Source: an uncultured Planctomycetota bacterium (GTDB taxonomy: Bacteria; Planctomycetota; Planctomycetia; Isosphaerales; Isosphaeraceae). Taken from it: DNA of 64,000 nucleotides. How positions within the stretch are numbered: position 1 is the first letter of the stretch; each line of letters starts with the position of its first letter. The DNA lies in NCBI GenBank assembly GCA_963823665.1, contig CAWGMQ010000007.1, positions 288,001 through 352,000 on the forward strand. The letters are read 5' to 3'. Positions 1 to 64,000 of this stretch are shown piece by piece. Under the pieces are notes generated by a model that searched no databases, had not been told where the DNA came from, and was given only the letters and a program-made list of their open reading frames with translations. Made by a program: the position numbers and the translations under genes.

Positions 1-588
1 GCAATTTGAGAAAGTTCTGCGCCGGGCCCCTGCGCGTTACACAGCGTCACGAGCGTCACGGTGTCGAGACAGTCGATACCGAGCGAGTCGACGACCCAAG
101 CCGGCCATTCGGGGGTCCGTTCATACAGTGAGTACTTCCGTTGCCAACCGTACGCTACCCATCCGCCCGCATGCTCAATCGAAAGCACTGCCTCGTGCTG
201 GATCCGAGCGCTTTGGGCAAGCCCGAATGCGCACATGCCTACGGCCAGAACGGCGACAGCCAGTCCGCGTACGCTGCACCTGGCATACCGGCGCCACGAA
301 GGAGGCACGGGCGCGTTATTCAAGGGGACGTCAGTCGACCGAGGAATGCTGGACCTCATCTCGTATCGCCTGGTCGCGTCATTCGGCGACTGTGTGCACG
401 AACTGAGAAAATGGCCGCTCCTGGCGAACTCTGTATAACAGTTCAACGGGCGAGCGCCTAGCTGCGGTGAATGACGTCACATACCCGTTCGCCGGCAGGT
501 CGGGAGTTGCGCTGAAATGTGCCTTTCATGCCACTCAATGGTATAAATCGATCGTGCTGTCGACTCGGGAAGGCGCGGGAGTAAGTGG

Positions 589-753
589 GTGCATGAGTTC
601 AATCCGGAGAAGTGGTCGAGGTTCGTCCGGTTCCCAGCCTTCAACCGCGACTGGGAGCGCCTCGGCTTGGACGAGGACGACCTCCGATCACTTGAACTCA
701 TGATCCTCCAGGAAGAGGGGGTCACAATGAATGAACGGCGCGGCAATAGAACC
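589..753 (+). pseudogene. N-terminal remnant of a RelE/HigB-like toxin, running in frame into the antitoxin
   Basis: RFVRFPAFNRDWERLGLDEDDLRSLELMIL resembles RelE-family N-termini. The expected catalytic C-terminal half is absent, and no stop precedes the antitoxin ATG at 754. Confidence 0.6.
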
Positions 754-1143
754 ATGACCCACGCAAAGAAGCGAAGGTCCGAGCCTCAGCGTTCTCGCGC
801 ACAGAAGCTTTCGCCCGCCGGTGCGCGGATCGTCTCGGCCTTTGAGGAGGCAATCGACGCGATGAGAGGCGGCGAACCATCGGAACGACGGCTTACGGTC
901 CGCACCTACCATGCCGAGTTCGTCCGCCCCGCATATGGCCCCGATGATGTGCGCCGGGTGCGCAGTCTTCTGCGAATGAGCCAGGTCGTCTTCTCGCGGT
1001 TTCTGGGTGTCGAGCCGAACACCGTCCGCTCTTGGGAACAAGGATCCCGCCCTCCCAGCGCGATCGCTCGGCGGTTCATGGGAGAGATTGAAGCGGACCC
1101 GGTGTATTGGCGGAAGCGAGTTGCGAGAAGTCTTGTTGACTAG
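754..1143 (+). CDS. HTH (XRE/HigA-like) antitoxin
   Basis: C-terminal HTH VRRVRSLLRMSQVVFSRFLGVEPNTVRSWEQGSRPP; ATG at 754. Confidence 0.8.
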   Translation: MTHAKKRRSEPQRSRAQKLSPAGARIVSAFEEAIDAMRGGEPSERRLTVRTYHAEFVRPAYGPDDVRRVRSLLRMSQVVFSRFLGVEPNTVRSWEQGSRPPSAIARRFMGEIEADPVYWRKRVARSLVD

Positions 1144-1800
1144 GGCTGGCCTGGCGCGCGTCGCCGCGCAAAAGGGCACGAGGCGCCAGCCACCTTTCAG
1201 GGGATTTCACACTAAAGCGAGGGGCGACCGCCTGGATGCGGGAATCGCGCTGGGCGTTTTTGCCGACTTTTTAGCCGCATCGCGCTCGAACCGGGGGGTT
1301 CGATCGAGTTCGTCGTTGCATCCGTTGCAAGCCGCATAAAAATCCCAGATTTTCTAGTCGGCGAAATGGCCGAATCGCGAAAGTGGACCCATCATATTAG
1401 TAGCTCAATCTCGATCGTCGACACCGGAGTCGGCGCGAGGCACAACACCCATGTCTCTGGAACCGGGAATGAGTGCTTCGTTTGCTCGAGCGCGTGCTCG
1501 AGGATCTCAGCTCGGCCTGACCACGCCTCTGCCGTCGGAAAAACGGCGCCGGACTGCGCTCGCAAAGGGGGATCGGTGCGCGACGAAATCCCCCCGAATT
1601 TTGAGCTGCGCCGAGCGTGGGACAGATCTGGACCACGGTGAGGGTGAGTTTTGTTCGGGAGGGCCGGGCAATCATGGAGCGGGACCGGTGGCGTTATCCT
1701 CTTTGGCTCTCAGCATTTCCGTGCAGCTTCAGGGCGTACCGGCCAGCCATCGGCGCGGGGTCAAGACAGCGAGCAAAATGAGACTTTTTTGGGGTCAAGA

Positions 1801-1829
1801 GTCCCATTTCGTCCCATTTTGTCCCATTC
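1801..1829. repeat. Three tandem copies of a 10-bp unit, GTCCCATTYN
   Basis: gtcccatttc gtcccatttt gtcccattca is seen directly. Confidence 0.75.
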
Positions 1830-2271
1830 ACTTATGTTGATCTAGATCATGCGGAACATGTCTCGAAAGCCGGAGCGAGGAATGTGAAAGGGGAGACCTT
1901 GCACGGGAGAAACTGACCGGAACAAACAGCGGGCGGGAGCAATCGGATCGATGACCGGAGGATGTCGTGAAAGCGTGGCACGTCGACTTGCGTTTTTTTG
2001 TCGAACGATCCTAACTCAGTTCACGTGGCTGGGAATGCGTAACTTGGAATTAGAGTGAAGGTTGGATCACGAAAACACTCATGAACGGTGACTTGACAAC
2101 CTGGCTGAAATGCGCGAACGAACCCGAGCTTCGTCCCGTTGGGGCGGGAGACATGGCCAGGGTGCGGCCGACAGGTGTGTCGGCCCGAGGGTGGCTGGCC
2201 CGCCGTTTTGGGAGGAGCGCGGCCGACGATCGATGCCGCTGGGTTCTCGGAGTCGGAGGGAGTTATCATTC

Positions 2272-2980
2272 GGCCACGTGTTCACAATTAACAAAGAAAT
2301 CGCGCAAAGCCGTATGTAGTGATGTTGCAACCGTATCGATTCAGTGTATGCACTTTTTTTGGACGCTTTTATTGCCGATCGCTGAAACCGGTCGCATATT
2401 ATATGTAGGGCAGAGTTTACGAACGCGCGATGCTGGCGCGATGGGCGGCTCCCCTTTGCTTTCCTATCTTCTCGTCGATCTCTACTCATCGTGAGAATTC
2501 GAGCACCAAGTGCAATCCAGTGCGAGCTAGTGCAATGGGCAAAGAGGCTGAGATCAAAACCGAAACCCAGGCAGGCTTGGCCGTTGCGCGAGACGACTCC
2601 ATCGCCCTGGCGGCTTCGCCGCGCAATCGGTCGAGAGCGGGGTTCGCTGCCCGGAATCAGAACCGGGAGCAACGGCGAAGAGCTTCCGTTTTTGATATCA
2701 TTTGTGATCATTCTGCTCCATGGGGCAAGACGCTGGTGGATCGACCCAAGCCTTTTTCGCATGTCCACTTGCAGAGGGCGGCCGGCCCGGATTCGGGGGA
2801 TGGAGCGCTTCGCCGGCCGCGCCGTGGCGATTTTGGACCAAAGCGACTTGGTCGCGGGCGAGGCTTCGGCCGCGAATTCAGACCATGGCTCGCCATCTCG
2901 ACCGAGCGGGTGCGTTCCCTTAACCCTTGTGGGATAAGGACGCGAGACGAATATACAAAACGAACTGGTCGGTCGGGGTG
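2272..2980 (+). repeat. Dispersed long repeat, copy 1
   Basis: Colinear similarity to 38397-39365, e.g. gtgttcacaattaacaaagaaatcgcgcaaagccgta, gatcgctgaaaccggtcgcatattat, atgggcaaagaggctgaga, tacaaaacgaa..ggtcggtc. Confidence 0.85.
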
Positions 2981-3314
2981 GACGGCTGGACATACGATTC
3001 GCCTGGCACTTGCGTTGGGGAAAATGAATCGCCTTCGGGCGTCGGCCAGCGAACCGCCCGGCCACGCGCGATATTTCTTAACGTGATGCGTCAGTTGATC
3101 GAGCGCACGATGACGCGAGTGCAATCCGGTGGCCGGATCAGAGCCGAAACATGGCGCGCAGCGGCTCGGTGCCGGGGTTGACCTGAAACGAGTTACGTCG
3201 TATGGTACGCACCCACGCGACGGTGCACGAGCCCGTAACGCAGCCGATGATTGTGTCTCATCCGTGTACGATCTATCCAGTTCCAGGTGCAGGATGCGCG
3301 GCCTGGCGTGAGGG

Positions 3315-4271
3315 ATGGAACCCTTGAAGATCGATCGCACGCACATTCTGGTTCTGAACTACAACGGCCGCGCGCTGCTCGAGGAATGCTTGCCAAGCAT
3401 CATCGAGGCGGCTGCGCAAGCGCCCGTTCCGTGTGCTGTCACCGTGGTCGATAACAGCTCGACGGACGGATCGCGCGAGCTGGTGGCGCAGCGCTTTCCG
3501 TCGGTCGGATTCGTGTGCGAACCGAATCACGGCCTGGCGTCGTTCAATCGGGTGCTCGAGCGCTTGCAGGAACCCGTGGTCTTGCTGCTCAACAACGACG
3601 TGAAGCTCGATGCGAAAGCGGTCGGGCCGCTCTTGCGCGTTTTCGAGAGCCATGACGATATTTTCTTTTCCGCTCCATGCTGCTGGACGTTCGACGGCCG
3701 CACCTATGAAGGGATGCGGACGCGGGTGCGCAGCCGGTACGGGCTGATCCAGGGGATGAGCAGGGTGCCAGGATTTGCGGGGGTGATCGACCGCGAGGAC
3801 CTGACGGCCGCGGCCGGGCCGGTGCTGGCGATCGATCGGCGGCGGTTTCTCGACCTGGGTGGGTATGACCCGATTTATTTCCCGGGGCGGATCGAGGACC
3901 TCGACCTGGGATTCCGGTCGTGGATGGCGGGCTATCGCGGCTACTACGTGCCGGAATCGCTGGCGTTCCACAAGGGCTTCGGCACGTTCGAGCCGCGGCT
4001 GGGGAAGGCGGAATGTGACCTTCTGGCGAGCCGCAACACGCTGATCTTCATGTGGAAGAACCTGGGGGGAGCCCGATTGCTGCTTCACTTCCTGTGGCTG
4101 CCGATTCGGCTGGGGGTGTCTTTGCTTCTGGGGCGGCCTGGGTTCGTGCGGGCGTTCTTGGGGGCGCTTTCGCGCATGCGACAGGTGATTGAGGGGCGTC
4201 GAGCGCTTGCGGTCGGGCAGGGGGGATGGACGAGGCGGCAAGAGGCCTTCTTCCGGCGTTTCGAGTGGTGA
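3315..4271 (+). CDS. Glycosyltransferase family 2
   Basis: ILVLNYNG, VVDNSSTDGS, LLLNND and EDLDLGFR motifs. Confidence 0.92.
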   Translation: MEPLKIDRTHILVLNYNGRALLEECLPSIIEAAAQAPVPCAVTVVDNSSTDGSRELVAQRFPSVGFVCEPNHGLASFNRVLERLQEPVVLLLNNDVKLDAKAVGPLLRVFESHDDIFFSAPCCWTFDGRTYEGMRTRVRSRYGLIQGMSRVPGFAGVIDREDLTAAAGPVLAIDRRRFLDLGGYDPIYFPGRIEDLDLGFRSWMAGYRGYYVPESLAFHKGFGTFEPRLGKAECDLLASRNTLIFMWKNLGGARLLLHFLWLPIRLGVSLLLGRPGFVRAFLGALSRMRQVIEGRRALAVGQGGWTRRQEAFFRRFEW

Positions 4272-4324
4272 GTGCTGGAGGCCGACCCACGGACGGGTGG
4301 TCTCGAGGGGCATGGAGGCGTTTG

Positions 4325-5408
4325 ATGGCGGGCCGGGCATTCCACCTTGTGATCGACGCCCGGCCGCGCAGGCGCGCGCGGCCCGCTGGCGACCGAGGTT
4401 GTGCTCGGAAAGAGCGTGCTCGGTCATCTGCTGGAAGTCGCCGACGGAATCGCACCGCCCGAGGAGACGCTGACGATTCACGCGCGCGAGGACGAACACC
4501 CGCGGCTGCGCGAGCTGGCGAGGCGATCGGTGAGCCGAGGCGTGCAACTCGTGTGCGGGCCGCCTCGTGCGGATGCGGCGGTGCTCAAGACGGATTGCTA
4601 CTACGATGCGAAGCGGCTCAGGCGGGTGCTCTTGCGCGGCGGGTCGCCGGAATCGGCGGTGCTGTGGCGGCTGGACCGGCCGGAAACGCTGGCGGTTGCC
4701 GAGGAAGAGCTGCTCAGGCGTCGCACGTACCAGCCGCTGGGAAAGTACTGGGCGTTTCCGCTGGCCGAGCGATTGGCGGAATGGCTCAAGCCGACCGCGG
4801 TGCGGCCCAACGCGGTGACGATCGCCAGTGCGGGCCTCATGTTTTCGGCGGCGGCGATTGCGGCTGGCGGCTTCTCGGGCGCGATCGCCCGCATGTCGAT
4901 GGCGTTTTGCCTGGCGGCGGGTCTGGTGCTCGACACGGCCGACGGGCGGCTGGCGCGACTGCAGGGGACGAGCTCGGCCTTCGGACGATGGCTCGACCAG
5001 GTGCTGGACGAGCTGGTCGACATGGTGTTGCACGCGGCCATCGCCTGGGCGGCCTTTTGCCGCGATGGGCATCCAGGCTGGCTTCTGCTGGGCACCCTCT
5101 ATGCGTCGTCAAAGTATTTGTTTCAGGTTCAGTCGCTGCTGGGCGAGGAGCTTGAAAGCGAGCTGGGACGAACTGCCGCGACCGGCGGATCCGGTCGTCT
5201 AGCCGGCGACACGGCCGGGCTCGCTGTCCGGCTGCGGGAAGGGCTGGCTGCTTTGGTGCATCTGATCGGTCACGCCGATCTGCGGTGGCATCTCTGGATT
5301 GTGCTGGCGCTTCTGGGCCGGCTCGACCTCGCACTCGCAGGCTACGCGGGTTACTTCGCGCTGCGGGCTTCAGGCGGTGCGTTGCGAAAGGGGGTGCGGT
5401 ATGCGTGA
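4325..5408 (+). CDS. CDP-alcohol phosphatidyltransferase family protein with an N-terminal extra domain (probable frameshift near 4370)
   Basis: DTADGRLARLQGTSSAFGRWLDQVLD fits the DGxxAR..G..D..D signature; RPNAVT motif; TM segments. N-terminus MAGRAFHLVIDARPR is in another frame. Confidence 0.85.
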
Positions 5409-6370
5409 GCCGCGCCTTTCTGTCTTGATCGTGGCCAAGAACGAGGCGCATAACCTCGCCGATTGCTTGCGCGGCGAGCTGGGCCGACGAGCGGGTGGTG
5501 GTGGTTGACTCCGCGAGCCGGGACGCCACGCGCGAGATCGCCGAAAAAATGGCGGACGTTGTGATCGTGCGCGCATTCGACGACTTTGCCAGCCAGCGCA
5601 ACTGTGCTCTCGAGGCGGCTTCCGGCGACTGGGTGCTCTCGATCGACGCCGATGAGCGCGCGACGCCGGCCCTGGCCGAGGAGGTGCGGCGGGTGATCGG
5701 CCAGACGACCAATCGCGAGCGCGGATACCGGGTGCCGATCCGGAGCGTGATCCTGGGGCGTCGCTTCGCGTATTCGGGAACGCAGCACGACTTGCCCCTG
5801 CGGCTGTTCCGGCGCGACAGCGGGCGCTGGGTGGGGCTGGTGCATGAGACGGTCGAGCTGGAGGGCGCCTGCGGCACGCTCGAGAACGCACTCGGGCATC
5901 ATACGCTGCCGAACGTGCAGGAGTTTCTGGGCAAGCTCGATCATTACACGACGCTGGAAGCCCGGAGAGCGATCGAGGAGCGGCGCCGGTTCCGGACCAG
6001 CGACGTGACGCTACGACCAGTGTGGACATTCTTGAAGCTTTATCTATTCAAACAAGGATTTCGTGACGGGGTGGAGGGATTCCTCTTCTGCGCGCTTTCT
6101 GGAGTATCGGTGGCGGTGCGGGCGTGGAAGGTTCGCGAGCTCATTGCTCAGGGGAGGGCTGAGGAAAAGCGGGCCGTGTTGGCGAATTTCGAGCTGGAAG
6201 GTTCGGCGTTTTCTGTTGCCCGACGGTTTTGTGACGGCGACGGCCGGGACGGACCCCCCCTGGCCCCCCCTTCTAGAGGGGGGGAAACTTGGCGCAACAT
6301 TCCCGCCGGGAAATCTCCGCTCCCTCCGGTGCATATTTTCAACAGCCCAGCGCAAGGGAGGGCCTCATGA
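5401..6370 (+). CDS. Glycosyltransferase family 2 (WaaE/LgtF-like; frameshift near 5475)
   Basis: MREPRLSVLIVAKNEAHNL, then VVDSASRDAT, WVLSIDADER, VHE and GFRDG. Confidence 0.88.
6146..6363 (+). repeat. 204-bp in-frame insertion with a C7/G7 palindrome, flanked by imperfect 14-bp direct repeats
   Basis: gctcaggggagggc (6146-6159) vs gcgcaagggagggc (6350-6363); hairpin ccccccct-tctag-aggggggg at 6264-6284. Confidence 0.55.
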
Positions 6371-7065
6371 TTGCGGTGCATGAGGCCGTAGTGGGCCGTC
6401 GCTTTGATGCGCACTGCGGGCGATTCAAACGTGAGGTTGCACAGGACGACCCGCGGCTCGAGGCGATTCTGGCGCTACTCGGGCCGCTTGAGGGCCGGCG
6501 GGTGCTGGATCTGGGGTGCGGCAAGGGGCGATTTGCGCGGAGCTTGGTGGCGCTGGGAGCGGAGGTGGTCGGGCTGGACCTCTCCGCGGGGATGCTAGCT
6601 GAAGCGCACGGGCTGTTGAGGGTGCGGGGCTCGGCGCGCCGGCTTCCGTTTGGCGGCGGGAGATTCGACGCGGTGGTGGCGGTCGAGGTTTTCGAGCATC
6701 TGGCGCCTGGGTCGATCGGTCGCGTGTGCGGAGAGGTTCTGCGCGTGCTCGGGCCGGGGGGAACGTTTGTGGTCATCGACAAGAACGCGTGGTCGTGGAA
6801 TGCCCGCCGTCCGTGGCTGCCGAGCCTCGCCGTGAAATGGATCGACGAGCGGCGGGGCCTGTGGATGTACGGGCCGGGGGATCCGGTGCGGGAGCGTTGG
6901 TTCGCTCCGCGGGCGCTCGAGCGGCTGCTGCTGCGGTGGTTTCCCGTGGTGCGAGTGCGGCATCTTCTTTCCCGGGGCGAAGCAGGGCGGTTTCCCTTTC
7001 AGTGGGTGCCGGCTTCGCGGCTCCTCGTACTGTGGGCGGCGACGGCGCCGGGAGGGAAAGCGTGA
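6367..7065 (+). CDS. Class I SAM-dependent methyltransferase
   Basis: VLDLGCGKG, VVGLDLS and FDAVVAVEVFEHL; ATGA overlap with the upstream gene. Confidence 0.92.
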   Translation: MIAVHEAVVGRRFDAHCGRFKREVAQDDPRLEAILALLGPLEGRRVLDLGCGKGRFARSLVALGAEVVGLDLSAGMLAEAHGLLRVRGSARRLPFGGGRFDAVVAVEVFEHLAPGSIGRVCGEVLRVLGPGGTFVVIDKNAWSWNARRPWLPSLAVKWIDERRGLWMYGPGDPVRERWFAPRALERLLLRWFPVVRVRHLLSRGEAGRFPFQWVPASRLLVLWAATAPGGKA

Positions 7066-8561
7066 CCGAGCTATCCTCGCACAAGCTGGCGTCGCTTCCA
7101 CTGCTCTTGTGGAAGACTCCGCCGGGACTGGAGCTGATACTCGCGCAGGAGGGAGTGCCCTTCGAGACCGTGAAAGACCCGCATCCGCTTTCGTTTCGCG
7201 CGGGGCGGTTTGTGCTGTTCGACGGGCAGGCGGTGACGGCCGGGTCGATGCATCCGCTCCTGGGTCCGGCGCATGTTTTGATTGACGTCGACGACTTCCG
7301 GCGCGGGGAGAGCGCCGATCCTTTCGCGGCGATTGTCGATTGCAGCACGGGGATTGGCTCGTGGACCTTTGGCGGTTTCACGGTTTGCGAGCGCGTGGCC
7401 CGGTACGCCAAGGGCTGGCTGAGGCGGCGCTTGATTGGCCGGCTGCGCGACGCGGTGATCGGGGCGGGTGGCGTCTGGATGCGCGTTTCTCCGTTCCCTT
7501 ACCCATATCGCTCGGGTTTCAGTTTCCGGGCCGATCTTGATGAATCGGTGCCTGAGGACTACCACCGGTTTGCCGCCGCGCGGGGAGCGCTTGGGCCGTG
7601 CAGCACGCATTTTGTCAGCACGTATGCCTACACACATCATCAATCGGTGCTGGACGACTTGAAGCGGCATGACACGCAGTCGCACGGACATTTCCATCAC
7701 GTTTATCGCGACGCGGAATTGAATCGGGTGAACCTTGAGCGGGCTCACCGGATCCTGTGCGGCTCCGGGTTTGAGCCGGTGGGGTTTGCCGCACCACACG
7801 GTCGATGGAACGCCAGCCTGGACGGACAGCTCGAGGACCTGGGTTATCTCTACTCCTCGGACTTTCAGATCGGCTACGACGATCTGCCGTTTTATCCGTG
7901 GCGGGGCGACCGATTCTCGCGGGTGCTGCAAGTTCCGGTTCATCCGGTGTGCGAAGGGCTGTTCGTGGAGGCCGGAGTGGAGGAGCCGGAGCTGATTGGC
8001 GAGTATTTCCGCCAGGTGATTTGCTCGCGGCTGGATGCCGGCGAGCTGGCCGTCATTTACGGCCATCCCGAGCGCCGGCTGGGCCGGATGCCCGAGGTCA
8101 TGAAGGCGATCGCCGGCGCGGTCGAGGGGCGGACGCTGGTGTGGCGAGCGTCGTTTTCGGAGCTGGCGCGGTGGTGGCGGTGGCGTGCCGAGCGGCGATG
8201 GCTGGTGATTCCGCGCGAGGACGAGCGCGTCGAGATCCAGTTCGACGAATGGGACACCGAGTATGCACTTGCCGTGGACATTCAGCGCGGCACGTTCCAG
8301 TGTTCGGTACCGGTCACGGGCCCGCGGTTGTCGCTCTGGTCTGCGCGAGCTGGTGTACGAGCGCCGCGAGCCGGGCGAGGATTCTCTGCAATTTCCGGCG
8401 ATCGGGGCTCGGCGCGCTTTCTCTCAAGCGCGCGGTCAAGGCCGCGATCGACTGGGAGACGGTGACGCCGCTCGACCAGATTCCGCGGTCGTCGATTCCC
8501 GAACCGCGTGAAGCGGGGCCTGAGGTGGTGGAAGCTCAAGCGAGCGGGGGTTTATTCATGA
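7062..8561 (+). CDS. Polysaccharide deacetylase (NodB-like) family protein (frameshifts near 8340 and 8505)
   Basis: FRADLD, QSHGHFH, GFAAPHG, YSSDF and YGHP motifs; GTGA and ATGA overlaps with neighbours. Confidence 0.8.
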
Positions 8562-9685
8562 CCCTTTCAGGGACGACAATGGTCGTGGAAGAAGCGGGCT
8601 CGACGGCCGAGTGGCTGGAGGCCCACTGCCGTGGCCCGCTCGCGCCGGGAGACGTGATCCTACATGCGCCTTCGTTCGCCTTTCAGACGCCGGGCGGGGG
8701 CGAGAACCAGTTGATCCAGTCCGGCCGGCACGTGGAAGAGCTGGGAGTTCCGGTGCGACTGTTCTGCGCATGGATGGACCGTCTGGAATGCGCGCGGCTG
8801 CTTCATCTCTTCGGAATGTCGCGCGAGGGGCTCGAGCTGGCGCGGGTGGCCAGGGCACGCGGAATCCCGGTCGTGCTCTCGCCGATCTGCTGGTACGAGC
8901 CGCGCGCGATGGCGGCACTCGAGCCCGAGCCGATGCGCAAGGTCGCGAGCCTGGCGGGCTGGGGGCTGCGGTCGGTCTTGCCGGGAACTCCGAGCTGGCG
9001 ACTCAAGCTTCTCAAGATGGCCGACGCGGTTCTGCCGAACTCCCGGTGCGAGGCGAACCAGCTCATGCGTCTGTTCGGCGTGAGCGCGGAGCGGATTCAC
9101 GTGGTGCCCAACGGGGTGCTGCCGGTCTTTTGCCGGCGCAGCCGGACGAGTTCCATCGCCGATTCGGGGCGTTTCCGTTTGTGCTCTCGGTGGGACGGAT
9201 CGAGCCGCGGAAGAACACGCTGGGGTTGATCGAGGCGGCGCGGCGGCTGGAGCTGCCGATGGTGGTTGCCGGCGAGGCTCCTGCGGGGTTCGATCGATAT
9301 GAGGCAGTCTGCCGGCGTGCCGCGGGCGATCGAACGATCTGGCTGGGGCGGCTCGAGCATGACGATCCACTGCTGGCCTCGGCATACGCGGCGGCGCGGG
9401 TCTTTGCACTGCCTTCGTGGTTCGAGACGCCGGGACTGGCCGCGCTCGAGGCGGCGCTCGGCGGGCTGTGCGTTGGTGATCACGCCGTACGGGGCCACGC
9501 GGGAGTACTTCGGCGATTTCGTCCAGTACGCACGGCCTGGCCGGCCAGGCGAGATTGAGCGGGCGCTCGAGACGTGCTGGGAAAACGGTGCGCATCCCGG
9601 TCTGGCGAAGTGGGTCGAGTCGCGATACCTTTGGCCGCGGGTGGGCCAGATGATAGCGGAGGTTTATGAAGCGGTTGGCCGCTAG
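8558..9685 (+). CDS. Glycosyltransferase family 4 (frameshifts near 9130 and 9462)
   Basis: GGGENQ, IHVVPNGV, VLSVGRIEPRKN and PSWFETPGLAALEAAL across three frames. Confidence 0.88.
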
Positions 9686-11018
9686 TCCCAAGCCTGTTCG
9701 CACTGGACGGTACCGCTACAGCAAGCTGCGGTGGCGCGTGCTGGTCCACGCGTTCGACTTCTTCGGAAGTCTGGCGATGGCGATCGTCCGCAGATTCTGG
9801 CAGGCAGGACCGTTTGAGCGGCCGCGGCGGATTGTTCTGGTGCAGCTCGACCATCTGGGTGACGCGGTGCTCTCGACGCCCTTGATCGCCGAGCTGCGGG
9901 CTGCGTACCCCGAGGCGACGATCGACGTGCTGGCCTCGCCCAGCAATCACGAGGTGTTCGAGGGCGACCCGAACGTCAATCGGGTGCACGTGGCCGAGCG
10001 AACCTGGTTCGAGCGAAGTCCGGAGCGCTGGGGGCTGATCACGGCGGTGTGGGGCCTGGGCCGGTCGCTGCGGGAGCACCGATACGACCTGGGGATCGAC
10101 GTGCGCGGCGACGTGCTTTCGGTGCTGGTGCTTGCGCTGGCGCGAGTTCCGCGGCGGGTGGGCTGGTCGATGGGGGGCGGATCGTTCTTGCTCACGGACA
10201 TCACCGCGTGGAAACCAGGGCGGCACGAGGTGCGCTCGCGGCTGGCGCTCCTGGGAAGACTGGGAATCATCCCCGATGAGCGCGCCCGGGTGGACGTGAC
10301 GGTGCGTGACGAGGACCGTATCGCGATCGCGCGGCGGCTCGCCGAAGCCTGGCCGCGGCGGATGGTGCGGCGCTCGGAGGCGTTCGTGCGCGTGGCCGGG
10401 CGCGAGCGCGGCTCTCTGGCACGTGCGGCGCGAGTCTGGTCGTCGACCGATTCGATTGCCGAGGAGCCCGACTGGCTGCACGCCGATCGCTTTTCGGCTC
10501 TTCCGCCGCTCCTGGCCGTTCACCTGGGTGCCGGAAATGCGGCGAAGCGGTGGCCGGCGCGGGCGTGGAAGCTGCTGGTGGAGCGTTTTCTCGCGACTGG
10601 CTGGCGGGTGGTGGTCGTCGGTGGGATTGATGACATCCCGCTTTCGAGCTTGCTCGAGCCGCATGAATGGCTGCGCGACTGGACGGGCAGCATGACCGTG
10701 GCGCAGACGACCGCCTTCCTCGAGCGGGCTGATCTCTTCATCGGCGCCGACTCGGGCCCAGCCCACCTGGCGGCCTCGGCGGGCACGCTCTCGGTGATCC
10801 TGTTCAGCGGGACCAATCAGGCGAGGCAATGGCGGCCGTGGTCGCGGCATTCGCTGGTCATGCGGCATCGGGTTTCTTGCCACCCATGTCACCAGAAGGT
10901 CTGTCCGCTCGAAGGCCATCCCTGCATGGCGGGGCTGCATCCGGACCGGGTTTATCGAGGGGCGATGCGGTGGTGGAAGCGCACGCACCGGGCGGAGTCA
11001 CCACATGCGCCGTTGTAA
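9666..11018 (+). CDS. Glycosyltransferase family 9 (heptosyltransferase-like)
   Basis: LDHLGDAVLSTP, GAGNAAKRWP and FIGADSGPAHLA motifs. Confidence 0.92.
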   Translation: MKRLAASPKPVRTGRYRYSKLRWRVLVHAFDFFGSLAMAIVRRFWQAGPFERPRRIVLVQLDHLGDAVLSTPLIAELRAAYPEATIDVLASPSNHEVFEGDPNVNRVHVAERTWFERSPERWGLITAVWGLGRSLREHRYDLGIDVRGDVLSVLVLALARVPRRVGWSMGGGSFLLTDITAWKPGRHEVRSRLALLGRLGIIPDERARVDVTVRDEDRIAIARRLAEAWPRRMVRRSEAFVRVAGRERGSLARAARVWSSTDSIAEEPDWLHADRFSALPPLLAVHLGAGNAAKRWPARAWKLLVERFLATGWRVVVVGGIDDIPLSSLLEPHEWLRDWTGSMTVAQTTAFLERADLFIGADSGPAHLAASAGTLSVILFSGTNQARQWRPWSRHSLVMRHRVSCHPCHQKVCPLEGHPCMAGLHPDRVYRGAMRWWKRTHRAESPHAPL

Positions 11019-11232
11019 GGACGTGGATTGGCGGGGGTGGGTCACCCTGGCGTGGGTGATCTTCTGGGGCGGCGTGTATTGCAACATGGCGGTTCGGGCG
11101 CGCGGCCAGCGCGTGCTGGACTGGTTCAGGCCGCGGCAGGCTCAGGTCTCGAAGCTGGCTACCATGAGCGGACAAGATCGGGAGTCAGAAGATCGGCTCG
11201 CGGCGCCTTCTGGATCGACAGCTCGTCAATGA
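11005..11232 (+). CDS. Small membrane protein (hypothetical)
   Basis: Overlaps the GT9 stop; one aromatic hydrophobic helix WRGWVTLAWVIFWGGVY. Confidence 0.45.
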   Translation: MRRCKDVDWRGWVTLAWVIFWGGVYCNMAVRARGQRVLDWFRPRQAQVSKLATMSGQDRESEDRLAAPSGSTARQ

Positions 11233-13066
11233 TTGTGCCGTCCGCGGTCCAGGCGCGATAGGTGAGGCGGCTCGAGGGCGGGTCAATCTCGAAGGTTTGA
11301 TAGGTCGAGACGCCGGAGCGACTCACTTCAACGTAGTCGCGCTCGGTGGTTTCGACGAATTTGTCGCCGGAAACCGCCATCAGGTAGATCGTGCCGCCGG
11401 CGGGTGCGCTGGCGCGAGCGTGGGCACGGAGAGGGTGGGTTCTCTGGTAGGCGTGGTCGTGACCCTGGAGGACGAAATCGACGTGGTGCTTATCGAAGAC
11501 CGGCACGAAGCGCTGGCGCAGGGCTGGCAGGTCTCGCCAGGGATGGGACGGGTAGATCGGGTGATGGAGCATCACGAATTTCCAGGATGCGCAGGTGCGG
11601 GCGAGGGTTGCGTCGAGCCAGTCTGCCTGTGCTTTGGCGGCGGCGGGGTCGTAGGCGGCGAGTGTGCTGTCGAGCACGGCGAAACAGGCGTCGCCGGTTT
11701 CGAAGTGGTAGACGAGGCCGGTGGCGATTCCGGCCGGGCCGTTGCCAGGGAGCTCGAAGAACGCGCGATAGAGCCGGGGCCCAGCATCGAGATACTCGTG
11801 GTTGCCGACGCAGGGCATCAGCGGCACGCGGTCGAAGACACCGGCGGCGCGGAGGAAGAAGTGATCCCAGTTGGTGCGCTCATTGCCGCGGTCGACGAGG
11901 TCGCCGGCGAGCAGAATGAAATCGGTGGCGGGGTTTTTGCGATGAGCGGCGGCGAGCAGACGGCCCCAGCTCTCGAGGCCGGTCTGGGCATCGCCCAGGT
12001 AGAGGAAGCTGACTCCGGCTTTGCGGGCGGGCGCGGTCTTGACGGTGTGCCAGGGTCCCCAGTGCGCGGGGGTGCCGTCGCCCAGGGAATAGCGGTAGAC
12101 GGTATCTGGTTCCAGCCGATCGACGGCGACGCGGTGGCGGCGGATGACGGGGTCGTTGAGCAGGTTGGGAACTTCGACGGCGGTCGACTCGCCGCAAACG
12201 ATTCGCAGGAGGTGGGGATCGTCGCCGCCGTTCGCGGGCTCTCGGGCCAGCCGGACGCAGGTTGCTTCGACGGCCGGCGACGTCGTCCAGGTCCAGACGA
12301 GCCCGGTCGCCGGGTTGGCGCCGTAGGAGATTGCGACCTGGGTCGGTTGTTCGTGGGCGACAGAGTGGGTTTTCCAGACCCGGCCCGTGGCCAGGAGCGT
12401 GCTGTGCCGGTTGCCGTGAGCGGGCTGGAGCAGAATGGCTCCGGACAGCTCGGGGGGAATCGACTTGAATGGCTTGTACACATCGCGGGCCGCGCTGCCT
12501 CCCGGAGCGGCAGGCGCGAGATTCCAGGCTGGAGCGGAGAGGGGGTCGAAAGTCACATGAAGCGGCTTGTGTGCAGGGTTGGGGTCTCGCCCCGGCGCGG
12601 GCCTGACAAAGACGACGTAGTGGGCGATTGCGGTGCGGTCGAGACCATTGACGCCCAGGCCGACGGGTCCGGTCGGGAACCTCTTGCGATAGATTTGCCA
12701 GGAGGTGTCGCCCGTCTCCAGGATAAGGTCCGTGGTTTGAAAGCCCTGGTCGGTGAGCCAGAAGGGGATCGACGCGACGGGGGCGGCGACATCGACGATG
12801 ACCGGCCTGTCGACATTGAAGCGCAGATATCCGCGCGCGAGCGCTGCGCGTTCGCCCGGTTGAAGACGGGCGAGCAGGTCTGGGCCGCGGGTGGCGAGCG
12901 CGGTCAGCTCGCGCTCCGAGCACGAGCGGCTGAGCCTCTGGCCGATCGAGCGCATCGTCACGGCGGAGGGGGGCAACGGGCCGGGGTAGGGCGAAGCGGC
13001 GTGGGCGAGGAATGCCGCCGCGATGAGGATCAGCCGGATTCGGCCGGACCGGCTCGTGGCTTCCAT
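11159..13066 (-). CDS. Secreted metallophosphoesterase (purple acid phosphatase-like, with Fn3-like domain)
   Basis: Signal peptide; GDAQ, GDLVD, GNHE, HHP and GHDH metal-binding motifs. Confidence 0.92.
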   Translation of the reverse strand: MEATSRSGRIRLILIAAAFLAHAASPYPGPLPPSAVTMRSIGQRLSRSCSERELTALATRGPDLLARLQPGERAALARGYLRFNVDRPVIVDVAAPVASIPFWLTDQGFQTTDLILETGDTSWQIYRKRFPTGPVGLGVNGLDRTAIAHYVVFVRPAPGRDPNPAHKPLHVTFDPLSAPAWNLAPAAPGGSAARDVYKPFKSIPPELSGAILLQPAHGNRHSTLLATGRVWKTHSVAHEQPTQVAISYGANPATGLVWTWTTSPAVEATCVRLAREPANGGDDPHLLRIVCGESTAVEVPNLLNDPVIRRHRVAVDRLEPDTVYRYSLGDGTPAHWGPWHTVKTAPARKAGVSFLYLGDAQTGLESWGRLLAAAHRKNPATDFILLAGDLVDRGNERTNWDHFFLRAAGVFDRVPLMPCVGNHEYLDAGPRLYRAFFELPGNGPAGIATGLVYHFETGDACFAVLDSTLAAYDPAAAKAQADWLDATLARTCASWKFVMLHHPIYPSHPWRDLPALRQRFVPVFDKHHVDFVLQGHDHAYQRTHPLRAHARASAPAGGTIYLMAVSGDKFVETTERDYVEVSRSGVSTYQTFEIDPPSSRLTYRAWTADGTIIDELSIQKAPRADLLTPDLVRSW

Positions 13067-13150
13067 GACACGAGGTCCCGAAAGTGAAAAAGCCTTCGGC
13101 GTATGCGGCCGAAGGCCATTGAGAGCACGCGACAGGTCACCGGGAAATCA

Positions 13151-13393
13151 TCAGTTCGATTCGACCGGAGACCGACCCCTGGCGAGGTTGTTGACGAGGT
13201 TGGCGGCATCCGTTGCACGCGCGAGATCAGAGTATTTTGCCACTGGCGCTGAATGCGTTTCGTCGCTGTAGACACCGACAACGGTGTACAGACCGTGCAT
13301 CTCGCCCGTGATGGCCCTGGAAAATAGACCCGACCGGATCAGAGAAGCCATGTTCTGCTGCCACAGTTGGGTTTCGGCCAGTTTCGCGGTCAT
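13151..13393 (-). CDS. Small hypothetical protein (80 aa)
   Basis: ATG preceded by AAGGGG; globular-looking sequence MTAKLAETQLWQQNMASLIRSGLF; GC-rich third codon positions. Confidence 0.7.
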   Translation of the reverse strand: MTAKLAETQLWQQNMASLIRSGLFSRAITGEMHGLYTVVGVYSDETHSAPVAKYSDLARATDAANLVNNLARGRSPVESN

Positions 13394-14015
13394 GGCGAGC
13401 CCCTTGAGTATGAAAGAAGACGCCATCCATGGACGAATCGAACGATATTGAACAGCAACACTTGAACGGCCAGGCGGATCAGAGCAAATCAATTTCCTGC
13501 GTCACCGCTTGGCCGAGTAGAAATCGAGTCTTACGAGGATTGCGATTCCTTCGCGGGCCGGATTATCCTCAATCGTTCCCCTATTGGTATAGACGAGCTT
13601 CGAATCAACATGGTTCATCACCCGTCAAACGATCGATTCACTCCGCATTCCCGCGCCGGATTCTTCATCCGCTATGATCGTCAGCGTGTCGACACGCGAC
13701 TCTCGTCGCAAGTTCATTCGCCGCGATCACTCCAGTATGGGGCAAAATTGGGGCCGTTCGTAAAAAATGAGAAAGTTCCGCAAAAATCGCGTTTCCGAGC
13801 CTGGGCTCGTGCCCAGGAGTTAAGCCACCCTGCTTCGATTGCAAGCAGCACAGTTTGCGTTTGAGAGCCGACTAGTGCAAGTGCGTCGTCGGTTATCCAC
13901 GCAATCCCATCTACTCAATAGTGCGTGCATGTAACCGTCAAAGTCAAGGGCGGGTAGACGGATTTTCAAATTGTTGTGGAATTGAAACAAGTACGTTGGA
14001 GGCATGGGGATCGAA

Positions 14016-15014
14016 TCATCCAAGAGATTGGGAGGTCAGTGCATCGCGGGCGATGGCGAGGGCACCGTGGACGACGACGGACTCGCCGAGGGTGGCGGGG
14101 ACGATGTCGTAATGTCCGCGGAAGGGTGGGAACACCTCGTCGTCGGTGAGTTTCCTGATCGGGTCGAACCAGTCCTGTTCGCCGATCAGGGAGACTCCGC
14201 CGCCGATCACGATGCGGCTTGGGGCCAGCAACGCGATGACCTGGGTCAGGGCGAACGCAAAAGAGGCACGTGCTGCTGCCAGAATGGCGGTCGCGTCGGG
14301 GTCGCCGGCGGCGGCGGCTTCGGCGACGAAGGCGGCGGTGATCTGGGTGGGGTCGCCGTGAGCCCGGGTGAGTACGAGCCAGTCCGGTTGCTGTCTCTGG
14401 AATTTTTGCACGGCGAGCTCCTTTGCGGCGGCGGCGATTGCCCAGCCGGAGGCGACGAGCTCGAGCTCGCGTACGGTGACGTCGGAGCCTCGGGAGTGAG
14501 GGACTCGAAGGTGACCGATCTCGGTTGCTCCGAGGCCGGCGCCGCGGTAAATGCGGTCATCGATGACGAGTGCGCCGCCGATGCCGCTGCCAACTGTTAT
14601 ATAGAGGAGGGGTGAATGGCCACGCCCGGCGCCAAACCGGAACTCGGCGAGGCCGGCTGCGTCTGCGTCGTTTTCGATGACGGTGGCGGGGATTTGGAGG
14701 TGTTCGCGGATCCAACCGGCCAGCGGGAAATCGTCCCAACCTTCAATCTGGTAGGATTTTTGGACGCGGCCACGAGCGGAATCAACCGGGCCGCCGAAGC
14801 CGATGCCGGCGGCCTTGATTTCATCACGTGCGAGACCGGCTTGCTGGAGCAACGGCCGGAAGGCGGTTTTGATCTGGTCGAGGATGCCGGCGGCGCCGCG
14901 GTGGGGGTCGACTTGGAGTCGGTCGAGTGCCCGGAGGGTTCCATCACCCGGCCCGATCCCGAGCTGGAGCTTGGTGCCGCCGATCTCGATGCCCAGGAGC
15001 GGGGGTTGACCCAT
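14016..15014 (-). CDS. ROK family sugar kinase
   Basis: GIEIGGTK, ENDADAAGLAE, GSGIGG and EIGH motifs. Confidence 0.92.
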   Translation of the reverse strand: MGQPPLLGIEIGGTKLQLGIGPGDGTLRALDRLQVDPHRGAAGILDQIKTAFRPLLQQAGLARDEIKAAGIGFGGPVDSARGRVQKSYQIEGWDDFPLAGWIREHLQIPATVIENDADAAGLAEFRFGAGRGHSPLLYITVGSGIGGALVIDDRIYRGAGLGATEIGHLRVPHSRGSDVTVRELELVASGWAIAAAAKELAVQKFQRQQPDWLVLTRAHGDPTQITAAFVAEAAAAGDPDATAILAAARASFAFALTQVIALLAPSRIVIGGGVSLIGEQDWFDPIRKLTDDEVFPPFRGHYDIVPATLGESVVVHGALAIARDALTSQSLG

Positions 15015-15666
15015 GCGCTTCAGCGAGCTCCTGCTGGCGCTCCTTACCTGCGGCTGCTCCTGCTCCGGCTCCGTTAAGTGAGGCCTCCTTGGCGGAGAAT
15101 CGGCGGAAGAGGTCGTCGATGATCCAGTGGAAGACAACCTGGTGGAGCGATTCGACGATTCCCATGTCGTCGATGGCGGCGTGGAGGTTGTGATGGGCGA
15201 GCGATTTGAGCTTGCCGCCTGAGAAGCCGGTGATACCGACGGTCGTGAGGCCGTGGTCATTGGCCCAGGCGACGGCCTTCAAGATATTGGGGCTGTTTCC
15301 CGAGCCCGAGATAGCGAGGAGGACATCGCCGGGCGAAGCGAGGGTTTTGAGCTGCTCGAGGAAGATGCGGTCATAGCCTTCGTCGTTGGCCCAGGCCATG
15401 ATGCCGGCGGTGTTATCGGTCAGGCTGAGGACTTTGAGCCGTTTCTGGTTTTCGAAGTCGCGGAGGGTGCACTTGGCGAGATCTTCACAGAGGTGCGACG
15501 CATTGGCCCCGGAGCCGCCGTTGCCGATGATGAAGACGAACCGGCCGTGATCGTAGGCGGTTTCGACGAGCTCAGAGACCTTCTCAATCTGGGCCGGATC
15601 GAGCTTCTCGATTTCACGGCAGACCACGGACATATATTCGGAAACGCCGAGTTTTGCACCGAGCAT
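14944..15666 (-). CDS. gmhA: SIS-domain phosphoheptose isomerase (GmhA-like)
   Basis: GNGGSGANASH, ANDEGYDRIF, ISGSGNSPNI and TGFSGG motifs. The 3' end overlaps the ROK gene, so the exact stop is uncertain. Confidence 0.8.
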   Translation of the reverse strand: MLGAKLGVSEYMSVVCREIEKLDPAQIEKVSELVETAYDHGRFVFIIGNGGSGANASHLCEDLAKCTLRDFENQKRLKVLSLTDNTAGIMAWANDEGYDRIFLEQLKTLASPGDVLLAISGSGNSPNILKAVAWANDHGLTTVGITGFSGGKLKSLAHHNLHAAIDDMGIVESLHQVVFHWIIDDLFRRFSAKEASLNGAGAGAAAGKERQQELAEAHGSTPAPGHRDRRHQAPARDRAG

Positions 15667-15988
15667 CAGTATTTCACCTGGAACGGAATGGGGCCCTGGT
15701 TGTGGGTGATTCGCTGGAGAGATCATACCCGAGTTCGAGTCGAACGGTAAAGTCGAGGGGCGGGGGTGTGGGATTGGGGGCACATCTGGGGAGGGAAGTT
15801 GTTGCGCCGTTCAAGGGCGGTTGCGCGCAAGGATGAGCGAAGAGTGGCGCGTAGCGAGGTGGGGGTCTGAGTGGCGGCTTCCGATGTTTTTGTGACATAA
15901 TGCGGTTGTATCCTGCGCACGCTCGCGATGCAGACCGCGATCCTTCGATGGATGGGGAATCACGGGGGAAGATTGGCGCGGAGACCGC

Positions 15989-17194
15989 ATGATGCCGACG
16001 AGACTGACGAAACTCCACGTGTCGAACTATCGGGCGCTAGCGGACGTGGACTTAGCGCTTGGTCCAATCAACGTGCTCTTCGGGCCCAACGGCACCGGAA
16101 AGTCAACGCTGCTCGACACGATCTGGTTTGTTCGGGATTGCGCAATTCGTGGTGTCGAAGCCGCATCAAATGCACGCGATCACGGAATAGGCTTGCTGTA
16201 TGACGGCGCGGCGGAGGGCAGCTCGATCGCTGTCGCGCTCGAGACGGAAGCGGCGCGATACGAGCTCGCGCTCGAATTCTCCGCGGGCCGCATCGAGCCT
16301 ATGGCCGGGGAGCGCCTGGAGTCGATCGTTCGTGGCAAGAAGCTGATCCAGCGTGTTGCTGGAACCGGTCGAGCCGACTTTTTCCACGTGGAGCTGGGGC
16401 AATCGGCGAACTTTGAGCTTCGCGAGCCGGAGAAGCTGAGTCTTGCCAGGTACCTCGACTACACTCGCTGCGACGAAGCGGCCGATATGGACGGCATTCT
16501 CCGGCACGTTCGGAGTTATCACTCGCGGTCGTTTCACGTTTATCAGTTAAAGAAGTATGGGTCAGAGAGCGGGTATGAGACCACGCTTTGGTCGTTTGCG
16601 AACAACTTGTGGTCGGTCATCCGCAACCTCGAAGCCAAGCGCCGCCTCGACGATCGGTATGAAACGATTCTCAGCTACATGCGGAAGGCGTTCCCTCGCT
16701 CATTCGAGGATATCGTCATCGAGCAGACGGGGCCGAACTCGCTCTATGCGAAGTTCATCGAAAAAGGTCGGCGACAGCCAATTCTGGCATCAGGCGTCTC
16801 GGATGGCCACATCCAATTGCTAATCCTTCTCACCGCGCTCTTTTCTGAAGGTCGGGACCGTTCCTCTTTTCTCCTGATCGACGAGCCGGAGACCTCGCTG
16901 CACCCTTGGGCCTTGGCGGTCTTCGCCGAGGCGATGATCGAGGTCGCTCAGCAGTGGAACAGGCAGATTCTTCTAGCCACGCACTCGCCCGTTCTGATTA
17001 GCCAGTTCGACCCCGACTCGATTCTGAGTGTCGAAACACGCGACGGCCGCGTGAGCGTCGCGCGATTAAGCGAGATTCCGGGGATCCAAGACCTGCTTGA
17101 GCAATACGCCGCTGGATCGCTCTTCATGAGTGAAATGATCGCGAGCCAAAATGCCGATCAGGTTACCCACGGCACGCCCAGAGGGGATGGGTGA
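15989..17194 (+). CDS. ABC-type (AAA_21/RecF-like) ATPase
   Basis: Walker A GPNGTGKS, signature VSDG, Walker B LLIDEPETSLHP and H-loop ATHSP. Confidence 0.92.
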   Translation: MMPTRLTKLHVSNYRALADVDLALGPINVLFGPNGTGKSTLLDTIWFVRDCAIRGVEAASNARDHGIGLLYDGAAEGSSIAVALETEAARYELALEFSAGRIEPMAGERLESIVRGKKLIQRVAGTGRADFFHVELGQSANFELREPEKLSLARYLDYTRCDEAADMDGILRHVRSYHSRSFHVYQLKKYGSESGYETTLWSFANNLWSVIRNLEAKRRLDDRYETILSYMRKAFPRSFEDIVIEQTGPNSLYAKFIEKGRRQPILASGVSDGHIQLLILLTALFSEGRDRSSFLLIDEPETSLHPWALAVFAEAMIEVAQQWNRQILLATHSPVLISQFDPDSILSVETRDGRVSVARLSEIPGIQDLLEQYAAGSLFMSEMIASQNADQVTHGTPRGDG

Positions 17195-17973
17195 TGAGTG
17201 AGGGCGGAGAGATCTCCGAGTGGCCTTTCCACAAGTTTGCGCTGTTCGTCACTGGCGATGGCGAGCGGGATTTCCTGCCGCTACTGGTCCGCCTTCTGGA
17301 GACGGACGGACATTGTCTTTTCCGTGTCGTCCACCAATTGGGCCAACGCAGTCCGATCCGCTCGAAGGCAAAGTCGTTGGAGATGGTCGGCCGGGGCAAG
17401 GAGATTCCCGATAAGGATGAGGAAATTGGGCTGAAAGCCCGTAAGTACCTCGCCGAGGGATACCATTACGTCGTGCTCATCGACGACCTCGAACATGCGC
17501 GGTCCGAGATGGCAGAGGCGGTGTATGATCGATATCGACGAGCCTTTGATGTGATGCTCAGCCCGCTCGGTCTCCAATCCAAGGCGTCGGTTCACTTCCT
17601 GGTCAACATGCTCGAAGCTTACTATTTTGCCGACGCGCAGGCTATAAACCGTGTGCTCGGCACCCAACTCGTGGATTTCGAGGGTGACGTCGAAACAATC
17701 CCTCTCCCGAAGAACCAACTCAAATCGCTTGCTTCCTCATTAGGGAAGGGGAGAAGTTTCGATGAAGTTAAAGACGGAAAGGCGATCATGCAGCAGCTCG
17801 ATGTCGCCAAGGTCCTCTCGCGACCGGAGACCTGCCGCTCGCTGAGGACGGCGTTCGCCTGGTGCAGTCGAGCAATGGGGATGCGGCCGACCGAGCGATT
17901 TCGCCTTGTCGACGGGTCGCTCTTTCCGGTCACCGCCGTGCAGCTCGATTCGCTCGCGCCCGTCTCCGGCTGA
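17191..17973 (+). CDS. DUF4276/TOPRIM-like protein, partner of the ATPase
   Basis: GTGA overlap with the ATPase; FVTGDGERDF, VLIDDLE, MLEAYYFAD, PK and C-terminal CRSL motifs. Confidence 0.7.
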   Translation: MMSEGGEISEWPFHKFALFVTGDGERDFLPLLVRLLETDGHCLFRVVHQLGQRSPIRSKAKSLEMVGRGKEIPDKDEEIGLKARKYLAEGYHYVVLIDDLEHARSEMAEAVYDRYRRAFDVMLSPLGLQSKASVHFLVNMLEAYYFADAQAINRVLGTQLVDFEGDVETIPLPKNQLKSLASSLGKGRSFDEVKDGKAIMQQLDVAKVLSRPETCRSLRTAFAWCSRAMGMRPTERFRLVDGSLFPVTAVQLDSLAPVSG

Positions 17974-18130
17974 GAGCTGAGAGGCTGCGCAAACGCCTCA
18001 TTCGCCAGTTGCCGACCAATGCGGTTTATCGCCAGCCGAGCTACAACGTTGATCATCTGGCGATGAGCGCCGTAGACTTGCACCGACCGAGTCTGATCGC
18101 CTCCTCATCGCTTCGAGGTGCGAACCCGTC

Positions 18131-21100
18131 ATGCCGATTTACACGCGTCAGTATGCCGAGGTCTTTGAGAACGCACGGGCGGCCGAGGATGCGGTCCGGC
18201 GGTATCTCACGCTCGTGGAGACTGACCTGCGGGAGACGTCGCTCTTGGCGATGGCTTCCTGGCAGGACGCGGGGATTCCTCGTGATCTCTGGAAGCCGGC
18301 GCTGCCGAATCTGTTCCGGGTGGCGGCGGGGCTTCAGGAGCCGTCGTTCGGGCGGTGGAATGGCATGCTGCACGCGCTGCGCGAGGCGCTGGCCTGCGTG
18401 GGGACGACAAGCGAGGCGGCACGGTCGCCCAGTGCGCTCATCGCCATTCTCGACTGGCTGCGGACCCCGGCCGAACTGGAGGCGATCGAATCGCTTCGGG
18501 CGCTGGCGCCGCTGCTGCACTACAGCCTGCCGGCGCGGGCGAGCCGGTGGGATGCGATCAGCCTTTCAGTCTGCCTGCGCAATCGGATCGCCCACGACGC
18601 GGCCGGGGACGAGGCGTGGTGGGCCGCGATCGTCCCCATGGTACGCTCTCTCTCCGCTTCCTTTGCGGCTGTGCCGCCATGCCTCGAACGCGAGGGGCTG
18701 GTTTATCCCCAGCCGTGGTTCCTCGAGAGGCAGGGGATCTGGCATGCCTTCAGCGGCATCCGCGGGGAATACGCTCTCTTTTCCTCCATCGGCGGACAAT
18801 CGCTCCGGGTTTCGCTCAACGAGACGGAGCTGATCGATGCGTTCCAGCAGTTGCTCGGCCAGGCCGAGCTTCAGCAGTCTTCGTTTCGAGAGCTGATGAA
18901 GCGACTCGCCCCGGAGGAGCACAAGGGGGTGCTCGTCGGCGACTTTTTGCTCGGTCCGCCGGCCGCGGAAGGGGGGTTTGCGGTCGTGCACCGCGGCTAC
19001 CAGCTCAGCATCGAGCGAAAGGTTGCTCTCAAGGTCTTCCCGGATGCGCTCACGCAGTCGAAGCGGGCGCTCTTGCGGAGGGAAGCCGAACGGCTGGGTG
19101 CGTTCAATTCGCCGGAGATCGTCCGGCTGATCGGCTTCTACGAGGAGATTCCCTGGACCGCACCGCGCGAGATCAGCCTGACGGGTGAAGCATGGTTCGA
19201 GGCGCTCAAGAAGGGATCCGGATTCAAAACGTTCCTGGCTATGGAGTGGGTCGGCGGCGAGGATCTTGCGGCGGTCATCGACCGTCCGGCCGCGAATCGG
19301 CCCCCGATCGACGTTCTGATCGGCTGGTTTGAGACGAGCGCCCTTGCGCTGGCGAAGGTGCATGCCGCGGGGCTGACCCATATGGATGTGACTCCGAACA
19401 ACATCCGGGTCACGCCCGAGGGGCAGATCAAGCTGATGGATTTCGGGATCGCGCGCAGCGAGACCGAGCGCCAGGACTTGATGACCCGCACGAGACTGGG
19501 CGTCGGCACGCCGGCCTACATGGCTGCGGAGCAATTTGACGACCAGGGCAACCGTCAATCGGATGTTTATTCGCTTTGTGCCACGTTTTATGAGTCGTTC
19601 ACCGGCCGCCGGCTGTATGACCACGATCGGATCGACCTTCAGGAAGTGAATCGCCGGAAGCGGGAGGGAATCGCGCCTGAGTCACCTCGGAGCATTCGGT
19701 CCGAGATTCCGTGGGAGGTCGAGACGCTTCTTCTCGGGGGCTTGCATGTCGAGCCGGGGCTCCGGCCCACGAGCCGGCAGGTCGCCGACGATTTGCGGCG
19801 AATCATCGAGAATCGGCCGATCAAGTACCGGCGGCCGCCGCTGCATCGCCGGGTGCGGCTGTGGTATCGCCGGCACCAGGCGGCGGTTCGGGTGGCGGCG
19901 CCAGCCTTGGCTGGGCTGTTGTTCGTGGCGATCGTGCTTGGGGTTTTCTGGCGGGGAGCTGAGAGGCGATCGGGCGAGCTGGGGAAAGAGGTTGGCACGC
20001 TTGCAAAGAAGGCGGAATCCGAGTCAAAACGGGCGGAAACGGAGGCCGGGAGGGCGAAAGACCAGGAACGGCTCAAGTTCTTGCAGCAATACATCGCCGA
20101 TATGAGGCTGTTGCCGGGGTGGTGGAAGGACGCCCGCGTGGACCTCATTCGCGACCGATTACGGCCGTATGCCACCGCGGCCACCTACGATCCTCGCGGG
20201 TTTGAGTGGTATTACTGGGACCGCCTGGTGAGCGCGGCAAGCGCGACTTGGAAGCCCGAGGATCGGACCCGTTCGCTCGACTGGTCTGCTGACGGCAAGA
20301 CGCTCTATGCGGCGGACGTGAAAGGGCGGGTACTCGCCTGGAACCGCGCAACCGCGGAGAGCCGGCAGGTTCGCGGCGCGGGCTCGGGTGCGATCGCGGT
20401 GACCTCCGCTCCGAGCGGTTCGAAGCTTGCGATCACGACTGCTGCGATCAGGCGCACGGCGGGCGAGCCGCCGGAGTCGTCGTCGATCGAGATCATTGAC
20501 ACGGAGACGGGCGGCGAGCTGCGCAAGATCACGACACGGGGGTTTGGCTTCCGAGCCGCGGCGTTCGGCCCGAACGGCCGGCGAATCGTGACGAGCGATG
20601 TCGCGACCAATCTTTGGGTGTGGGATGCCGTGAGCGGGAAGCCCGAGGTCGACCTGGTGCACAACCCGAACGCACGCCGGGACTTGACGAACCCGATGGA
20701 GGTGCTTGGCGCCCACGACCCGCATCAAGGGCCGGTGCACGCGCTGGCGTTCAGTCCGGTCGATGCGACCGTGGTTGCCAGCGGCGGCGACGATGGGGCG
20801 ATCGGGCTCTGGAACACTCGAACCGGGCGGCACCTGGGATGGCTCGGCGAGCGACGCGGCAGTGTGGCCTCAGTCTCCTTCAGCCGTGACGGCACGAAGC
20901 TGGTGAGCCACTCGCTGCCAAGACCGGCCGGTCAGTTCCATCGCGTGGCGATCCCCGCGGAAATCGACGTCTGGCGAGTGCAATCGCATGAGCGGATTCG
21001 GCGGATTGAACTGGCCGATGAGTACGAGGGTATCACGTCCGACGGGTTCTCGATTCGCAAGGGGAACTTTCGCGCCGACTTCGTGGGAGACGATCGTTTG

Positions 21101-24100
21101 ATCGCCGCGGCGATCGGGAACGTGGTTCGGGTCTGGGATCTCGCAACGGGGTTCGTCGTCAAAGAGCTTAAAGGGCATACCGCGACGATCAACGCCCTGC
21201 GCGCCTCGCCTGACGGCGTGCTCGTGGCCAGCGCGGACGCGGGCGGCGAGGTGCGGATCTGGAACCTGAACGAATCCGAGGAGATGGAGACAATCCGGCA
21301 ATTCGAGGGGCCGGCCCGCTCCGTCGCGTCATCTTCCGCTGCCGGCGAACGCCTGGTGGCGTTGTATGAGTCACCGGGCAGCACGTCATCGAACGGCACG
21401 GTCGATCCGAGCGAAAGCCGCAATCTATATATCTTCAACCGGTCGGGTGGGGCTGAAGCGCCGCCCGAGAGGGGAAGCGGTTACTACCTCGGCACGGCCC
21501 AATCGCCGGCAGGGGGCCGCATTGCCACGTTTGACATGCTCAAGGAAGAGATCATCGTGTGGGAAACTGCGAATGGAAAAGTGATCCGGGTTTTTCCCGT
21601 GAAGCGAAAGGAAGAGGAGCCGAAGGGCAGGAACCGCGGGGGCTCACGTGAGAAAACGGACGTGCGTAGTTTGGCGTTTCGCGATGAAAAAGATTTGTAC
21701 GCGGTGACGGGCGAGGGGCTCTGGCGATTGCGGGTAGACTCGGGCGCTCTTGAGACGGTCGCGGGCCTGGCGGTCGGCTCGTCTCCGAAAGAGGCGACAC
21801 CCGACTTGCTTGTCCTCGAAGACGCGGTGATGGCGCTTTGCTTTTCACCAGACGGACGGATGGCCGCAGCGGGCACCGGTGGGAGGCAGGTGATCGTTTA
21901 CGATGCGGGCACATGGAAGGAGCTCGCGCGGTTGCGCGGCCATTCGCGTGGGATCACCGGGATCGCGTTCTCGAGTGATGGCCGGCGGCTCGCCAGCAGC
22001 AGCGGACGATATTTCCGGCTGGGGGCGGCGGAAGCGAACGACCGGCCGGGCGAGGTGATCGTGTGGGACACGACGACCTGGGAGGACTGCCTGCGACTGA
22101 CTCATCCCGACGCGTCTGAGTTTGCGGGGGTCGCATTCGGCGATCGCGATCGCACGCTCTTCGCCGCGGCGAATCCCGTAACAGTTAGCCCGGGCAAGCT
22201 TCCCCGCGGCGAGATTGTGCGCTGGGTGAGCACGGCCGGCGTCGCGCGGATCGCGGCAGCGGCCAATGCCGCGCGTTCGACGGCCGATTCGGCCGCTCGA
22301 GTGCGTCTCCGCGAGAGCAAGCCTGTTGGATTGCCGCCGGCTTCAACCAAGCTGTCGCGTTCGGGCGAGACAAAGCCGCTCGAAGGGGCCGTATTCCGCT
22401 CACCCGGCATGTTCATGGGCATCGCCGGCGTCACCGGCTTCACGTCGGTGGCGGTTCATCCAACCGGCGAGCTGATCGCCGCGGCAACGATCATCAGCCG
22501 GCTGATACTCTGGGATGCTCGAACTCAGGAGGTTGTGGCGGAGGCCGTTCTTCCGCCGGTTTCCTGGCCGGGATACGAGATCACGTTTAGCCCGGACGGC
22601 TCGCACTTGATCTGCACCATCGGTGACGACGCGTTCGTCCGGTCGATTCCAGGCCTGGGCGAGGCAAATTTCGAGGACGCCGCGCTGAACTTGAGACCGG
22701 AGATCGCGGCGACGATACGCCGGATCAAGATCGGCGGCGAGACGGTTCCTCTCCGACCCGCCTACTCGATGGAGGGTGCTTCACCGTTCAGCCGGGACGG
22801 CCAGCTCCAGGCGCTGGCCACGCGGGGAGACTCGCCCGCCCTCGAGGTCATTTCGGTGCCGAAGAAGTCGAAGTTGTTTTCGGTGCCGCTTGCAGGCCCG
22901 CCGATCCAAGTTGGCGTCTCGGCTAATGGCAAGGTCGCTTATGCCGTCACCCGGCCCAGCGTCGCCAAGGGAGGCGCCTGTGCCGGCCTCGGCGCTCGAG
23001 CGATGGGAGGTTCCGGGCGGGAAACCGCTCGGGGTTACCAAGGGCATGATGAACCTGGTCGCGCTGTCTCCGGATCTGGAACGATCGCTTGAGATGGCGA
23101 ACGGGATCGAGCTGTATGCGCGAACTATCCACGGGGCAGCGTGCGGCGGCACCGTTTGCCACCGAGGCGGGTTTTAGGGGGGTCGCGTTTTTCCCGGACG
23201 GCGAGCACGTGGCGACGTTCGGAGGTCAGAACTGGACGAAGGTATGGAAGATATCCACTTTGCTAAAGATCCCTGAGAACTTGCTGTTCCGCGCGGTGGG
23301 AACGCTGCTCGTCGCGCCTGACGAGAAGACGATTGCCTACGTCGATGCGTACGGCTGGCCCGCGCTGTACGACGTGGCGCGGCACCGAGCGAGCAAGCTG
23401 GCTCTCGACACCGCGCCGCGGGTTGGGGCAGCGAAGGCCGGCTCACGGCCGCGAACGCGCGGAAGCGACAATGCTGCACGTATGCATGGGCTGGTGCCAT
23501 GGCACTTCACGCCCGACGGACGAACGCTCGTGGCTGCTGCGTTCGCCGGAAGCGCACGCGCGAATCCGACGGCGTTCGACGTGAATCGCGGGGTCGAGGT
23601 TCCGATCGAAACGCTGCCCGAGGACGTCCGCCCGCCCGGTGCTCCCGCGGGCCAGAGCTTCCGGGGGTTCTTGCTTGCGATGCACGCAGCGTCCGACTCG
23701 AAGATGTTCTACTTGCTCCAGAGCATGCAGCAAGGCGCACCGCGAGGGGTTCGGAGCGAGCCGCCGTATCTGCTGTGGGATGGGGCCCAATCGCATACCG
23801 TACCGGCCCTGGGCGAGACGGCAGGCGGATTGAAGTTGCCGTGCTTCAGTGAGCGAGGCACTTTCGTGGCGGGTTTGCTGCCGGGAATCCGCCGGCGCAC
23901 CAAAGGCGCGGTCGAGCAGTCGGGCCCGGCGGTTGTCGTCCTTTCGACGAGCGACGGCAAACTCGTTTCGCGAATTCCATGCGGAAGCGATGATGTGATC
24001 TCGCTTCGGTTCACAGGCGCCGAGGACGCGCTGTTATTGCACCAGCGAGTTACGGGCAAGGCGACGGCGCTGGGGGAATTCTCACTGGCCGCGTTTGATC

Positions 24101-24990
24101 CCAGGAGTGGACGCGAGCTAAATCGACGCGCCGGCCTCCGGACCACTTTCCTGGCAGTGTCGGACGACGGAGGGCGTCTGGCTTCGCCGGTTGAGGGTGC
24201 GATCTTGATTGAATCGCCCGCAACGAAAACCGAGCTTGGGCGGATCGCGTTTGACGACTGGCCGATGCAACCCGTTGCCTTCCTGGCGGCCGGCACGAAG
24301 CTGATCACTACGGGAGCAAACGGGGCGATCCGGCTCTGGGACAGCTCGGGCCGTCCGATCGCGGTTCCGCGGCTCCAGGAGGTCGTTCCAATCGTCGAGC
24401 CGGTTGCACCCGCGACCAAGGCGAACGTGCCCGTGCCAAGGGCTCCGGCCGCACCGCGGCGACCAGCAACGGCGAAAGCTGGAAAGCCGAGCCAAGCGCG
24501 ACTGGCCGACGAGCTGAAAGAGATGGCCGTGCGTCTCAATGGTTCGCCGCAGGGCGCCTACCGTGGGCGGTTTCCCGCGCTCGCGGCCGGGTGCGAGATG
24601 CTGGCCTCGAAACTGGCGGCCGGTGAGACTCCCACGGCGGATATCGCCAAGGAGATGGAGCGGTTTATCAAAGATGCGAAGGACCTGAAAGAAGAAGGAG
24701 GGAAGCACTCGCCCTTCAAGGACTTCAACACGACGTACACGGATCGCAGCGGGCGCAGCGGACTGCCCGGATACAAGGCCAAGTTCTTTCACGAGGCGCG
24801 TGATCTCTTCGGCAAGACTATGTCCCGATCAAGAGAGACGCCCATCCTGTACGGGCAGCGGCTGTTCGCGGAGATGATCATGACGCTCGAACGGCAGATC
24901 GAGGACCTCACGGGCAAGCTGCCGGATTCGTCGCTGCTGGAGGAATGGCGAAAGGCGGGGCCAGAGAGCGGTGACAAACCGGGAGGGTGA
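18131..24990 (+). CDS. Giant protein (~2290 aa): HEPN-like N-terminus, Ser/Thr kinase, TM/coiled coil, multiple WD40 propellers (frameshifts near 22975 and 23115)
   Basis: LRNRIAH; kinase motifs EGGFAVV, VALK, HMDVTPNN, DFG, GTPAYMAAE and SDVYS; RGFEWYYW; many WD40 repeats (e.g. GHSRGITGIAFSSDG). ORFs 18131-23092 and 23089-24990 are bridged by a third frame reading LERWEVPGGKPLG. Confidence 0.85.
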
Positions 24991-25073
24991 TTTCGCGTTG
25001 GCGGGACGCTCAGATATTTCCGGGCGCCAGGGTTTGACCGGAACACCAGAGACAACGTCCAGGATGGCGGTAA

Positions 25074-27005
25074 ATGGCGAAATCGCGTGGCACGGGTGAT
25101 TGGCTGTTACTCGAGGAGAAGCTGGAGCGAGGCGACCCTTCGTTCGTGGACGATCTGCGATCGTTTCACGACGCCGAGGTCCTGGCCGGGTTTGCCGCTC
25201 GCTGGTTTGGGGACAAGCGGCCGGCATCGCGGCGCGTGATGCTGGAATACCTCGATCGTCCGCTGAACGCCTTTCGGCATGAGGCGCTGGTGAAGCGGCT
25301 CTTCAAGGCGGCCGAGGCTGCCGGCGATGATGAGGTCATGGCGCGGTTCCTGGTGCTTTTCGACCGCTCGGTGCGCCGGGAGGAGTGGCGGAGGCGGCAC
25401 GTGGAATGGGCGAAGGTCAAGACGGAAGCGGCCGCGCAGGAACTCATGGCTCACTGGCGTGCCCTGGGCTTTGACAGCGTTCAATCCTTCAACTGGCAGC
25501 GCGGGACGATCCAGATTCGCGGTGACTGGCACGAGGTGCGTCTTGGGATGCCTACACGCACCGCGATGCCGCGCGACGAGATGAAGCATCGAAATCCTCG
25601 CACGGGCGAGCTGATTTCGGACATCAACACGCGGCTCCAGAAGTGGTTCGGAAATCATCGCGTGGGAGAGCCGGTTCCACGCCGGGTGCAAAAGCTGATC
25701 GAGCGGCTGCGTCTGTTCTCGGTGGCCACGCGGCAGTACTTGAGGCGCAGGGCCTGGCGCTACTTCCGGCGAATGGGCAAGACGAACCCGCAGCGGTACG
25801 TCGCGGCCATGTCGCGGGCGCTGGAGCGATACACCGATGGCGACGTTGCCGACGGACTCGCGCTGATTGATAACTGGGGTCTCATGCATGCGCTTTTTCA
25901 TCGGAGCGAGATTCTGACGGCAAAGCCGGGAGGGTGGGTTCCGACCGAAGGGCGCTCGCTTGCAGAGCTTTCACCCGCGCCGATCTACGAACGGCTGTGG
26001 GAGCAGGCGCCGCGGGCTCTTGTCGAGTTGCTGTTTGCCGCGCGGTGCCGGCCAGTGAGGCAGTGGGCCGTCCAGATGATTCGCCGGCATGATGGCGCCC
26101 GCGCGGCCGTCAAGCTCGACGAGCTGATCGGTCTGCTCGCTCATGAAGAGGCGGACGTCGTGGCGCTGGCGGTCGAGCTTTTCCGGGAGATGAAGGGCAT
26201 CGACACGCTTGCTGTCGATCAGTGGATAGAGCTGGTCGAGAAGGCTAACCCCTCGGTGCTTGAGTGGATCGTCGAGCTGCTGGAGAGGTTCTTCGATTCC
26301 GAGCGGGTGACGCTTGCGCAGGTGGTCAGGCTTGCGCGATGCCGCAGAGTGCCCGTTGCGCGGGTGGGTTTGAAGTGGCTCTCGAACAAGGTGCCGCAGC
26401 ATGCGGCGGCCGACACCTTGCTGCTGGGTCTCACGGAGGCGGAGTGTGAGCCGCTGCGCGGGCAGATCGTGCGATTGGTCAGGGAACGACTGGCGGCAAC
26501 CACGCGGTTCGATCCAAGCTGGGTGCTCGAGTTTCTGGATAGCCGGCATGCCGACGTGCGCGCCGAAGGGATCGAGTGGTTCCGGTCGGAATCGCGTGCT
26601 CGCGACGACGTGACGATCTGGCCACGGCTGATGGAAACTCCCTACGACGATGTGCGCCTGTTCTTGATCTCGGCGCTGGAATCTCGCGTAGGCGGGCGCG
26701 ACGTCGACCGCGCGGTATCTCACGGGTTGGATCCGGAGGCGTTGCGGCTGCTCTGGGCGTCGGTGCTCCTGAACATCCAACGGGGTAGCCGGGCCAAGCC
26801 GACGGTCGTGCGGCAGCTCGTGCGGGCGATGAAACGCAGGCCGGCGGATGCGGAATTGGTCTTGCCGATTCTGGCTGTGGCGCTGCGATCGTCCCGCGGG
26901 CCTGAGCGCCGGGTGGGGCTGGCGGCGGTGGCGGAACTGGTCGAGGGGGATGTGCAGACGACGAAGGTACTCGCCGCGATTTTTCCGGAGTTGAAGTTAC
27001 TGTGA
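25074..27005 (+). CDS. HEAT/ARM-like alpha-solenoid protein, retron-associated
   Basis: Helical Leu/Ala/Arg-rich repeats (LDSRHADVRAEG, LMETPYDDVRLFL); LFSVATRQYLRRRAWRYFR; directly upstream of the ncRNA, SWIM and RT genes. Confidence 0.75.
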   Translation: MAKSRGTGDWLLLEEKLERGDPSFVDDLRSFHDAEVLAGFAARWFGDKRPASRRVMLEYLDRPLNAFRHEALVKRLFKAAEAAGDDEVMARFLVLFDRSVRREEWRRRHVEWAKVKTEAAAQELMAHWRALGFDSVQSFNWQRGTIQIRGDWHEVRLGMPTRTAMPRDEMKHRNPRTGELISDINTRLQKWFGNHRVGEPVPRRVQKLIERLRLFSVATRQYLRRRAWRYFRRMGKTNPQRYVAAMSRALERYTDGDVADGLALIDNWGLMHALFHRSEILTAKPGGWVPTEGRSLAELSPAPIYERLWEQAPRALVELLFAARCRPVRQWAVQMIRRHDGARAAVKLDELIGLLAHEEADVVALAVELFREMKGIDTLAVDQWIELVEKANPSVLEWIVELLERFFDSERVTLAQVVRLARCRRVPVARVGLKWLSNKVPQHAAADTLLLGLTEAECEPLRGQIVRLVRERLAATTRFDPSWVLEFLDSRHADVRAEGIEWFRSESRARDDVTIWPRLMETPYDDVRLFLISALESRVGGRDVDRAVSHGLDPEALRLLWASVLLNIQRGSRAKPTVVRQLVRAMKRRPADAELVLPILAVALRSSRGPERRVGLAAVAELVEGDVQTTKVLAAIFPELKLL

Positions 27006-27029
27006 GTTCGTGTGATGATTTGAACCTCA

Positions 27030-27267
27030 ATGATCTCGCGGGCGGCCGGGTCGGGAACCGAGAACCTGAATGCTGCGGCGTTCCGCCGCGGCCGACATTG
27101 GCCCAGCCTTTGCGTCCCCGAGGCCGTTGTTCTTTCGCTGCCGGTGCACCGTCGCCGTGGCACTGAGCCGACGGACGGTCTGCCACAGCGACGGTGCACC
27201 GGCAGCTCGGTGAACGACCTCGGTCCGTGCCTCGAAGTCGGTCCGGCCCGGCCGCCCGCGGGATCAT
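27030..27267 (+). ncRNA. Retron msr-msd ncRNA
   Basis: Terminal inverted repeat 27030-27055/27242-27267 (26 bp, 3 G-U pairs); msr-like hairpin 27072-27092; long msd hairpin 27137-27162/27181-27206 with outer stem 27118-27128/27213-27223. Confidence 0.85.
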
Positions 27268-27298
27268 CGTCCTTTCTGCTGCGGAAGAACATTTCAGC

Positions 27299-28994
27299 AT
27301 GAATCTGACGCTTCAATATCGGAGGCGAAGTGCGATCACGGAGGTGCCGGAGGGTCTGGATGTCACGCTGGCGCCGAACCTGCGGCGCGACCGCGTGAGC
27401 TTCGAAGGGACACTCCGGCATCCGGTGCGGTTTCGGGAAGCGATGGGGGCGCTGCACGACGTGGTGGTGAGCGACTTGCGATACCAGCCGCGCGACAAGA
27501 CGGCTTACGAGGCATACAAAGCCGAGCAGCGGAATCGCGAGGCAGGAATTCGCCGTCAGGTGGAGTCGCAGGAAAGAGCGGCGATTCTCAAGCAAGCGTT
27601 GCCCGAGTTGCCTGAGGGTTATGTCGCGGACCTCGAACGGCGCTACCGAAAGCTGCGCAAGAGCTACTGGGGGGCGCGGCAGAAGTACTCGAATTACCTG
27701 AGCCGGCACGATCCGGAACTCTGGCGGCTGCTCTTTCCGTGCGACCCGGTGATCACGGTGGCGCCGGATTGCCTCTTTTTCGAGTGTTTCAGCGCGGACG
27801 AAAGCAGCTACGGCTGCTTGACCGTGGAGCGCGCGGCGTTCGAGCGCGAGCGCGACGTCGCGCTCGGGACGACGAATGTCGATTATTCGTGGGCCTTATA
27901 TGAGCACTTTCAGAAGCTGCGGAGCTATCGCGAGACGCGGTTTGCGATTGATCCTTCTGGGTTCGAGGTCGCGGTTGACCAGGCCGGCGATTATCGCGAG
28001 GAGAAGATTGACTTGCCGGGGGGTTGGCTGCGCGGGTTCATGCAGCTTCAGGCGGCCATGAGCTTGCCGATGCGCAGGGTGGGGATTTCGCGTGAAGGGC
28101 TTTATTCGATCCTGGCGTTTCTCAGGCGGCACCGGGCGGCGAAGAGCCCGCGGGCGCTGCGGTTTGAGCTGGAGCGCGGGCGGCCGCCGGCGATCGTGCT
28201 GGAGCCGTGGGAAGAGCGGATCACGCTGCACGGAACTGCTTATGGCGGCCCGCGCGACGAGACGATTCGCGTCTGGGGGCGCGACCGGCTGCGCCCTGGG
28301 ACGCCTGCTGCCGCTACTGGACGAAGCGGAGGTTTATCTGCTGGGTACCGGTCTGCCGAGCTTCTGGTCGATTCGGATGGGAGAGATGCGGCTGCTTCTG
28401 GGGCTTTCGGGCTGGACGGCCAACGACTGGACGGGCACCGCTGCGCTTGATCAGCTCGGGCCGCCGGCCGATCCGAGCGATGCGCTGCTGGGCGACATCG
28501 CGGCGACGTTCGAGAAGTCGCCAGCCTTGACGTTCAGCCAGATTCGTGAGCGAACCGGGGCTGCGCCGGCGTTTGTCGCGGCGGGGTTGTGCCGGCTGGC
28601 CTCGCTGGGGCAGGTCATTCACGATTTGCACGCGGGCCTGTATCGATGGCGGCAGGTCATGCCGGTGGCACTTTCTCTGGATGAGCTTGGGCCCGAGAGC
28701 CCGGAGACGGTGGCGGGTCGCGAACTGTATTACCGGCGGACCGTGCGGGTTGACCGCGATGTAAAGCGGGGCGACGGCCTGCGCATTCTTGAGGGCGAAT
28801 CGGGAGGGCGGGTGGTCTCGCTGTTGCTTGATGCGGATTGGCGAATGGTGCGCGGGCGCTGCACGTGCTCGCACCATTTCACAGGTGGGATGCGACGTGG
28901 GCCGTGCCGGCATTTGCAGGCGCTTCGCCTGGCCACGACTGGGGCGAAACAAGCGTCGAGCGTCGAGGCCTGGTTCCAATCGTTTTTCCAGTAA
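27299..28994 (+). CDS. SWIM zinc-finger domain protein, retron-associated (~565 aa; frameshift near 28295)
   Basis: C-terminal GRCTCSHH...GPCRHLQAL (CxC..CxH); N-terminal DPVITV..FECFSADESSYG and GTTNVDYS; WGRDRLR continues as LGRLLPLL in the next frame. Confidence 0.85.
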
Positions 28995-29005
28995 CAGGGC
29001 AGGGC

Positions 29006-30594
29006 ATGGGCTGGTTCGCGCGGGTGTTGCAATGGTTATTGGGGGGCCGCGATCGCGGGGCCAGCCGCGGTGCTGGCGCGTCGCCTGCGGTCGAGGCGGA
29101 CCCGTACTTCGCCGGGTCGCCCGCGCCGGTCATCAAGAAGTCGAAGAACTTCGAGCTTGATGCGGGTGCGTTCTTGCCGATCGCGCGTGAAGAGATTATC
29201 GGAACGGCGCGCGGGCGGAATCTGCTGGCGAATCCGTGGTTTGGAAGGCGTGATCAGATTCCGCCCGTTAGCGATCGGCGTACGGTGCTCATTGACCGCG
29301 CGATGGTGACTCAGGGGCTGATCACTCCGGAAGAGCTGGCCGAGATTCACAGCGCCGGCGAGGAGATGGAGCGGGTCAGGCCGAGCATCGCTGGTACGGA
29401 GCATCAGGCAGCGCTCGCGGGCTCTGCGGCGGTCGAGGCTGAGAATGAGGCCCGCTTGCGGCTCAAGGCTTTGAAGAAGGAAGAGGCTGCGCGGCGGCGA
29501 GAGGAGCGTCAAGCGGCGATTGCGCATCGGCGAGCGACCGACATCGTTTTTCTGGGCGCGGGGTTTCGGCGCAATTGCACGACCGACAGAGCGATCTCGA
29601 TCGTCTGGCCGCGGAGGGGCTGCCCTCGCTGAGCACGCCTGGGGAGCTGGCGGCGGCGCTCGGGCTTACGATTCCGCGCTTGCGCTGGCTGGCTTTCCAC
29701 AGCGAGGCGGCGACGGTTTCTCACTACATCCGGTTCACGATACCGAAGCGCAGCGGCGGCACGCGCACGCTGGCGACGCCGCACCGCACGATGGCGCGAA
29801 TGCAGCGCTGGATCTTGACCGAGATCGTGTCGAAGCTGCGGGTGGAATCGCATGCTCATGGTTTTGTGACCGGGCGCAGCATCCTGACGAATGCTCGCGA
29901 GCACGCGAACCGGGCGATTGTGGTGAATCTGGATTTGAAGGATTTCTTTCCGAGCATCGGGTTTCCGCGGGTGAGAAGTGTTTTCAAGAGCGCCGGATAT
30001 TCGCCGGCCGTGGCGACGATTCTGGCGCTCCTTTGCACGGAGTGCCCGCGACGGGCGATTGAGTACGACGGCGTGCGGTATTTCGCGGCGACCGGGCAGC
30101 GCGGGTTACCGCAAGGGGCGTGCACGAGCCCGGGGCTTTCAAACCTGGTGGCGAGGCGGCTGGACCGGCGTCTGGGCGGGCTCGCGGGCAAGCTGGGTAT
30201 CAGCTATTCGCGGTATGCAGATGATTTGACTTTTTCCGGCAATGGCGAACTCGAGGGGCGCGTCGGGTACTTGATGGCACGAGTGCGGCATATTGCGGAC
30301 GATGAAGGCTTCGCCGTGAATGAGGCTAAGAGCCGGGTGTTGCGGCGCAATACGGCGCAGATGGTGACGGGCCTGGTGGTGAACAGCCGGCCTGGGGTTG
30401 CCCGGGCGGAGGTGCGGCGGCTGCGGGCGATTTTGCATCGGGCGCGGACGGAAGGATTGGAGCGCCAGAATCGGGAGGGGCGGCGGGATTTTGTTGCCTG
30501 GCTGCGCGGGAAGATTGCGTTTGTGGCGATGGCGCGGCCGGAGGTGGGGGCGAAGCTGCTGGGTGACCTACAGAGTGTGCTGGGGAGGAGCTGA
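29006..30594 (+). CDS. Retron reverse transcriptase, Mx162-like with N-terminal extension (~529 aa; one-base frameshift near 29555)
   Basis: IPKRSGGTR, AHGFVTGRSILTNAREH (retron NAxxH), DLKDFFPS, LPQGACTSP, YADDLTFS and VTGLVVN (retron VTG). No maturase or endonuclease domain. Confidence 0.93.
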
Positions 30595-30605
30595 GCTTTG
30601 AGAAG

Positions 30606-30651
30606 CCCTGCCCGATCTATCGCGACGGATAGCGCGAACGCTCGGGCAGGG
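30606..30651. terminator. Inverted repeat between the convergent RT and small-peptide genes
   Basis: ccctgcccga (30606-30615) / tcgggcaggg (30642-30651); no U-tract. Confidence 0.35.
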
Positions 30652-30706
30652 TCACAGATCGATCCGTCAGATGAAGGACGACGGCGTCAACGGGGAGCGC
30701 GGGGAT

Positions 30707-30916
30707 TTACTTGCTTTTATGACGACGACCGCCAATTAGCAGCAGGCCACCCGAGAGCAAGGCGATGGCACCCGTCGCCAAGCTGGGATCCATCTCAGGG
30801 GCCGTCGATCTTGCAACGGCCGTGGCCGAGCAAGCGCTCAGAACGAGTACAAATCCAACGGCCCATGAAACCGTTGGCAAAGCCTTTGGGGCCCACTTTG
30901 GCGAATCTGGCTTCAT
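30707..30916 (-). CDS. 69-aa secreted peptide with a VPEID-CTERM-like sorting signal
   Basis: RBS AAGGAGG; signal peptide ending AVA; APEMDP, TM helix and basic tail GRRHKSK. Confidence 0.8.
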   Translation of the reverse strand: MKPDSPKWAPKALPTVSWAVGFVLVLSACSATAVARSTAPEMDPSLATGAIALLSGGLLLIGGRRHKSK

Positions 30917-31413
30917 CGACAATACCTCCTTGGTAATTGAGGGGAACTCCGGGGGCAATGCGCCGCGGACGTGTGTTCATCATGATACTGCATCAAAACT
31001 GAAACCTGAGCCCAACATAAGCAATTGTTCTAGAACGTTCAACATGCTCGCACAGATTTCGGATCCGAACGAATCAGGACGGAGCGCAGAGGTCCTTGAT
31101 GTGGTGCCGGGGCGGTGGCGCACATGCGATTTCGACATCGCGGGAGGCTTCGCACGTGTCGCGCGTTGTCGAGGTAGGCACGGGCTCCCTCGTGCCGGTC
31201 TTGCCGCAACAAGTCTTTGAGGATGTAGCGTCTGCCAGCGGGTTCTACGAGGTCAAGCTCGCGGGCGGAATCTCGAGGCTGATGCTCGAGGACGCAAACC
31301 AGCCTCTAACAGAAGCGAACGAAGGAAACGATGGGGGAGACAATTCAACGGCATTCGTGATTCCTGGTATCATCACAAGCCGACGAATTACTCTCGTGGG
31401 GAGTCATCGGCCA

Positions 31414-31494
31414 ATGTCTGATTCGGTTCGAGTGCTGCTGGACTCATTCGATGCTCTCTCGGAGACTGAACGCGCGGAGGGCTCGCGACGATGA
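31414..31494 (+). pseudogene. Truncated copy of the small protein at 32479-32685
   Basis: MSDSVRVLLDSFDALSETER, then divergence and an early stop. Confidence 0.7.
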
Positions 31495-31637
31495 GGTTCA
31501 CGGTCACGAAAGTCGTCGACGGCGCGTTCAGCTCCGATGAAGTTCGCCGGCTCACCCATTCGCCTTCGCAGGATGGAATCAGGAGCGGGGGTCAGAAATT
31601 CGTGTTATGCCTCAATAACGAGGACAGGACGGGGGCG

Positions 31638-31935
31638 TTAGCGGCGTGGTGCCGCTGACTTTGAGCCGCGGCGCGGCGCCCGCGCCAGAAACGCCGACGG
31701 AGCGATGGCGAAGTGCTCGGCGAGCTTGAGGACCTGCCCCTTGGTGAGGGAGCGTGCGCCGGAGAGGACTGCCGAGATGGTGGACTGCGCGATCCCGACC
31801 GATTTTGCCAAGTCCGTCTGGCTGAGACCGCCCGCTCGCATCAGCTCGCGAAGTACGTCGGACTCGGAGACATCCGCGATCGGGACGTGCGCCTCGTCGT
31901 AGCCGGCGATCAGGTCGGTCAAGACGCCGACGTAG
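31638..31935 (-). pseudogene. 3' half of a HigA-like antitoxin
   Basis: Near-identical to the C-terminus of 32849-33304 (SQTDLAKSVGIAQSTISAVLSGARSLT); the 5' half is missing. Confidence 0.8.
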
Positions 31936-32064
31936 TGCCGGGTCGAAACTGGCTTCGAAAAGCCCTTCCTGATGTTTCGCTACGGATAGCGCGAACGCCA
32001 GGGCAGGTTCAGGGATTGGTCCGTCCGGTCGAGGACCACCGCGTTAGCTCGGAGAGGCGGGCTC

Positions 32065-32274
32065 TTACTTGCTTCTGCGACGACCGCTAATTAACAGCAG
32101 GCCACCCGAAAGCAATGCCATGGCACTCGTCGCCAAGCTCGGATCCATCTCAGGGGCTATTGTAGGACCTGCCAGGGCCGGGGCCGAGCAAGCGCTCATA
32201 ACGAGGACAAATCCAAGGGCCCACGAAACCGATGGCAAAACCTTCGAGGGCGATTTTTGCGAAACTGGTTTCAT
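32065..32274 (-). CDS. 69-aa secreted peptide with a VPEID-CTERM-like sorting signal (paralog)
   Basis: RBS GGAGG; signal peptide ending ALA; APEMDPSLATSAMALLSGGLLLISGRRRSK. Confidence 0.8.
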   Translation of the reverse strand: MKPVSQKSPSKVLPSVSWALGFVLVMSACSAPALAGPTIAPEMDPSLATSAMALLSGGLLLISGRRRSK

Positions 32275-32478
32275 CGACGATACCTCCCTGGCGATTGAAC
32301 CGAACCCGGGGCGAAGCGCCGCGGATGTACTTTCGTCAAGATACTGTGACGAGACTGAAATCAGCGGGGGTTCAGCATACGCGATTGTGCTGGAACATTC
32401 AACGACTGGCCCGAGTCATCCGTGATTCCTGGTATAATCACAAGCAGACGGATTACTCTCGTGGGGAGTCATCGGCCA

Positions 32479-32685
32479 ATGTCTGATTCGGTTCGAGCGC
32501 TGCTGGACTCATTCGATGCTGTTTCGGAGACGGAACGCATCGAAGCTGCGGTCGAGATACTCCGGCGCGTGAGGTCGACAAAGTCCGAACTGCCGGATGA
32601 CGCGTTGGTGGAAGCTGCGGACAGTTTGTTCTTACTGCTCGACGCCGAGGAAGAGGGCGCTGGGGAACGATCGGACGAACCGTGA
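32479..32685 (+). CDS. Small acidic hypothetical protein (antitoxin-like)
   Basis: RBS GGGGAG; MSDSVRALLDSFDAVSETERIEAAVEILRR..LPDDALVEAADSLFLLLDAEE. Confidence 0.65.
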   Translation: MSDSVRALLDSFDAVSETERIEAAVEILRRVRSTKSELPDDALVEAADSLFLLLDAEEEGAGERSDEP

Positions 32686-32848
32686 TTCGGAGGTCAATGT
32701 GGTGGGCGACACGGTTCTTTTGTTTCTCCATCACAGTTTCATCGTCAGGCTCAAGGTAACCAGAGTCGTGAAGGGCAAATTCGAATATAGTGATTGTGCG
32801 GGTACCGCGAGCTGGTTCTCACTTTGCTGACCGGCATTATAAGGGCGA

Positions 32849-33304
32849 TTAGAGGCGTGATGCCGCTGACTTTGAGCCGCGGCGCGGCGTTCGCGGCAGG
32901 AACGCCGACGGCGCAATAGCGAAGTGCTTGGCGAGCTTGAGGACCTGCCCCTTCGTGAGGGAGCGTGCGCCCGAGAGAACTGCCGAGATGGTGGACTGCG
33001 CGATCCCGACCGATTTTGCCAACTCGGTCTGGCTGAGGCCGTTGGCTCGCATCAGCTCACGCAGCACGTAGGACTCGGAAACATCAGCAATCGGGACGTG
33101 CGCGTCTTCATAGGCTGCGATCAGGTCGGTCAAGACGTCCAGGTAGGCTTGGGCCCCTTCATCCCGGTCTTGCCGCAACAAGTCATTCATTACCTCGAGG
33201 GCCTCATCCAAGTGAGCCTCGTCCCTCAGGTGGATGAGCGGGAAATGCTTGACGAGTTTCAAGTAGGTGTCCGGCACCCTCCGGGCGGTAGCTTTCGCAG
33301 GCAT
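32849..33304 (-). CDS. higA: HigA-like HTH antitoxin
   Basis: YLDVLTDLIAAYE, LRELMRANGLSQTELA and HTH; RBS GAGGAGG. Confidence 0.85.
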   Translation of the reverse strand: MPAKATARRVPDTYLKLVKHFPLIHLRDEAHLDEALEVMNDLLRQDRDEGAQAYLDVLTDLIAAYEDAHVPIADVSESYVLRELMRANGLSQTELAKSVGIAQSTISAVLSGARSLTKGQVLKLAKHFAIAPSAFLPRTPRRGSKSAASRL

Positions 33305-33307
33305 CTG

Positions 33308-33451
33308 TCAATTCCTCCTCGTCCGCGAATGAGTAGTTTTCGTCCCGGATGCTGGGGACTTCTTCGCGCCCGGTAGCGGGCTCGGCGGTGGCTGGTATCA
33401 CCCGCAATCAACGATCCAGCGTGCCTTGTCATACTCTTTGTGGTCCATCAC
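33308..33451 (-). pseudogene. C-terminal remnant of a HigB-like toxin
   Basis: Minus strand reads VMDHKEYDKARWIVDCG*YQPPP just upstream of higA (HxEYD motif). It has an internal stop and no recognisable 5' part. Confidence 0.65.
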
Positions 33452-33586
33452 TGACCGCGAAGATGCGATTGGTGAAGGGAAGCTATCGCAATTTGCGATA
33501 AGAGGGACCAGAGGCACAGGACGGAGACGCAACAACCCGCAGTACTCGTCCGTGCGACAACGCTTTGGCCCGTTCGCCGAATGGAC

Positions 33587-33616
33587 TTGACCTTTCGCGA
33601 TTATTGCATATACAAT
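33587..33616 (+). promoter_or_regulatory. Sigma70-like promoter overlapping a MarR operator
   Basis: TTGACC-N18-TACAAT; near-palindrome ATTGCATATACAAT at 33603-33616. Confidence 0.6.
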
Positions 33617-33645
33617 GAACGTGGCGATCGAGGAGGCTGACGATC

Positions 33646-34095
33646 ATGAGTGAAACGACGAACAGCAGCATTGATGTCATCGCGCGGACGTGTGTCGCTG
33701 CGCGGATGCGGTTGCTGAACAGGGTCGTCACGAACTTCTATGATGACGCTCTTCGGCCGCTTGGGCTGAAAATCAGCCAGTTGAACATTCTGATTGCGAC
33801 GGCGAAACTTGGCGAGGCGCGGCCTGGGCAGGTCTGCGAGATCCTTCAACTGGATACATCCACTCTCAGCCGGAACGTCGAGCGGATGCGCGCCAACGGA
33901 TGGATCGAGATCGTGCCCGACGAGCAGGACGCCCGCATGCAGACGTTTCGCCTGACTGCGCAGGGCAGGCGATTGATCGAACGCGCCGTGCCGGCGTGGG
34001 AAGCCGCTCAGCGACAGGCGGCGGAACTGCTGGGAGAGGGCGGGATTGCCCTCCTCGAAAAGGCGGCGAAGAAGTTGCGCGGTTCAAAAGCCTAG
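33646..34095 (+). CDS. MarR family transcriptional regulator
   Basis: LRPLGLKISQLNIL, LDTSTLSRNVERM and DAR..LTAQG winged HTH. Confidence 0.92.
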   Translation: MSETTNSSIDVIARTCVAARMRLLNRVVTNFYDDALRPLGLKISQLNILIATAKLGEARPGQVCEILQLDTSTLSRNVERMRANGWIEIVPDEQDARMQTFRLTAQGRRLIERAVPAWEAAQRQAAELLGEGGIALLEKAAKKLRGSKA

Positions 34096-34128
34096 CGATG
34101 ATCGCGTCGTGTTTTTTTCGCAATATCG

Positions 34129-34140
34129 TTGTATATACAA
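34129..34140. promoter_or_regulatory. Second putative MarR operator
   Basis: Perfect palindrome TTGTATATACAA, 12 bp before the next start codon. Confidence 0.6.
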
Positions 34141-34152
34141 AGAGAGGCTGTC

Positions 34153-35508
34153 ATGGTGAAGCTTGCTGAACACCCCACTGTGCGGCGATTCCGTGAGAGG
34201 GAACGTCAGCGAACGAACTCGGCGGCTGCGGCCGCGCCGGCGGTTCTCGACGCAGCGTGGCTGCGTCAACTGTGTCTCGATTGCGGGGCAGATGACGCCG
34301 GATTGGTTGAGTTGAGCCGGCCGGCGCTCGACGGGCAGCGGGAGGACATACTTCGATATTTCCCGCACGCCAGGACGTTGCTGAGCTTCGTTTGCCGGAT
34401 GAACCGGGAGCCGATTCGCAGCCCGGCGCGGTCAGTTTCAAACCTGGAGTTTCACGGGACGTACGACCATTCCAATGAGGTTGCGCGGAAGGTTGTCGCC
34501 GCACTCGAGGCGAAGGGCGTTCGCGCGATGAACCCGTCGGCGGGGTTTCCGATGGAGCAGGACCGTTTTCCGGGAAAGATCTGGGTTGTCGCGCACAAGC
34601 CGGTGGCTGTGGCGGCGGGGCTGGGACAGATGGGCATTCACCGGAATGTGATCCATCCGCGGTTCGGCAATTTCATCGTGCTCGGCACAGTGCTGATCGA
34701 TGCGGAGGCTTCCGAGTACAGCCAGCCGATTGATTACAATCCGTGCCTGGAATGCAAGCTGTGCGTGGCGGCGTGCCCGGTCGGGGCGATTTCACCAGAG
34801 GGCGACTTCAACTTCGCGAGCTGCATGACCCACAACTACCGGGAGTTCATGAGCGGATTCGGGGACTGGGTGGAAAAGGTGGCCGATAGCAAGAACGGGC
34901 TGGATTACCGCACCAAGGTAACCGCTTCGGAGACGGCGTCGATGTGGCAGTCGCTGGCGTTCGGACCGAACTACAAGGCGGCTTACTGCCTGGCAGTTTG
35001 TCCGGCGGGCGAGGATGTGATCGGGCCATTCCTGGCGAACCGGGGAACTTTCCTGAAGGACACGCTCCGGCCACTGACGGACAAGGAAGAAACGATCTAC
35101 GTGATTGCGGGCTCGGATGCCGAAGAGCACGTGCCGAGGCGGTTCCCAGCGAAGACGGTCAAGCGGGTGGACAGCGGCATCCGGGCGCGGAACATCGAGG
35201 GGTTTCTGTTCGGGTTGAAGTTGCTGTTCCAGGCGGGCAAGTCGGCGGGCTTGAGCGCCCTCTATCATTTCACGTTCACGGGGAAAGAGTCGAAGAAGGC
35301 GACGGTGGTGATTCGCGATGGCAAATTGGAGGTTCAGGACGGTCATCAGGGAAAAGCGGATTTGCGCGTGACGGCCGACAGCGAGACCTGGCTGGGGTTC
35401 GTGGCGAAGGAGCGGAGTTTGATCTGGGCACTCTTGCGCCGGCGGATTCGGATTGAGAACGGATCGCCGAGGTTGCTGGTCGCGTTTGGGAGGTGTTTTC
35501 CGACGTGA
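34153..35508 (+). CDS. QueG/reductive-dehalogenase-like 4Fe-4S protein with C-terminal SCP2 domain
   Basis: AVAAGLGQMG, CLECKLCVAACPVGAI and CLAVCP; SCP2-like tail (ADLRVTADSETWL). Confidence 0.8.
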   Translation: MVKLAEHPTVRRFRERERQRTNSAAAAAPAVLDAAWLRQLCLDCGADDAGLVELSRPALDGQREDILRYFPHARTLLSFVCRMNREPIRSPARSVSNLEFHGTYDHSNEVARKVVAALEAKGVRAMNPSAGFPMEQDRFPGKIWVVAHKPVAVAAGLGQMGIHRNVIHPRFGNFIVLGTVLIDAEASEYSQPIDYNPCLECKLCVAACPVGAISPEGDFNFASCMTHNYREFMSGFGDWVEKVADSKNGLDYRTKVTASETASMWQSLAFGPNYKAAYCLAVCPAGEDVIGPFLANRGTFLKDTLRPLTDKEETIYVIAGSDAEEHVPRRFPAKTVKRVDSGIRARNIEGFLFGLKLLFQAGKSAGLSALYHFTFTGKESKKATVVIRDGKLEVQDGHQGKADLRVTADSETWLGFVAKERSLIWALLRRRIRIENGSPRLLVAFGRCFPT

Positions 35509-35623
35509 GAACCGCGAGGCGATAGAGACCGACATGGCAAGGGACGACGCTCGGGGACTTATTGTGGCGTTGCCGGGCTCGGGTATACGGTGTGCCAGAT
35601 GCGCGTTCATCCAGGAGGGAGCC

Positions 35624-37070
35624 ATGAAGGCCGGACGTAATGATCCCTGCCCATGCGGCAGCGGCAAGAAGTACAAAAAGTGTTGCCTGGGCACGGACCG
35701 AGTGGCTTCGGCAACACAGGCGATTGCCATTTCGAACCCGCGTTCGGCGACCGGGTCGGCTGGGTCGGATTCGTTCTACACCAAACCCAGCGAGACGATC
35801 GGCTCAAGCGAATCGGCACACGCTACCAGAGCGCCGGAACCGCCATCTCCGCCGGACCCCATCGTCGAGCGGGCCGACCGCCTCTGGGAGGAATTCGAGT
35901 CTCAATCCGCGGAAGGGCGGATCGCCGTCTTCCTCGGCGCCCTGGAAGATGCTGAGGTGATGACTGACGACATTGCCTACGAGATGTTGGATCGGCTTCG
36001 TTCGGACGCGATGAAATACGGTGACCGCCGGCGATTTTGCGAATTCGTCGGCGCACTTCGTGAGCGACGGCCCGAGGTCTACGAGCAGAGCGCTTGCTAC
36101 TATTTGTCCTCGTGCGTCCGGGACGCTCTCGCAGAGAGCCGGCTGGAGGCGGTTGCCTCCCTCTCCGGCGAGCTCGCCGCCCGGGCCGGGGGCGACATCG
36201 ATCTGTTCAACCGCGCCGTGGAGGCTCTCGAGTATCATGGCCAATTGTCCGTTCTTGTGGCGAGGCGTGAAATCGTCCGAGAAGATCGTGCCCTGGGGTG
36301 TCTCGGAATTCACGAATAAGGGGGCCGACTACGAGATCTTCGACTACCTCGAACACACGAGCTCGCCCGATCCGACCGATCCTGTCCTTCTCGAGAGTGT
36401 CAGGTTCTATGTGGAGGACCCGCGCGAGGAATACCTGCGCGAGTTCATCAGCGATCTCACGGGGAGGTCCGGACGCCAGTGGCGAATGGATGACTTTGCC
36501 CTGAGGCGACGAAAGAAAGCCGCCGACAAATGGGACGATGACGGGGAGGGACGAGCGGCCCGGGACCCGGCAGCCATCAACCTGTCGCGGCTGATCAGCG
36601 AGTTCGTCGGCTACATGCGCCGGGAGGAAGGAGTGCCCTTCCCGCGCGGCCAACTCGTGAGGCACGAACTCTATCGTTATTTCATCCGCCGGCATGAGGG
36701 CCAACTCGACCCGCAGCCGAGCTTGCTGGATCGAGCCTTGCGCCCGAATCAGAGACCTCCGAAGCCACCACCGCCGGCGCATCCCCTCTGCCCGGAACGC
36801 GTCACGCTGGAAGTTTTTCTCGCGGGCATGGTGGGCTTTTTTAATGCTCTGGTTCACACGTCGTCGGCCGTGTTCCAAGCCATACCGGCGTGGTTGCGTT
36901 TTCTGGAGTCGCGGGGACTGGTCGACGCTGACTTGCGCCAGAATGTGGCGGAGGAGTTGCTTCCCTTGCACGGGGTGCTGTCGCAGATGTGGCAGACTTA
37001 TACGCACGATCCAGCCTTGGATCACCAAGGGCAGGTCTGGCCGGCAGATGCAGCGAGGGGGCCATCATGA
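35624..37070 (+). CDS. SEC-C motif protein (frameshift near 36262)
   Basis: GRNDPCPCGSGKKYKKCC; RBS AGGAGG; continues in ORF 36021-37070. Confidence 0.8.
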
Positions 37071-37687
37071 GGGTGACAGACCGACGGGTTTAGTCGTCGG
37101 GTATGCGATGCTCTACGCCTCATGTGGCGTAATCGCAGAATGTCATTTAGCGCGGGAAAGCGCTGATCCGTACCCAGAGTGTCTCGGCTGCGTCGTATAC
37201 ATCCTGGTCGCTTCCTGGATGCGCGCCCGAGATCGTATCGATCAATGTGCCGAAACCGTCCGGCACGAGCGGCAGTTGTTTGGCCATCTCACGCAGCCGT
37301 GCGTTGCCTGTGCGCCGTGGTGCCATAGATGCCGACGGCGAGGATTACCGGACCGTGCAGGAGGAGCGCGTCGGCCATGATCTGACGGGCAGACGCGAGT
37401 CTTTGCACGTTCGACCGGCCGGGCCCTGCTGCGGGAGTCGAACATTCAGCATGTGCGGAGATTTCTCACGGTCGTTGCCGAGATCGTCGGTTTCTTTCGG
37501 ACGCGGTGGGTGGGAACCGGCACCACGGACCAAGTATATGTCAATCGGGAGCGAGGGAAAGAATCTCTTGACGGTCACGAGATTTGCAGGAAGCTGGTAT
37601 TGGGCTCAAGGAAACCTTTGAAGTGGCGCTGGGCGAGACTCGGATATCCGGTCGCTCAGCGAGGCATGTCAAAGGGGTTGCTCATCC

Positions 37688-38173
37688 ATGCAAGACGTTC
37701 GGAAGAAGCTGACCGGGATCACTGTCCGGGTGGTCGGCTGGACGGGGATCGCAGCGCCCTTGGTGCGGATTCTGGTGGACGACGTCGCCGTGGGAATTCT
37801 GAAGGATAAACAGACCCAGACATTTCCAATCAATCCCGGGAGGCACCGGATCAAGGCCCGGCGTGACTTTTTCCGATCGCAGGTCCTGGAGTTCGATTTG
37901 TCCGCTCGCCAGGGCGCAGAGTTCGAATGTGGATTCAACAGGGTGCGGCCCTGGTACCGGTCGACGGCGGGCAGAGCCGGGTTGATCGTCGGCTGCATTG
38001 CCAGCGCATTCGGCGTGGCGGCTTTGAAGCTGCCATACTGGTCGGTCTACGTGGTCGTGGGTTTCGCCGTCGTGGCGATGACAATCGGCTGGTGGCGATC
38101 CTACATACCGGCCGGAGCTTACCTCTATCTCAGACGAGTGACCGACTCGAACGGGAGATCCGGGCGGAGTTGA
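37688..38173 (+). CDS. Hypothetical membrane protein
   Basis: Beta-rich N-terminus (INPGRHRIKARRDFFRS) followed by two TM helices. Confidence 0.6.
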   Translation: MQDVRKKLTGITVRVVGWTGIAAPLVRILVDDVAVGILKDKQTQTFPINPGRHRIKARRDFFRSQVLEFDLSARQGAEFECGFNRVRPWYRSTAGRAGLIVGCIASAFGVAALKLPYWSVYVVVGFAVVAMTIGWWRSYIPAGAYLYLRRVTDSNGRSGRS

Positions 38174-38396
38174 ATTGCGCGAGGCGGTTGCGGATGATCT
38201 GGATTGAGCGTCTGGGTCGCAGCACACGTCGCGAATGATATCGATCGACCGAGGAAGCGAACCATGAACAAAACGACAACCAGTACGTTTTCGGTCTCGG
38301 ATGTTTCGCGTGCCACGACGCCCCTGAGGTGATTCTCCTTGACTTTGAGCACGCCGTCGATGACCGATCGGACGACCGCGCGTGGTGTTTTGATTC

Positions 38397-39365
38397 GACC
38401 GCGTGTTCACAATTAACAAAGAAATCGCGCAAAGCCGTAGCTCCTGACGTTGCAGCCACATCGATTGAGTGATTGCAGTTTTTTTGGACGCTTTTATTGT
38501 CGATCGCTGAAACCGGTCGCATATTATCCATAGGGCAGAGTCTGCGAACGCGCGATGCTGGCGCGATGGGCGGCTCCCCTTCGCTTTCCGCCCTCCGCGT
38601 CGATCTCCACTCATCCTGGGAACCGTGGTGAAATTCACGCACGGAGTGACATCCAGTGCAGACTACCGCAATGGGCAAAGAGGCTGAGACCAAAACCGAA
38701 ACCCAGGCAGGCCTAGCCGTTGCGCAAGACGGCTGCGTCGCGCTGGCGGCTTTGCCGTGTCGTCGGTTGAGCGCAGGGTTCGCTCCGTCGGACTCTGGAC
38801 TGGGAGGCGATGATCTCCTGTTTTTTGATATCATTAGTTATCATTTTTGGGCCGCGGGAAAGAAGCTGTTGGATCGACCGAAGCCGTTTTCGCATGTGCA
38901 CTTGGGGAGGGCGGTGAACCCGGAGTTGGGGAGTGGAGCGCTCCGCGAGCCGCGCGGTGGCGATTCAGGGCCGGAATCAGGACGGAGGACGCAGGGCGGA
39001 GGGCGGAGGGCGGAGGAGGAAGCGCGGAGTGAAGGGAGCCGGAAGACGGAGAGCGGGGATCGGAAGATACCTTCATCGTGGTATCACTCTGGTATCATTT
39101 CGCACCAGGGGTCGAGAGGCTGGTGGATCGACCGAAGACATGTGCGCATTTGCGTTTGCGGAGGGCGGCTGCACCGGATTCGGGGTCTGTGCCAGGTCGC
39201 GGGCCGCACTGTGGCGATTTTGGGCCAAGGCCGGGCGGTTACGGGCGAGGTTTCGGCGTCGAATTCGACCGATGGCTCGCCACCTCCACGGAGCGAGTGC
39301 GTTCCCGTAGTCCTTATGGCGTAAGGCCGCGCGACGAATGTACAAAACGAAGTGGTCGGTCAGGG
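38397..39365 (+). repeat. Dispersed long repeat, copy 2, with internal partial duplication and heptamer array
   Basis: Matches 2272-2980. Segments ~38820-38970 and ~39080-39230 both match ~2690-2840. GGAGGRC heptamers at 38977-39018. Confidence 0.85.
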
Positions 39366-39599
39366 TTGAGGGTTGCGCGTCGAGGGCGGGAGCAGTATGT
39401 CCCTTTTCGCAGAGCGATGGGCGACAATGGGGGCGGTGAAAGCTGAATCGGTGGGGGCGCGGTTCGGGGACATTGAAACTTACCGCACGAAGAAGCTGGG
39501 CGGTGGGGTCTTCCCTGCGCCTGCACCCTCCTCCGCCGCCCGCAGTGGCACCTCTTCCACAACGGGGGAGGAATATTTTACGCAAGCTCGGAATGAGGC

Positions 39600-41906
39600 T
39601 TGCCTGGGAGCGCTCTGGGATTGAATTCGATCGGAATCGCCATCCCGATCTGGTTGCTCGGCCTGGTTTCCAACGGGCTCTTGCTGGTCGGGTCGTTCTG
39701 GATCGCGCGCCACGGGCTAAGGCAGGCTGGCGGGATCGCCGGCTTCCTGGGCACCGCTGTCGTGTTCTGGACCGGCTGCACCGTCGGCCTTGAGGTCTTG
39801 AGCCTTTTCGGCGCGATCTCGGCGGGGCCGATGGTCGTCTGGAGTGCGGTGTGGCTCACACTGGGAGGTCTCGTCCGGTGGGTTCGCGGCAAAGCTGACG
39901 GTGGGCATTTCAAGGTCGACACCGAGCCGTGGTTTTCTCCCGAGTCCGTGGCGGCGCTCGGAGTCTTGATCGCGGCCGGCGTGATTCTGGGCATGCGGTC
40001 GCTGCTGCTGGCTGTCAAGGTTGTGAGCGACGGCCCCATTTATCATCTCTACTTCGCAGTGCGGTGGTGGAAAGCAGGGCGGCTGTTCCTGGTGGCGGCG
40101 CCGTTTGGCGAAAACGCGGCGACGTATTTTCCCGCGAACGGCGATCTGTGGTTCACATGGCTCATGGCGAGCTGGGGCGGCGACCGATTGGCGAAGGTCG
40201 GGCAGGCGCCGTTCTTGCTGCTGGCCGCAGTCGCGGCGTTTGGCTGTGCGCGGGCACTTGGCGCAAGACGATCCGCGAGCCTGATTGCCGCCTGCTGGTT
40301 CGCATCGTCGACGCCCTTGCTCCTTTACTCATTCGAACCCAACGTCGACACGATGTTCGTGGCCGGGTACATGATGGCGGCGTATTTCTTTCTTCAGGCC
40401 ATTGCGGGTGACGGAGGCACGCCCGCGCTTTGTCTGGGTGCATTTGCGGCGGGTGAGGCGCTGGGCACGAAACCCGTCGGCGTGGTCTTTGTACCGCCGC
40501 TACTGGCGCTCGTCGCCGCGCTCGTTCTCGTCGGGAACAAGGCGCGTCGCACCAAGATTGCTCGACTACTGTCTGTGCTTCTCCTACCGTTTCTTACCGG
40601 GGGCTACTGGTATGCCCGGAACGCGCTTTTGACCGGGAACCCGCTCTATCCGTTGGAAGTGAGGGTCTTGGGGCACACGCTCATCCGGGGATGGTATGGG
40701 CCGGACGCGATGCAGCTCAGCCCTTATTACATGCCTTTTGGCGATTGGCGGGCGCTTGTCGATACCCTGATGGCCGTGCTCGACCCGCGGCTTGTGCCAT
40801 TCTGGGTGCTCGCCGTCGCGGGGGCCGCGGTGTGGAGTCAGAGGACGGAGGACGGAGGTCGGAGGTCGGAGGACGGAGGGCGAAGGAAGAATGCGAAGAC
40901 GACTACGCTGCGGGCGTGGGCCATGGGTTTCGGGCTGCTGGCGATCGTCAACGTGGCGCTTTACTGGGTGTGCATTCCTTATCGCAGCCAGCAGCGATTC
41001 ATGCTGCAGGCGCTCGGGCTGGCGGCGGTTCCGCTGGCGCTCTTACTCGATCGAGGGCGTTGGCTTTGCCTGGCGGCTGCGGTGCTCCTGGGTGTGCATC
41101 TGCTGACGCCGGAGTGCTGGCCGTTTGGCGGGAAGGGCGGGTCGATTCCGTGGGACCTTTCGGCGGCGGTGCCGAACGATATCGGCGCGCTCGTTCCGTT
41201 GTTCTCACGGTTCGAGAACGTGTTGCGCGAGAATGCGAGCATGGGCTTGTTCGTGAGCCTGGCTTCCCTCGGGGGTATTCTGGCGACGGCGATCTTGGTG
41301 TCGTGGGCATGGTGCCACGGCTGGACTCGCGGGCGCGCGGCGATCGCACTGGCGGGCACGGCGGCCTTACTTGCCCTCGGATACGCTGATGTCTGGCTGG
41401 AAGGCGAGCCGGAGCGGTTCGTGTCGTATCCGGCATTCGACTTTTACGTGGGATGGCAGCAACTGGAAGCCGCGTCGGGGCCGAAGGGGTCGCGCGTGGC
41501 TTACGCGGGGACGAACATTCCTTATTATCTGTTTGGAAAAGGCCTGCGGAACGAGGTGCGGTATGTGAACGTCGATGGCAACCGGGACTGGCTGTTGCAC
41601 GACTATCATCGCCGGGCGATGGAGGGAGGGGCCGGGGCCTGGCCGAACCCGCGGCCGGGCTGGGACCGGAGTGCGCCGGATTTCTCGGCTTGGCTTCGTA
41701 ACCTGGATGCCGAGGGGACACAGCTCCTGGTCGTGACGCGGGTCAATCCGGCGGAGGGGAGCCACAACGTGGCTGATCGCGACGGGTTTCCGATCGAACG
41801 TGGATGGGCCGAGTCTCATCCGGAGCGATTCGAGCTGCTTTACGGAGGGAGGGAGAACGATCCGTGGTTCCGGCTTTATCGGGTGCGGCGGCCAAGCAGT
41901 GGGTAG
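39600..41906 (+). CDS. Polytopic membrane glycosyltransferase (GT-C, ArnT/PMT-like)
   Basis: More than 12 TM segments; DGPIYHL, YFPANGDL, NVD, GTKP and WYARN..TGNPLYP motifs; start codon uncertain. Confidence 0.75.
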   Translation: MPGSALGLNSIGIAIPIWLLGLVSNGLLLVGSFWIARHGLRQAGGIAGFLGTAVVFWTGCTVGLEVLSLFGAISAGPMVVWSAVWLTLGGLVRWVRGKADGGHFKVDTEPWFSPESVAALGVLIAAGVILGMRSLLLAVKVVSDGPIYHLYFAVRWWKAGRLFLVAAPFGENAATYFPANGDLWFTWLMASWGGDRLAKVGQAPFLLLAAVAAFGCARALGARRSASLIAACWFASSTPLLLYSFEPNVDTMFVAGYMMAAYFFLQAIAGDGGTPALCLGAFAAGEALGTKPVGVVFVPPLLALVAALVLVGNKARRTKIARLLSVLLLPFLTGGYWYARNALLTGNPLYPLEVRVLGHTLIRGWYGPDAMQLSPYYMPFGDWRALVDTLMAVLDPRLVPFWVLAVAGAAVWSQRTEDGGRRSEDGGRRKNAKTTTLRAWAMGFGLLAIVNVALYWVCIPYRSQQRFMLQALGLAAVPLALLLDRGRWLCLAAAVLLGVHLLTPECWPFGGKGGSIPWDLSAAVPNDIGALVPLFSRFENVLRENASMGLFVSLASLGGILATAILVSWAWCHGWTRGRAAIALAGTAALLALGYADVWLEGEPERFVSYPAFDFYVGWQQLEAASGPKGSRVAYAGTNIPYYLFGKGLRNEVRYVNVDGNRDWLLHDYHRRAMEGGAGAWPNPRPGWDRSAPDFSAWLRNLDAEGTQLLVVTRVNPAEGSHNVADRDGFPIERGWAESHPERFELLYGGRENDPWFRLYRVRRPSSG
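40840..40888 (+). repeat. 7 x 7-bp tandem repeat (GGAGGWC) inside the GT-C gene
   Basis: agaggac ggaggac ggaggtc ggaggtc ggaggac ggagggc gaaggaa, encoding RTEDGGRRSEDGGRRK. Confidence 0.75.
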
Positions 41907-42182
41907 ACCGTTAATCCCAGGGGTGCGGCGGAGCCGGTGCCACCCTACCGGCAAATTCGGCGGACGGCAGACGGAGTGTGCCTGCTACACCGAACGATTC
42001 GCCAAGCCCGTACCGCCCATCCCAGGGGTGCGGCCGGGTCGCGGGTAGTCTGCGGTGGGGCATTTCGGCAATTTCTCAACAAATCTTGAATCATTCGCAC
42101 GGATTCGATGAGAGCCGGGCACTAATAATAGAGACGGGCTGCACTTGAATCGCATCACCGCAGGAATGGATGGGAGGCTCTC

Positions 42183-44214
42183 ATGCGCTTAACTCTAAGG
42201 ACTCTTTTGGCTTGGCTCGACGACACGCTTCAACCGGCGCAGGTCAAGGAGATCGGGAGCCAGGTGGCCGGGAGTCCGTTCGCGCAGGAGTTGACGGAGC
42301 GGATTCACCGGGTCACGCGGCAGCGCCGGCTTTCGATTCCGAGCAGCTCGGGCGGGGATGGGCTCGACCCGAACGTGGTGGCCGGTTATCTCGATAACGA
42401 GCTCGACCCGGAAGTGGTGGCGGAATATGAGAAGAGGTGTCTTTCTCAGGACGTGGTTCTGGCCGAGGTTGCGAGCGTGCACCAGATCTTGAGCTTGCTG
42501 GGGCACAAGGTGAAGGTGCCGGCCGCGGCGAGAGCGCGGATGTATCAACTGGTGAAGGGAAGAGATTCGACCCGTACGCCGCGGTAGCGCGATCGGCGAA
42601 GGCGCGGGCCGATCTGCCCGAACCGGTTTCCAAGCCGATCAATCCCTGGGTGGTGCCTGAGGCGCCTCGGCGGTCGACGCTGGAGCGGTTCGGTCCGGCG
42701 GTTGCGTGTCTCTTTCTGATTGGGCTCTGTAGTGCGGCGGCGTGGATGAGCTTGACGGCGCCGGCGCCGGAGGGCTTCCGGGCGCCGGTGGCCGGCGACA
42801 CGCTTGTCGCGGGACCCGGGCCCGTGGTGAAGGACCATGAGGTGGTGGATGCCGACGATGCGCGAAAGGGTTCGCCGGAGGAGGCTGGCGGGGCGGAAGT
42901 GTTGGGTGGGGCGGAGGCTGCGCAGCCGAAGGACGCGCGGGGGGCAGAGCCGTCTGAAGCTGTGATGAAGACCGGCGAGCTGGCTGGAGCGGGAGGTGCA
43001 GCGGATGTTGCGAAGGCGACCGACGACGCGGCAAAAGCCGGGGCCCCCCACGCCAAACTCGTGGTGCCTGCCGGATCACTGGGGCTGGCGGCTGCTCCCG
43101 AGGGGATTCTGCTGCGGTATAGCCCCGACTCGCGTTCGTGGGAGCGGCTCACCGGGCCGACTCCGCTGGCCGCGTCCTCGCGCTTGCTCTGTCTCTTTCC
43201 GACGCGGACGGCGGTTGCGATCGGCAAGGCGGAGGTGTTGATGCTGGGGGAATGCGAGCTTCGCGTCCTGCCGCAATCGACTGAAGCCGCGCCGGCGATC
43301 GAGCTGGCGCAAGGCTGGCTGCTGGTTCGACCCGAGACGTCGACCACGCTCAAGGTCGGCCTGGGCGACCGGCTGATCACGCTCGAGGTGCCGCAGAACG
43401 GCTGTGCGGCAGTCGAGCGATCGGCCCGGTGGGTCTACGGGCGGCTGGTGAGCCCGGTGCCGCCGCTGGTGGTGCACGGTGTTTCGGGCGAGATCACGGT
43501 CACGGTGGGCGCCAAGCAAGAGGTGCTCGCACCGCTGGACGTGCTTTCGATCGACCGCAGCAGTGTGAAGCGGTCGACCGAGGATGCTTCGCCCATGTGG
43601 GCCAGCGACGCGTGGCCGACTCCGGAGGAGGTGAAGGCGCGTGATGATTTTGCCAAAGTGCTTCATCGCGGCCGGCCGATCCTCACGGAGATCGTCGCGG
43701 CGGTTGAAGAGAGTAATGTTCATACCAAGCAATTCGCAGTTGCCGCACTCAAGTCGATGGGGGAGATGTCGTACTTGATGCCGCTGCTTTCGCGCAAGGA
43801 CGATTCCGCGGTGCGGCAAGGAGCTTTAGCGGGGGTGAGGTTGTACACGGCGCTCGGGCCTGAGGCTGCCGCCAAGGTGAACGAGCAGCTCGTGGAGGAA
43901 TTCGGGGACGAGACCGCGGCGATGGCGGGCAAGATGATCGTCGGTTTCTCGCCGCAGGAGGCGGCCAGTCCGCAGCTCTTCTCAGAGCTGATCGAGCTGC
44001 TTTCACCGGCGGAGCAGTCCGTCGGAGTGCGTGCGCTGGCTGTGGACACGCTCAAACGGCTGACCGGGAAGGGCGACATGGGATACGATCCGGATCATCC
44101 CGAAGCCGGGCATGCGGCGTGGGTTGATCTGGAGCGAGAGGGGAAGCTGCGACCGACGGCACCCGCAAAGGCGCCGCGCGGCCGGCGGCACCGGCAAAGG
44201 CCAAGGCGAAATAA
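42183..44214 (+). CDS. Hypothetical membrane-anchored protein with C-terminal HEAT-like repeats (frameshifts near 42580 and 44178)
   Basis: RBS GGAGG; MRLTLRTLLAWLDDTL N-terminus; TM helix; continues in ORF 42437; likely ends PAKAKAK* at 44214. Confidence 0.7.
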
Positions 44215-44303
44215 GCCGGACGACTTCGTCCTTCGCCCGGTGCCCGCTGGCCGAGCGTGGAGTAAGCCGGCCGGATATGTTATAGTTTACCCTGTCGGAA
44301 TAG

Positions 44304-47300
44304 ATGCGCTGGAAGGCAGATTCTTCCTCGCACGATCGAAGCAGCGACCACCGACGGCTGGCTTTCCGGAAGCGGAGGGTCACCGCGCGATGCAACTCTT
44401 CTAGGTGCTGCATCTTGTATTTATTGACGAACTTGCTCATCGCGATGGGCTGTCTCGCTTCGGGCCAGTCGAGCCTACCTCCTGGGCAGAGTGATCCGCG
44501 AGTGGAGGTCGCACCGGCTCGAGCCGGCTCGAGCGTGCCCGCGCCTGGCGGCGGTTTGTCCGCGTCGGCGGGTGCGCAGGAGGGTGCGCGGGAGGTTGAA
44601 GGGCGGATTCCGTGGTTCGTGATCTTGAACATGCCGCAAGACCTGGACGAGTTGTGGCGAAAGATCGAGCGTCCGGATCTCGTGCTCATGAAGGGTGAAC
44701 GTGCGGGGATTGCCGCCGCTCTTGAAACGGCAGCGGCCGGGAAGGGGGCAGATGCATCCCGCGGGCTGGTGGAATCGGTGAAGATTTCAGGTCGCGTCGT
44801 CGGCGAGAGTGCCAACCTCGTGGTCGAGCTGACCGTGGCCGTGAGTGGTGAGGGCGACGTGTGGGTGCCGATCCGGCTGGACAATCAGAGACTGGTTGCC
44901 GCGCGCGAGAACGGGCGGGATCTGGACCTGCGCCAGCAGGAACGCGGGGAGTGGCGGGTGCGTTTGACGGGGCAGGGCGAGCATCGGATCGCGGTGGAGG
45001 TCCGGGCTTTCTTCAGCAACGAGCTGGCGCGGAGGAGGCTGTCGCTGGCGATTCCGGAAGCAGCCACGACTCGCCTTGAGCTGGATCTGGGCGGTCGCGG
45101 ATCGGATATTGTGATCGGGTCCAATGAAGACTTCGGGCAGAACGAGCCTGGACGGGACAAAAGGAAGCCTGTGACGGCCCATCTTTCGCCGCGGTCGAAG
45201 CTGGACGTGAGCTGGCTCGACGATGCGGATTCGGCTGGGGGTGCGCCGCCGTTATTGACGGCGCAAGGTGAAATTGCGATCGAGGTGGATGCGCAGGCCG
45301 TGCGAACGCGGTCGTCGTGGTCGATCCGTTGCGTTCGGGGGACGGCGAGGACCCTGGAACTGAAGGTTGCCGACGACGAGGACATCACGGAGCTCGAGCT
45401 TGACGATCAATCACTGGCCGAGAAGATCGGCCAGGCGCGGGGGCCGGGAAAGCTGACGATACCGCTGGGCGAGCCGCTGCGCGCCGGAGGAGCCGCGCGG
45501 CTGACCTTGCGGACGCGGCGGTCGCTCGCCAAGTCCGGTCCGCGGCGGATCTCGTTCGCGGGCTTTCCGTTTTCGGGTGTGCGCGAGCAGACGGGCTATA
45601 TCGGGATCACGAATAGCCCGAACATCTGGGTCGGATCGGACGCGCCCGCGGGCTTGCACCGGATCGATGCGAGCAAATTGCCGAGCGACTTGCGGGCCCG
45701 GCCGGCAACCAGTCTTGCGTATGAGTTTCTCGATCAGCCGTTCGTGCTGGACCTCGTTGTCGAAGCTTCTCCGACGCAGATCCGCGGGGAGACGCGGACG
45801 CTGCTGGAAGTGGACGCGGACCGCGTGCGCAGCGAAACGACGATCGACTTGACGTGGCTGGGCGAGGTGTTCGAGCTCGAGGTGGGCGCCGCGCCGGGAC
45901 TGGAAGTCGTCTCGGTAGGGCCGCGCGAGTCGGTCGAGAGCTGGCATGCTTCTCTAGCGTCTCGAGAGGCGGGTCGCGGACCGCTAGAGAAGCAGGAACG
46001 CCGGTTGAACATTCGGTTGAGCCCGCAGGCGCGCGACAGCAAGAAGGTATCTCTCAAGCTCGCCGCGATCGAGGCGATCGAGGCGGTGGGATCGATCAAG
46101 CTCGGGTTGTTCTCTCTCGACCGGTCGATTCCGGTGAATGCGTTCTATGCGCTCGCGGCGGGCCGAGGCCTGGCTCTTGAGGTGGGGGACGACTTGAGCG
46201 GGCGGCTCAGGAGCGCTCCGGAGCTCAGGTCAAGATTCCAGAGTCTTTCGGGGATCTGGCCGGGCGTGTTATTGCCGAAGGAGGATCCGGCGCGGCAGTT
46301 GTTCGTCGCCGACAGAGGAGGCTCGAGCTACCTGCCTATCAAGGTCACGCGGCCCAAGCGGCTGCTCCGCCACGAAACGATTCTCTCCGCGAAGGTTTTG
46401 TCGCGGTCGGTGGAGGTGATCGAGCAGACGACGATTTCGGTCCGCCACGGCGAACTGAAATCGGTGGTGATTCGGGTGCCGGCCAGATTCGCCGCGCGGT
46501 GGGAGCTGCTGGAGCGCCAGGAGATCGACAGTCGCGAGCTGGGCCGCGAGGCGGACGGGTCCTGGCGGTACCGTCTGTCGTTCGATCGAGCAGCCATCGA
46601 CCAGGCCGTCGTGCGTTTTCGCTACCGGGTGCCGTTGGCGCAACAACTCGATGCCGCGACTCCGCGGGAGGTGACCCTCGACTGGATCACGATTGAAGAA
46701 GGAGAGGCCGCGCCGGTGAGAGTCGAGCTGGAGCTCGACCCGGAGATCGTTGTCGAGAACGGGACGCCGCCGGGCTGGGCCCGCGCGGCGTTCGATCTGC
46801 ACGCCGAGCCTGTGGGGGAGAGGCCGCTTTTGCAATTCGCCCAGGAGGATGCGCGGAGCCAGCAGCATGTCTTCACGTTCAAGGCCCGGGCTCTGTCGCA
46901 GCACGCGCTTCCGCCGCTTGTCATCCCGCGGCTCCTGATCAAGACGATTCAGGGTGTCGACGGGTCGCGGCGCACGACCGCGCGGTACTGGGTCGAGCGG
47001 CATGGGGCCGAATTCCCGTTTGAGCTTCCCTCGGGGGTCGAGGGGATCGAAGCTCGTGTCGACGGTCGCATCGCCGATCAAGTGGATTACGATCAGTCGA
47101 CATCGCGGCACAGTCTGCGGTTCAAGGGTGACTCGGCCTCCCGACCGGCGCTCGTGGAGCTGGAATTCCAGGAGCCGAAACCGGGCACGAGCTGGCGGCT
47201 CCCCAAGATTCAGGACGGGGCGGTGGTTCTGCAGGCGCTGTGGGAGGCCCGGCTGCCCTGGAGCCTGGCGGTCGTCGGAATTCCTCGCGGCTGGTCCGAC

Positions 47301-47939
47301 GAGAACCACTGGTCCTTCAGCGGCTTTTCCTGGAAACGGCGGCCCGTGCAGGACTCGGCCGGCCTGAACGAGTGGCTGGTGGGAAGCGGCGGCCCGGCAT
47401 CGGCCATTGACGATTTCACAGGGTCGGGGGCATACGAAGAGGATCGGTATCTTTTCAGCCGGCGCGGCGAGCCCGCGGCACTGGAGCTCTGGCTGGTACC
47501 TGGATCGTGGCTGGTCGGCGTCTCTTCGGGGCTCTCGCTGGTGATCGGGTTCCTGGCGATCTTTCGAAAGCTCCGATTTCGTACGATCTGGCTGGGGATT
47601 GCCGGCGCTCTCGTTTTGTGTGCAACGCTGGTTGAGCCGGGTGTGACGGTGCTGGTGCTGCAGGCGGCGGCGCTTGGTGCCGTACTCTCGCTGGTGGGGT
47701 TTGTGATCGAGCGTGCAATCGAGCGGGCGCGTCTGCGGTTGTTGCCGTTCGGGCGGAGCACGCCGGCGGCCGGCCGGCCCCTCTCAGATTCCCCTCCGAA
47801 GGGAACGGCGGTCGTTGGATCGGATGATCCGACGGCGATCCGGGTGCGCGTGCCGTCGACCGTCGACCACGCGCCCGCCGCGGCCGTCGGGCAGGAAGCG
47901 ATACCGGAACTGCGAAGCTCTACCGTTCAGCGGGCTTGA
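44304..47939 (+). CDS. Large hypothetical membrane protein (~1200 aa)
   Basis: Long ORF with beta-rich domains and three C-terminal TM helices; start uncertain. Confidence 0.8.
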   Translation: MRWKADSSSHDRSSDHRRLAFRKRRVTARCNSSRCCILYLLTNLLIAMGCLASGQSSLPPGQSDPRVEVAPARAGSSVPAPGGGLSASAGAQEGAREVEGRIPWFVILNMPQDLDELWRKIERPDLVLMKGERAGIAAALETAAAGKGADASRGLVESVKISGRVVGESANLVVELTVAVSGEGDVWVPIRLDNQRLVAARENGRDLDLRQQERGEWRVRLTGQGEHRIAVEVRAFFSNELARRRLSLAIPEAATTRLELDLGGRGSDIVIGSNEDFGQNEPGRDKRKPVTAHLSPRSKLDVSWLDDADSAGGAPPLLTAQGEIAIEVDAQAVRTRSSWSIRCVRGTARTLELKVADDEDITELELDDQSLAEKIGQARGPGKLTIPLGEPLRAGGAARLTLRTRRSLAKSGPRRISFAGFPFSGVREQTGYIGITNSPNIWVGSDAPAGLHRIDASKLPSDLRARPATSLAYEFLDQPFVLDLVVEASPTQIRGETRTLLEVDADRVRSETTIDLTWLGEVFELEVGAAPGLEVVSVGPRESVESWHASLASREAGRGPLEKQERRLNIRLSPQARDSKKVSLKLAAIEAIEAVGSIKLGLFSLDRSIPVNAFYALAAGRGLALEVGDDLSGRLRSAPELRSRFQSLSGIWPGVLLPKEDPARQLFVADRGGSSYLPIKVTRPKRLLRHETILSAKVLSRSVEVIEQTTISVRHGELKSVVIRVPARFAARWELLERQEIDSRELGREADGSWRYRLSFDRAAIDQAVVRFRYRVPLAQQLDAATPREVTLDWITIEEGEAAPVRVELELDPEIVVENGTPPGWARAAFDLHAEPVGERPLLQFAQEDARSQQHVFTFKARALSQHALPPLVIPRLLIKTIQGVDGSRRTTARYWVERHGAEFPFELPSGVEGIEARVDGRIADQVDYDQSTSRHSLRFKGDSASRPALVELEFQEPKPGTSWRLPKIQDGAVVLQALWEARLPWSLAVVGIPRGWSDENHWSFSGFSWKRRPVQDSAGLNEWLVGSGGPASAIDDFTGSGAYEEDRYLFSRRGEPAALELWLVPGSWLVGVSSGLSLVIGFLAIFRKLRFRTIWLGIAGALVLCATLVEPGVTVLVLQAAALGAVLSLVGFVIERAIERARLRLLPFGRSTPAAGRPLSDSPPKGTAVVGSDDPTAIRVRVPSTVDHAPAAAVGQEAIPELRSSTVQRA

Positions 47940-47952
47940 AGTGCACCCAGCA

Positions 47953-50900
47953 ATGATTCCTAACGAATCGGCTCAGTCGGAGAGGGCGAGGGAGCGAGTC
48001 TCAAGCCGCCCTATCCGCGCGGCGCGAGCGGTTGTACTTGGGCTCTTGTGCGTTGCCTCGGGGCGCGCCACGGCTGCCTCCGAGCCCGAGATCGTGCGGT
48101 TGCGGGCACCGGCGAAGATGACATCGCTATGTTTTCCGCCCGGGACCGAGTTGCGACTGTTGACTGCGGAGGCGTTCGAGTCGCTGCTCGAGCGTGCGAC
48201 TCAAGGGGCGCAGCGACGACTCTCCGCCGGAGCTCCAAGGTTGGTTCGCGCTCGCCACCGCGCGCGGTGGGAGGGCGGTGTCTTGAGGGGAGAGACGGAG
48301 CTCGTAATCGTCAAGTCGACGGCAGATCCGGCGGACTACGTGCTGGACGTGTGGTCGCCGGCAGTCATCTCTGCGACCAGGAGTGGAGCCGCAACCGCTG
48401 GAGACGACGAGCTTCCCGCCCAACTGTTCGCGGAGCCGGTGCGGCCGGCCGATATGCGGCGATCGATCTCGGGCGAATCGATTCTGGAGCCGCTACTCGG
48501 CGCACGCGATTCGGGGATGCAGAGCATTTCGCTGGACGGTTATCCCAGGCAGTCGGTTCGTCTTGTGTGGGAGCTCCAGGCTCAAAAGCGGGTGGGGGGG
48601 CGGAGCATGCATCTGGCTTTGCCGGGTGAGGCGACAACTGTCCTCGCGCTCGAGCTGCCGACGGAGTGGAAACCGTCGGTGCGGGTGGGGCGGCGCCGCG
48701 GGCCGCTGGAAGGGGGCCGAGCCGATCGCCTGCAATGGGAAGTCGAGGCCGAGTCGGGGCGGATCGAGCTCGAGATTGTTGATCGCGAACGCGGAGACCT
48801 GGCGCCCGAGTCGGATCTGTGGGTGTCGGGGGCGACGCAGGTCCATCTACGGGGGACGGTTGACGGCTCCCTGCGGCCGGGGAACTGGTCGACCGAGTGG
48901 CTGCTCGAACTTGATCCGCGCAATCCGAAGTCGCTGGAGGCCGAGCTCGATCCGGGCCTGGAGCTGGTCGAGGTTGTGGGGCCGGCGGTGCGTGGGTTTC
49001 GCATCGAGCCATCGAGCGGGGGACGTCGGGTGAGCGTGACGCTGGGCGGCGAGCTCAAGCGGATCACGGAGGTGAGATTCCTGGCGATTGCTCGCTCGCC
49101 GGGTGATGGGGTCTGGGCGGTCCCGGCGATCAGGCCGCTGAACGCGACCTGGACCGGTGGTACGACGACGGTGAACCTGGACCCGCGTCACGTGGTGACC
49201 GAATGCATCGAGAAAGCCGGGCGGAGGATCGTCGGGCGTCCGGAAGGGGAAAGTGCGGGGATCAACCAGCTCGTGTTCGAGGCGGGCTCGCCCCTGTCCG
49301 TCGCGGACCTGGTCTTTCGCGGGCCCGCAACCGAGTCGTCGTGCTCGGTGCGGGGTCAGCTATTTGTTTCGGGAGCGCCGGCCCGTCTGGAATGCCAGCT
49401 CGACTGGAGCGCAGCCGGCGCCTTGCCGCCAGAGCTCGAAATTGAGCTGAGCCCGGGCTGGATCACAGATCGCGTGCTCATACGTGGAGTTACTGATCCA
49501 TTGGTCTGGCATGCGTCCGCGCTTGAGTCGGGCGGTACCCGTCTGCGCGTGGCGATCCCGGCGAATGCGCAGCAAAAGGAGGTCTCGCTTGTCTACAGCG
49601 CGAGCTCGAGCTCGCCTGAGTCTCGCGGTCCGCTCGAGCTGCCGCGGGTTGTACCTCTGGGCGCGCCGATCGTCGAAGAAGCGTGGCTGGCGTGGGCTGA
49701 TCGGACGACGATGATCCGGCCGACGGACGCGTCTGGACTGGCCTGGATCGATCCCGCGGCGGTGCCGAGCTTTGTAGCCGCTCGCCAGGTGAACGCGGGC
49801 CTGCGCGAGGCGCTTGCCTGGCGATGGATTGACCGGACGGGCAGGGCCCGTGTTGATCGGGAGCCGATCGATCAGGAGCCCTCTGCTTCGGTTGTGATCT
49901 TCGCCACGGTCGATCCTGCAAAAGGGCGGGTCACGCTGAATGGGAGGCTCGTGATCGTGGCGGGGCCGGGGGGACTCGAGCGCATTCCGATCTGGATCGA
50001 GAGTCCGGCGGGCTCGGCCGCAGCGCTGCAGTTCGAGGACCGAGCAGGGGGTGCCGTGCCGCGGCGGGTGCTCGAGGGGTCTGCTCGCGCGGACCTGGGG
50101 CTGCCCGAGGGTGGGCAGGCGCTTGAGGTGGCGGTTCAACTCGTGGGCCAAAGTGAAAAAACAATTTATTTTCATGCGGAATATCCGTGGGCGCCAGGGT
50201 CAGCGATTCCGGTCCTGGCTGTCGCGCGCAAGTACCTCGAGCGGGGCGTGATCGTGGTGAAGACCCCGCACGCGGTGCGCTCGCAATTCAAGGCGACGGG
50301 GATGCACATGCTGGAGGCATCGGCGGTCTCGCCGGAGGGGCGTGACCTAGTTTCCGAACCGGAAGGACCGGGCCGGGCGGCGCGCGAGGGTTATGACGGC
50401 TTTGATGTTCATACATTTGCGTTTAATGAGCCTGGCGCGCGGCTCGAGCTGTTCACGGAGATGCTTGCGCGGATGCAGGAGGCGGGTGTTGTCCGGGAGG
50501 CGGTGCTGGCGACGTCAATCGACCCGAACGGTGCGGCGGTTCATCGACTGCGGCTCTTCTTGCACTGCGGTCAGGCCCGATCACTGGAACTGAAGCTGGC
50601 CGGGGCGACCTCACTGGTGCGAGTGCGCCGAGACGGGACGGACGTGGTGCCGATCGAGTCGGGGAGCGGGGTCTCGATACCATTGCCCGAGGCGAGCCAG
50701 GGGGCGAAGTTCTGTACGATCGTCCTCGATTATGTCGGGGTACGGGAGGTGGGTCTGCCTTCCGGGCGAGTGCGAGCCGTGCTTCCCGTGGTATCGTTTC
50801 CCTGTCTTTCGTTCACGTGGGAGCTTGTGGTTCCGGGAGGGTACGAGGCGGTCGATTGCGGTCCGGGATTACTGGCCGCCCAGAACGAGCCGGCGGCGGG

Positions 50901-53900
50901 CTTTGGTGGCGGCGGCGCAGAGCTGTGGAGAACGGCGTGGGAGCTATTCCGAGGCGTGAGGCATCGCGGTCCCGATCCGACGATCGGATTACTTGACGAA
51001 CGGCTTGTTGACCTGGCGGGGGACGAGCTGACATTCGCGGAGTGGTTCGCGCGGTGGGACGCGGGTTCGCGCGCGGTGATCGTCGACCGCCTGGCGCTCT
51101 ACCGAGCTGGTTTGGGGCCGAAATCGGTATGCACTCCGAGCCGCTCGACGGCCAAGGGCGCGAGCATTTCGCTCGAGACGCTGGAGCGTCACGGGCTGGG
51201 TCTGGTGGTGCTGCCAAACGCGCTCGTGATCACGACCACGAGCGAGCGGCCGGGAATTGAAGAGCGGAATCCCTTGAGCGCCCAGGTTGCGGAAGCTCTG
51301 CTATGGGGCGCGGATCGCGGTGATCGGTTCCAGAGCGTGGCTCGATTCAGGGGCGAGTCGTCACCGAAAGCAGGCGCGCTTGCGGCCGATGAAGGAGTGG
51401 AGCGGGTGAAGCTTCTGGAAGGATGGTCCAGCCGGCGATTCACGGCGCCCGGTTGGCCGGGCGACGACGCGTATGTTTATTTGATTGACGGCCGAGCGCG
51501 GGGGGTTTCGGTGTGGTTGATCGTGTTGGTCGTGCTTGCCGGCTGGGCTCTATGCCGTCGAGTTTTCGAGAAACTGTCGCGGCGTCATCTCGGACTTGTC
51601 GTGCTCATGATCGCGAGCTTGATGCTGGGCTGGATCCTTCCCTCCCGCCATGCGGGATACGCGTGGGGGCTTTTCGGCGGCGGACTGCTGGTCCTCGTCG
51701 CGGAGCTCGGCGTGGGGCTGGGGAGGCTTCGGCAGTTGCGGCGGCGGCGGAGTGAGAGCTCGCTGGTGCGGCGCGCGGCACCGGCGGCGCTCGTCATGGT
51801 GATCCTGGGGTTGCTCGTCGTGCGGGCGGCCTCCGGTCAAGGGGGGATCGGGCCCGGTGGTGGCGGGCCAATGCTTGTTCTCTTTCCTTATGACGAAGAA
51901 AGATTCGATCCGAAGCGTCCTCCGAAAACCGCGATCATTCGACTTGTGGATTTTGAGAGGCTTTCTCGCCTGGCGGAAGTGGACGATCCAGGTCAGCAGA
52001 GCTGCGTGCGAGCCGTTTCCGCAGATCATCATATTCTACGAAAGGGAGCTCGAGAGGCGCTGGTCGAGACGGAGCTCGGCCTCGTCGCATCGGGACGCTC
52101 GCCCTGGGTCTGGCGGCTGCCGGTCTCCGGTGCTCGCGACATCGAGGCGACGCTCGACGGACGGAAGGCACCAATCTCGATCATGCCGGGAGGGCAGGTT
52201 GGGGAGCTGGCGATTCCGAGCGCGGGCCGACACGTTCTCGCGGTCCGGCGATCGTTCGCGACTCTTAGCGAGGCGGGTGTCGAATCGTTTAGCTTTCCGG
52301 TGAACCCGATCGCGGTCGCCCGGGTTGTGGTGGCGCGATCGGGACGGAGCGAAGAAACTCCGGTGCTGGCGGCGACGGGCGGGGCGGAGCTCCAATCCGA
52401 TGGGACCTTGATGAGCCGGCTGGGGCCTGTGGAAAGGGTCGACCTGCGCTGGGTCGGCGTGGGTACCGGCCCGGAGCATAAGCAAGGCGCCATGAGCGTG
52501 GACGGCCTGGTTCTCTGGGATATCGGGCCGGCGGGAGACCGGGTGCGCACGAGACTCTCCTTTCAATCGCCGCGAGCGCTTGAGTCCGTGCGACTGGCGC
52601 ACCCGGCAGGGTTGATCCTGCGCAGCGCGCGAGTGCTCGGTTCCGGGGCGTACGTGTGGTGCGAGAGCGCGGGCAAGGACGAATGGGTGCTGCAACTCGA
52701 TTCGCCGCTCGAGGTCGGCGGAACAATTGAGATCGACTGCTGGATGCCTTCCGCGATGCTGGGAACCGGAGCCGGCGGAGCCGGGCATGCGACGGCGGGG
52801 CTTTGCGTACTGGCGGCTGTTCAGCCGATCGGTGCGGAGCGCTACAGCGGCTCGCTGGGGGTTCGCAAACCCGGCGACTGGACGGGTCGTCTCGAAGCGA
52901 TCGAGGGAGCCGAGCCGATCACGGAAGAGTCGTTCGTGAAGGCGTGGGGGAGCCTTCCGGAAGATGCGCTTACGCTTTCCGGCACGAGGCGGTTCGTGCG
53001 CGAGTGCCGCGCGTCGCTGGCGACCGGACCGGCACCGCCAAGGCTTTCGGTCAAGCCGACGATGCAGCTCGAGTTCGAGCCGGGCAGAGTGGTCATGACC
53101 GTGGATGCCGAGCTTGCGGAGCCATCAGGCCGGTTCGGACAAATCGAGGCGAAGATTCCGGCTGGTCTCAAGATCTTCGAGGTGAATGCCGTGGGACTTG
53201 AGAGCTGGAGTACGACTGCCGATGGCCGGATTCGGGTGATGTTCAATGGTTTCTCCGGGTCGCCTAACCGGCGGTTACGGCTGGCGGGCTCGATTGCTGT
53301 GAGCGAGAATCCGCTTGAAATTGGGTCGCGTCCGCATCGAATCGCCGTGCCGTGGATCGAATGGCTGGACATGGAGACGCTGGCGGGCTTTCTGGTGGCC
53401 TCGTCGACTTCGAAGCTGGAGATGCAGGGGGAATCGGGTGTGACACTGATTGCTTCGGAATCTTCGAGTGCGGGAGTGGCGACTTCACCGCGAACTCGTC
53501 TGACATACCGCGTCGATCTTCCGCGACAGCTTGGCAAGATTTCGTGGCTGCCGACGCCGGCGCGGGTGAGCGTGCTCGTCGACAGCCAGATGACGATTCA
53601 TCCCGATTCGGCCGAATGGGTAGCGGTGCTTCGGTACGACGTGGTCGGGGCGCTCTGAGCGCGATTCACCTGAGGATGCCGGCATCTTGGTCGGCGGCGG
53701 CGGCCCTTCATTTCCCGGGGGGTGGCCACCAATTGACGACGGAGACGCGCGGCCAGACCGCGGTCTGGACGATCACGCCGGAACGACCGGTTTGGGGTTC
53801 GCAGAGGCTCGTGCTGCGGTCCAGTCGTGCGCTCCCGGCGGACCGGGAGCTGCCATTTCCGGAAATTACTCCGCTAGGGCGCGGAGCCGTCGATGCCTGC

Positions 53901-55196
53901 CTGGCCGTGTTGAACGGCACCGAAGGGGCGGTTCTGCTCGAAAATCCTGTCGGGCTGGAACGGATCGAGTATTCCTCGCGATTTCAAGCCCGGGAGTTCG
54001 CCGCGGCGAGCGGGGCGCCCCTGGGTGCGTTTCGGGTGGTGAAAGAGGCGCCGAGTCTCAAGGTGCAACTTCCCCGCGACGGTGCGGCCGCGGGCGATTC
54101 GCCTGACGGCTCGGCGCGGGTGGGTTTTGCCGATGTCTCCGTGGTCGTCATGCCGGACGGCTCGAGCCTGGGGCAGGGCATATACGAGGTGCCGGACAGC
54201 GGGTCTTTTCTCTCGTACGAGCTTCCCGCTGACAGCACGCTCGTCTGGGCGACCGTCGACTCGAACCCGGAGATACCGCTACGGTCGAGCTCGGGTAGAT
54301 GGTCGATCCCGCTCTCAGAGAGCCGGCAGCCCCACGTCAGTCTGATCTGGCGGACGGGCGCGAATGATCGGCGATCGACAGGGTCGACGTGGCCGCTCGT
54401 GCTTCCCAGGGTGGGACAGGGAATGACGACGAACCTGGTAACTCTCTACATGCCGGCTGAGTATACGCTGGGACGGGAGATCGGGGAGCTTCGACCGACG
54501 TCGATGGCGCGGCTGGAGATGGCCCGAGCCGACTGGCTGCTCCGGAGCGTCAACGACTTTGTTCCGAGGATCGATCGCGGCTCCAATCGCGATCACCAGA
54601 AACTGGTATCGATGCTGATCGGCCATGAGATGCGGCTCCGGAGTGTCTCGAGGAGCGATCGGCTGACGGTTGCTGCTGGGGACGCCTCGAACAACCGGAC
54701 GGGGGCGACCTCAAGTTGGGTCGAAGCCGCGCGGGCCCGCCGGGCGGAGGCCGTTGGGAGGGGCAACCTGGAGCAGGACCTTGCGATCGCGAATCGATAT
54801 CTGGGAGCTAGCTCGACGAGCGAGGTGCAGATTTCGCCGACGGTTCCGGAGCCGAATGCGCCCGAGCGCATCCGTACGCTCGGGCGGCCGATTTCGCTGA
54901 TGGGAGTTCTGCCGGGAGTGGATGTTCCGCCTACGAAGCTGTCGCTGGTGGCGGAGAGCGGCCTCTGGACGGCGAACGCGAATGAGCCGGCGAGTCGAAT
55001 GATCATCGCGCTTGTGTTGCTCATGGTAATCGGGCTCTTGACGATGGGCTGGCGCCCGGGCGTGCGAACGGGTATGCTGGCGCTGTTCTTGGTCCTGGGT
55101 CTGGCGTGCTTACTGGGAGGGCCGCTCGAGGTGGCGGTTGCGCTAGGCCTGGCGCTCCTGGGTTTCAGGAAAGGACGGCTCGGGAGCTTCGCGTGA
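47953..55196 (+). CDS. Giant hypothetical membrane protein (~2400 aa; frameshift near 53650)
   Basis: Signal peptide, beta-rich domains, central and C-terminal TM clusters. YDVVG continues as GALSAIHLR in ORF 53352-55196 after a G run. Confidence 0.8.
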
Positions 55197-55305
55197 AGGC
55201 GGCCTTGCTCCCGAGCGCGTGTGTCGTTAGATTCCATGGTCCCTCGCGTGGCGACGAATGAAGGAAGTGATCGTGCAAGCGGTCGAGCCAGACGGCTCGG
55301 GTCGC

Positions 55306-55376
<71 letters not shown>

Positions 55377-55478
55377 TGTTGACGGAGTGAACTTAGACAT
55401 GAAACGCGAGGATCGTACCGGCTTCTTTGCAGTGTGTGCTTGACGGCGACCGTAGCGGCTCCTTGAGCGCGATCCACG

Positions 55479-57858
55479 ATGCAGCGGCTGATTCGAGTTT
55501 CGCTAGCTGGGATGTTTTGTGTCGGCGTGGCGGCGTGTGTCGTGATCTGGCTCGCGGGTCTGTTCCCGCCGATGTGGACGGGGGCAGGGGAGTTGCGCCC
55601 TCGCGGACTCGGGGCGGACGGTGCGCAGGGCGCCCCCAAGGGCGAAGATTCGGCTGGCGAGGATCGGCGAAAAGCGAGGAAGTTCGAGCTGATCCTCGAA
55701 AAGTTCGAGGACGGAGGCTACGAAACCGTCGTTCGGTTCATGGCACCTATCAAAGACCTGGGATCGCTTGGAGAGCTGCGAGCGGCCATTGGTGGCCGCG
55801 GGCCGCGTGCTTTAGCTGCGCTTGAAGCGGAATATGCGCTCTTCAAGCTCGAATCGGAGCCCAGTGCCGAACAGGTGCAGAAGAAGCTGCGCCTCGAGCA
55901 ATCAATCGGGTTTGTGCACATGTATGAGGGGCGTTTTCGCGATGCGGGCGCGTGGCTCGAAAAGGCTCTCGAGACGGGCCGATCTGCGCTGGTGCCGGCG
56001 AAGACTCGGAGCCGGCTGATGGCGGTCCTGGGAATCGTAGCCATGCGTCGGGGCGAGATCGAGAACTGCCTGGAGTGCGCCGGGCCCTCGAGCTGCATCT
56101 TTCCGATCGCGAAGGAGGCCCAGCATCAAAACCCCGCTGGCTCGCGCGAGGCCATCAAATGGTTCACGGCCTACCTCGAGGAATCTCCGCGGGATCTGCG
56201 CATCATCTGGCTCTTGAACATCGCCTACATGACGCTTGGCGAGCATCCCGAGAAAGTGCCGCCGCAATACCTGATCCCGACAGAGGTGTTTCGCTCGAAC
56301 GCGGTGATTGCTCCGTTTGCGAATGTCGCGCTTCGAGCCGGGATCGGTGTGCGCGGCCCGAATCTGGCAGGTGGGAGTATCTTCGACGACCTGAACGGCG
56401 ACAACCTGCCGGACCTTTTCACGACATCGCTTGATGCGGACCTGGGTGCGACTCTGCTCATCAACCGTGGTGACGGCCGGTTCGAAGACCGGTCAAGCGC
56501 CGCTGGGCTCGTCGATCAAGTGTATGCGCTCAACGTCACACGAGCCGATTTCGACAACGATGGTGATCTCGATGTTCTGCTCTTGCGCGGGGGCTGGGAG
56601 AAGCCGCTGCGCATGTCGCTTTTGCGCAACGACGGCGGACGTTTCGCCGACGTGACGGTCGCAAGCGGCCTCGCGGAGCCGATCGCGTCGGAATCGGCCG
56701 CCTGGGGTGATTACGACAACGACGGATATGCGGATGTCTTCGTTTGTGGTGAGTATCTTCCGCCGGGCGGTGCGCCGTCGCAGGGGCAGGGCGATCCCCG
56801 CAATCGCAGCAGGCTGTATCGCAATCAGGGGAATGGGACGTTCAAGGATGTCGCGGAGGCGGCGGGAGTCACCGACCTGAGATGCGCCAAGGGATCGGCC
56901 TGGGGAGATTACGACGACGACGGCCGGATCGATCTGTTCGTGTCGAACATGGGCCAGCCGTGCCGGTTGTACCACAATGAAGGCGACGGCAAGTTCAAGG
57001 ACGTCGCGCCTGATCTCGGCGTGACCGGGCCCGACTTCAGCTTTGCGTGCTGGTTCTGGGATTTCGACAACGACGGTCGGCTCGACCTCTACGTCAACGA
57101 TTACCGCGCTCGCGTGGCCGAGGTGCTCGCAAGTGCGATGGGCGTGAAGCTTCAAGGATCGAGCCGGCCGCGTCTCTACCGCAACCTGGGAGCCGACGGT
57201 TTCCGCGATGTCTCGGAGGAAGTTGGTCTCGACAGGGCGATGGCACCGATGGGCGCGAATTTCGGCGACATCGACAACGACGGTTACCTGGACATCTACC
57301 TGGGGACCGGCGACATGTCCTACGAGGGGCTGGATGTAAACCTCTTATTCAAAAACGTCGATGGATATAAATTCGCCGATGTGACTATGAGCTCGATTCA
57401 CCGGCCACCTGCAGAAGGGGCACGGAGTTTCGTTCGCCGATTGGGACGGTGACGGCGATCTCGACCTGTTTGTCGAGCTGGGCGGTGCGACCCCAGGCGA
57501 TCGGGGTTTCAACGCCCTGTTCGAGAATCACCTCGAGGGAAGGAACTGGCTCAAGCTGAAGCTGACCGGCACCAAGACGAACCGAGCCGCCCTGGGCGCG
57601 AAGCTCCGGGTTGACCTCAAGTCGGCGGACGGCACATCGCGGTCGATTCACCGAACGATCGGCAACAATTCCAGCTTTGGCGGCAACTGTCTGGTTGAGA
57701 CGATCGGGCTGCTCGACGCGAAGCGCGTAGACGAGCTCGTCGTGCGGTGGCCCACGAGCGGGACGACCCAGACATTCCGCGAAATCCCGGCTGGTCAGAT
57801 GATCGAGATCGTAGAGGGCTCTTCCGCGTTCAAGGTGCTTTCGCCGGCGGGGCGGTGA
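55479..57858 (+). CDS. CRTAC1/FG-GAP repeat, ASPIC-UnbV family protein (frameshift near 57395)
   Basis: Repeated DxDNDGxxD motifs; HLQKGHGVSFADWDGDGDLD and NRAALGAK in the downstream frame. Confidence 0.9.
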
Positions 57859-57877
57859 CGCGAGTGCGGGGCAAAGA

Positions 57878-59539
57878 GTGATCGAGGGCATGCGGGTCTT
57901 CTTGACGGGGTCCGGGAGGTCTCGAACGACGGTGGTCACGGCGACGACCGGCGTCGTGCTTGCGCTCGTCGGTCTTGCGGGATGGCTATGGTGTTCGGCG
58001 AAGACCGACACGTCATTTTCCAGGTCGAGGGTATCGCGGCTCGTTCGTGCGAACGTTCGGCTCGCGCCGGGGCTGTACATGCTGGGTGATCTGGCGCCGT
58101 CGGCCGTGTACATCATCGAAAGCTCGGATGGCCTGATCCTGGTCGACTCCGGGCTCGATTCGGAAGCAGCGCCGCTGAAGGCTGAAATGACGAAGCTCGG
58201 GCTCGACTGGAAGCGGGTGCGCGCCATTCTGCTCACGCACTCGCACGGCGATCACACAGGGGGAGCCCAAGCTTTGCGGCTTGCGACCGGAGCCAAGGTT
58301 TACGCCGGGGAAGGGGATGTTGCGGTGCTTGCGGCAGGGGGGCCGCGCGAGGCGGTTTTCAGCACGTTCTACATGCCCGACTATAAGCCACACGCGACCA
58401 GTGTGGATGTCGCGCTCAAGGGAGATGAGACGATCGCGTTGGGGGACGTGCACATTCGAGCAATCGCCGCGAAAGGCCACACGCCGGGAAGCATGTGTTA
58501 TGTGCTGGAGCGGAAAGACTTCCATGCATTGTTCGCGGGAGACGTGATCATGATGTTGCGGGGTGACGTGCCGCCTCGCACGGAGCTGGGCAAGCCGCTG
58601 GGCACGTATTCTGTCTATCTGTCGAGCCGCTATCGAGGTAACGCCAAGGATTACCTTGATACACTTCGCCGTTTAAGGCAGATGCCGGTTCCCGACCTTG
58701 TACTGCCCGGGCATCCGCGTGCGGATGTTTCTCCGGAGAGCCCATGCCTGAGTCAGGAGCGATGGGAATCGTTGCTCGATCGAGGGATTGGCGACGTGGA
58801 AACCGTTCTCTCGAGGTACACAGCCGACGGCGCCGACTTCCTCGATGGCGTACCGAAGGCTCTTCTGCCGGACTTGTACTATCTCGGTAACTTCCGAGGG
58901 TGGGCAGTCTATGCGTTCTTTGCGTCATCAAAGTGCTTCCTGGTCGATGCACCGGGTGGCCCGGGCCTGCTCGAGTTTGTGAGGACGGGGCTGCGGCGGC
59001 TGGGCCGTGAGCCGACGGACCCAGCGGCCGTATTGCTCACGTCTTGCGGCAGGTCGGCGACGGCCGGGCTCAACGAGCTTGTCGAACAATGCCGCGCCGC
59101 GGTGGTGGCATCATACGACGGGGTGGAGCGTCTCAGGGAGTCGTTCCCGCCGGGGACGACGATCATTCCGGCGGAGGAGTTGCCGGCCAAGGGATGGTTC
59201 CCGGTCGTGTCGATTCCACTTCGCGGCATCGGGTTTGCACCGGCAGCTTATGAGCTTCGCTGGTCGGAAAAGACGGTGCTCTTTACCGGGAGGATTCCGC
59301 TGCTCGTGACGCAGGAGACAGGGCAAAGATTGATCGGCGACCTGACGACTTCAGGCGGAGATGTTCGCGGCTATTCGGCGTCGATCGATGACTTGCGGAC
59401 GCGGAAGCCGGATCTCTGGCTGCCTGCGATTCCCGTGAACGATCAGAATGCAAATCTGTACGACTTCGACTGGCAACGCGTGATGGAAGACAATACCTTG
59501 CTTGTTAATGTAATTCTATCTTCCGACAGGAAACGATGA
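57878..59539 (+). CDS. Metallo-beta-lactamase-fold hydrolase with a second degenerate MBL domain
   Basis: THSHGDH, GHTPG, FAGD and PGH motifs; the second domain has LLTS in place of the His motif; N-terminal TM. Confidence 0.9.
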   Translation: MIEGMRVFLTGSGRSRTTVVTATTGVVLALVGLAGWLWCSAKTDTSFSRSRVSRLVRANVRLAPGLYMLGDLAPSAVYIIESSDGLILVDSGLDSEAAPLKAEMTKLGLDWKRVRAILLTHSHGDHTGGAQALRLATGAKVYAGEGDVAVLAAGGPREAVFSTFYMPDYKPHATSVDVALKGDETIALGDVHIRAIAAKGHTPGSMCYVLERKDFHALFAGDVIMMLRGDVPPRTELGKPLGTYSVYLSSRYRGNAKDYLDTLRRLRQMPVPDLVLPGHPRADVSPESPCLSQERWESLLDRGIGDVETVLSRYTADGADFLDGVPKALLPDLYYLGNFRGWAVYAFFASSKCFLVDAPGGPGLLEFVRTGLRRLGREPTDPAAVLLTSCGRSATAGLNELVEQCRAAVVASYDGVERLRESFPPGTTIIPAEELPAKGWFPVVSIPLRGIGFAPAAYELRWSEKTVLFTGRIPLLVTQETGQRLIGDLTTSGGDVRGYSASIDDLRTRKPDLWLPAIPVNDQNANLYDFDWQRVMEDNTLLVNVILSSDRKR

Positions 59540-59560
59540 ATATCGTGCCTGGCGGCTGCG

Positions 59561-61945
59561 CTAGCGATCGGATGTTCGCGCGACGAATGCGGGCTGCTTG
59601 AGCACCTTGAACGATGCTTCGCCTTCGGTGATCTCGATTGATTGACCGGCGGCGACGTTCTCGAAGGTTTGCTGTGCGTGGCTCGTTGGCCAGGTAACCG
59701 TGAGGCGCGCGATCGACCTGGCGTCACCGAGACCGATCAACTGGACGGTGGTGTTGCCGCCGAAGCTGCCGTTATTGCCGACGGTGCGATAGACCGAGCG
59801 TTTTGCTCCGTCGGGCGCGGTGAATTCGGCGTGGAGCTTGGCGCCCAAGGCCGATCGATTGGATTTGGTGCCGACGAGCTTGATTTTCAACCACTGGCGG
59901 TGATGGCCCGGGTTCTGGAAGAGCGCGTTGTACGACTGGTCGCCGGGATAGGCCCCGCCCAGGACGACGAAGAGATCGAGGTCGCCGTCGCAGTTCCAGT
60001 CGGCGAAGGAGACGCCGTGTCCTTTCTGGAGGTGAGACGTTCGGGATGACTGGGAGATGTCCTCGAAGCGGCGGCCGTCGATGTTCTTGAGCATGACGGC
60101 GGGCAAGAGGCCGGAGTAGGCCATGGTCCCGGTGCCGAAATAGACGTCGAGGAATCCGTCGTTGTCGATGTCGCCGAAGTTGGCGCCCATGGCCATGATG
60201 GGTGAATCGAGGCCTACTTCGAGGCTGACATCGGCGAAGCCCTTCTTGCCGAGATTTCGGTAAAGTCGAGGATGCGCAAGATCCTTTTTCTTGAAGCCGA
60301 GATGATGGGCGACGACGGCGGCTGAGACGCCGAAGTAGTCGTTGACGAACAGGTCGAGCCGGCCGTCGTTGTCGAAATCCCAGAACCAGGTCGAGAATGA
60401 ATTGCGGTGGCTGGGACCGACGAGTCCGAGATCGGGGGCGACGTCTTTGAAAGTGCCGTTTCCTTCGTTGTGGTAGAGCCGGCAGTCGCCATCGTAGACC
60501 GAGACGAAGAGGTCGAGCAGGCCGTCGTCGTCGTAATCGCCCCAGGCCGAGCCTTTGGCCATCTGCCTGATCACAATTCCCGCCGATTCCGCGACGTTTT
60601 TGAATGTGCCGTTGCCCTCGTTGTGGTAGAGGCGGCTCAAGTCGATCTGGTCCGGTTTGTCGCGAAGGAATTCGCCGCATATGAAGAGGTCGAGTCTGCC
60701 GTCATTGTCGTAGTCGCCCCACGCGGCCGATTCGGAGGCGATGGGGTCACCGAGCCCGCTTGAGATGGTCACGTCTTCGAAGACGCCAGTGCCTTTGTTT
60801 CGGAGGAGCGAGAGCCGGGCGCGACCAACCCACGCCCCGCGCAGCAGCACCACGTCGGAGTCACCGTCGTTGTCAAAGTCGCCCTGAGCGAGGTTAAGGA
60901 CGTAGATTTGCGGAATGAGCCCGGCCGTGGTGGATCGATCTTCAAATGAACCGTCACCGCGGTTGACGAACAGCGAGGCTCCGAGGTCGGCGTCAATGGC
61001 CGTTGTGAGCAGATCGGGCAAGCCGTCGCCGGTGAAGTCGTCGAAGATACTGCCGCCGGCCATGTTCGGGCCCCTGGCACACAGGCCGACTCTTAGCGAC
61101 ACGTTTTCGAATTGCCCGACATCGAGCTTGGAGGCGAATGCGTCGCGTGGAATCAAGTAGGCGGGGGGCACCTTTGCGGGATACTCTCCAAGCGTCATGT
61201 AGGCGATGTTCAGCAGCCAGCGCACGCGCAAGTCGCCGGGCGCCCATTCGAGGTAGCTGGAGAAGTGCTTGATCGCATCGCGAGAGCCGATCTTTTGGCG
61301 ATGAACGGCTGCGGCATCGAGCGGGTAGATGCAGCTTGATGGCCCCATGCAGTCGATACAATTCTCGGTTTCGCCGCGCCGCAGCGCGGCGATTCCGAGG
61401 AGGGCGTGGAATGTCGCCACGAGGTCCGGCGAGATCTGCGGGCGGCGACAGAGCGAGAGCCCCTGTTCAAGCCATTCGTTGGCCTCTGCGAATTTTCCTT
61501 CGAACATATAAAGCAAGCCAATCGCGCGGGCCAACAGGATTGCCTTGCTAACTTGTTGAAGGGTCGCGTTCGAGTCGATCTTGAGACGCTCATACTGGGC
61601 GCGCAGGTCTGCGATGCCGCGACGCCCCATGCCCTTCTGGGATTCACGCAATTCATCGAGTGAACTGTGGTCGTGGACTTTCCCCATGTAGGCGATGGCC
61701 GTCGAACCGATCCCATAGTCAAGATCGCTGCGCTCCACGTAAATCCGCGCGTTCGTTCCGGGCGCATTCGGGTCCGGAAACGCATCCGGGAGAGCGCTCG
61801 CGTCTTGTTGCGGCGCTGGTGCCGTCTGAGGCGGGGCGACAGGCGCGGACTTCCAGACATCAAAGCCCACGAGCCAGGCTGCCGCACCGGCAGCGATTGC
61901 CAGACAGCAAATCGCGACGCCCAGAACCTGGAATGGTGCCCGCAC
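59561..61945 (-). CDS. CRTAC1/FG-GAP repeat, ASPIC-UnbV family protein (paralog)
   Basis: DYDNDGRLD repeats, HLQKGHGVSFAD and NRSALGAK; likely GTG start at 61945 with signal anchor. Confidence 0.9.
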   Translation of the reverse strand: MRAPFQVLGVAICCLAIAAGAAAWLVGFDVWKSAPVAPPQTAPAPQQDASALPDAFPDPNAPGTNARIYVERSDLDYGIGSTAIAYMGKVHDHSSLDELRESQKGMGRRGIADLRAQYERLKIDSNATLQQVSKAILLARAIGLLYMFEGKFAEANEWLEQGLSLCRRPQISPDLVATFHALLGIAALRRGETENCIDCMGPSSCIYPLDAAAVHRQKIGSRDAIKHFSSYLEWAPGDLRVRWLLNIAYMTLGEYPAKVPPAYLIPRDAFASKLDVGQFENVSLRVGLCARGPNMAGGSIFDDFTGDGLPDLLTTAIDADLGASLFVNRGDGSFEDRSTTAGLIPQIYVLNLAQGDFDNDGDSDVVLLRGAWVGRARLSLLRNKGTGVFEDVTISSGLGDPIASESAAWGDYDNDGRLDLFICGEFLRDKPDQIDLSRLYHNEGNGTFKNVAESAGIVIRQMAKGSAWGDYDDDGLLDLFVSVYDGDCRLYHNEGNGTFKDVAPDLGLVGPSHRNSFSTWFWDFDNDGRLDLFVNDYFGVSAAVVAHHLGFKKKDLAHPRLYRNLGKKGFADVSLEVGLDSPIMAMGANFGDIDNDGFLDVYFGTGTMAYSGLLPAVMLKNIDGRRFEDISQSSRTSHLQKGHGVSFADWNCDGDLDLFVVLGGAYPGDQSYNALFQNPGHHRQWLKIKLVGTKSNRSALGAKLHAEFTAPDGAKRSVYRTVGNNGSFGGNTTVQLIGLGDARSIARLTVTWPTSHAQQTFENVAAGQSIEITEGEASFKVLKQPAFVARTSDR

Positions 61946-62430
61946 CTGACTCTCTCCGTCGCGGTCGCTGTTGTGATGCCGAAAACTCAACCGAACAGAC
62001 GGACTGAATTGATCATGAGGCGCCGAACTCGAGGCGCACCAAGACCGCACTCGCCAGGTGCGACTTCTGTAAAGTAATCTTAAGTAATCGCAGCGCGAAC
62101 CTTCTCTGAGATCCTTAGGAGTCTTGGCGTCAAACTCGCTTCGACTGGACCAAGAATCTCAGTTGGAAACGTGAAAACGGCAAGCCGGAGGGCTTTTTCT
62201 CACGATGGGCCTCAAGACGGCGCGTTTATGTAAGCCAGCGCGGCGGCTCCGGCCGCATTAATTGGCCAACGTTGGAGCGTCGTTGATTAATGAATGGTTC
62301 GCCGGCTTGAATAACGCTTCGGCGATTGCGCGGAGAAGAGTGATTATCGAGCCTCGGTCGAGGATCTGTTCCGGCGCGAGATGATCGGCCGTTTCGCGAG
62401 CGTAACGGCCTTCCGCATCAGGAGGCGAGA

Positions 62431-63195
62431 TTACGCGAGCGGGAGCTCGAAATCAGGACTCTGCACGTGGCGAATGTATCCTTCCGCATTCCGGTGTCCG
62501 CTCTCGATCCCTCGAAGCCGCGTGATTTGCTCCTGCAAACCATAATACCGGTCGGGCGACTGGCTTGCATGTGCATAGCACGCCCGCCGTTTACGCGGCT
62601 CGGTCTTGGAAATGTCGACATAATGCGTGGGCGCGAACTGGACAGTGTCCTCGCCGTTTGAGACTTCATAATAGTAGAACGCGAATCTCTTCTTCAACTT
62701 GAGCCACGCGTCGTACGCCAGCATCGAGATCGCGCGATGGTCTGCGTGATTGTCGATCGGCCAGTGAGTGAAAACGGCGTCGGGGTTCTCTGCCTCGATG
62801 ATCTTGCGGAACGCCTCGTAATGAGACGTGTCGACGATCGCCTGGCTGTTGAACTGTCCGGCATACAGCGGTTTCGCGCCGAGAATCTCGCACGCGTTCC
62901 TGGCTTCCGCTACCCGCGAGGCTCCCTCATCCTTGGGTGGCCACTCTCCGCGATTCAAGTAGAGGAGGGTTACTTCGTGGCCGAGGTCGCTGTAGCGGGC
63001 GATCGTGCCGCCACAGCCGTATTCGGGATCGCCCGGATGGCCACCTGTCACGATGATCTTCCGCCTGCGCTTCGGCTCTTTCACAGTGCCATCCGTCTGG
63101 ACCTGACGCGATGCGGAAAGCGCAGCGGAGATGGCTGCAGCACCTCCGAGCCCGCCAGCCTGCCCGAGCCACGTTCGCCGAGAAAATGGATTCAT
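62431..63195 (-). CDS. PIG-L/LmbE family deacetylase with Tat signal
   Basis: SRRTWL Tat motif; GHPGDPE..GGT, HADH and HASQ motifs. Confidence 0.9.
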   Translation of the reverse strand: MNPFSRRTWLGQAGGLGGAAAISAALSASRQVQTDGTVKEPKRRRKIIVTGGHPGDPEYGCGGTIARYSDLGHEVTLLYLNRGEWPPKDEGASRVAEARNACEILGAKPLYAGQFNSQAIVDTSHYEAFRKIIEAENPDAVFTHWPIDNHADHRAISMLAYDAWLKLKKRFAFYYYEVSNGEDTVQFAPTHYVDISKTEPRKRRACYAHASQSPDRYYGLQEQITRLRGIESGHRNAEGYIRHVQSPDFELPLA

Positions 63196-63750
63196 TGGAG
63201 TGCCTCACCTTTCACGCGGGCGACAGATAGGGCGGGAGTGCGTGTGTACTCAGAACTCAGGATATTCCTTTGCGCCGGGCGCGCTAGCCCCGAGCGCGCC
63301 GGCGATGGCTCGCCGATGCCAGAGCGAATGTCTGGGGATCGAAATGCGTCGTCTCGCTGGTAGAATACGAATGGATCGTATGGTCGAGGTGTGACTCTCG
63401 AAGAATGAACGGCTGAGTGACCACAGGCGAAATTCGTCGCCTCAGCGGCATCTAAACAATCCAATCCCGATGCGGACGCGAGTGCATTCGGCCCGGAGCG
63501 CCCGGTCACACGCTGGTGCTTGTGCGATCCCCAGCGCTCGCACTGGAGACGGCGCACTGAGGTTTGAGGCCGAGATCGATCTACGCAGCGATTCACAAAG
63601 CAAATCGCGGGCCATCATCGCCTCCGGCCTTGCGATCGAAAGCAGGATCGGTGTGCGTTCCAGAGCGACAAGTCCGGCGTGAGGCCGCCCAGCGTCTTAT
63701 CTCGGCGAACTGCGCTCAATCCAGAATACAAATTCCAAAATCGCCCGCTC

Positions 63751-64000
63751 CTACCGCGGTCGCATAATTGCGTAACAACCGCCGAGGACTATCAGCATGA
63801 TCACGGCCGCAGCGCAGGCCATATTGCGGTACCGCGCTCCGAGCCGTTCGTCGGAAACGAAGACCTTGTACACCAGGTACAACACATAAAACTCGATCGG
63901 CGGGAAAAGGATGCCCAGCAAAGCGCCTCGGAAAGCGCGCAAGCCATCGCGCTCGCGGGTGGTGAGCGGGGGCTCCTCCTCGAGGTCATCCTCCTCATCA
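63751..64000 (-). CDS. Membrane protein, 5' end outside the window
   Basis: Two TM helices at the C-terminus; the reading frame appears to run past the window edge. Confidence 0.5.
   Translation of the reverse strand, partial: DEEDDLEEEPPLTTRERDGLRAFRGALLGILFPPIEFYVLYLVYKVFVSDERLGARYRNMACAAAVIMLIVLGGCYAIMRPR

Follow-up and report, generated by a model that had tools for sequence, protein, structure and literature searches.

The locus and its class

The window, a stretch of 64,000 nucleotides from an uncultured bacterium of the Isosphaeraceae, contains a HEAT/ARM-repeat (ARM) gene, an msr-msd RNA, a SWIM gene and a reverse transcriptase (RT) gene, in this order (Table 1). The four co-oriented elements of the original prediction were borne out by direct reading of the sequence and by open reading frame matches, and the 11 bp it gave between the SWIM stop (28994) and the RT ATG (29006) is the distance that we found. 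A pair of HEC-01-like ATPase genes lies 7 kb upstream of the locus.

Table 1. Features of the retron locus, in window coordinates.
Feature	Position	Strand	Evidence
HEAT/ARM-repeat accessory protein, 643 aa, without WGR	25074..27005	+	PADLOC HEAT-ARM_XIII, E 3.8e-190
Retron msr-msd ncRNA, single copy in genome	27030..27267	+	fold z −8.5; covariance model 192 bits (window sequence itself in the model's alignment)
a1 arm (outer 27030-27054, inner 27058-27061), partner a2 27238-27267	27030..27061	+	inverted repeat I2, 25 nt, 92%
Predicted branching (priming) guanosine	27062..27062	+	conserved G immediately 3' of a1 stem
msr stem-loop, 9 bp, 3-nt loop	27072..27092	+	inverted repeat I11
msd long hairpin, 26 bp, putative msDNA duplex template	27137..27206	+	inverted repeat I1
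a2 arm	27238..27267	+	inverted repeat with a1, covariation
SWIM_XIII protein, about 565 aa, frame break near 28294	27299..28994	+	PADLOC SWIM_XIII; relative's model
Predicted PCNA-type clamp fold with long helical insertion, after N-terminal strands	about 27398-28415	+	relative's model, fold searches
Winged helix of SWIM protein	about 28479-28652	+	weak matches, best E 0.003
SWIM finger, CxCx12CxH	28860-28913	+	read from sequence
Retron RT, about 530 aa, frame break near 29554-29563	29006..30594	+	RT_XIII 476 bits; alignment with 8 relatives
NAREH (NAxxH) of RT	29890-29904	+	read from sequence
YADD of RT	30214-30225	+	read from sequence
VTGLVV (VTG) of RT	30364-30381	+	read from sequence

A PADLOC run, proposed with the original prediction, returned type XIII, the class named there, as the best match for all three proteins. 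Two pieces of the SWIM protein match positions 1-287 and 289-506 of the 509-position SWIM_XIII profile (E 2.6e-119 and 6.5e-56), and the RT core matches RT_XIII on top, with RT_other second at 359 bits. The features of cluster 114 (DEDE positions, winged helix, C-terminal CxCx12CxH) are all present, and the HEAT/ARM gene lies upstream of the SWIM gene as in the type XIII arrangement, in which WGR is optional. In the scheme of Mestre et al. 2020 (PMC7736814), type XIII corresponds to clade 10 of the RTs, and its definition includes ARM partners without WGR (Table 1 of that paper). No WGR domain had been visible in the original prediction, and Pfam at E ≤ 0.1 gave none on the ARM protein.

An RNA was found at 50 of 50 loci of relatives holding both ARM and RT, and the order seen here, ARM-RNA-SWIM-RT, is the commonest among them (20/50). 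At many loci with the order ARM-SWIM-RNA-RT, the SWIM start overlaps the ARM stop. A quick tree, from which the Mx162 RT was absent, groups the RT among those of ARM-SWIM loci with Isosphaeraceae RTs as its nearest neighbors, in agreement with its description as a planctomycete member; planctomycete type XIII members are already in print (PMC13712802). Judged by its sequence, the locus is a complete type XIII retron, a class described before, and is ordinary among its members.

The msr-msd RNA

None of 200 shuffles was as stable as the fold of the intergenic RNA, and the covariance model has one match in the genome. Covariation in the RNA alignment is 0.645, as compared to 0.155 in the shuffled alignment and at most 0.10 in slid alignments, and the inner a1/a2 stem is paired in 99.7% of the alignment. 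The msr stem exhibits 191 G-U cells and 0 A-C cells over 85 copies, as for a stem that forms in RNA, and is likely the recognition element of the RT. The single mismatch in the msd stem is C-A in the RNA and G-T in the cDNA; family-wide, msd stems have 18 A-C and 2 G-U mismatches, and this RNA-versus-cDNA contrast with the msr stem speaks indirectly for msDNA synthesis. The length of the msd stem is conserved (19-28 bp, median 25, 85 copies) and its sequence is free, with an identity between loci of just 0.35.

The priming position follows the guanosine rule of PMC6868368, and the anatomy of the RNA suggests an msDNA of about 125-130 nt. The priming context, GAGA, is shared by 70 of the 85 copies. 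The earlier description of the system as Mx162-like stands at the level of the clade but not for the priming context, which is CAGC in Mx162 (PMC6868368), or for the length of the msDNA, which would be shorter than the 162 nt of Mx162.

Two to three RNA copies, mostly with unlike stems, occur at 16 of 50 related loci, as compared to one at the window locus. For 18 of 36 multi-copy RNAs the nearest copy is in the same locus, and thus not all duplications are recent. Copies distant from the operon were looked for in five genomes. RT-proximal copies showed neither a separate promoter (TTGAC in 6/32 vs 4/42, p 0.31) nor a different a1/a2 length (pairing 34.5 vs 33.2, p 0.59), and a scan of the window gave no sigma-70 site. 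Palindromic 6-mers are not enriched in the stems (30/83 vs 26.2 in shuffled stems, p 0.21), and palindromic 4-mers occur in 72/83 (64.5 shuffled, p 0.015). We rejected an origin of the msd stem as an acquired spacer by a weak test with one arm: viral contigs contain no exact match to the 22-nt arm, and the rest of the genome contains none of 16 nt. Rfam at E ≤ 5 yielded two sub-threshold chance matches, neither to a retron family.

The reverse transcriptase and the two frame breaks

The RT consists of an N-terminal amphipathic helix, a linker, a charged extension and the RT core, and the NAxxH, YADD and VTG motifs of the original prediction were all located. By a strict pattern, the amphipathic start is shared by 23 of 62 relatives. 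The closest PDB sequence to a relative's RT is the Ec86 RT (E 1e-37), with group II at E 1e-6; none of the 18 PDB matches is a solved type XIII structure.

The SWIM gene is 2 nt short near 28294 relative to 6 of 6 relatives, and the RT gene is 1 nt short at about 29554-29563 relative to 8 of 8; the single indels originally described thus hold for the RT but not for SWIM. Both breaks are private, with the frame open in 80/80 relatives for SWIM and 62/62 for the RT, and we therefore rejected programmed frameshifting. Intact loci occur in cultured relatives, among them Singulisphaera, Paludisphaera soli and Gemmata. Three of 12 housekeeping genes tested in the same assembly (rpoB, rpoC and leuS) are frameshifted as well, and the breaks are therefore likely errors in the sequence. 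That both frameshifts are real and the copy dead, a question separate from that of mechanism, is improbable. There are two breaks within 5.2 kb of coding sequence. Some contig pieces from four runs match parts of the locus exactly, and among the pieces listed none bridges either break. Against decay, however, the genes have no in-frame stops and no motif decay (407/564 SWIM residues identical to a relative), the RNA stems are intact, and breaks in other long-contig MAGs sit at other places. The retron is most likely intact in the cell, as first proposed.

SWIM is predicted to have a clamp fold

The SWIM structure was modeled on the protein of a relative, 72% identical over 564 residues, in place of the frame-broken copy of the window. 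The model, made without templates, has a pLDDT of 90 and a pTM of 0.86; a model from eight sequences was poor (pLDDT 54). Residues 34-372 superpose on the whole two-domain PCNA subunit (Z 15.3-15.6; 212-213 residues, rmsd 2.6-2.7 Å). The top 37 rows of the fold search are clamps or processivity factors without exception, including the viral two-domain proteins UL42, UL44 and BMRF1, and neither RNase H nor transposase appears among the best 50 rows. Further fold searches with the model gave the same result. Profile-profile comparison with 27 beta-clamps by hhalign gave a probability of 2.9% (P 0.016), which is not significant, none of the 43 PDB sequence matches of SWIM is a clamp or PCNA, and the matches in Atlas searches were unnamed or SWIM clusters. 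The link to clamps in the model is a structural one. SWIM is thus predicted to be a PCNA-type two-domain clamp fold with a winged helix and a Zn finger.

In its whole two-domain subunit the SWIM model resembles PCNA, 9-1-1 and viral processivity factors. It differs from PCNA-type clamps in its low identity (6-14%), in a helical insertion of about 90 residues, and in the addition of N-terminal strands, the winged helix and the Zn finger. Its helical face is predicted to be bound by ARM, and the locus has no clamp loader.

A predicted ARM-SWIM complex

Columns that are invariant over 48 sequences mark a conserved Arg/aromatic motif of the ARM protein around residue 224. The ARM profile matched two designed repeat proteins in the PDB and nothing else. 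Homologues carry a fused domain, which is either BRCT (E 1e-15) or a weakly matched WGR (E 0.03-0.04).

A complex model of a relative's ARM and SWIM, the latter without its C-terminal third, scored 0.70, as compared to 0.04 for the best of three controls. Of 157 solved complexes 116 reach the score mark, and of 215 mismatched pairs 2 do; the mark is a rough guide here, where our own alignments were used. Model runs share at least 98% of their contacts, and the partner pLDDT is at least 64. The predicted SWIM-binding part of ARM is its C-terminal repeats (residues 489-608), in which 16 of 20 interface residues are unchanged in the window protein. In ARM, conservation is higher in the interface columns than in the others (0.78 vs 0.51, raw values uncorrected for burial and kinship); in SWIM it is not (0.46 in the interface vs 0.52 in the rest of the clamp). 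One predicted contact joins ARM E532 (E521 in the window protein) to SWIM R207, in the numbering of the models.

On SWIM, the predicted contact comprises four clamp helices, mildly basic with 2-4 K/R and 1-2 D/E each, and one edge strand. In true PCNA clamps the corresponding helices face the DNA and line the channel. Because ARM is predicted to occupy the clamp helices and the edge strand, SWIM probably does not form a ring. The model predicts an ARM-SWIM heterodimer with ARM over the DNA-facing surface of the clamp.

Possible functions of the system

We found no experimental test of a complete type XIII system and no type XIII mechanism in the literature. Our leading reading, to which we give somewhat less than an even chance, is a working type XIII retron with an msDNA-guarded ARM-SWIM effector that acts against phage; an anti-phage toxin-antitoxin function is an unproven extrapolation from other retron types. 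The RT would prime on G27062 and copy the msd into a branched msDNA with a duplex core of about 26 bp; msDNA synthesis is established for other clade-10 members. In the putative heterodimer, the C-terminal repeats of ARM would sit on the four helices of a repurposed PCNA-type clamp. The RT-msDNA particle may keep the pair inactive by binding through the msDNA duplex independently of sequence, and the amphipathic start of the RT possibly tethers the particle to the membrane. By analogy with other retrons, a phage protein that binds to the duplex, modifies it or cuts it would set the pair free or expose the clamp face. SWIM could then use this face, its winged helix and its Zn finger to engage DNA or replication partners, stalling the infected cell. 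The patchy presence of the system (27/74 family genomes at >470 bits) argues for a guarded effector; the vertical inheritance of type XIII, with a 16S correlation of 0.78 in PMC7736814, argues against it.

The same vertical inheritance (also PMC6868368) would fit a domesticated stress or DNA-damage module, in which ARM-SWIM acts on DNA ends or replication intermediates, tuned by msDNA and with no abortive infection. The BRCT and WGR fusions, the occurrence of an RT-less SWIM gene with a 1038-aa DUF6493 partner in the same genome, and three genera in which every sampled species is positive (g22, g97 and g107, 3/3 each) are consistent with this role. However, the query is unmatched in many genomes, presence varies within genera (2/9 in g17 and 2/8 in g31 at >470 bits), and G001, a genome of the same genus that is 84% complete, gave no match with either DNA or RNA. 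The quick turnover of msd stems between near-identical copies suits an arms race better, and we regard a non-defense role as unlikely.

SWIM could instead be an enzyme regulated by ARM, with an acidic cluster (D148, E161, D166, E167) as the active site on the clamp fold. Mestre et al. proposed a DDE-transposase-like nuclease with a DEDE motif (PMC7736814), and 5 of 5 DEDE positions are kept in the window protein (D149, D157, E162, D195, E234). In the model's numbering, E161 (100%), D166 (99%) and D148 (94%) are the most conserved residues of SWIM over 116 sequences. All three lie outside the predicted ARM interface, and thus SWIM may be catalytic. D156, D194 and E233, however, are conserved at 82-87% only, and the acidic residues fall within the PCNA-aligned range, spread over separate strands of the model. 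By strand order, E161-Y170 is what we take to be the loop forming the PCNA peptide pocket. We consider a metal-dependent nuclease or other enzyme unlikely. That SWIM only assists the RT, in its processivity or assembly, with toxicity in ARM or none, as the polymerase-serving two-domain clamps and the closely spaced SWIM and RT genes might suggest, is very unlikely, since SWIM homologues exist without an RT, the RT may sit far from ARM-SWIM (about 22 kb in G035), and ARM is predicted to occupy the clamp helices.

A bolder form of the guarded ARM-SWIM effector, which we consider possible though doubtful, extends to type XIII retrons as a whole, the family to which the first retron discovered belongs: their effector would be a PCNA-fold protein that forms no ring, is caged by ARM on its DNA-facing helices, and is guarded by an msDNA of fixed length and free sequence. 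Lineages would duplicate the RNA within the operon and rapidly rewrite only the stem, widening what is sensed into a small natural decoy array for one RT.

Comparison with known systems and implications

The first msDNA was discovered in Myxococcus in 1984 (PMC8632793), and the type XIII members in PMC7736814 are Retron-Mxa1 (Mx162), Mxa2 (Mx65), Sau1 (Sa163) and Nex2 (Ne144). The window locus resembles these published systems in the position of ARM before SWIM, the CxCx12CxH finger, the winged helix, the DEDE motif, the extended RT N-terminus and the msr-msd anatomy, and differs from them in the RNA lying between ARM and SWIM and in the lack of WGR. In the available parts of PMC7736814 neither the clamp fold nor the ARM-SWIM interface is mentioned, nor is a locus with more than one RNA. 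Repeated msr-msd copies are described in PMC6868368 (citing Lampson and Rice 1997) for Retron-Nex1 (Ne160) in a myxobacterial lineage. The Nex1 copies are described as lying at a distance from an RT, whereas the window's relatives have their 2-3 copies inside the operon; the scaffolds of these copies are near-identical and most of their stems differ. The RT-less pair (G000:C3, locus L055), a SWIM_XIII match (E 7.5e-56) followed by the DUF6493 partner of ~1000 aa, differs from the window locus in having no RNA-model or type XIII RT match, and its partner has no PADLOC match.

Relative to the literature searched, the clamp-fold SWIM, the ARM-SWIM interface, the length-fixed msd stem of free sequence and the multi-copy RNA loci go beyond what is in print. 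The clamp fold, the named ARM-SWIM interface and the length-fixed duplex are open to direct mutational tests, and an RT that by nature works with several RNAs whose stems can change freely would be useful for retron engineering. The clamp-fold model challenges the published transposase-like proposal for SWIM. If the clamp reading is true, a fold of the replication machinery would have been recast in these retrons as an immune or stress effector.

The retron locus and its class

The four co-oriented elements that the original prediction assigned to type XIII all lie on the + strand, and each of the three proteins best matches a type XIII model in PADLOC, RT_other scoring 359 bits against the RT. 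The retron RT motifs NAxxH, YADD and VTG, the SWIM Zn-finger motif CxCx12CxH and the 11-bp spacing between the SWIM and RT genes were read in the window as described. The ARM protein lacks a WGR domain, as expected: the Pfam search finds none and the PADLOC WGR_XIII match spans only 248–502 of the 973 profile positions. Class, anatomy, conservation and covariation are established for the locus, which is a real and probably intact new member of a known retron class defined in 2020 and is in itself unsurprising for that class. The available text of PMC13712802 reports 143 type XIII candidates, 26 of them from Planctomycetota.

Protein genes and RNA-bearing gap of the type XIII retron locus (window positions)
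Feature	Position or length	Strand	Description
ARM gene	25074-27005	+	643-aa ORF; PADLOC HEAT-ARM_XIII, E 3.8e-190
ARM-SWIM gap	293 nt	+	holds the retron ncRNA
SWIM gene	27299-28994	+	two pieces match PADLOC SWIM_XIII, profile 1-287 and 289-506 of 509
RT gene	29006-30594	+	best PADLOC RT model RT_XIII, 476 bits

Frame breaks

The prediction of single indels held for the RT, which is 1 nt short near 29558 compared to 8/8 relatives, and failed for the SWIM gene, which is 2 nt short near 28294 compared to 6/6. One alignment bridges the break sites unbroken in 80/80 SWIM and 62/62 RT loci, and therefore recoding is not conserved. Among housekeeping genes of the same 12-contig assembly, rpoB, rpoC and leuS are frameshifted and nine others are not; no contig among the matches listed spans either break. 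Read through the break with X, the window SWIM protein is identical to a relative at 407/564 positions and keeps 40/40 checked conserved positions. An extra A at 27063, present in 1/85 RNA copies and absent from a 94%-alike contig, is perhaps a third assembly error. With the relatives open at both sites and rpoB, rpoC and leuS also broken, the locus is very likely intact in the cell, as anticipated.

The retron RNA

With a folding energy of −173.5 kcal/mol, the ARM-SWIM gap is more stable than all of its shuffled versions (z −8.5; 0/200 equally stable). The fold combines 25-nt a1/a2 arms and an msr hairpin of 9 bp with an outer msd stem and an inner stem of 26 bp. A covariance model trained on 17 copies, the window copy among them, gave 95 matches in 89 sources. 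In the resulting alignment, which is fitted to the model itself, 97.7% of cells are paired and covariation is 0.645; shuffling lowers it to 0.155 and sliding to 0.10 or less. Across 85 full copies, which are related and not independent of each other, 191 G-U and 0 A-C cells occur in the msr hairpin, as compared to 3 G-U and 17 A-C in the msd stem (2 and 18 by an alignment-free count), which suggests that the msr folds as RNA and the msd stem as its DNA copy. Under the rule in the accessible part of PMC6868368, the priming G would be 27062, directly 3' of a1, yielding msDNA of ∼125–130 nt with a putative 3' end. The priming context is GAGA in 70/85 copies, and CAGC in Mx162 according to the same text, so the label "Mx162-like" applies to the clade and not to the priming context.

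RNA copies and gene order in relatives

Of 565 confirmed GTDB loci, the 80 best were compared, and 50 of these contain both ARM and RT, all with the RNA (50/50). The order is ARM-RNA-SWIM-RT in 20 and ARM-SWIM-RNA-RT in 14, and 16/50 carry two or three RNA copies. The window locus has the commonest order and a single copy in its whole genome; repeated msr-msd copies are known for the Ne160 retron (accessible part of PMC6868368). Close RTs (>470 bits) occur in 27/74 family genomes, and a quick tree built from 46 RTs places the window RT within a starred 12-row set, mostly Isosphaeraceae. Because the RNA adjoins the RT in the most distant rows and its position changes at least nine times among three states, the tree suggests, with an unsure root, that the RNA was duplicated into the ARM-SWIM junction and either copy then lost.

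In 21 within-locus RNA pairs, identity is 0.85 for the msr and 0.46 for the stem (0.65 and 0.35 between loci). The copies in relative L091 have identical msr and loop, with ∼8/19 stem positions changed on both arms; in L068 and L070 the stems are near-identical. Stem length is 19–28 bp (median 25), and six-base palindromes in msd stems are at chance level.

Further arrangements include loci with three copies or with extended stems on tandem copies (L102:4091-4943, L042:8225-8800, L092), an RT ∼22 kb from ARM-RNA-SWIM (L040/L041, G035), and an RT that sits with an RNA copy of its own on a separate contig (L044/L045, G034). A solitary, weaker match (L146, G060:C1:7892494-7892727; 69.8 bits) lies well away from the operon, close to a transposase-like ORF. 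Two relatives have extra long perfect hairpins outside the modelled RNA, flanking it or following SWIM (L048:6560-6690, 6940-7030; L042:6215-6474).

The SWIM protein and its ARM partner

AlphaFold2, run without templates on 116 sequences, predicts a clamp fold for the intact SWIM protein of relative L044 (pLDDT 90, pTM 0.86). The top 37 hits among 48,161 chains are all PCNA, 9-1-1, beta-clamp, gp45 or herpesvirus processivity factors, the best aligning model residues 35–372 to chain 1–244 (Z 15.3, 212 residues, rmsd 2.7 Å); Foldseek (PDB, viral models) and a second fold search agreed. The first helix leads into a 90-residue helical insertion, and beyond the clamp part lie a winged helix (weak sequence matches) and a SWIM module (ZSWIM8, Z 7.7). 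No significant sequence link to beta-clamps was found.

For ARM 24–650 and SWIM 1–372 taken from a single relative, the complex model obtained a score of 0.70 (0.04 for the best of three controls); the score mark is reached by 116/157 solved complexes and 2/215 mismatched pairs, and is only roughly valid for the alignments used here. Runs agreed in at least 98% of contacts, with partner pLDDT of at least 64, and the model supports ARM binding to SWIM. ARM 500–619 is predicted to contact SWIM 43–47, 201–209, 264–275 and 331–339, the four clamp helices, and strand 305–310. In PCNA the corresponding helices line the DNA channel. The window keeps 16/20 and 21/26 interface residues; column conservation is 0.78 at the ARM interface as compared to 0.51 elsewhere, and is not raised for SWIM (0.46 against 0.52).

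Elsewhere in the same genome (L055:6174-10843, G000:C3) a SWIM_XIII homologue precedes a 1038-aa DUF6493/DUF7824/DUF7825 protein with no RT, which marks the pair as a module joined by a retron. Other SWIM homologues end in WGR-like (weak) or BRCT domains (L051:6326-8197, P0056, P0047). The RT begins with an amphipathic helix, its strict pattern matched in 23/62 relatives; because this resembles known targeting helices, it may tether the RT to the membrane.

Neighboring and other genomic features

An ATPase gene (AAA_21; PADLOC HEC-01A, E 3e-51) and a DUF4276 gene (HEC-01B, weak) at 15989-17973 form a candidate two-gene defense system 7 kb upstream of the retron. At 18131-24990, a Ser/Thr kinase with WD40 propellers occupies two ORFs that overlap (23089/23092); an assembly error may have split a single gene. 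Two similar blocks at 30707-33400, which look like a local duplication, have short secreted-looking ORFs (30707-30958, 32065-32274) and one HTH_3 antitoxin-like ORF each (31638-31922, 32849-33304). A second retron-type RT (456 aa; PADLOC RT_other/RT_outgroup) lies 200 kb away (L054:7129-8499, G000:C7), where the type XIII RNA model has no match.

Possible mechanism

Alongside the predicted clamp fold and ARM-SWIM contact, we infer a chain of steps that we hold tentatively, at somewhat below an even chance. msDNA would be synthesized at the locus, its duplex would guard the ARM-SWIM pair and be read by length, not by sequence, infection would release the pair, and the pair would arrest growth through DNA or replisome binding. 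A non-defense role in DNA stress is unlikely. Slightly less probable is a catalytic acidic cluster in SWIM: the available text of Mestre et al. (PMC7736814) proposes a transposase-like DEDE motif, and those residues are present, but inside the clamp-aligned range. That SWIM is a cofactor of the RT is very improbable.

The available text of PMC13712802 does not contain the words "clamp", "tandem" or "copies", and the main texts of PMC10849725, PMC12548924, PMC8632793 and bioRxiv 2024.07.21.604473 do not mention type XIII. Nothing relevant on a retron with a clamp or PCNA appeared among the matches listed, nor on several ncRNAs per retron in the literature, and no functional test of type XIII was found in a literature thinly covered for subscription papers. 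A putative effector with a predicted clamp fold and a defined interface to ARM, together with stems of free sequence, would make type XIII function testable.

Follow-up and report, generated by a model that had tools for sequence, protein, structure and literature searches.

The window analysed here, a 64,000-nucleotide stretch of planctomycete DNA, carries between positions 27030 and 27267 an element that is almost certainly the template RNA (msr-msd) of the type XIII retron beside it (probability of about 0.96, judged from sequence). This reading follows from the fold of the element, a conserved GAG, strand-specific wobble pairs, and linkage to genes for a HEAT-repeat protein, a SWIM protein, and a reverse transcriptase (RT). 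The first retrons discovered were of type XIII, and an element of this sort is expected in such a known system; the family is known, and the gene-order variant is new.

The element is preceded by an intact gene (25074 to 27005, plus strand) for a HEAT/ARM-repeat protein of 643 amino acids (PADLOC model HEAT-ARM_XIII, E 3.8e-190), which is modelled with a pLDDT of 92 as a mostly helical solenoid and has only generic ARM/HEAT structural matches (TM ~0.2). It is followed by the gene for a SWIM_XIII protein (27299 to 28994, plus strand; PADLOC model SWIM_XIII) and, 11 nucleotides beyond the SWIM stop, by the retron RT gene (29006 to 30594, plus strand; RT_XIII, E 3.1e-143). The original prediction placed the element in a 293-bp gap about 1.7 kb upstream of the RT: the HEAT stop at 27005 and the SWIM start at 27299 indeed leave 293 bp, and the distance from the ncRNA to the RT start codon (ATG 29006) is 1,739 bp. 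The RT has an extended N-terminus and, in the open reading frame 29575-30594, the motifs NAREH (region X, NAxxH), YADD, and VTG (region Y); its best solved relatives are retron RTs. RT_XIII is the top model with 476 bits versus 359 for the next, an assignment to clade 10 by profile rather than by a tree with named references. Thus, RT_XIII, SWIM_XIII, and the HEAT/ARM gene of type XIII are all present. The accessible text of the type XIII description (RT clade 10: Retron-Mxa1/Mx162, Mxa2/Mx65, Sau1/Sa163, and Nex2/Ne144; PMC7736814) likewise gives a HEAT/ARM gene, an N-terminally extended RT, and a SWIM gene with DEDE and CxCx12CxH motifs; an msr-msd of ~240 nucleotides is common to both (the Mx162 transcript is 241 nucleotides).

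The SWIM protein contains CxCx12CxH and the DEDE motif (D149, D157, E162, D195, and E234, with a last spacing of 38 versus the published 37). Its profile gave nothing significant against sequences of solved structures. The model of its homologue from locus L019, which is 66% identical over the N-terminal piece, has a pLDDT of 85; residues 34-371 match PCNA clamps (Z 21.0, rmsd 2.8, 230 residues), and residues 388-453 match winged helices. The protein is therefore modelled as a PCNA-like clamp fold with a winged helix, followed by the SWIM zinc finger, and a shared fold shows no function. The accessible part of Mestre 2020 (PMC7736814) suggested a transposase origin for SWIM, whereas the model here is PCNA-like; our literature search for retrons together with sliding clamps or PCNA returned unrelated papers only.

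Several neighbouring features were recorded alongside. Directly upstream of the HEAT gene lies a large Ser/Thr kinase gene with WD40 propellers (window positions 18131-24990), whose reading frame is broken near 23090. Downstream, positions 30707-33304 hold an apparent duplication of two small ORFs resembling secreted proteins and two similar HTH ORFs (31638-31922 and 32849-33304); we take the HTH ORFs to be HigA-like and the paired ORFs nearby to be small secreted proteins. A second retron-like RT about 200 kb from the window (L097:8129-9499, G000:C7) is best matched by the models RT_other and RT_outgroup, with no type XIII partners seen, and a distant SWIM_XIII homologue (L248:7174-11843, G000:C3) is followed by an ORF of 1,038 amino acids, with no RT match nearby.

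Inspection of the sequence found each of the predicted stems and mismatches at the coordinates given. The terminal repeat (27030-27055/27242-27267) forms 26 pairs, of which the three that are not Watson-Crick (27036/27261, 27051/27246, and 27055/27242) are all G-U on the plus strand, as anticipated. A better inner register pairs 27057-27061 with 27238-27242 after a 2-nt bulge (27055-27056) and leaves G27062 unpaired; the a2 arm then spans 27030 to 27061 and the a1 arm 27238 to 27267 (both on the plus strand), and the five closing pairs covary. The msr stem-loop (27072 to 27092, plus strand), the presumed RT recognition element, has 9 bp, a 3-nt loop, and a single U-G pair at 27074/27090, again in agreement with the prediction. 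Further in lie an outer msd stem of 11 bp (27118-27128/27213-27223) and a long hairpin of 26 bp (27137-27162/27181-27206). The two mismatches assigned to the long hairpin are C-A on the plus strand as proposed, but there is one in each inner stem, at 27124/27217 and 27156/27187. The features that characterize retron RNAs are thus present: the a1/a2 stem, the short msr hairpin, the long msd hairpin, and a conserved G left unpaired where the a1/a2 stem closes on its inner side (G27062). A second msr hairpin (27093-27111), predicted from the single sequence, was missing from the consensus fold. Folding of both strands of the 261-nt region gave z-scores of -9.4 (plus) and -10.2 (minus), and 0 of 200 shuffles was as stable. 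An Rfam search yielded nothing significant, only a sub-threshold chance match. The RNA profile had one match within the 64-kb window, and a 265-nt contig from the sequencing runs spans the ncRNA with 15 differences and 1 gap.

To place the element among homologues, we retrieved the best 80 out of 565 RT relatives; a nucleotide profile located the RNA in 32, which with the window element make an alignment of 33 sequences. The nucleotide HMM found no ncRNA in the other 48 of the 80 RT loci, most of which carry a remoter subfamily of the RNA or lie on short contigs. In the alignment, 97% of cells of the 21 core pairs are paired and 10 of the 21 show two-sided changes; no shuffle out of 500 scored as high and slid controls reached 29-51%, for a core structure itself derived from the same alignment. 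The homologues are kin, and p-values are therefore overstated. The msr stem-loop is paired in 98% of cells, with frequent G-U. Stems thus covary across the aligned copies, and the msr-msd identification of the original prediction is further supported by linkage: a genomic pattern scan found at least 121 stretches, and HEAT, SWIM, or RT genes lie beside the RNA in 77 of the 79 flanked loci among the matches listed. The remaining two loci are in genomes that carry a 61-62% identical RT elsewhere.

The division into RNA and DNA parts is suggested by the wobble pairs, counted with an aligner that scored G-U and C-A equally. Isolated mismatches on the plus strand (G-U/C-A) in the 33 sequences are 46/7 in the terminal stem and 29/2 in the msr hairpin, versus 1/29 in the outer msd stem and 4/13 in the long hairpin. 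In a non-redundant set of 39 of the 96 parsed elements, obtained by dropping hairpins more than 65% alike, the corresponding counts are 47/8, 21/1, 1/31, and 4/16, with 35, 10, 11, and 24 other mismatches, respectively. The 31 C-A mismatches of the outer msd stem largely represent one conserved position; the Fisher p of 2e-7 for the two variable stems is nominal and inflated by relatedness. For the msd, minus-strand DNA is the better-folding form in 92 of the 96 elements, and for the msr hairpin plus-strand RNA is the better-folding form in 94. The proposal that the outer parts fold as RNA and the inner part as DNA thus extends to the homologues as an opposite wobble bias, and a strand-biased mutation process should be unable to give opposite signs within one transcript.

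The same alignment points to the start of reverse transcription. All 33 sequences share the GAG at 27060-27062; its first two bases and the three preceding ones pair with 27238-27242 and covary, and G27062 is left unpaired, facing G27237. This register is present in 94 of the 96 parsed elements, with 4-5 of the five closing pairs formed in 89. In the accessible part of Simon 2019 (PMC6868368), the priming G lies at the inner end of the a1/a2 stem, in GAGC in Mx65, a context similar to that of the window. Because the GAG is invariant and its last base is unpaired at the inner stem end, as this rule has it, G27062 (plus strand) is the likely priming (branching) G. Of the other candidates originally put forward, G27055 is not conserved and G27060 is paired. 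The predicted reverse-transcribed DNA would run from 27237 to about 27112 on the minus strand (~126 nucleotides) and contain the 11-bp outer stem and the 26-bp hairpin, both fully paired as DNA via G-T; with DNA parameters, it folds at -50.8 kcal/mol on the minus strand versus -46.5 on the plus strand. Its length is within the 125-145 nucleotides predicted from the sequence, but the proposed template (~27100-27241) must be shortened, since 27238-27241 are paired in the better register of the terminal stem. The 3' end near 27112 was placed by a conserved TGCnTCCCC block (27111 to 27119, plus strand; columns 27111, 27113, and 27118 invariant in the alignment of 33), a putative RNA-DNA overlap at the 3' ends, and by a remark in the accessible text of a retron census that termination comes before AT-rich sequence (PMC10849725). 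For Mx162, an 8-nt RNA-DNA overlap is given in the part of Simon 2019 available (PMC6868368). Intact relatives are expected, with good confidence, to make msDNA; in what is accessible of the census, retrons of clade 10 rank among the best producers of RT-DNA (PMC10849725).

We found no mechanism described for type XIII in the literature searched. In the one we propose, the ncRNA would be transcribed within a HEAT-ncRNA-SWIM-RT operon (the promoter scan gave 0 sites, and co-transcription is thus assumed), and a2 would pair with a1. The RT would then bind the 9-bp msr hairpin, prime from the 2'-OH of G27062, and copy the template starting near G27237 and ending near 27112, and host RNase H would leave a branched RNA-DNA with a DNA hairpin of ~126 nucleotides. 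More speculatively, the SWIM protein, in which the PCNA-like and winged-helix parts hint at DNA binding, might hold this hairpin, and the HEAT protein might act as a scaffold; the variable hairpin could serve as a bait by which phage proteins that act on DNA are sensed, leading to abortive defence. Taken as a whole, the type XIII msr-msd with this mechanism is a probable explanation. An anti-phage role is somewhat favoured, and defence is the weakest link because searches of HEAT and SWIM revealed no catalytic toxin domain. In the literature searched, we found no type XIII system that had been tested for defence.

A domesticated role of the msDNA outside defence, such as DNA repair or the sensing of replication stress via the clamp-like protein, is a less probable but serious alternative. 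On the one hand, the missing toxin domain, the modelled clamp fold of SWIM, the existence of stand-alone SWIM homologues without an RT, and 0 matches to the ncRNA pattern in viral contigs would all fit such a role, as would vertical inheritance of type XIII, which follows the host 16S tree in the accessible text of Mestre 2020 (PMC7736814). On the other hand, patchy presence (28 of 121 family genomes) and fast hairpin change between tandem copies fit an arms race, and 8 of 11 retrons tested protected against phage, according to the part of Millman 2020 available (10.1101/2020.06.21.156273).

Another possibility is that the msr-msd is genuine but the locus is dead in this genome. Both downstream genes are frameshifted: SWIM near 28295, where the profile match passes from one frame (positions 1-287) to another (289-506), and RT near 29560, within a run of G (positions 47-95 of its profile in one frame and 96-423 in another). 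A pair of frameshifts within 3.3 kb would be consistent with decay, as would the long single ORFs in 113 SWIM and 118 RT homologues among 147 other unique loci; the RT of L019, for example, is one ORF. However, rpoB in this assembly is likewise divided between two frames, and assembly error is therefore probably the cause. Another tRNA-synthetase gene on C4 appears split as well (rpoC and valS are whole), the breaks fall within a run of G and a GC repeat, other few-contig assemblies have scattered breaks at other sites, and the RNA stems and catalytic motifs are intact. A dead locus is thus rather unlikely.

Finally, the long inverted repeats of the element, and 14-nt complementarity of 27128-27141 to the sequence preceding the SWIM start, might suggest a repeat, a MITE, a terminator, or a cis-regulator of SWIM translation with no link to reverse transcription. 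Such a reading is highly improbable: BLAST and a pattern search found one copy in the 16.5-Mb genome, which also argues against a genome-wide or MITE/REP-like repeat, retron genes flank nearly all listed copies (77/79), the RNA occurs equally after SWIM (62/100 loci), no terminator was called in the HEAT-SWIM gap, the SWIM-start pairing is seen in the window only and is not kept across the 24 parsed of 25 upstream loci, and the wobble bias is opposite inside one transcript.

With the element identified as a type XIII msr-msd, its place before SWIM can be compared across loci; the locus, tree, and family-genome sets overlap, and their counts are not additive. The ncRNA was found in 100 of 148 unique loci surveyed: 25 have a copy before SWIM (4 of them, L112, L139, L142, and L176, also after), 62 only after SWIM, and 13 have no SWIM in view. 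A tree built by a quick method from 50 of 85 RTs (the whole window clade and a sample of the rest), leaving out two upstream loci that lack a long enough RT match, puts 17 of 17 upstream-slot loci in one clade of 25 Planctomycetota RTs (SH-aLRT 96). Two slot changes suffice on this tree, the second being a return downstream in the nearest neighbours of the window. In the window's family, 28 of 121 genomes have the ncRNA pattern, 20 of them upstream (one in both slots), 5 downstream only, and 3 without SWIM in view; the RT directly follows SWIM in 15 of 15 family loci fetched at length. Judging by these sequences, the pre-SWIM position is a clade-level gene-order variant and not peculiar to the window genome. 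In a planctomycete lineage, the RNA gene seems to have been relocated ahead of SWIM a single time, probably through duplication followed by loss of the original. The published type XIII order differs in that the ncRNA there does not precede SWIM at a distance from the RT, although Figure 5 or the supplement of that source, accessible in part, may show the same order (PMC7736814). In type II-A Ec73, St85, and Vc81, an accessory gene likewise lies between msr-msd and RT, with a different RT clade, accessory protein, and RNA, as the accessible part of Simon 2019 has it (PMC6868368). The original warning that a search directly upstream of the RT would miss this ncRNA holds for upstream-only searches, but not for the PADLOC server, which scans whole genomes (PMC9252829), or the SPIRE survey, which scans 10 kb each side and has 26 planctomycete type XIII loci (PMC13712802); by the accessible descriptions, the search range of both covers the ncRNA.

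Other arrangements were also seen. L114, L129, and L136 have HEAT-ncRNA-SWIM without an adjoining RT and a 66-72% identical RT elsewhere in the genome (~24 kb further on in L114), L143 has ncRNA-RT alone, and L018 has HEAT and SWIM inverted relative to ncRNA-RT. Many family genomes hold a second type XIII system (L217-L246), whose RT is only ~50% identical and whose RNA is unmatched by the RNA profile used here.

Whereas the window has one template copy (predicted DNA ~126 nucleotides), its relatives carry up to three per RT, both points of difference from type XIII clade 10 systems as far as these are described in the accessible sources. Two or three tandem copies occur in L343 (G045:C2:419510-420151), L344, L134, L140, L141, L176, L113, L147, and L207, with a conserved msr, hairpins that differ in sequence and length, and one RT where the RT is in view. 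Six full comparisons were obtained from 11 multi-copy loci examined: the msr is 79-98% alike, and the hairpins are 49-74% alike in five and 100% in L142. In the HEAT-SWIM slot, three tandem copies are present in G045 and two in G046, with one RT (msr 93-97%, hairpins 49-74%). Our literature search, with most subscription papers outside its scope, found no natural multi-template retrons other than the repeats of Retron-Nex1 (Ne160; Simon 2019, PMC6868368, accessible in part), which are likewise several msr-msd copies per genome but lie without a nearby RT, whereas the copies here are inside the operon. Engineered arrays similarly combine several msr-msd copies in one construct, according to the accessible part of their description (10.1101/2023.07.17.549397). 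We tentatively suggest that the planctomycete type XIII template might be a position-independent, expandable cassette of one to three templates with a shared RT-recognition part and swapped hairpins, through which one RT could supply several msDNA baits to a PCNA-like clamp protein; the window would then be the one-copy state of a natural array.

The inner stems provide natural evidence of selection as DNA, and the switch between G-U and C-A is a simple means to map the RNA and DNA parts of untested retrons. The window clade yields nucleotide-level predictions (the priming G and the DNA ends), and the clamp-fold partner and the natural multi-template loci offer direct tests of the role of msDNA in type XIII.
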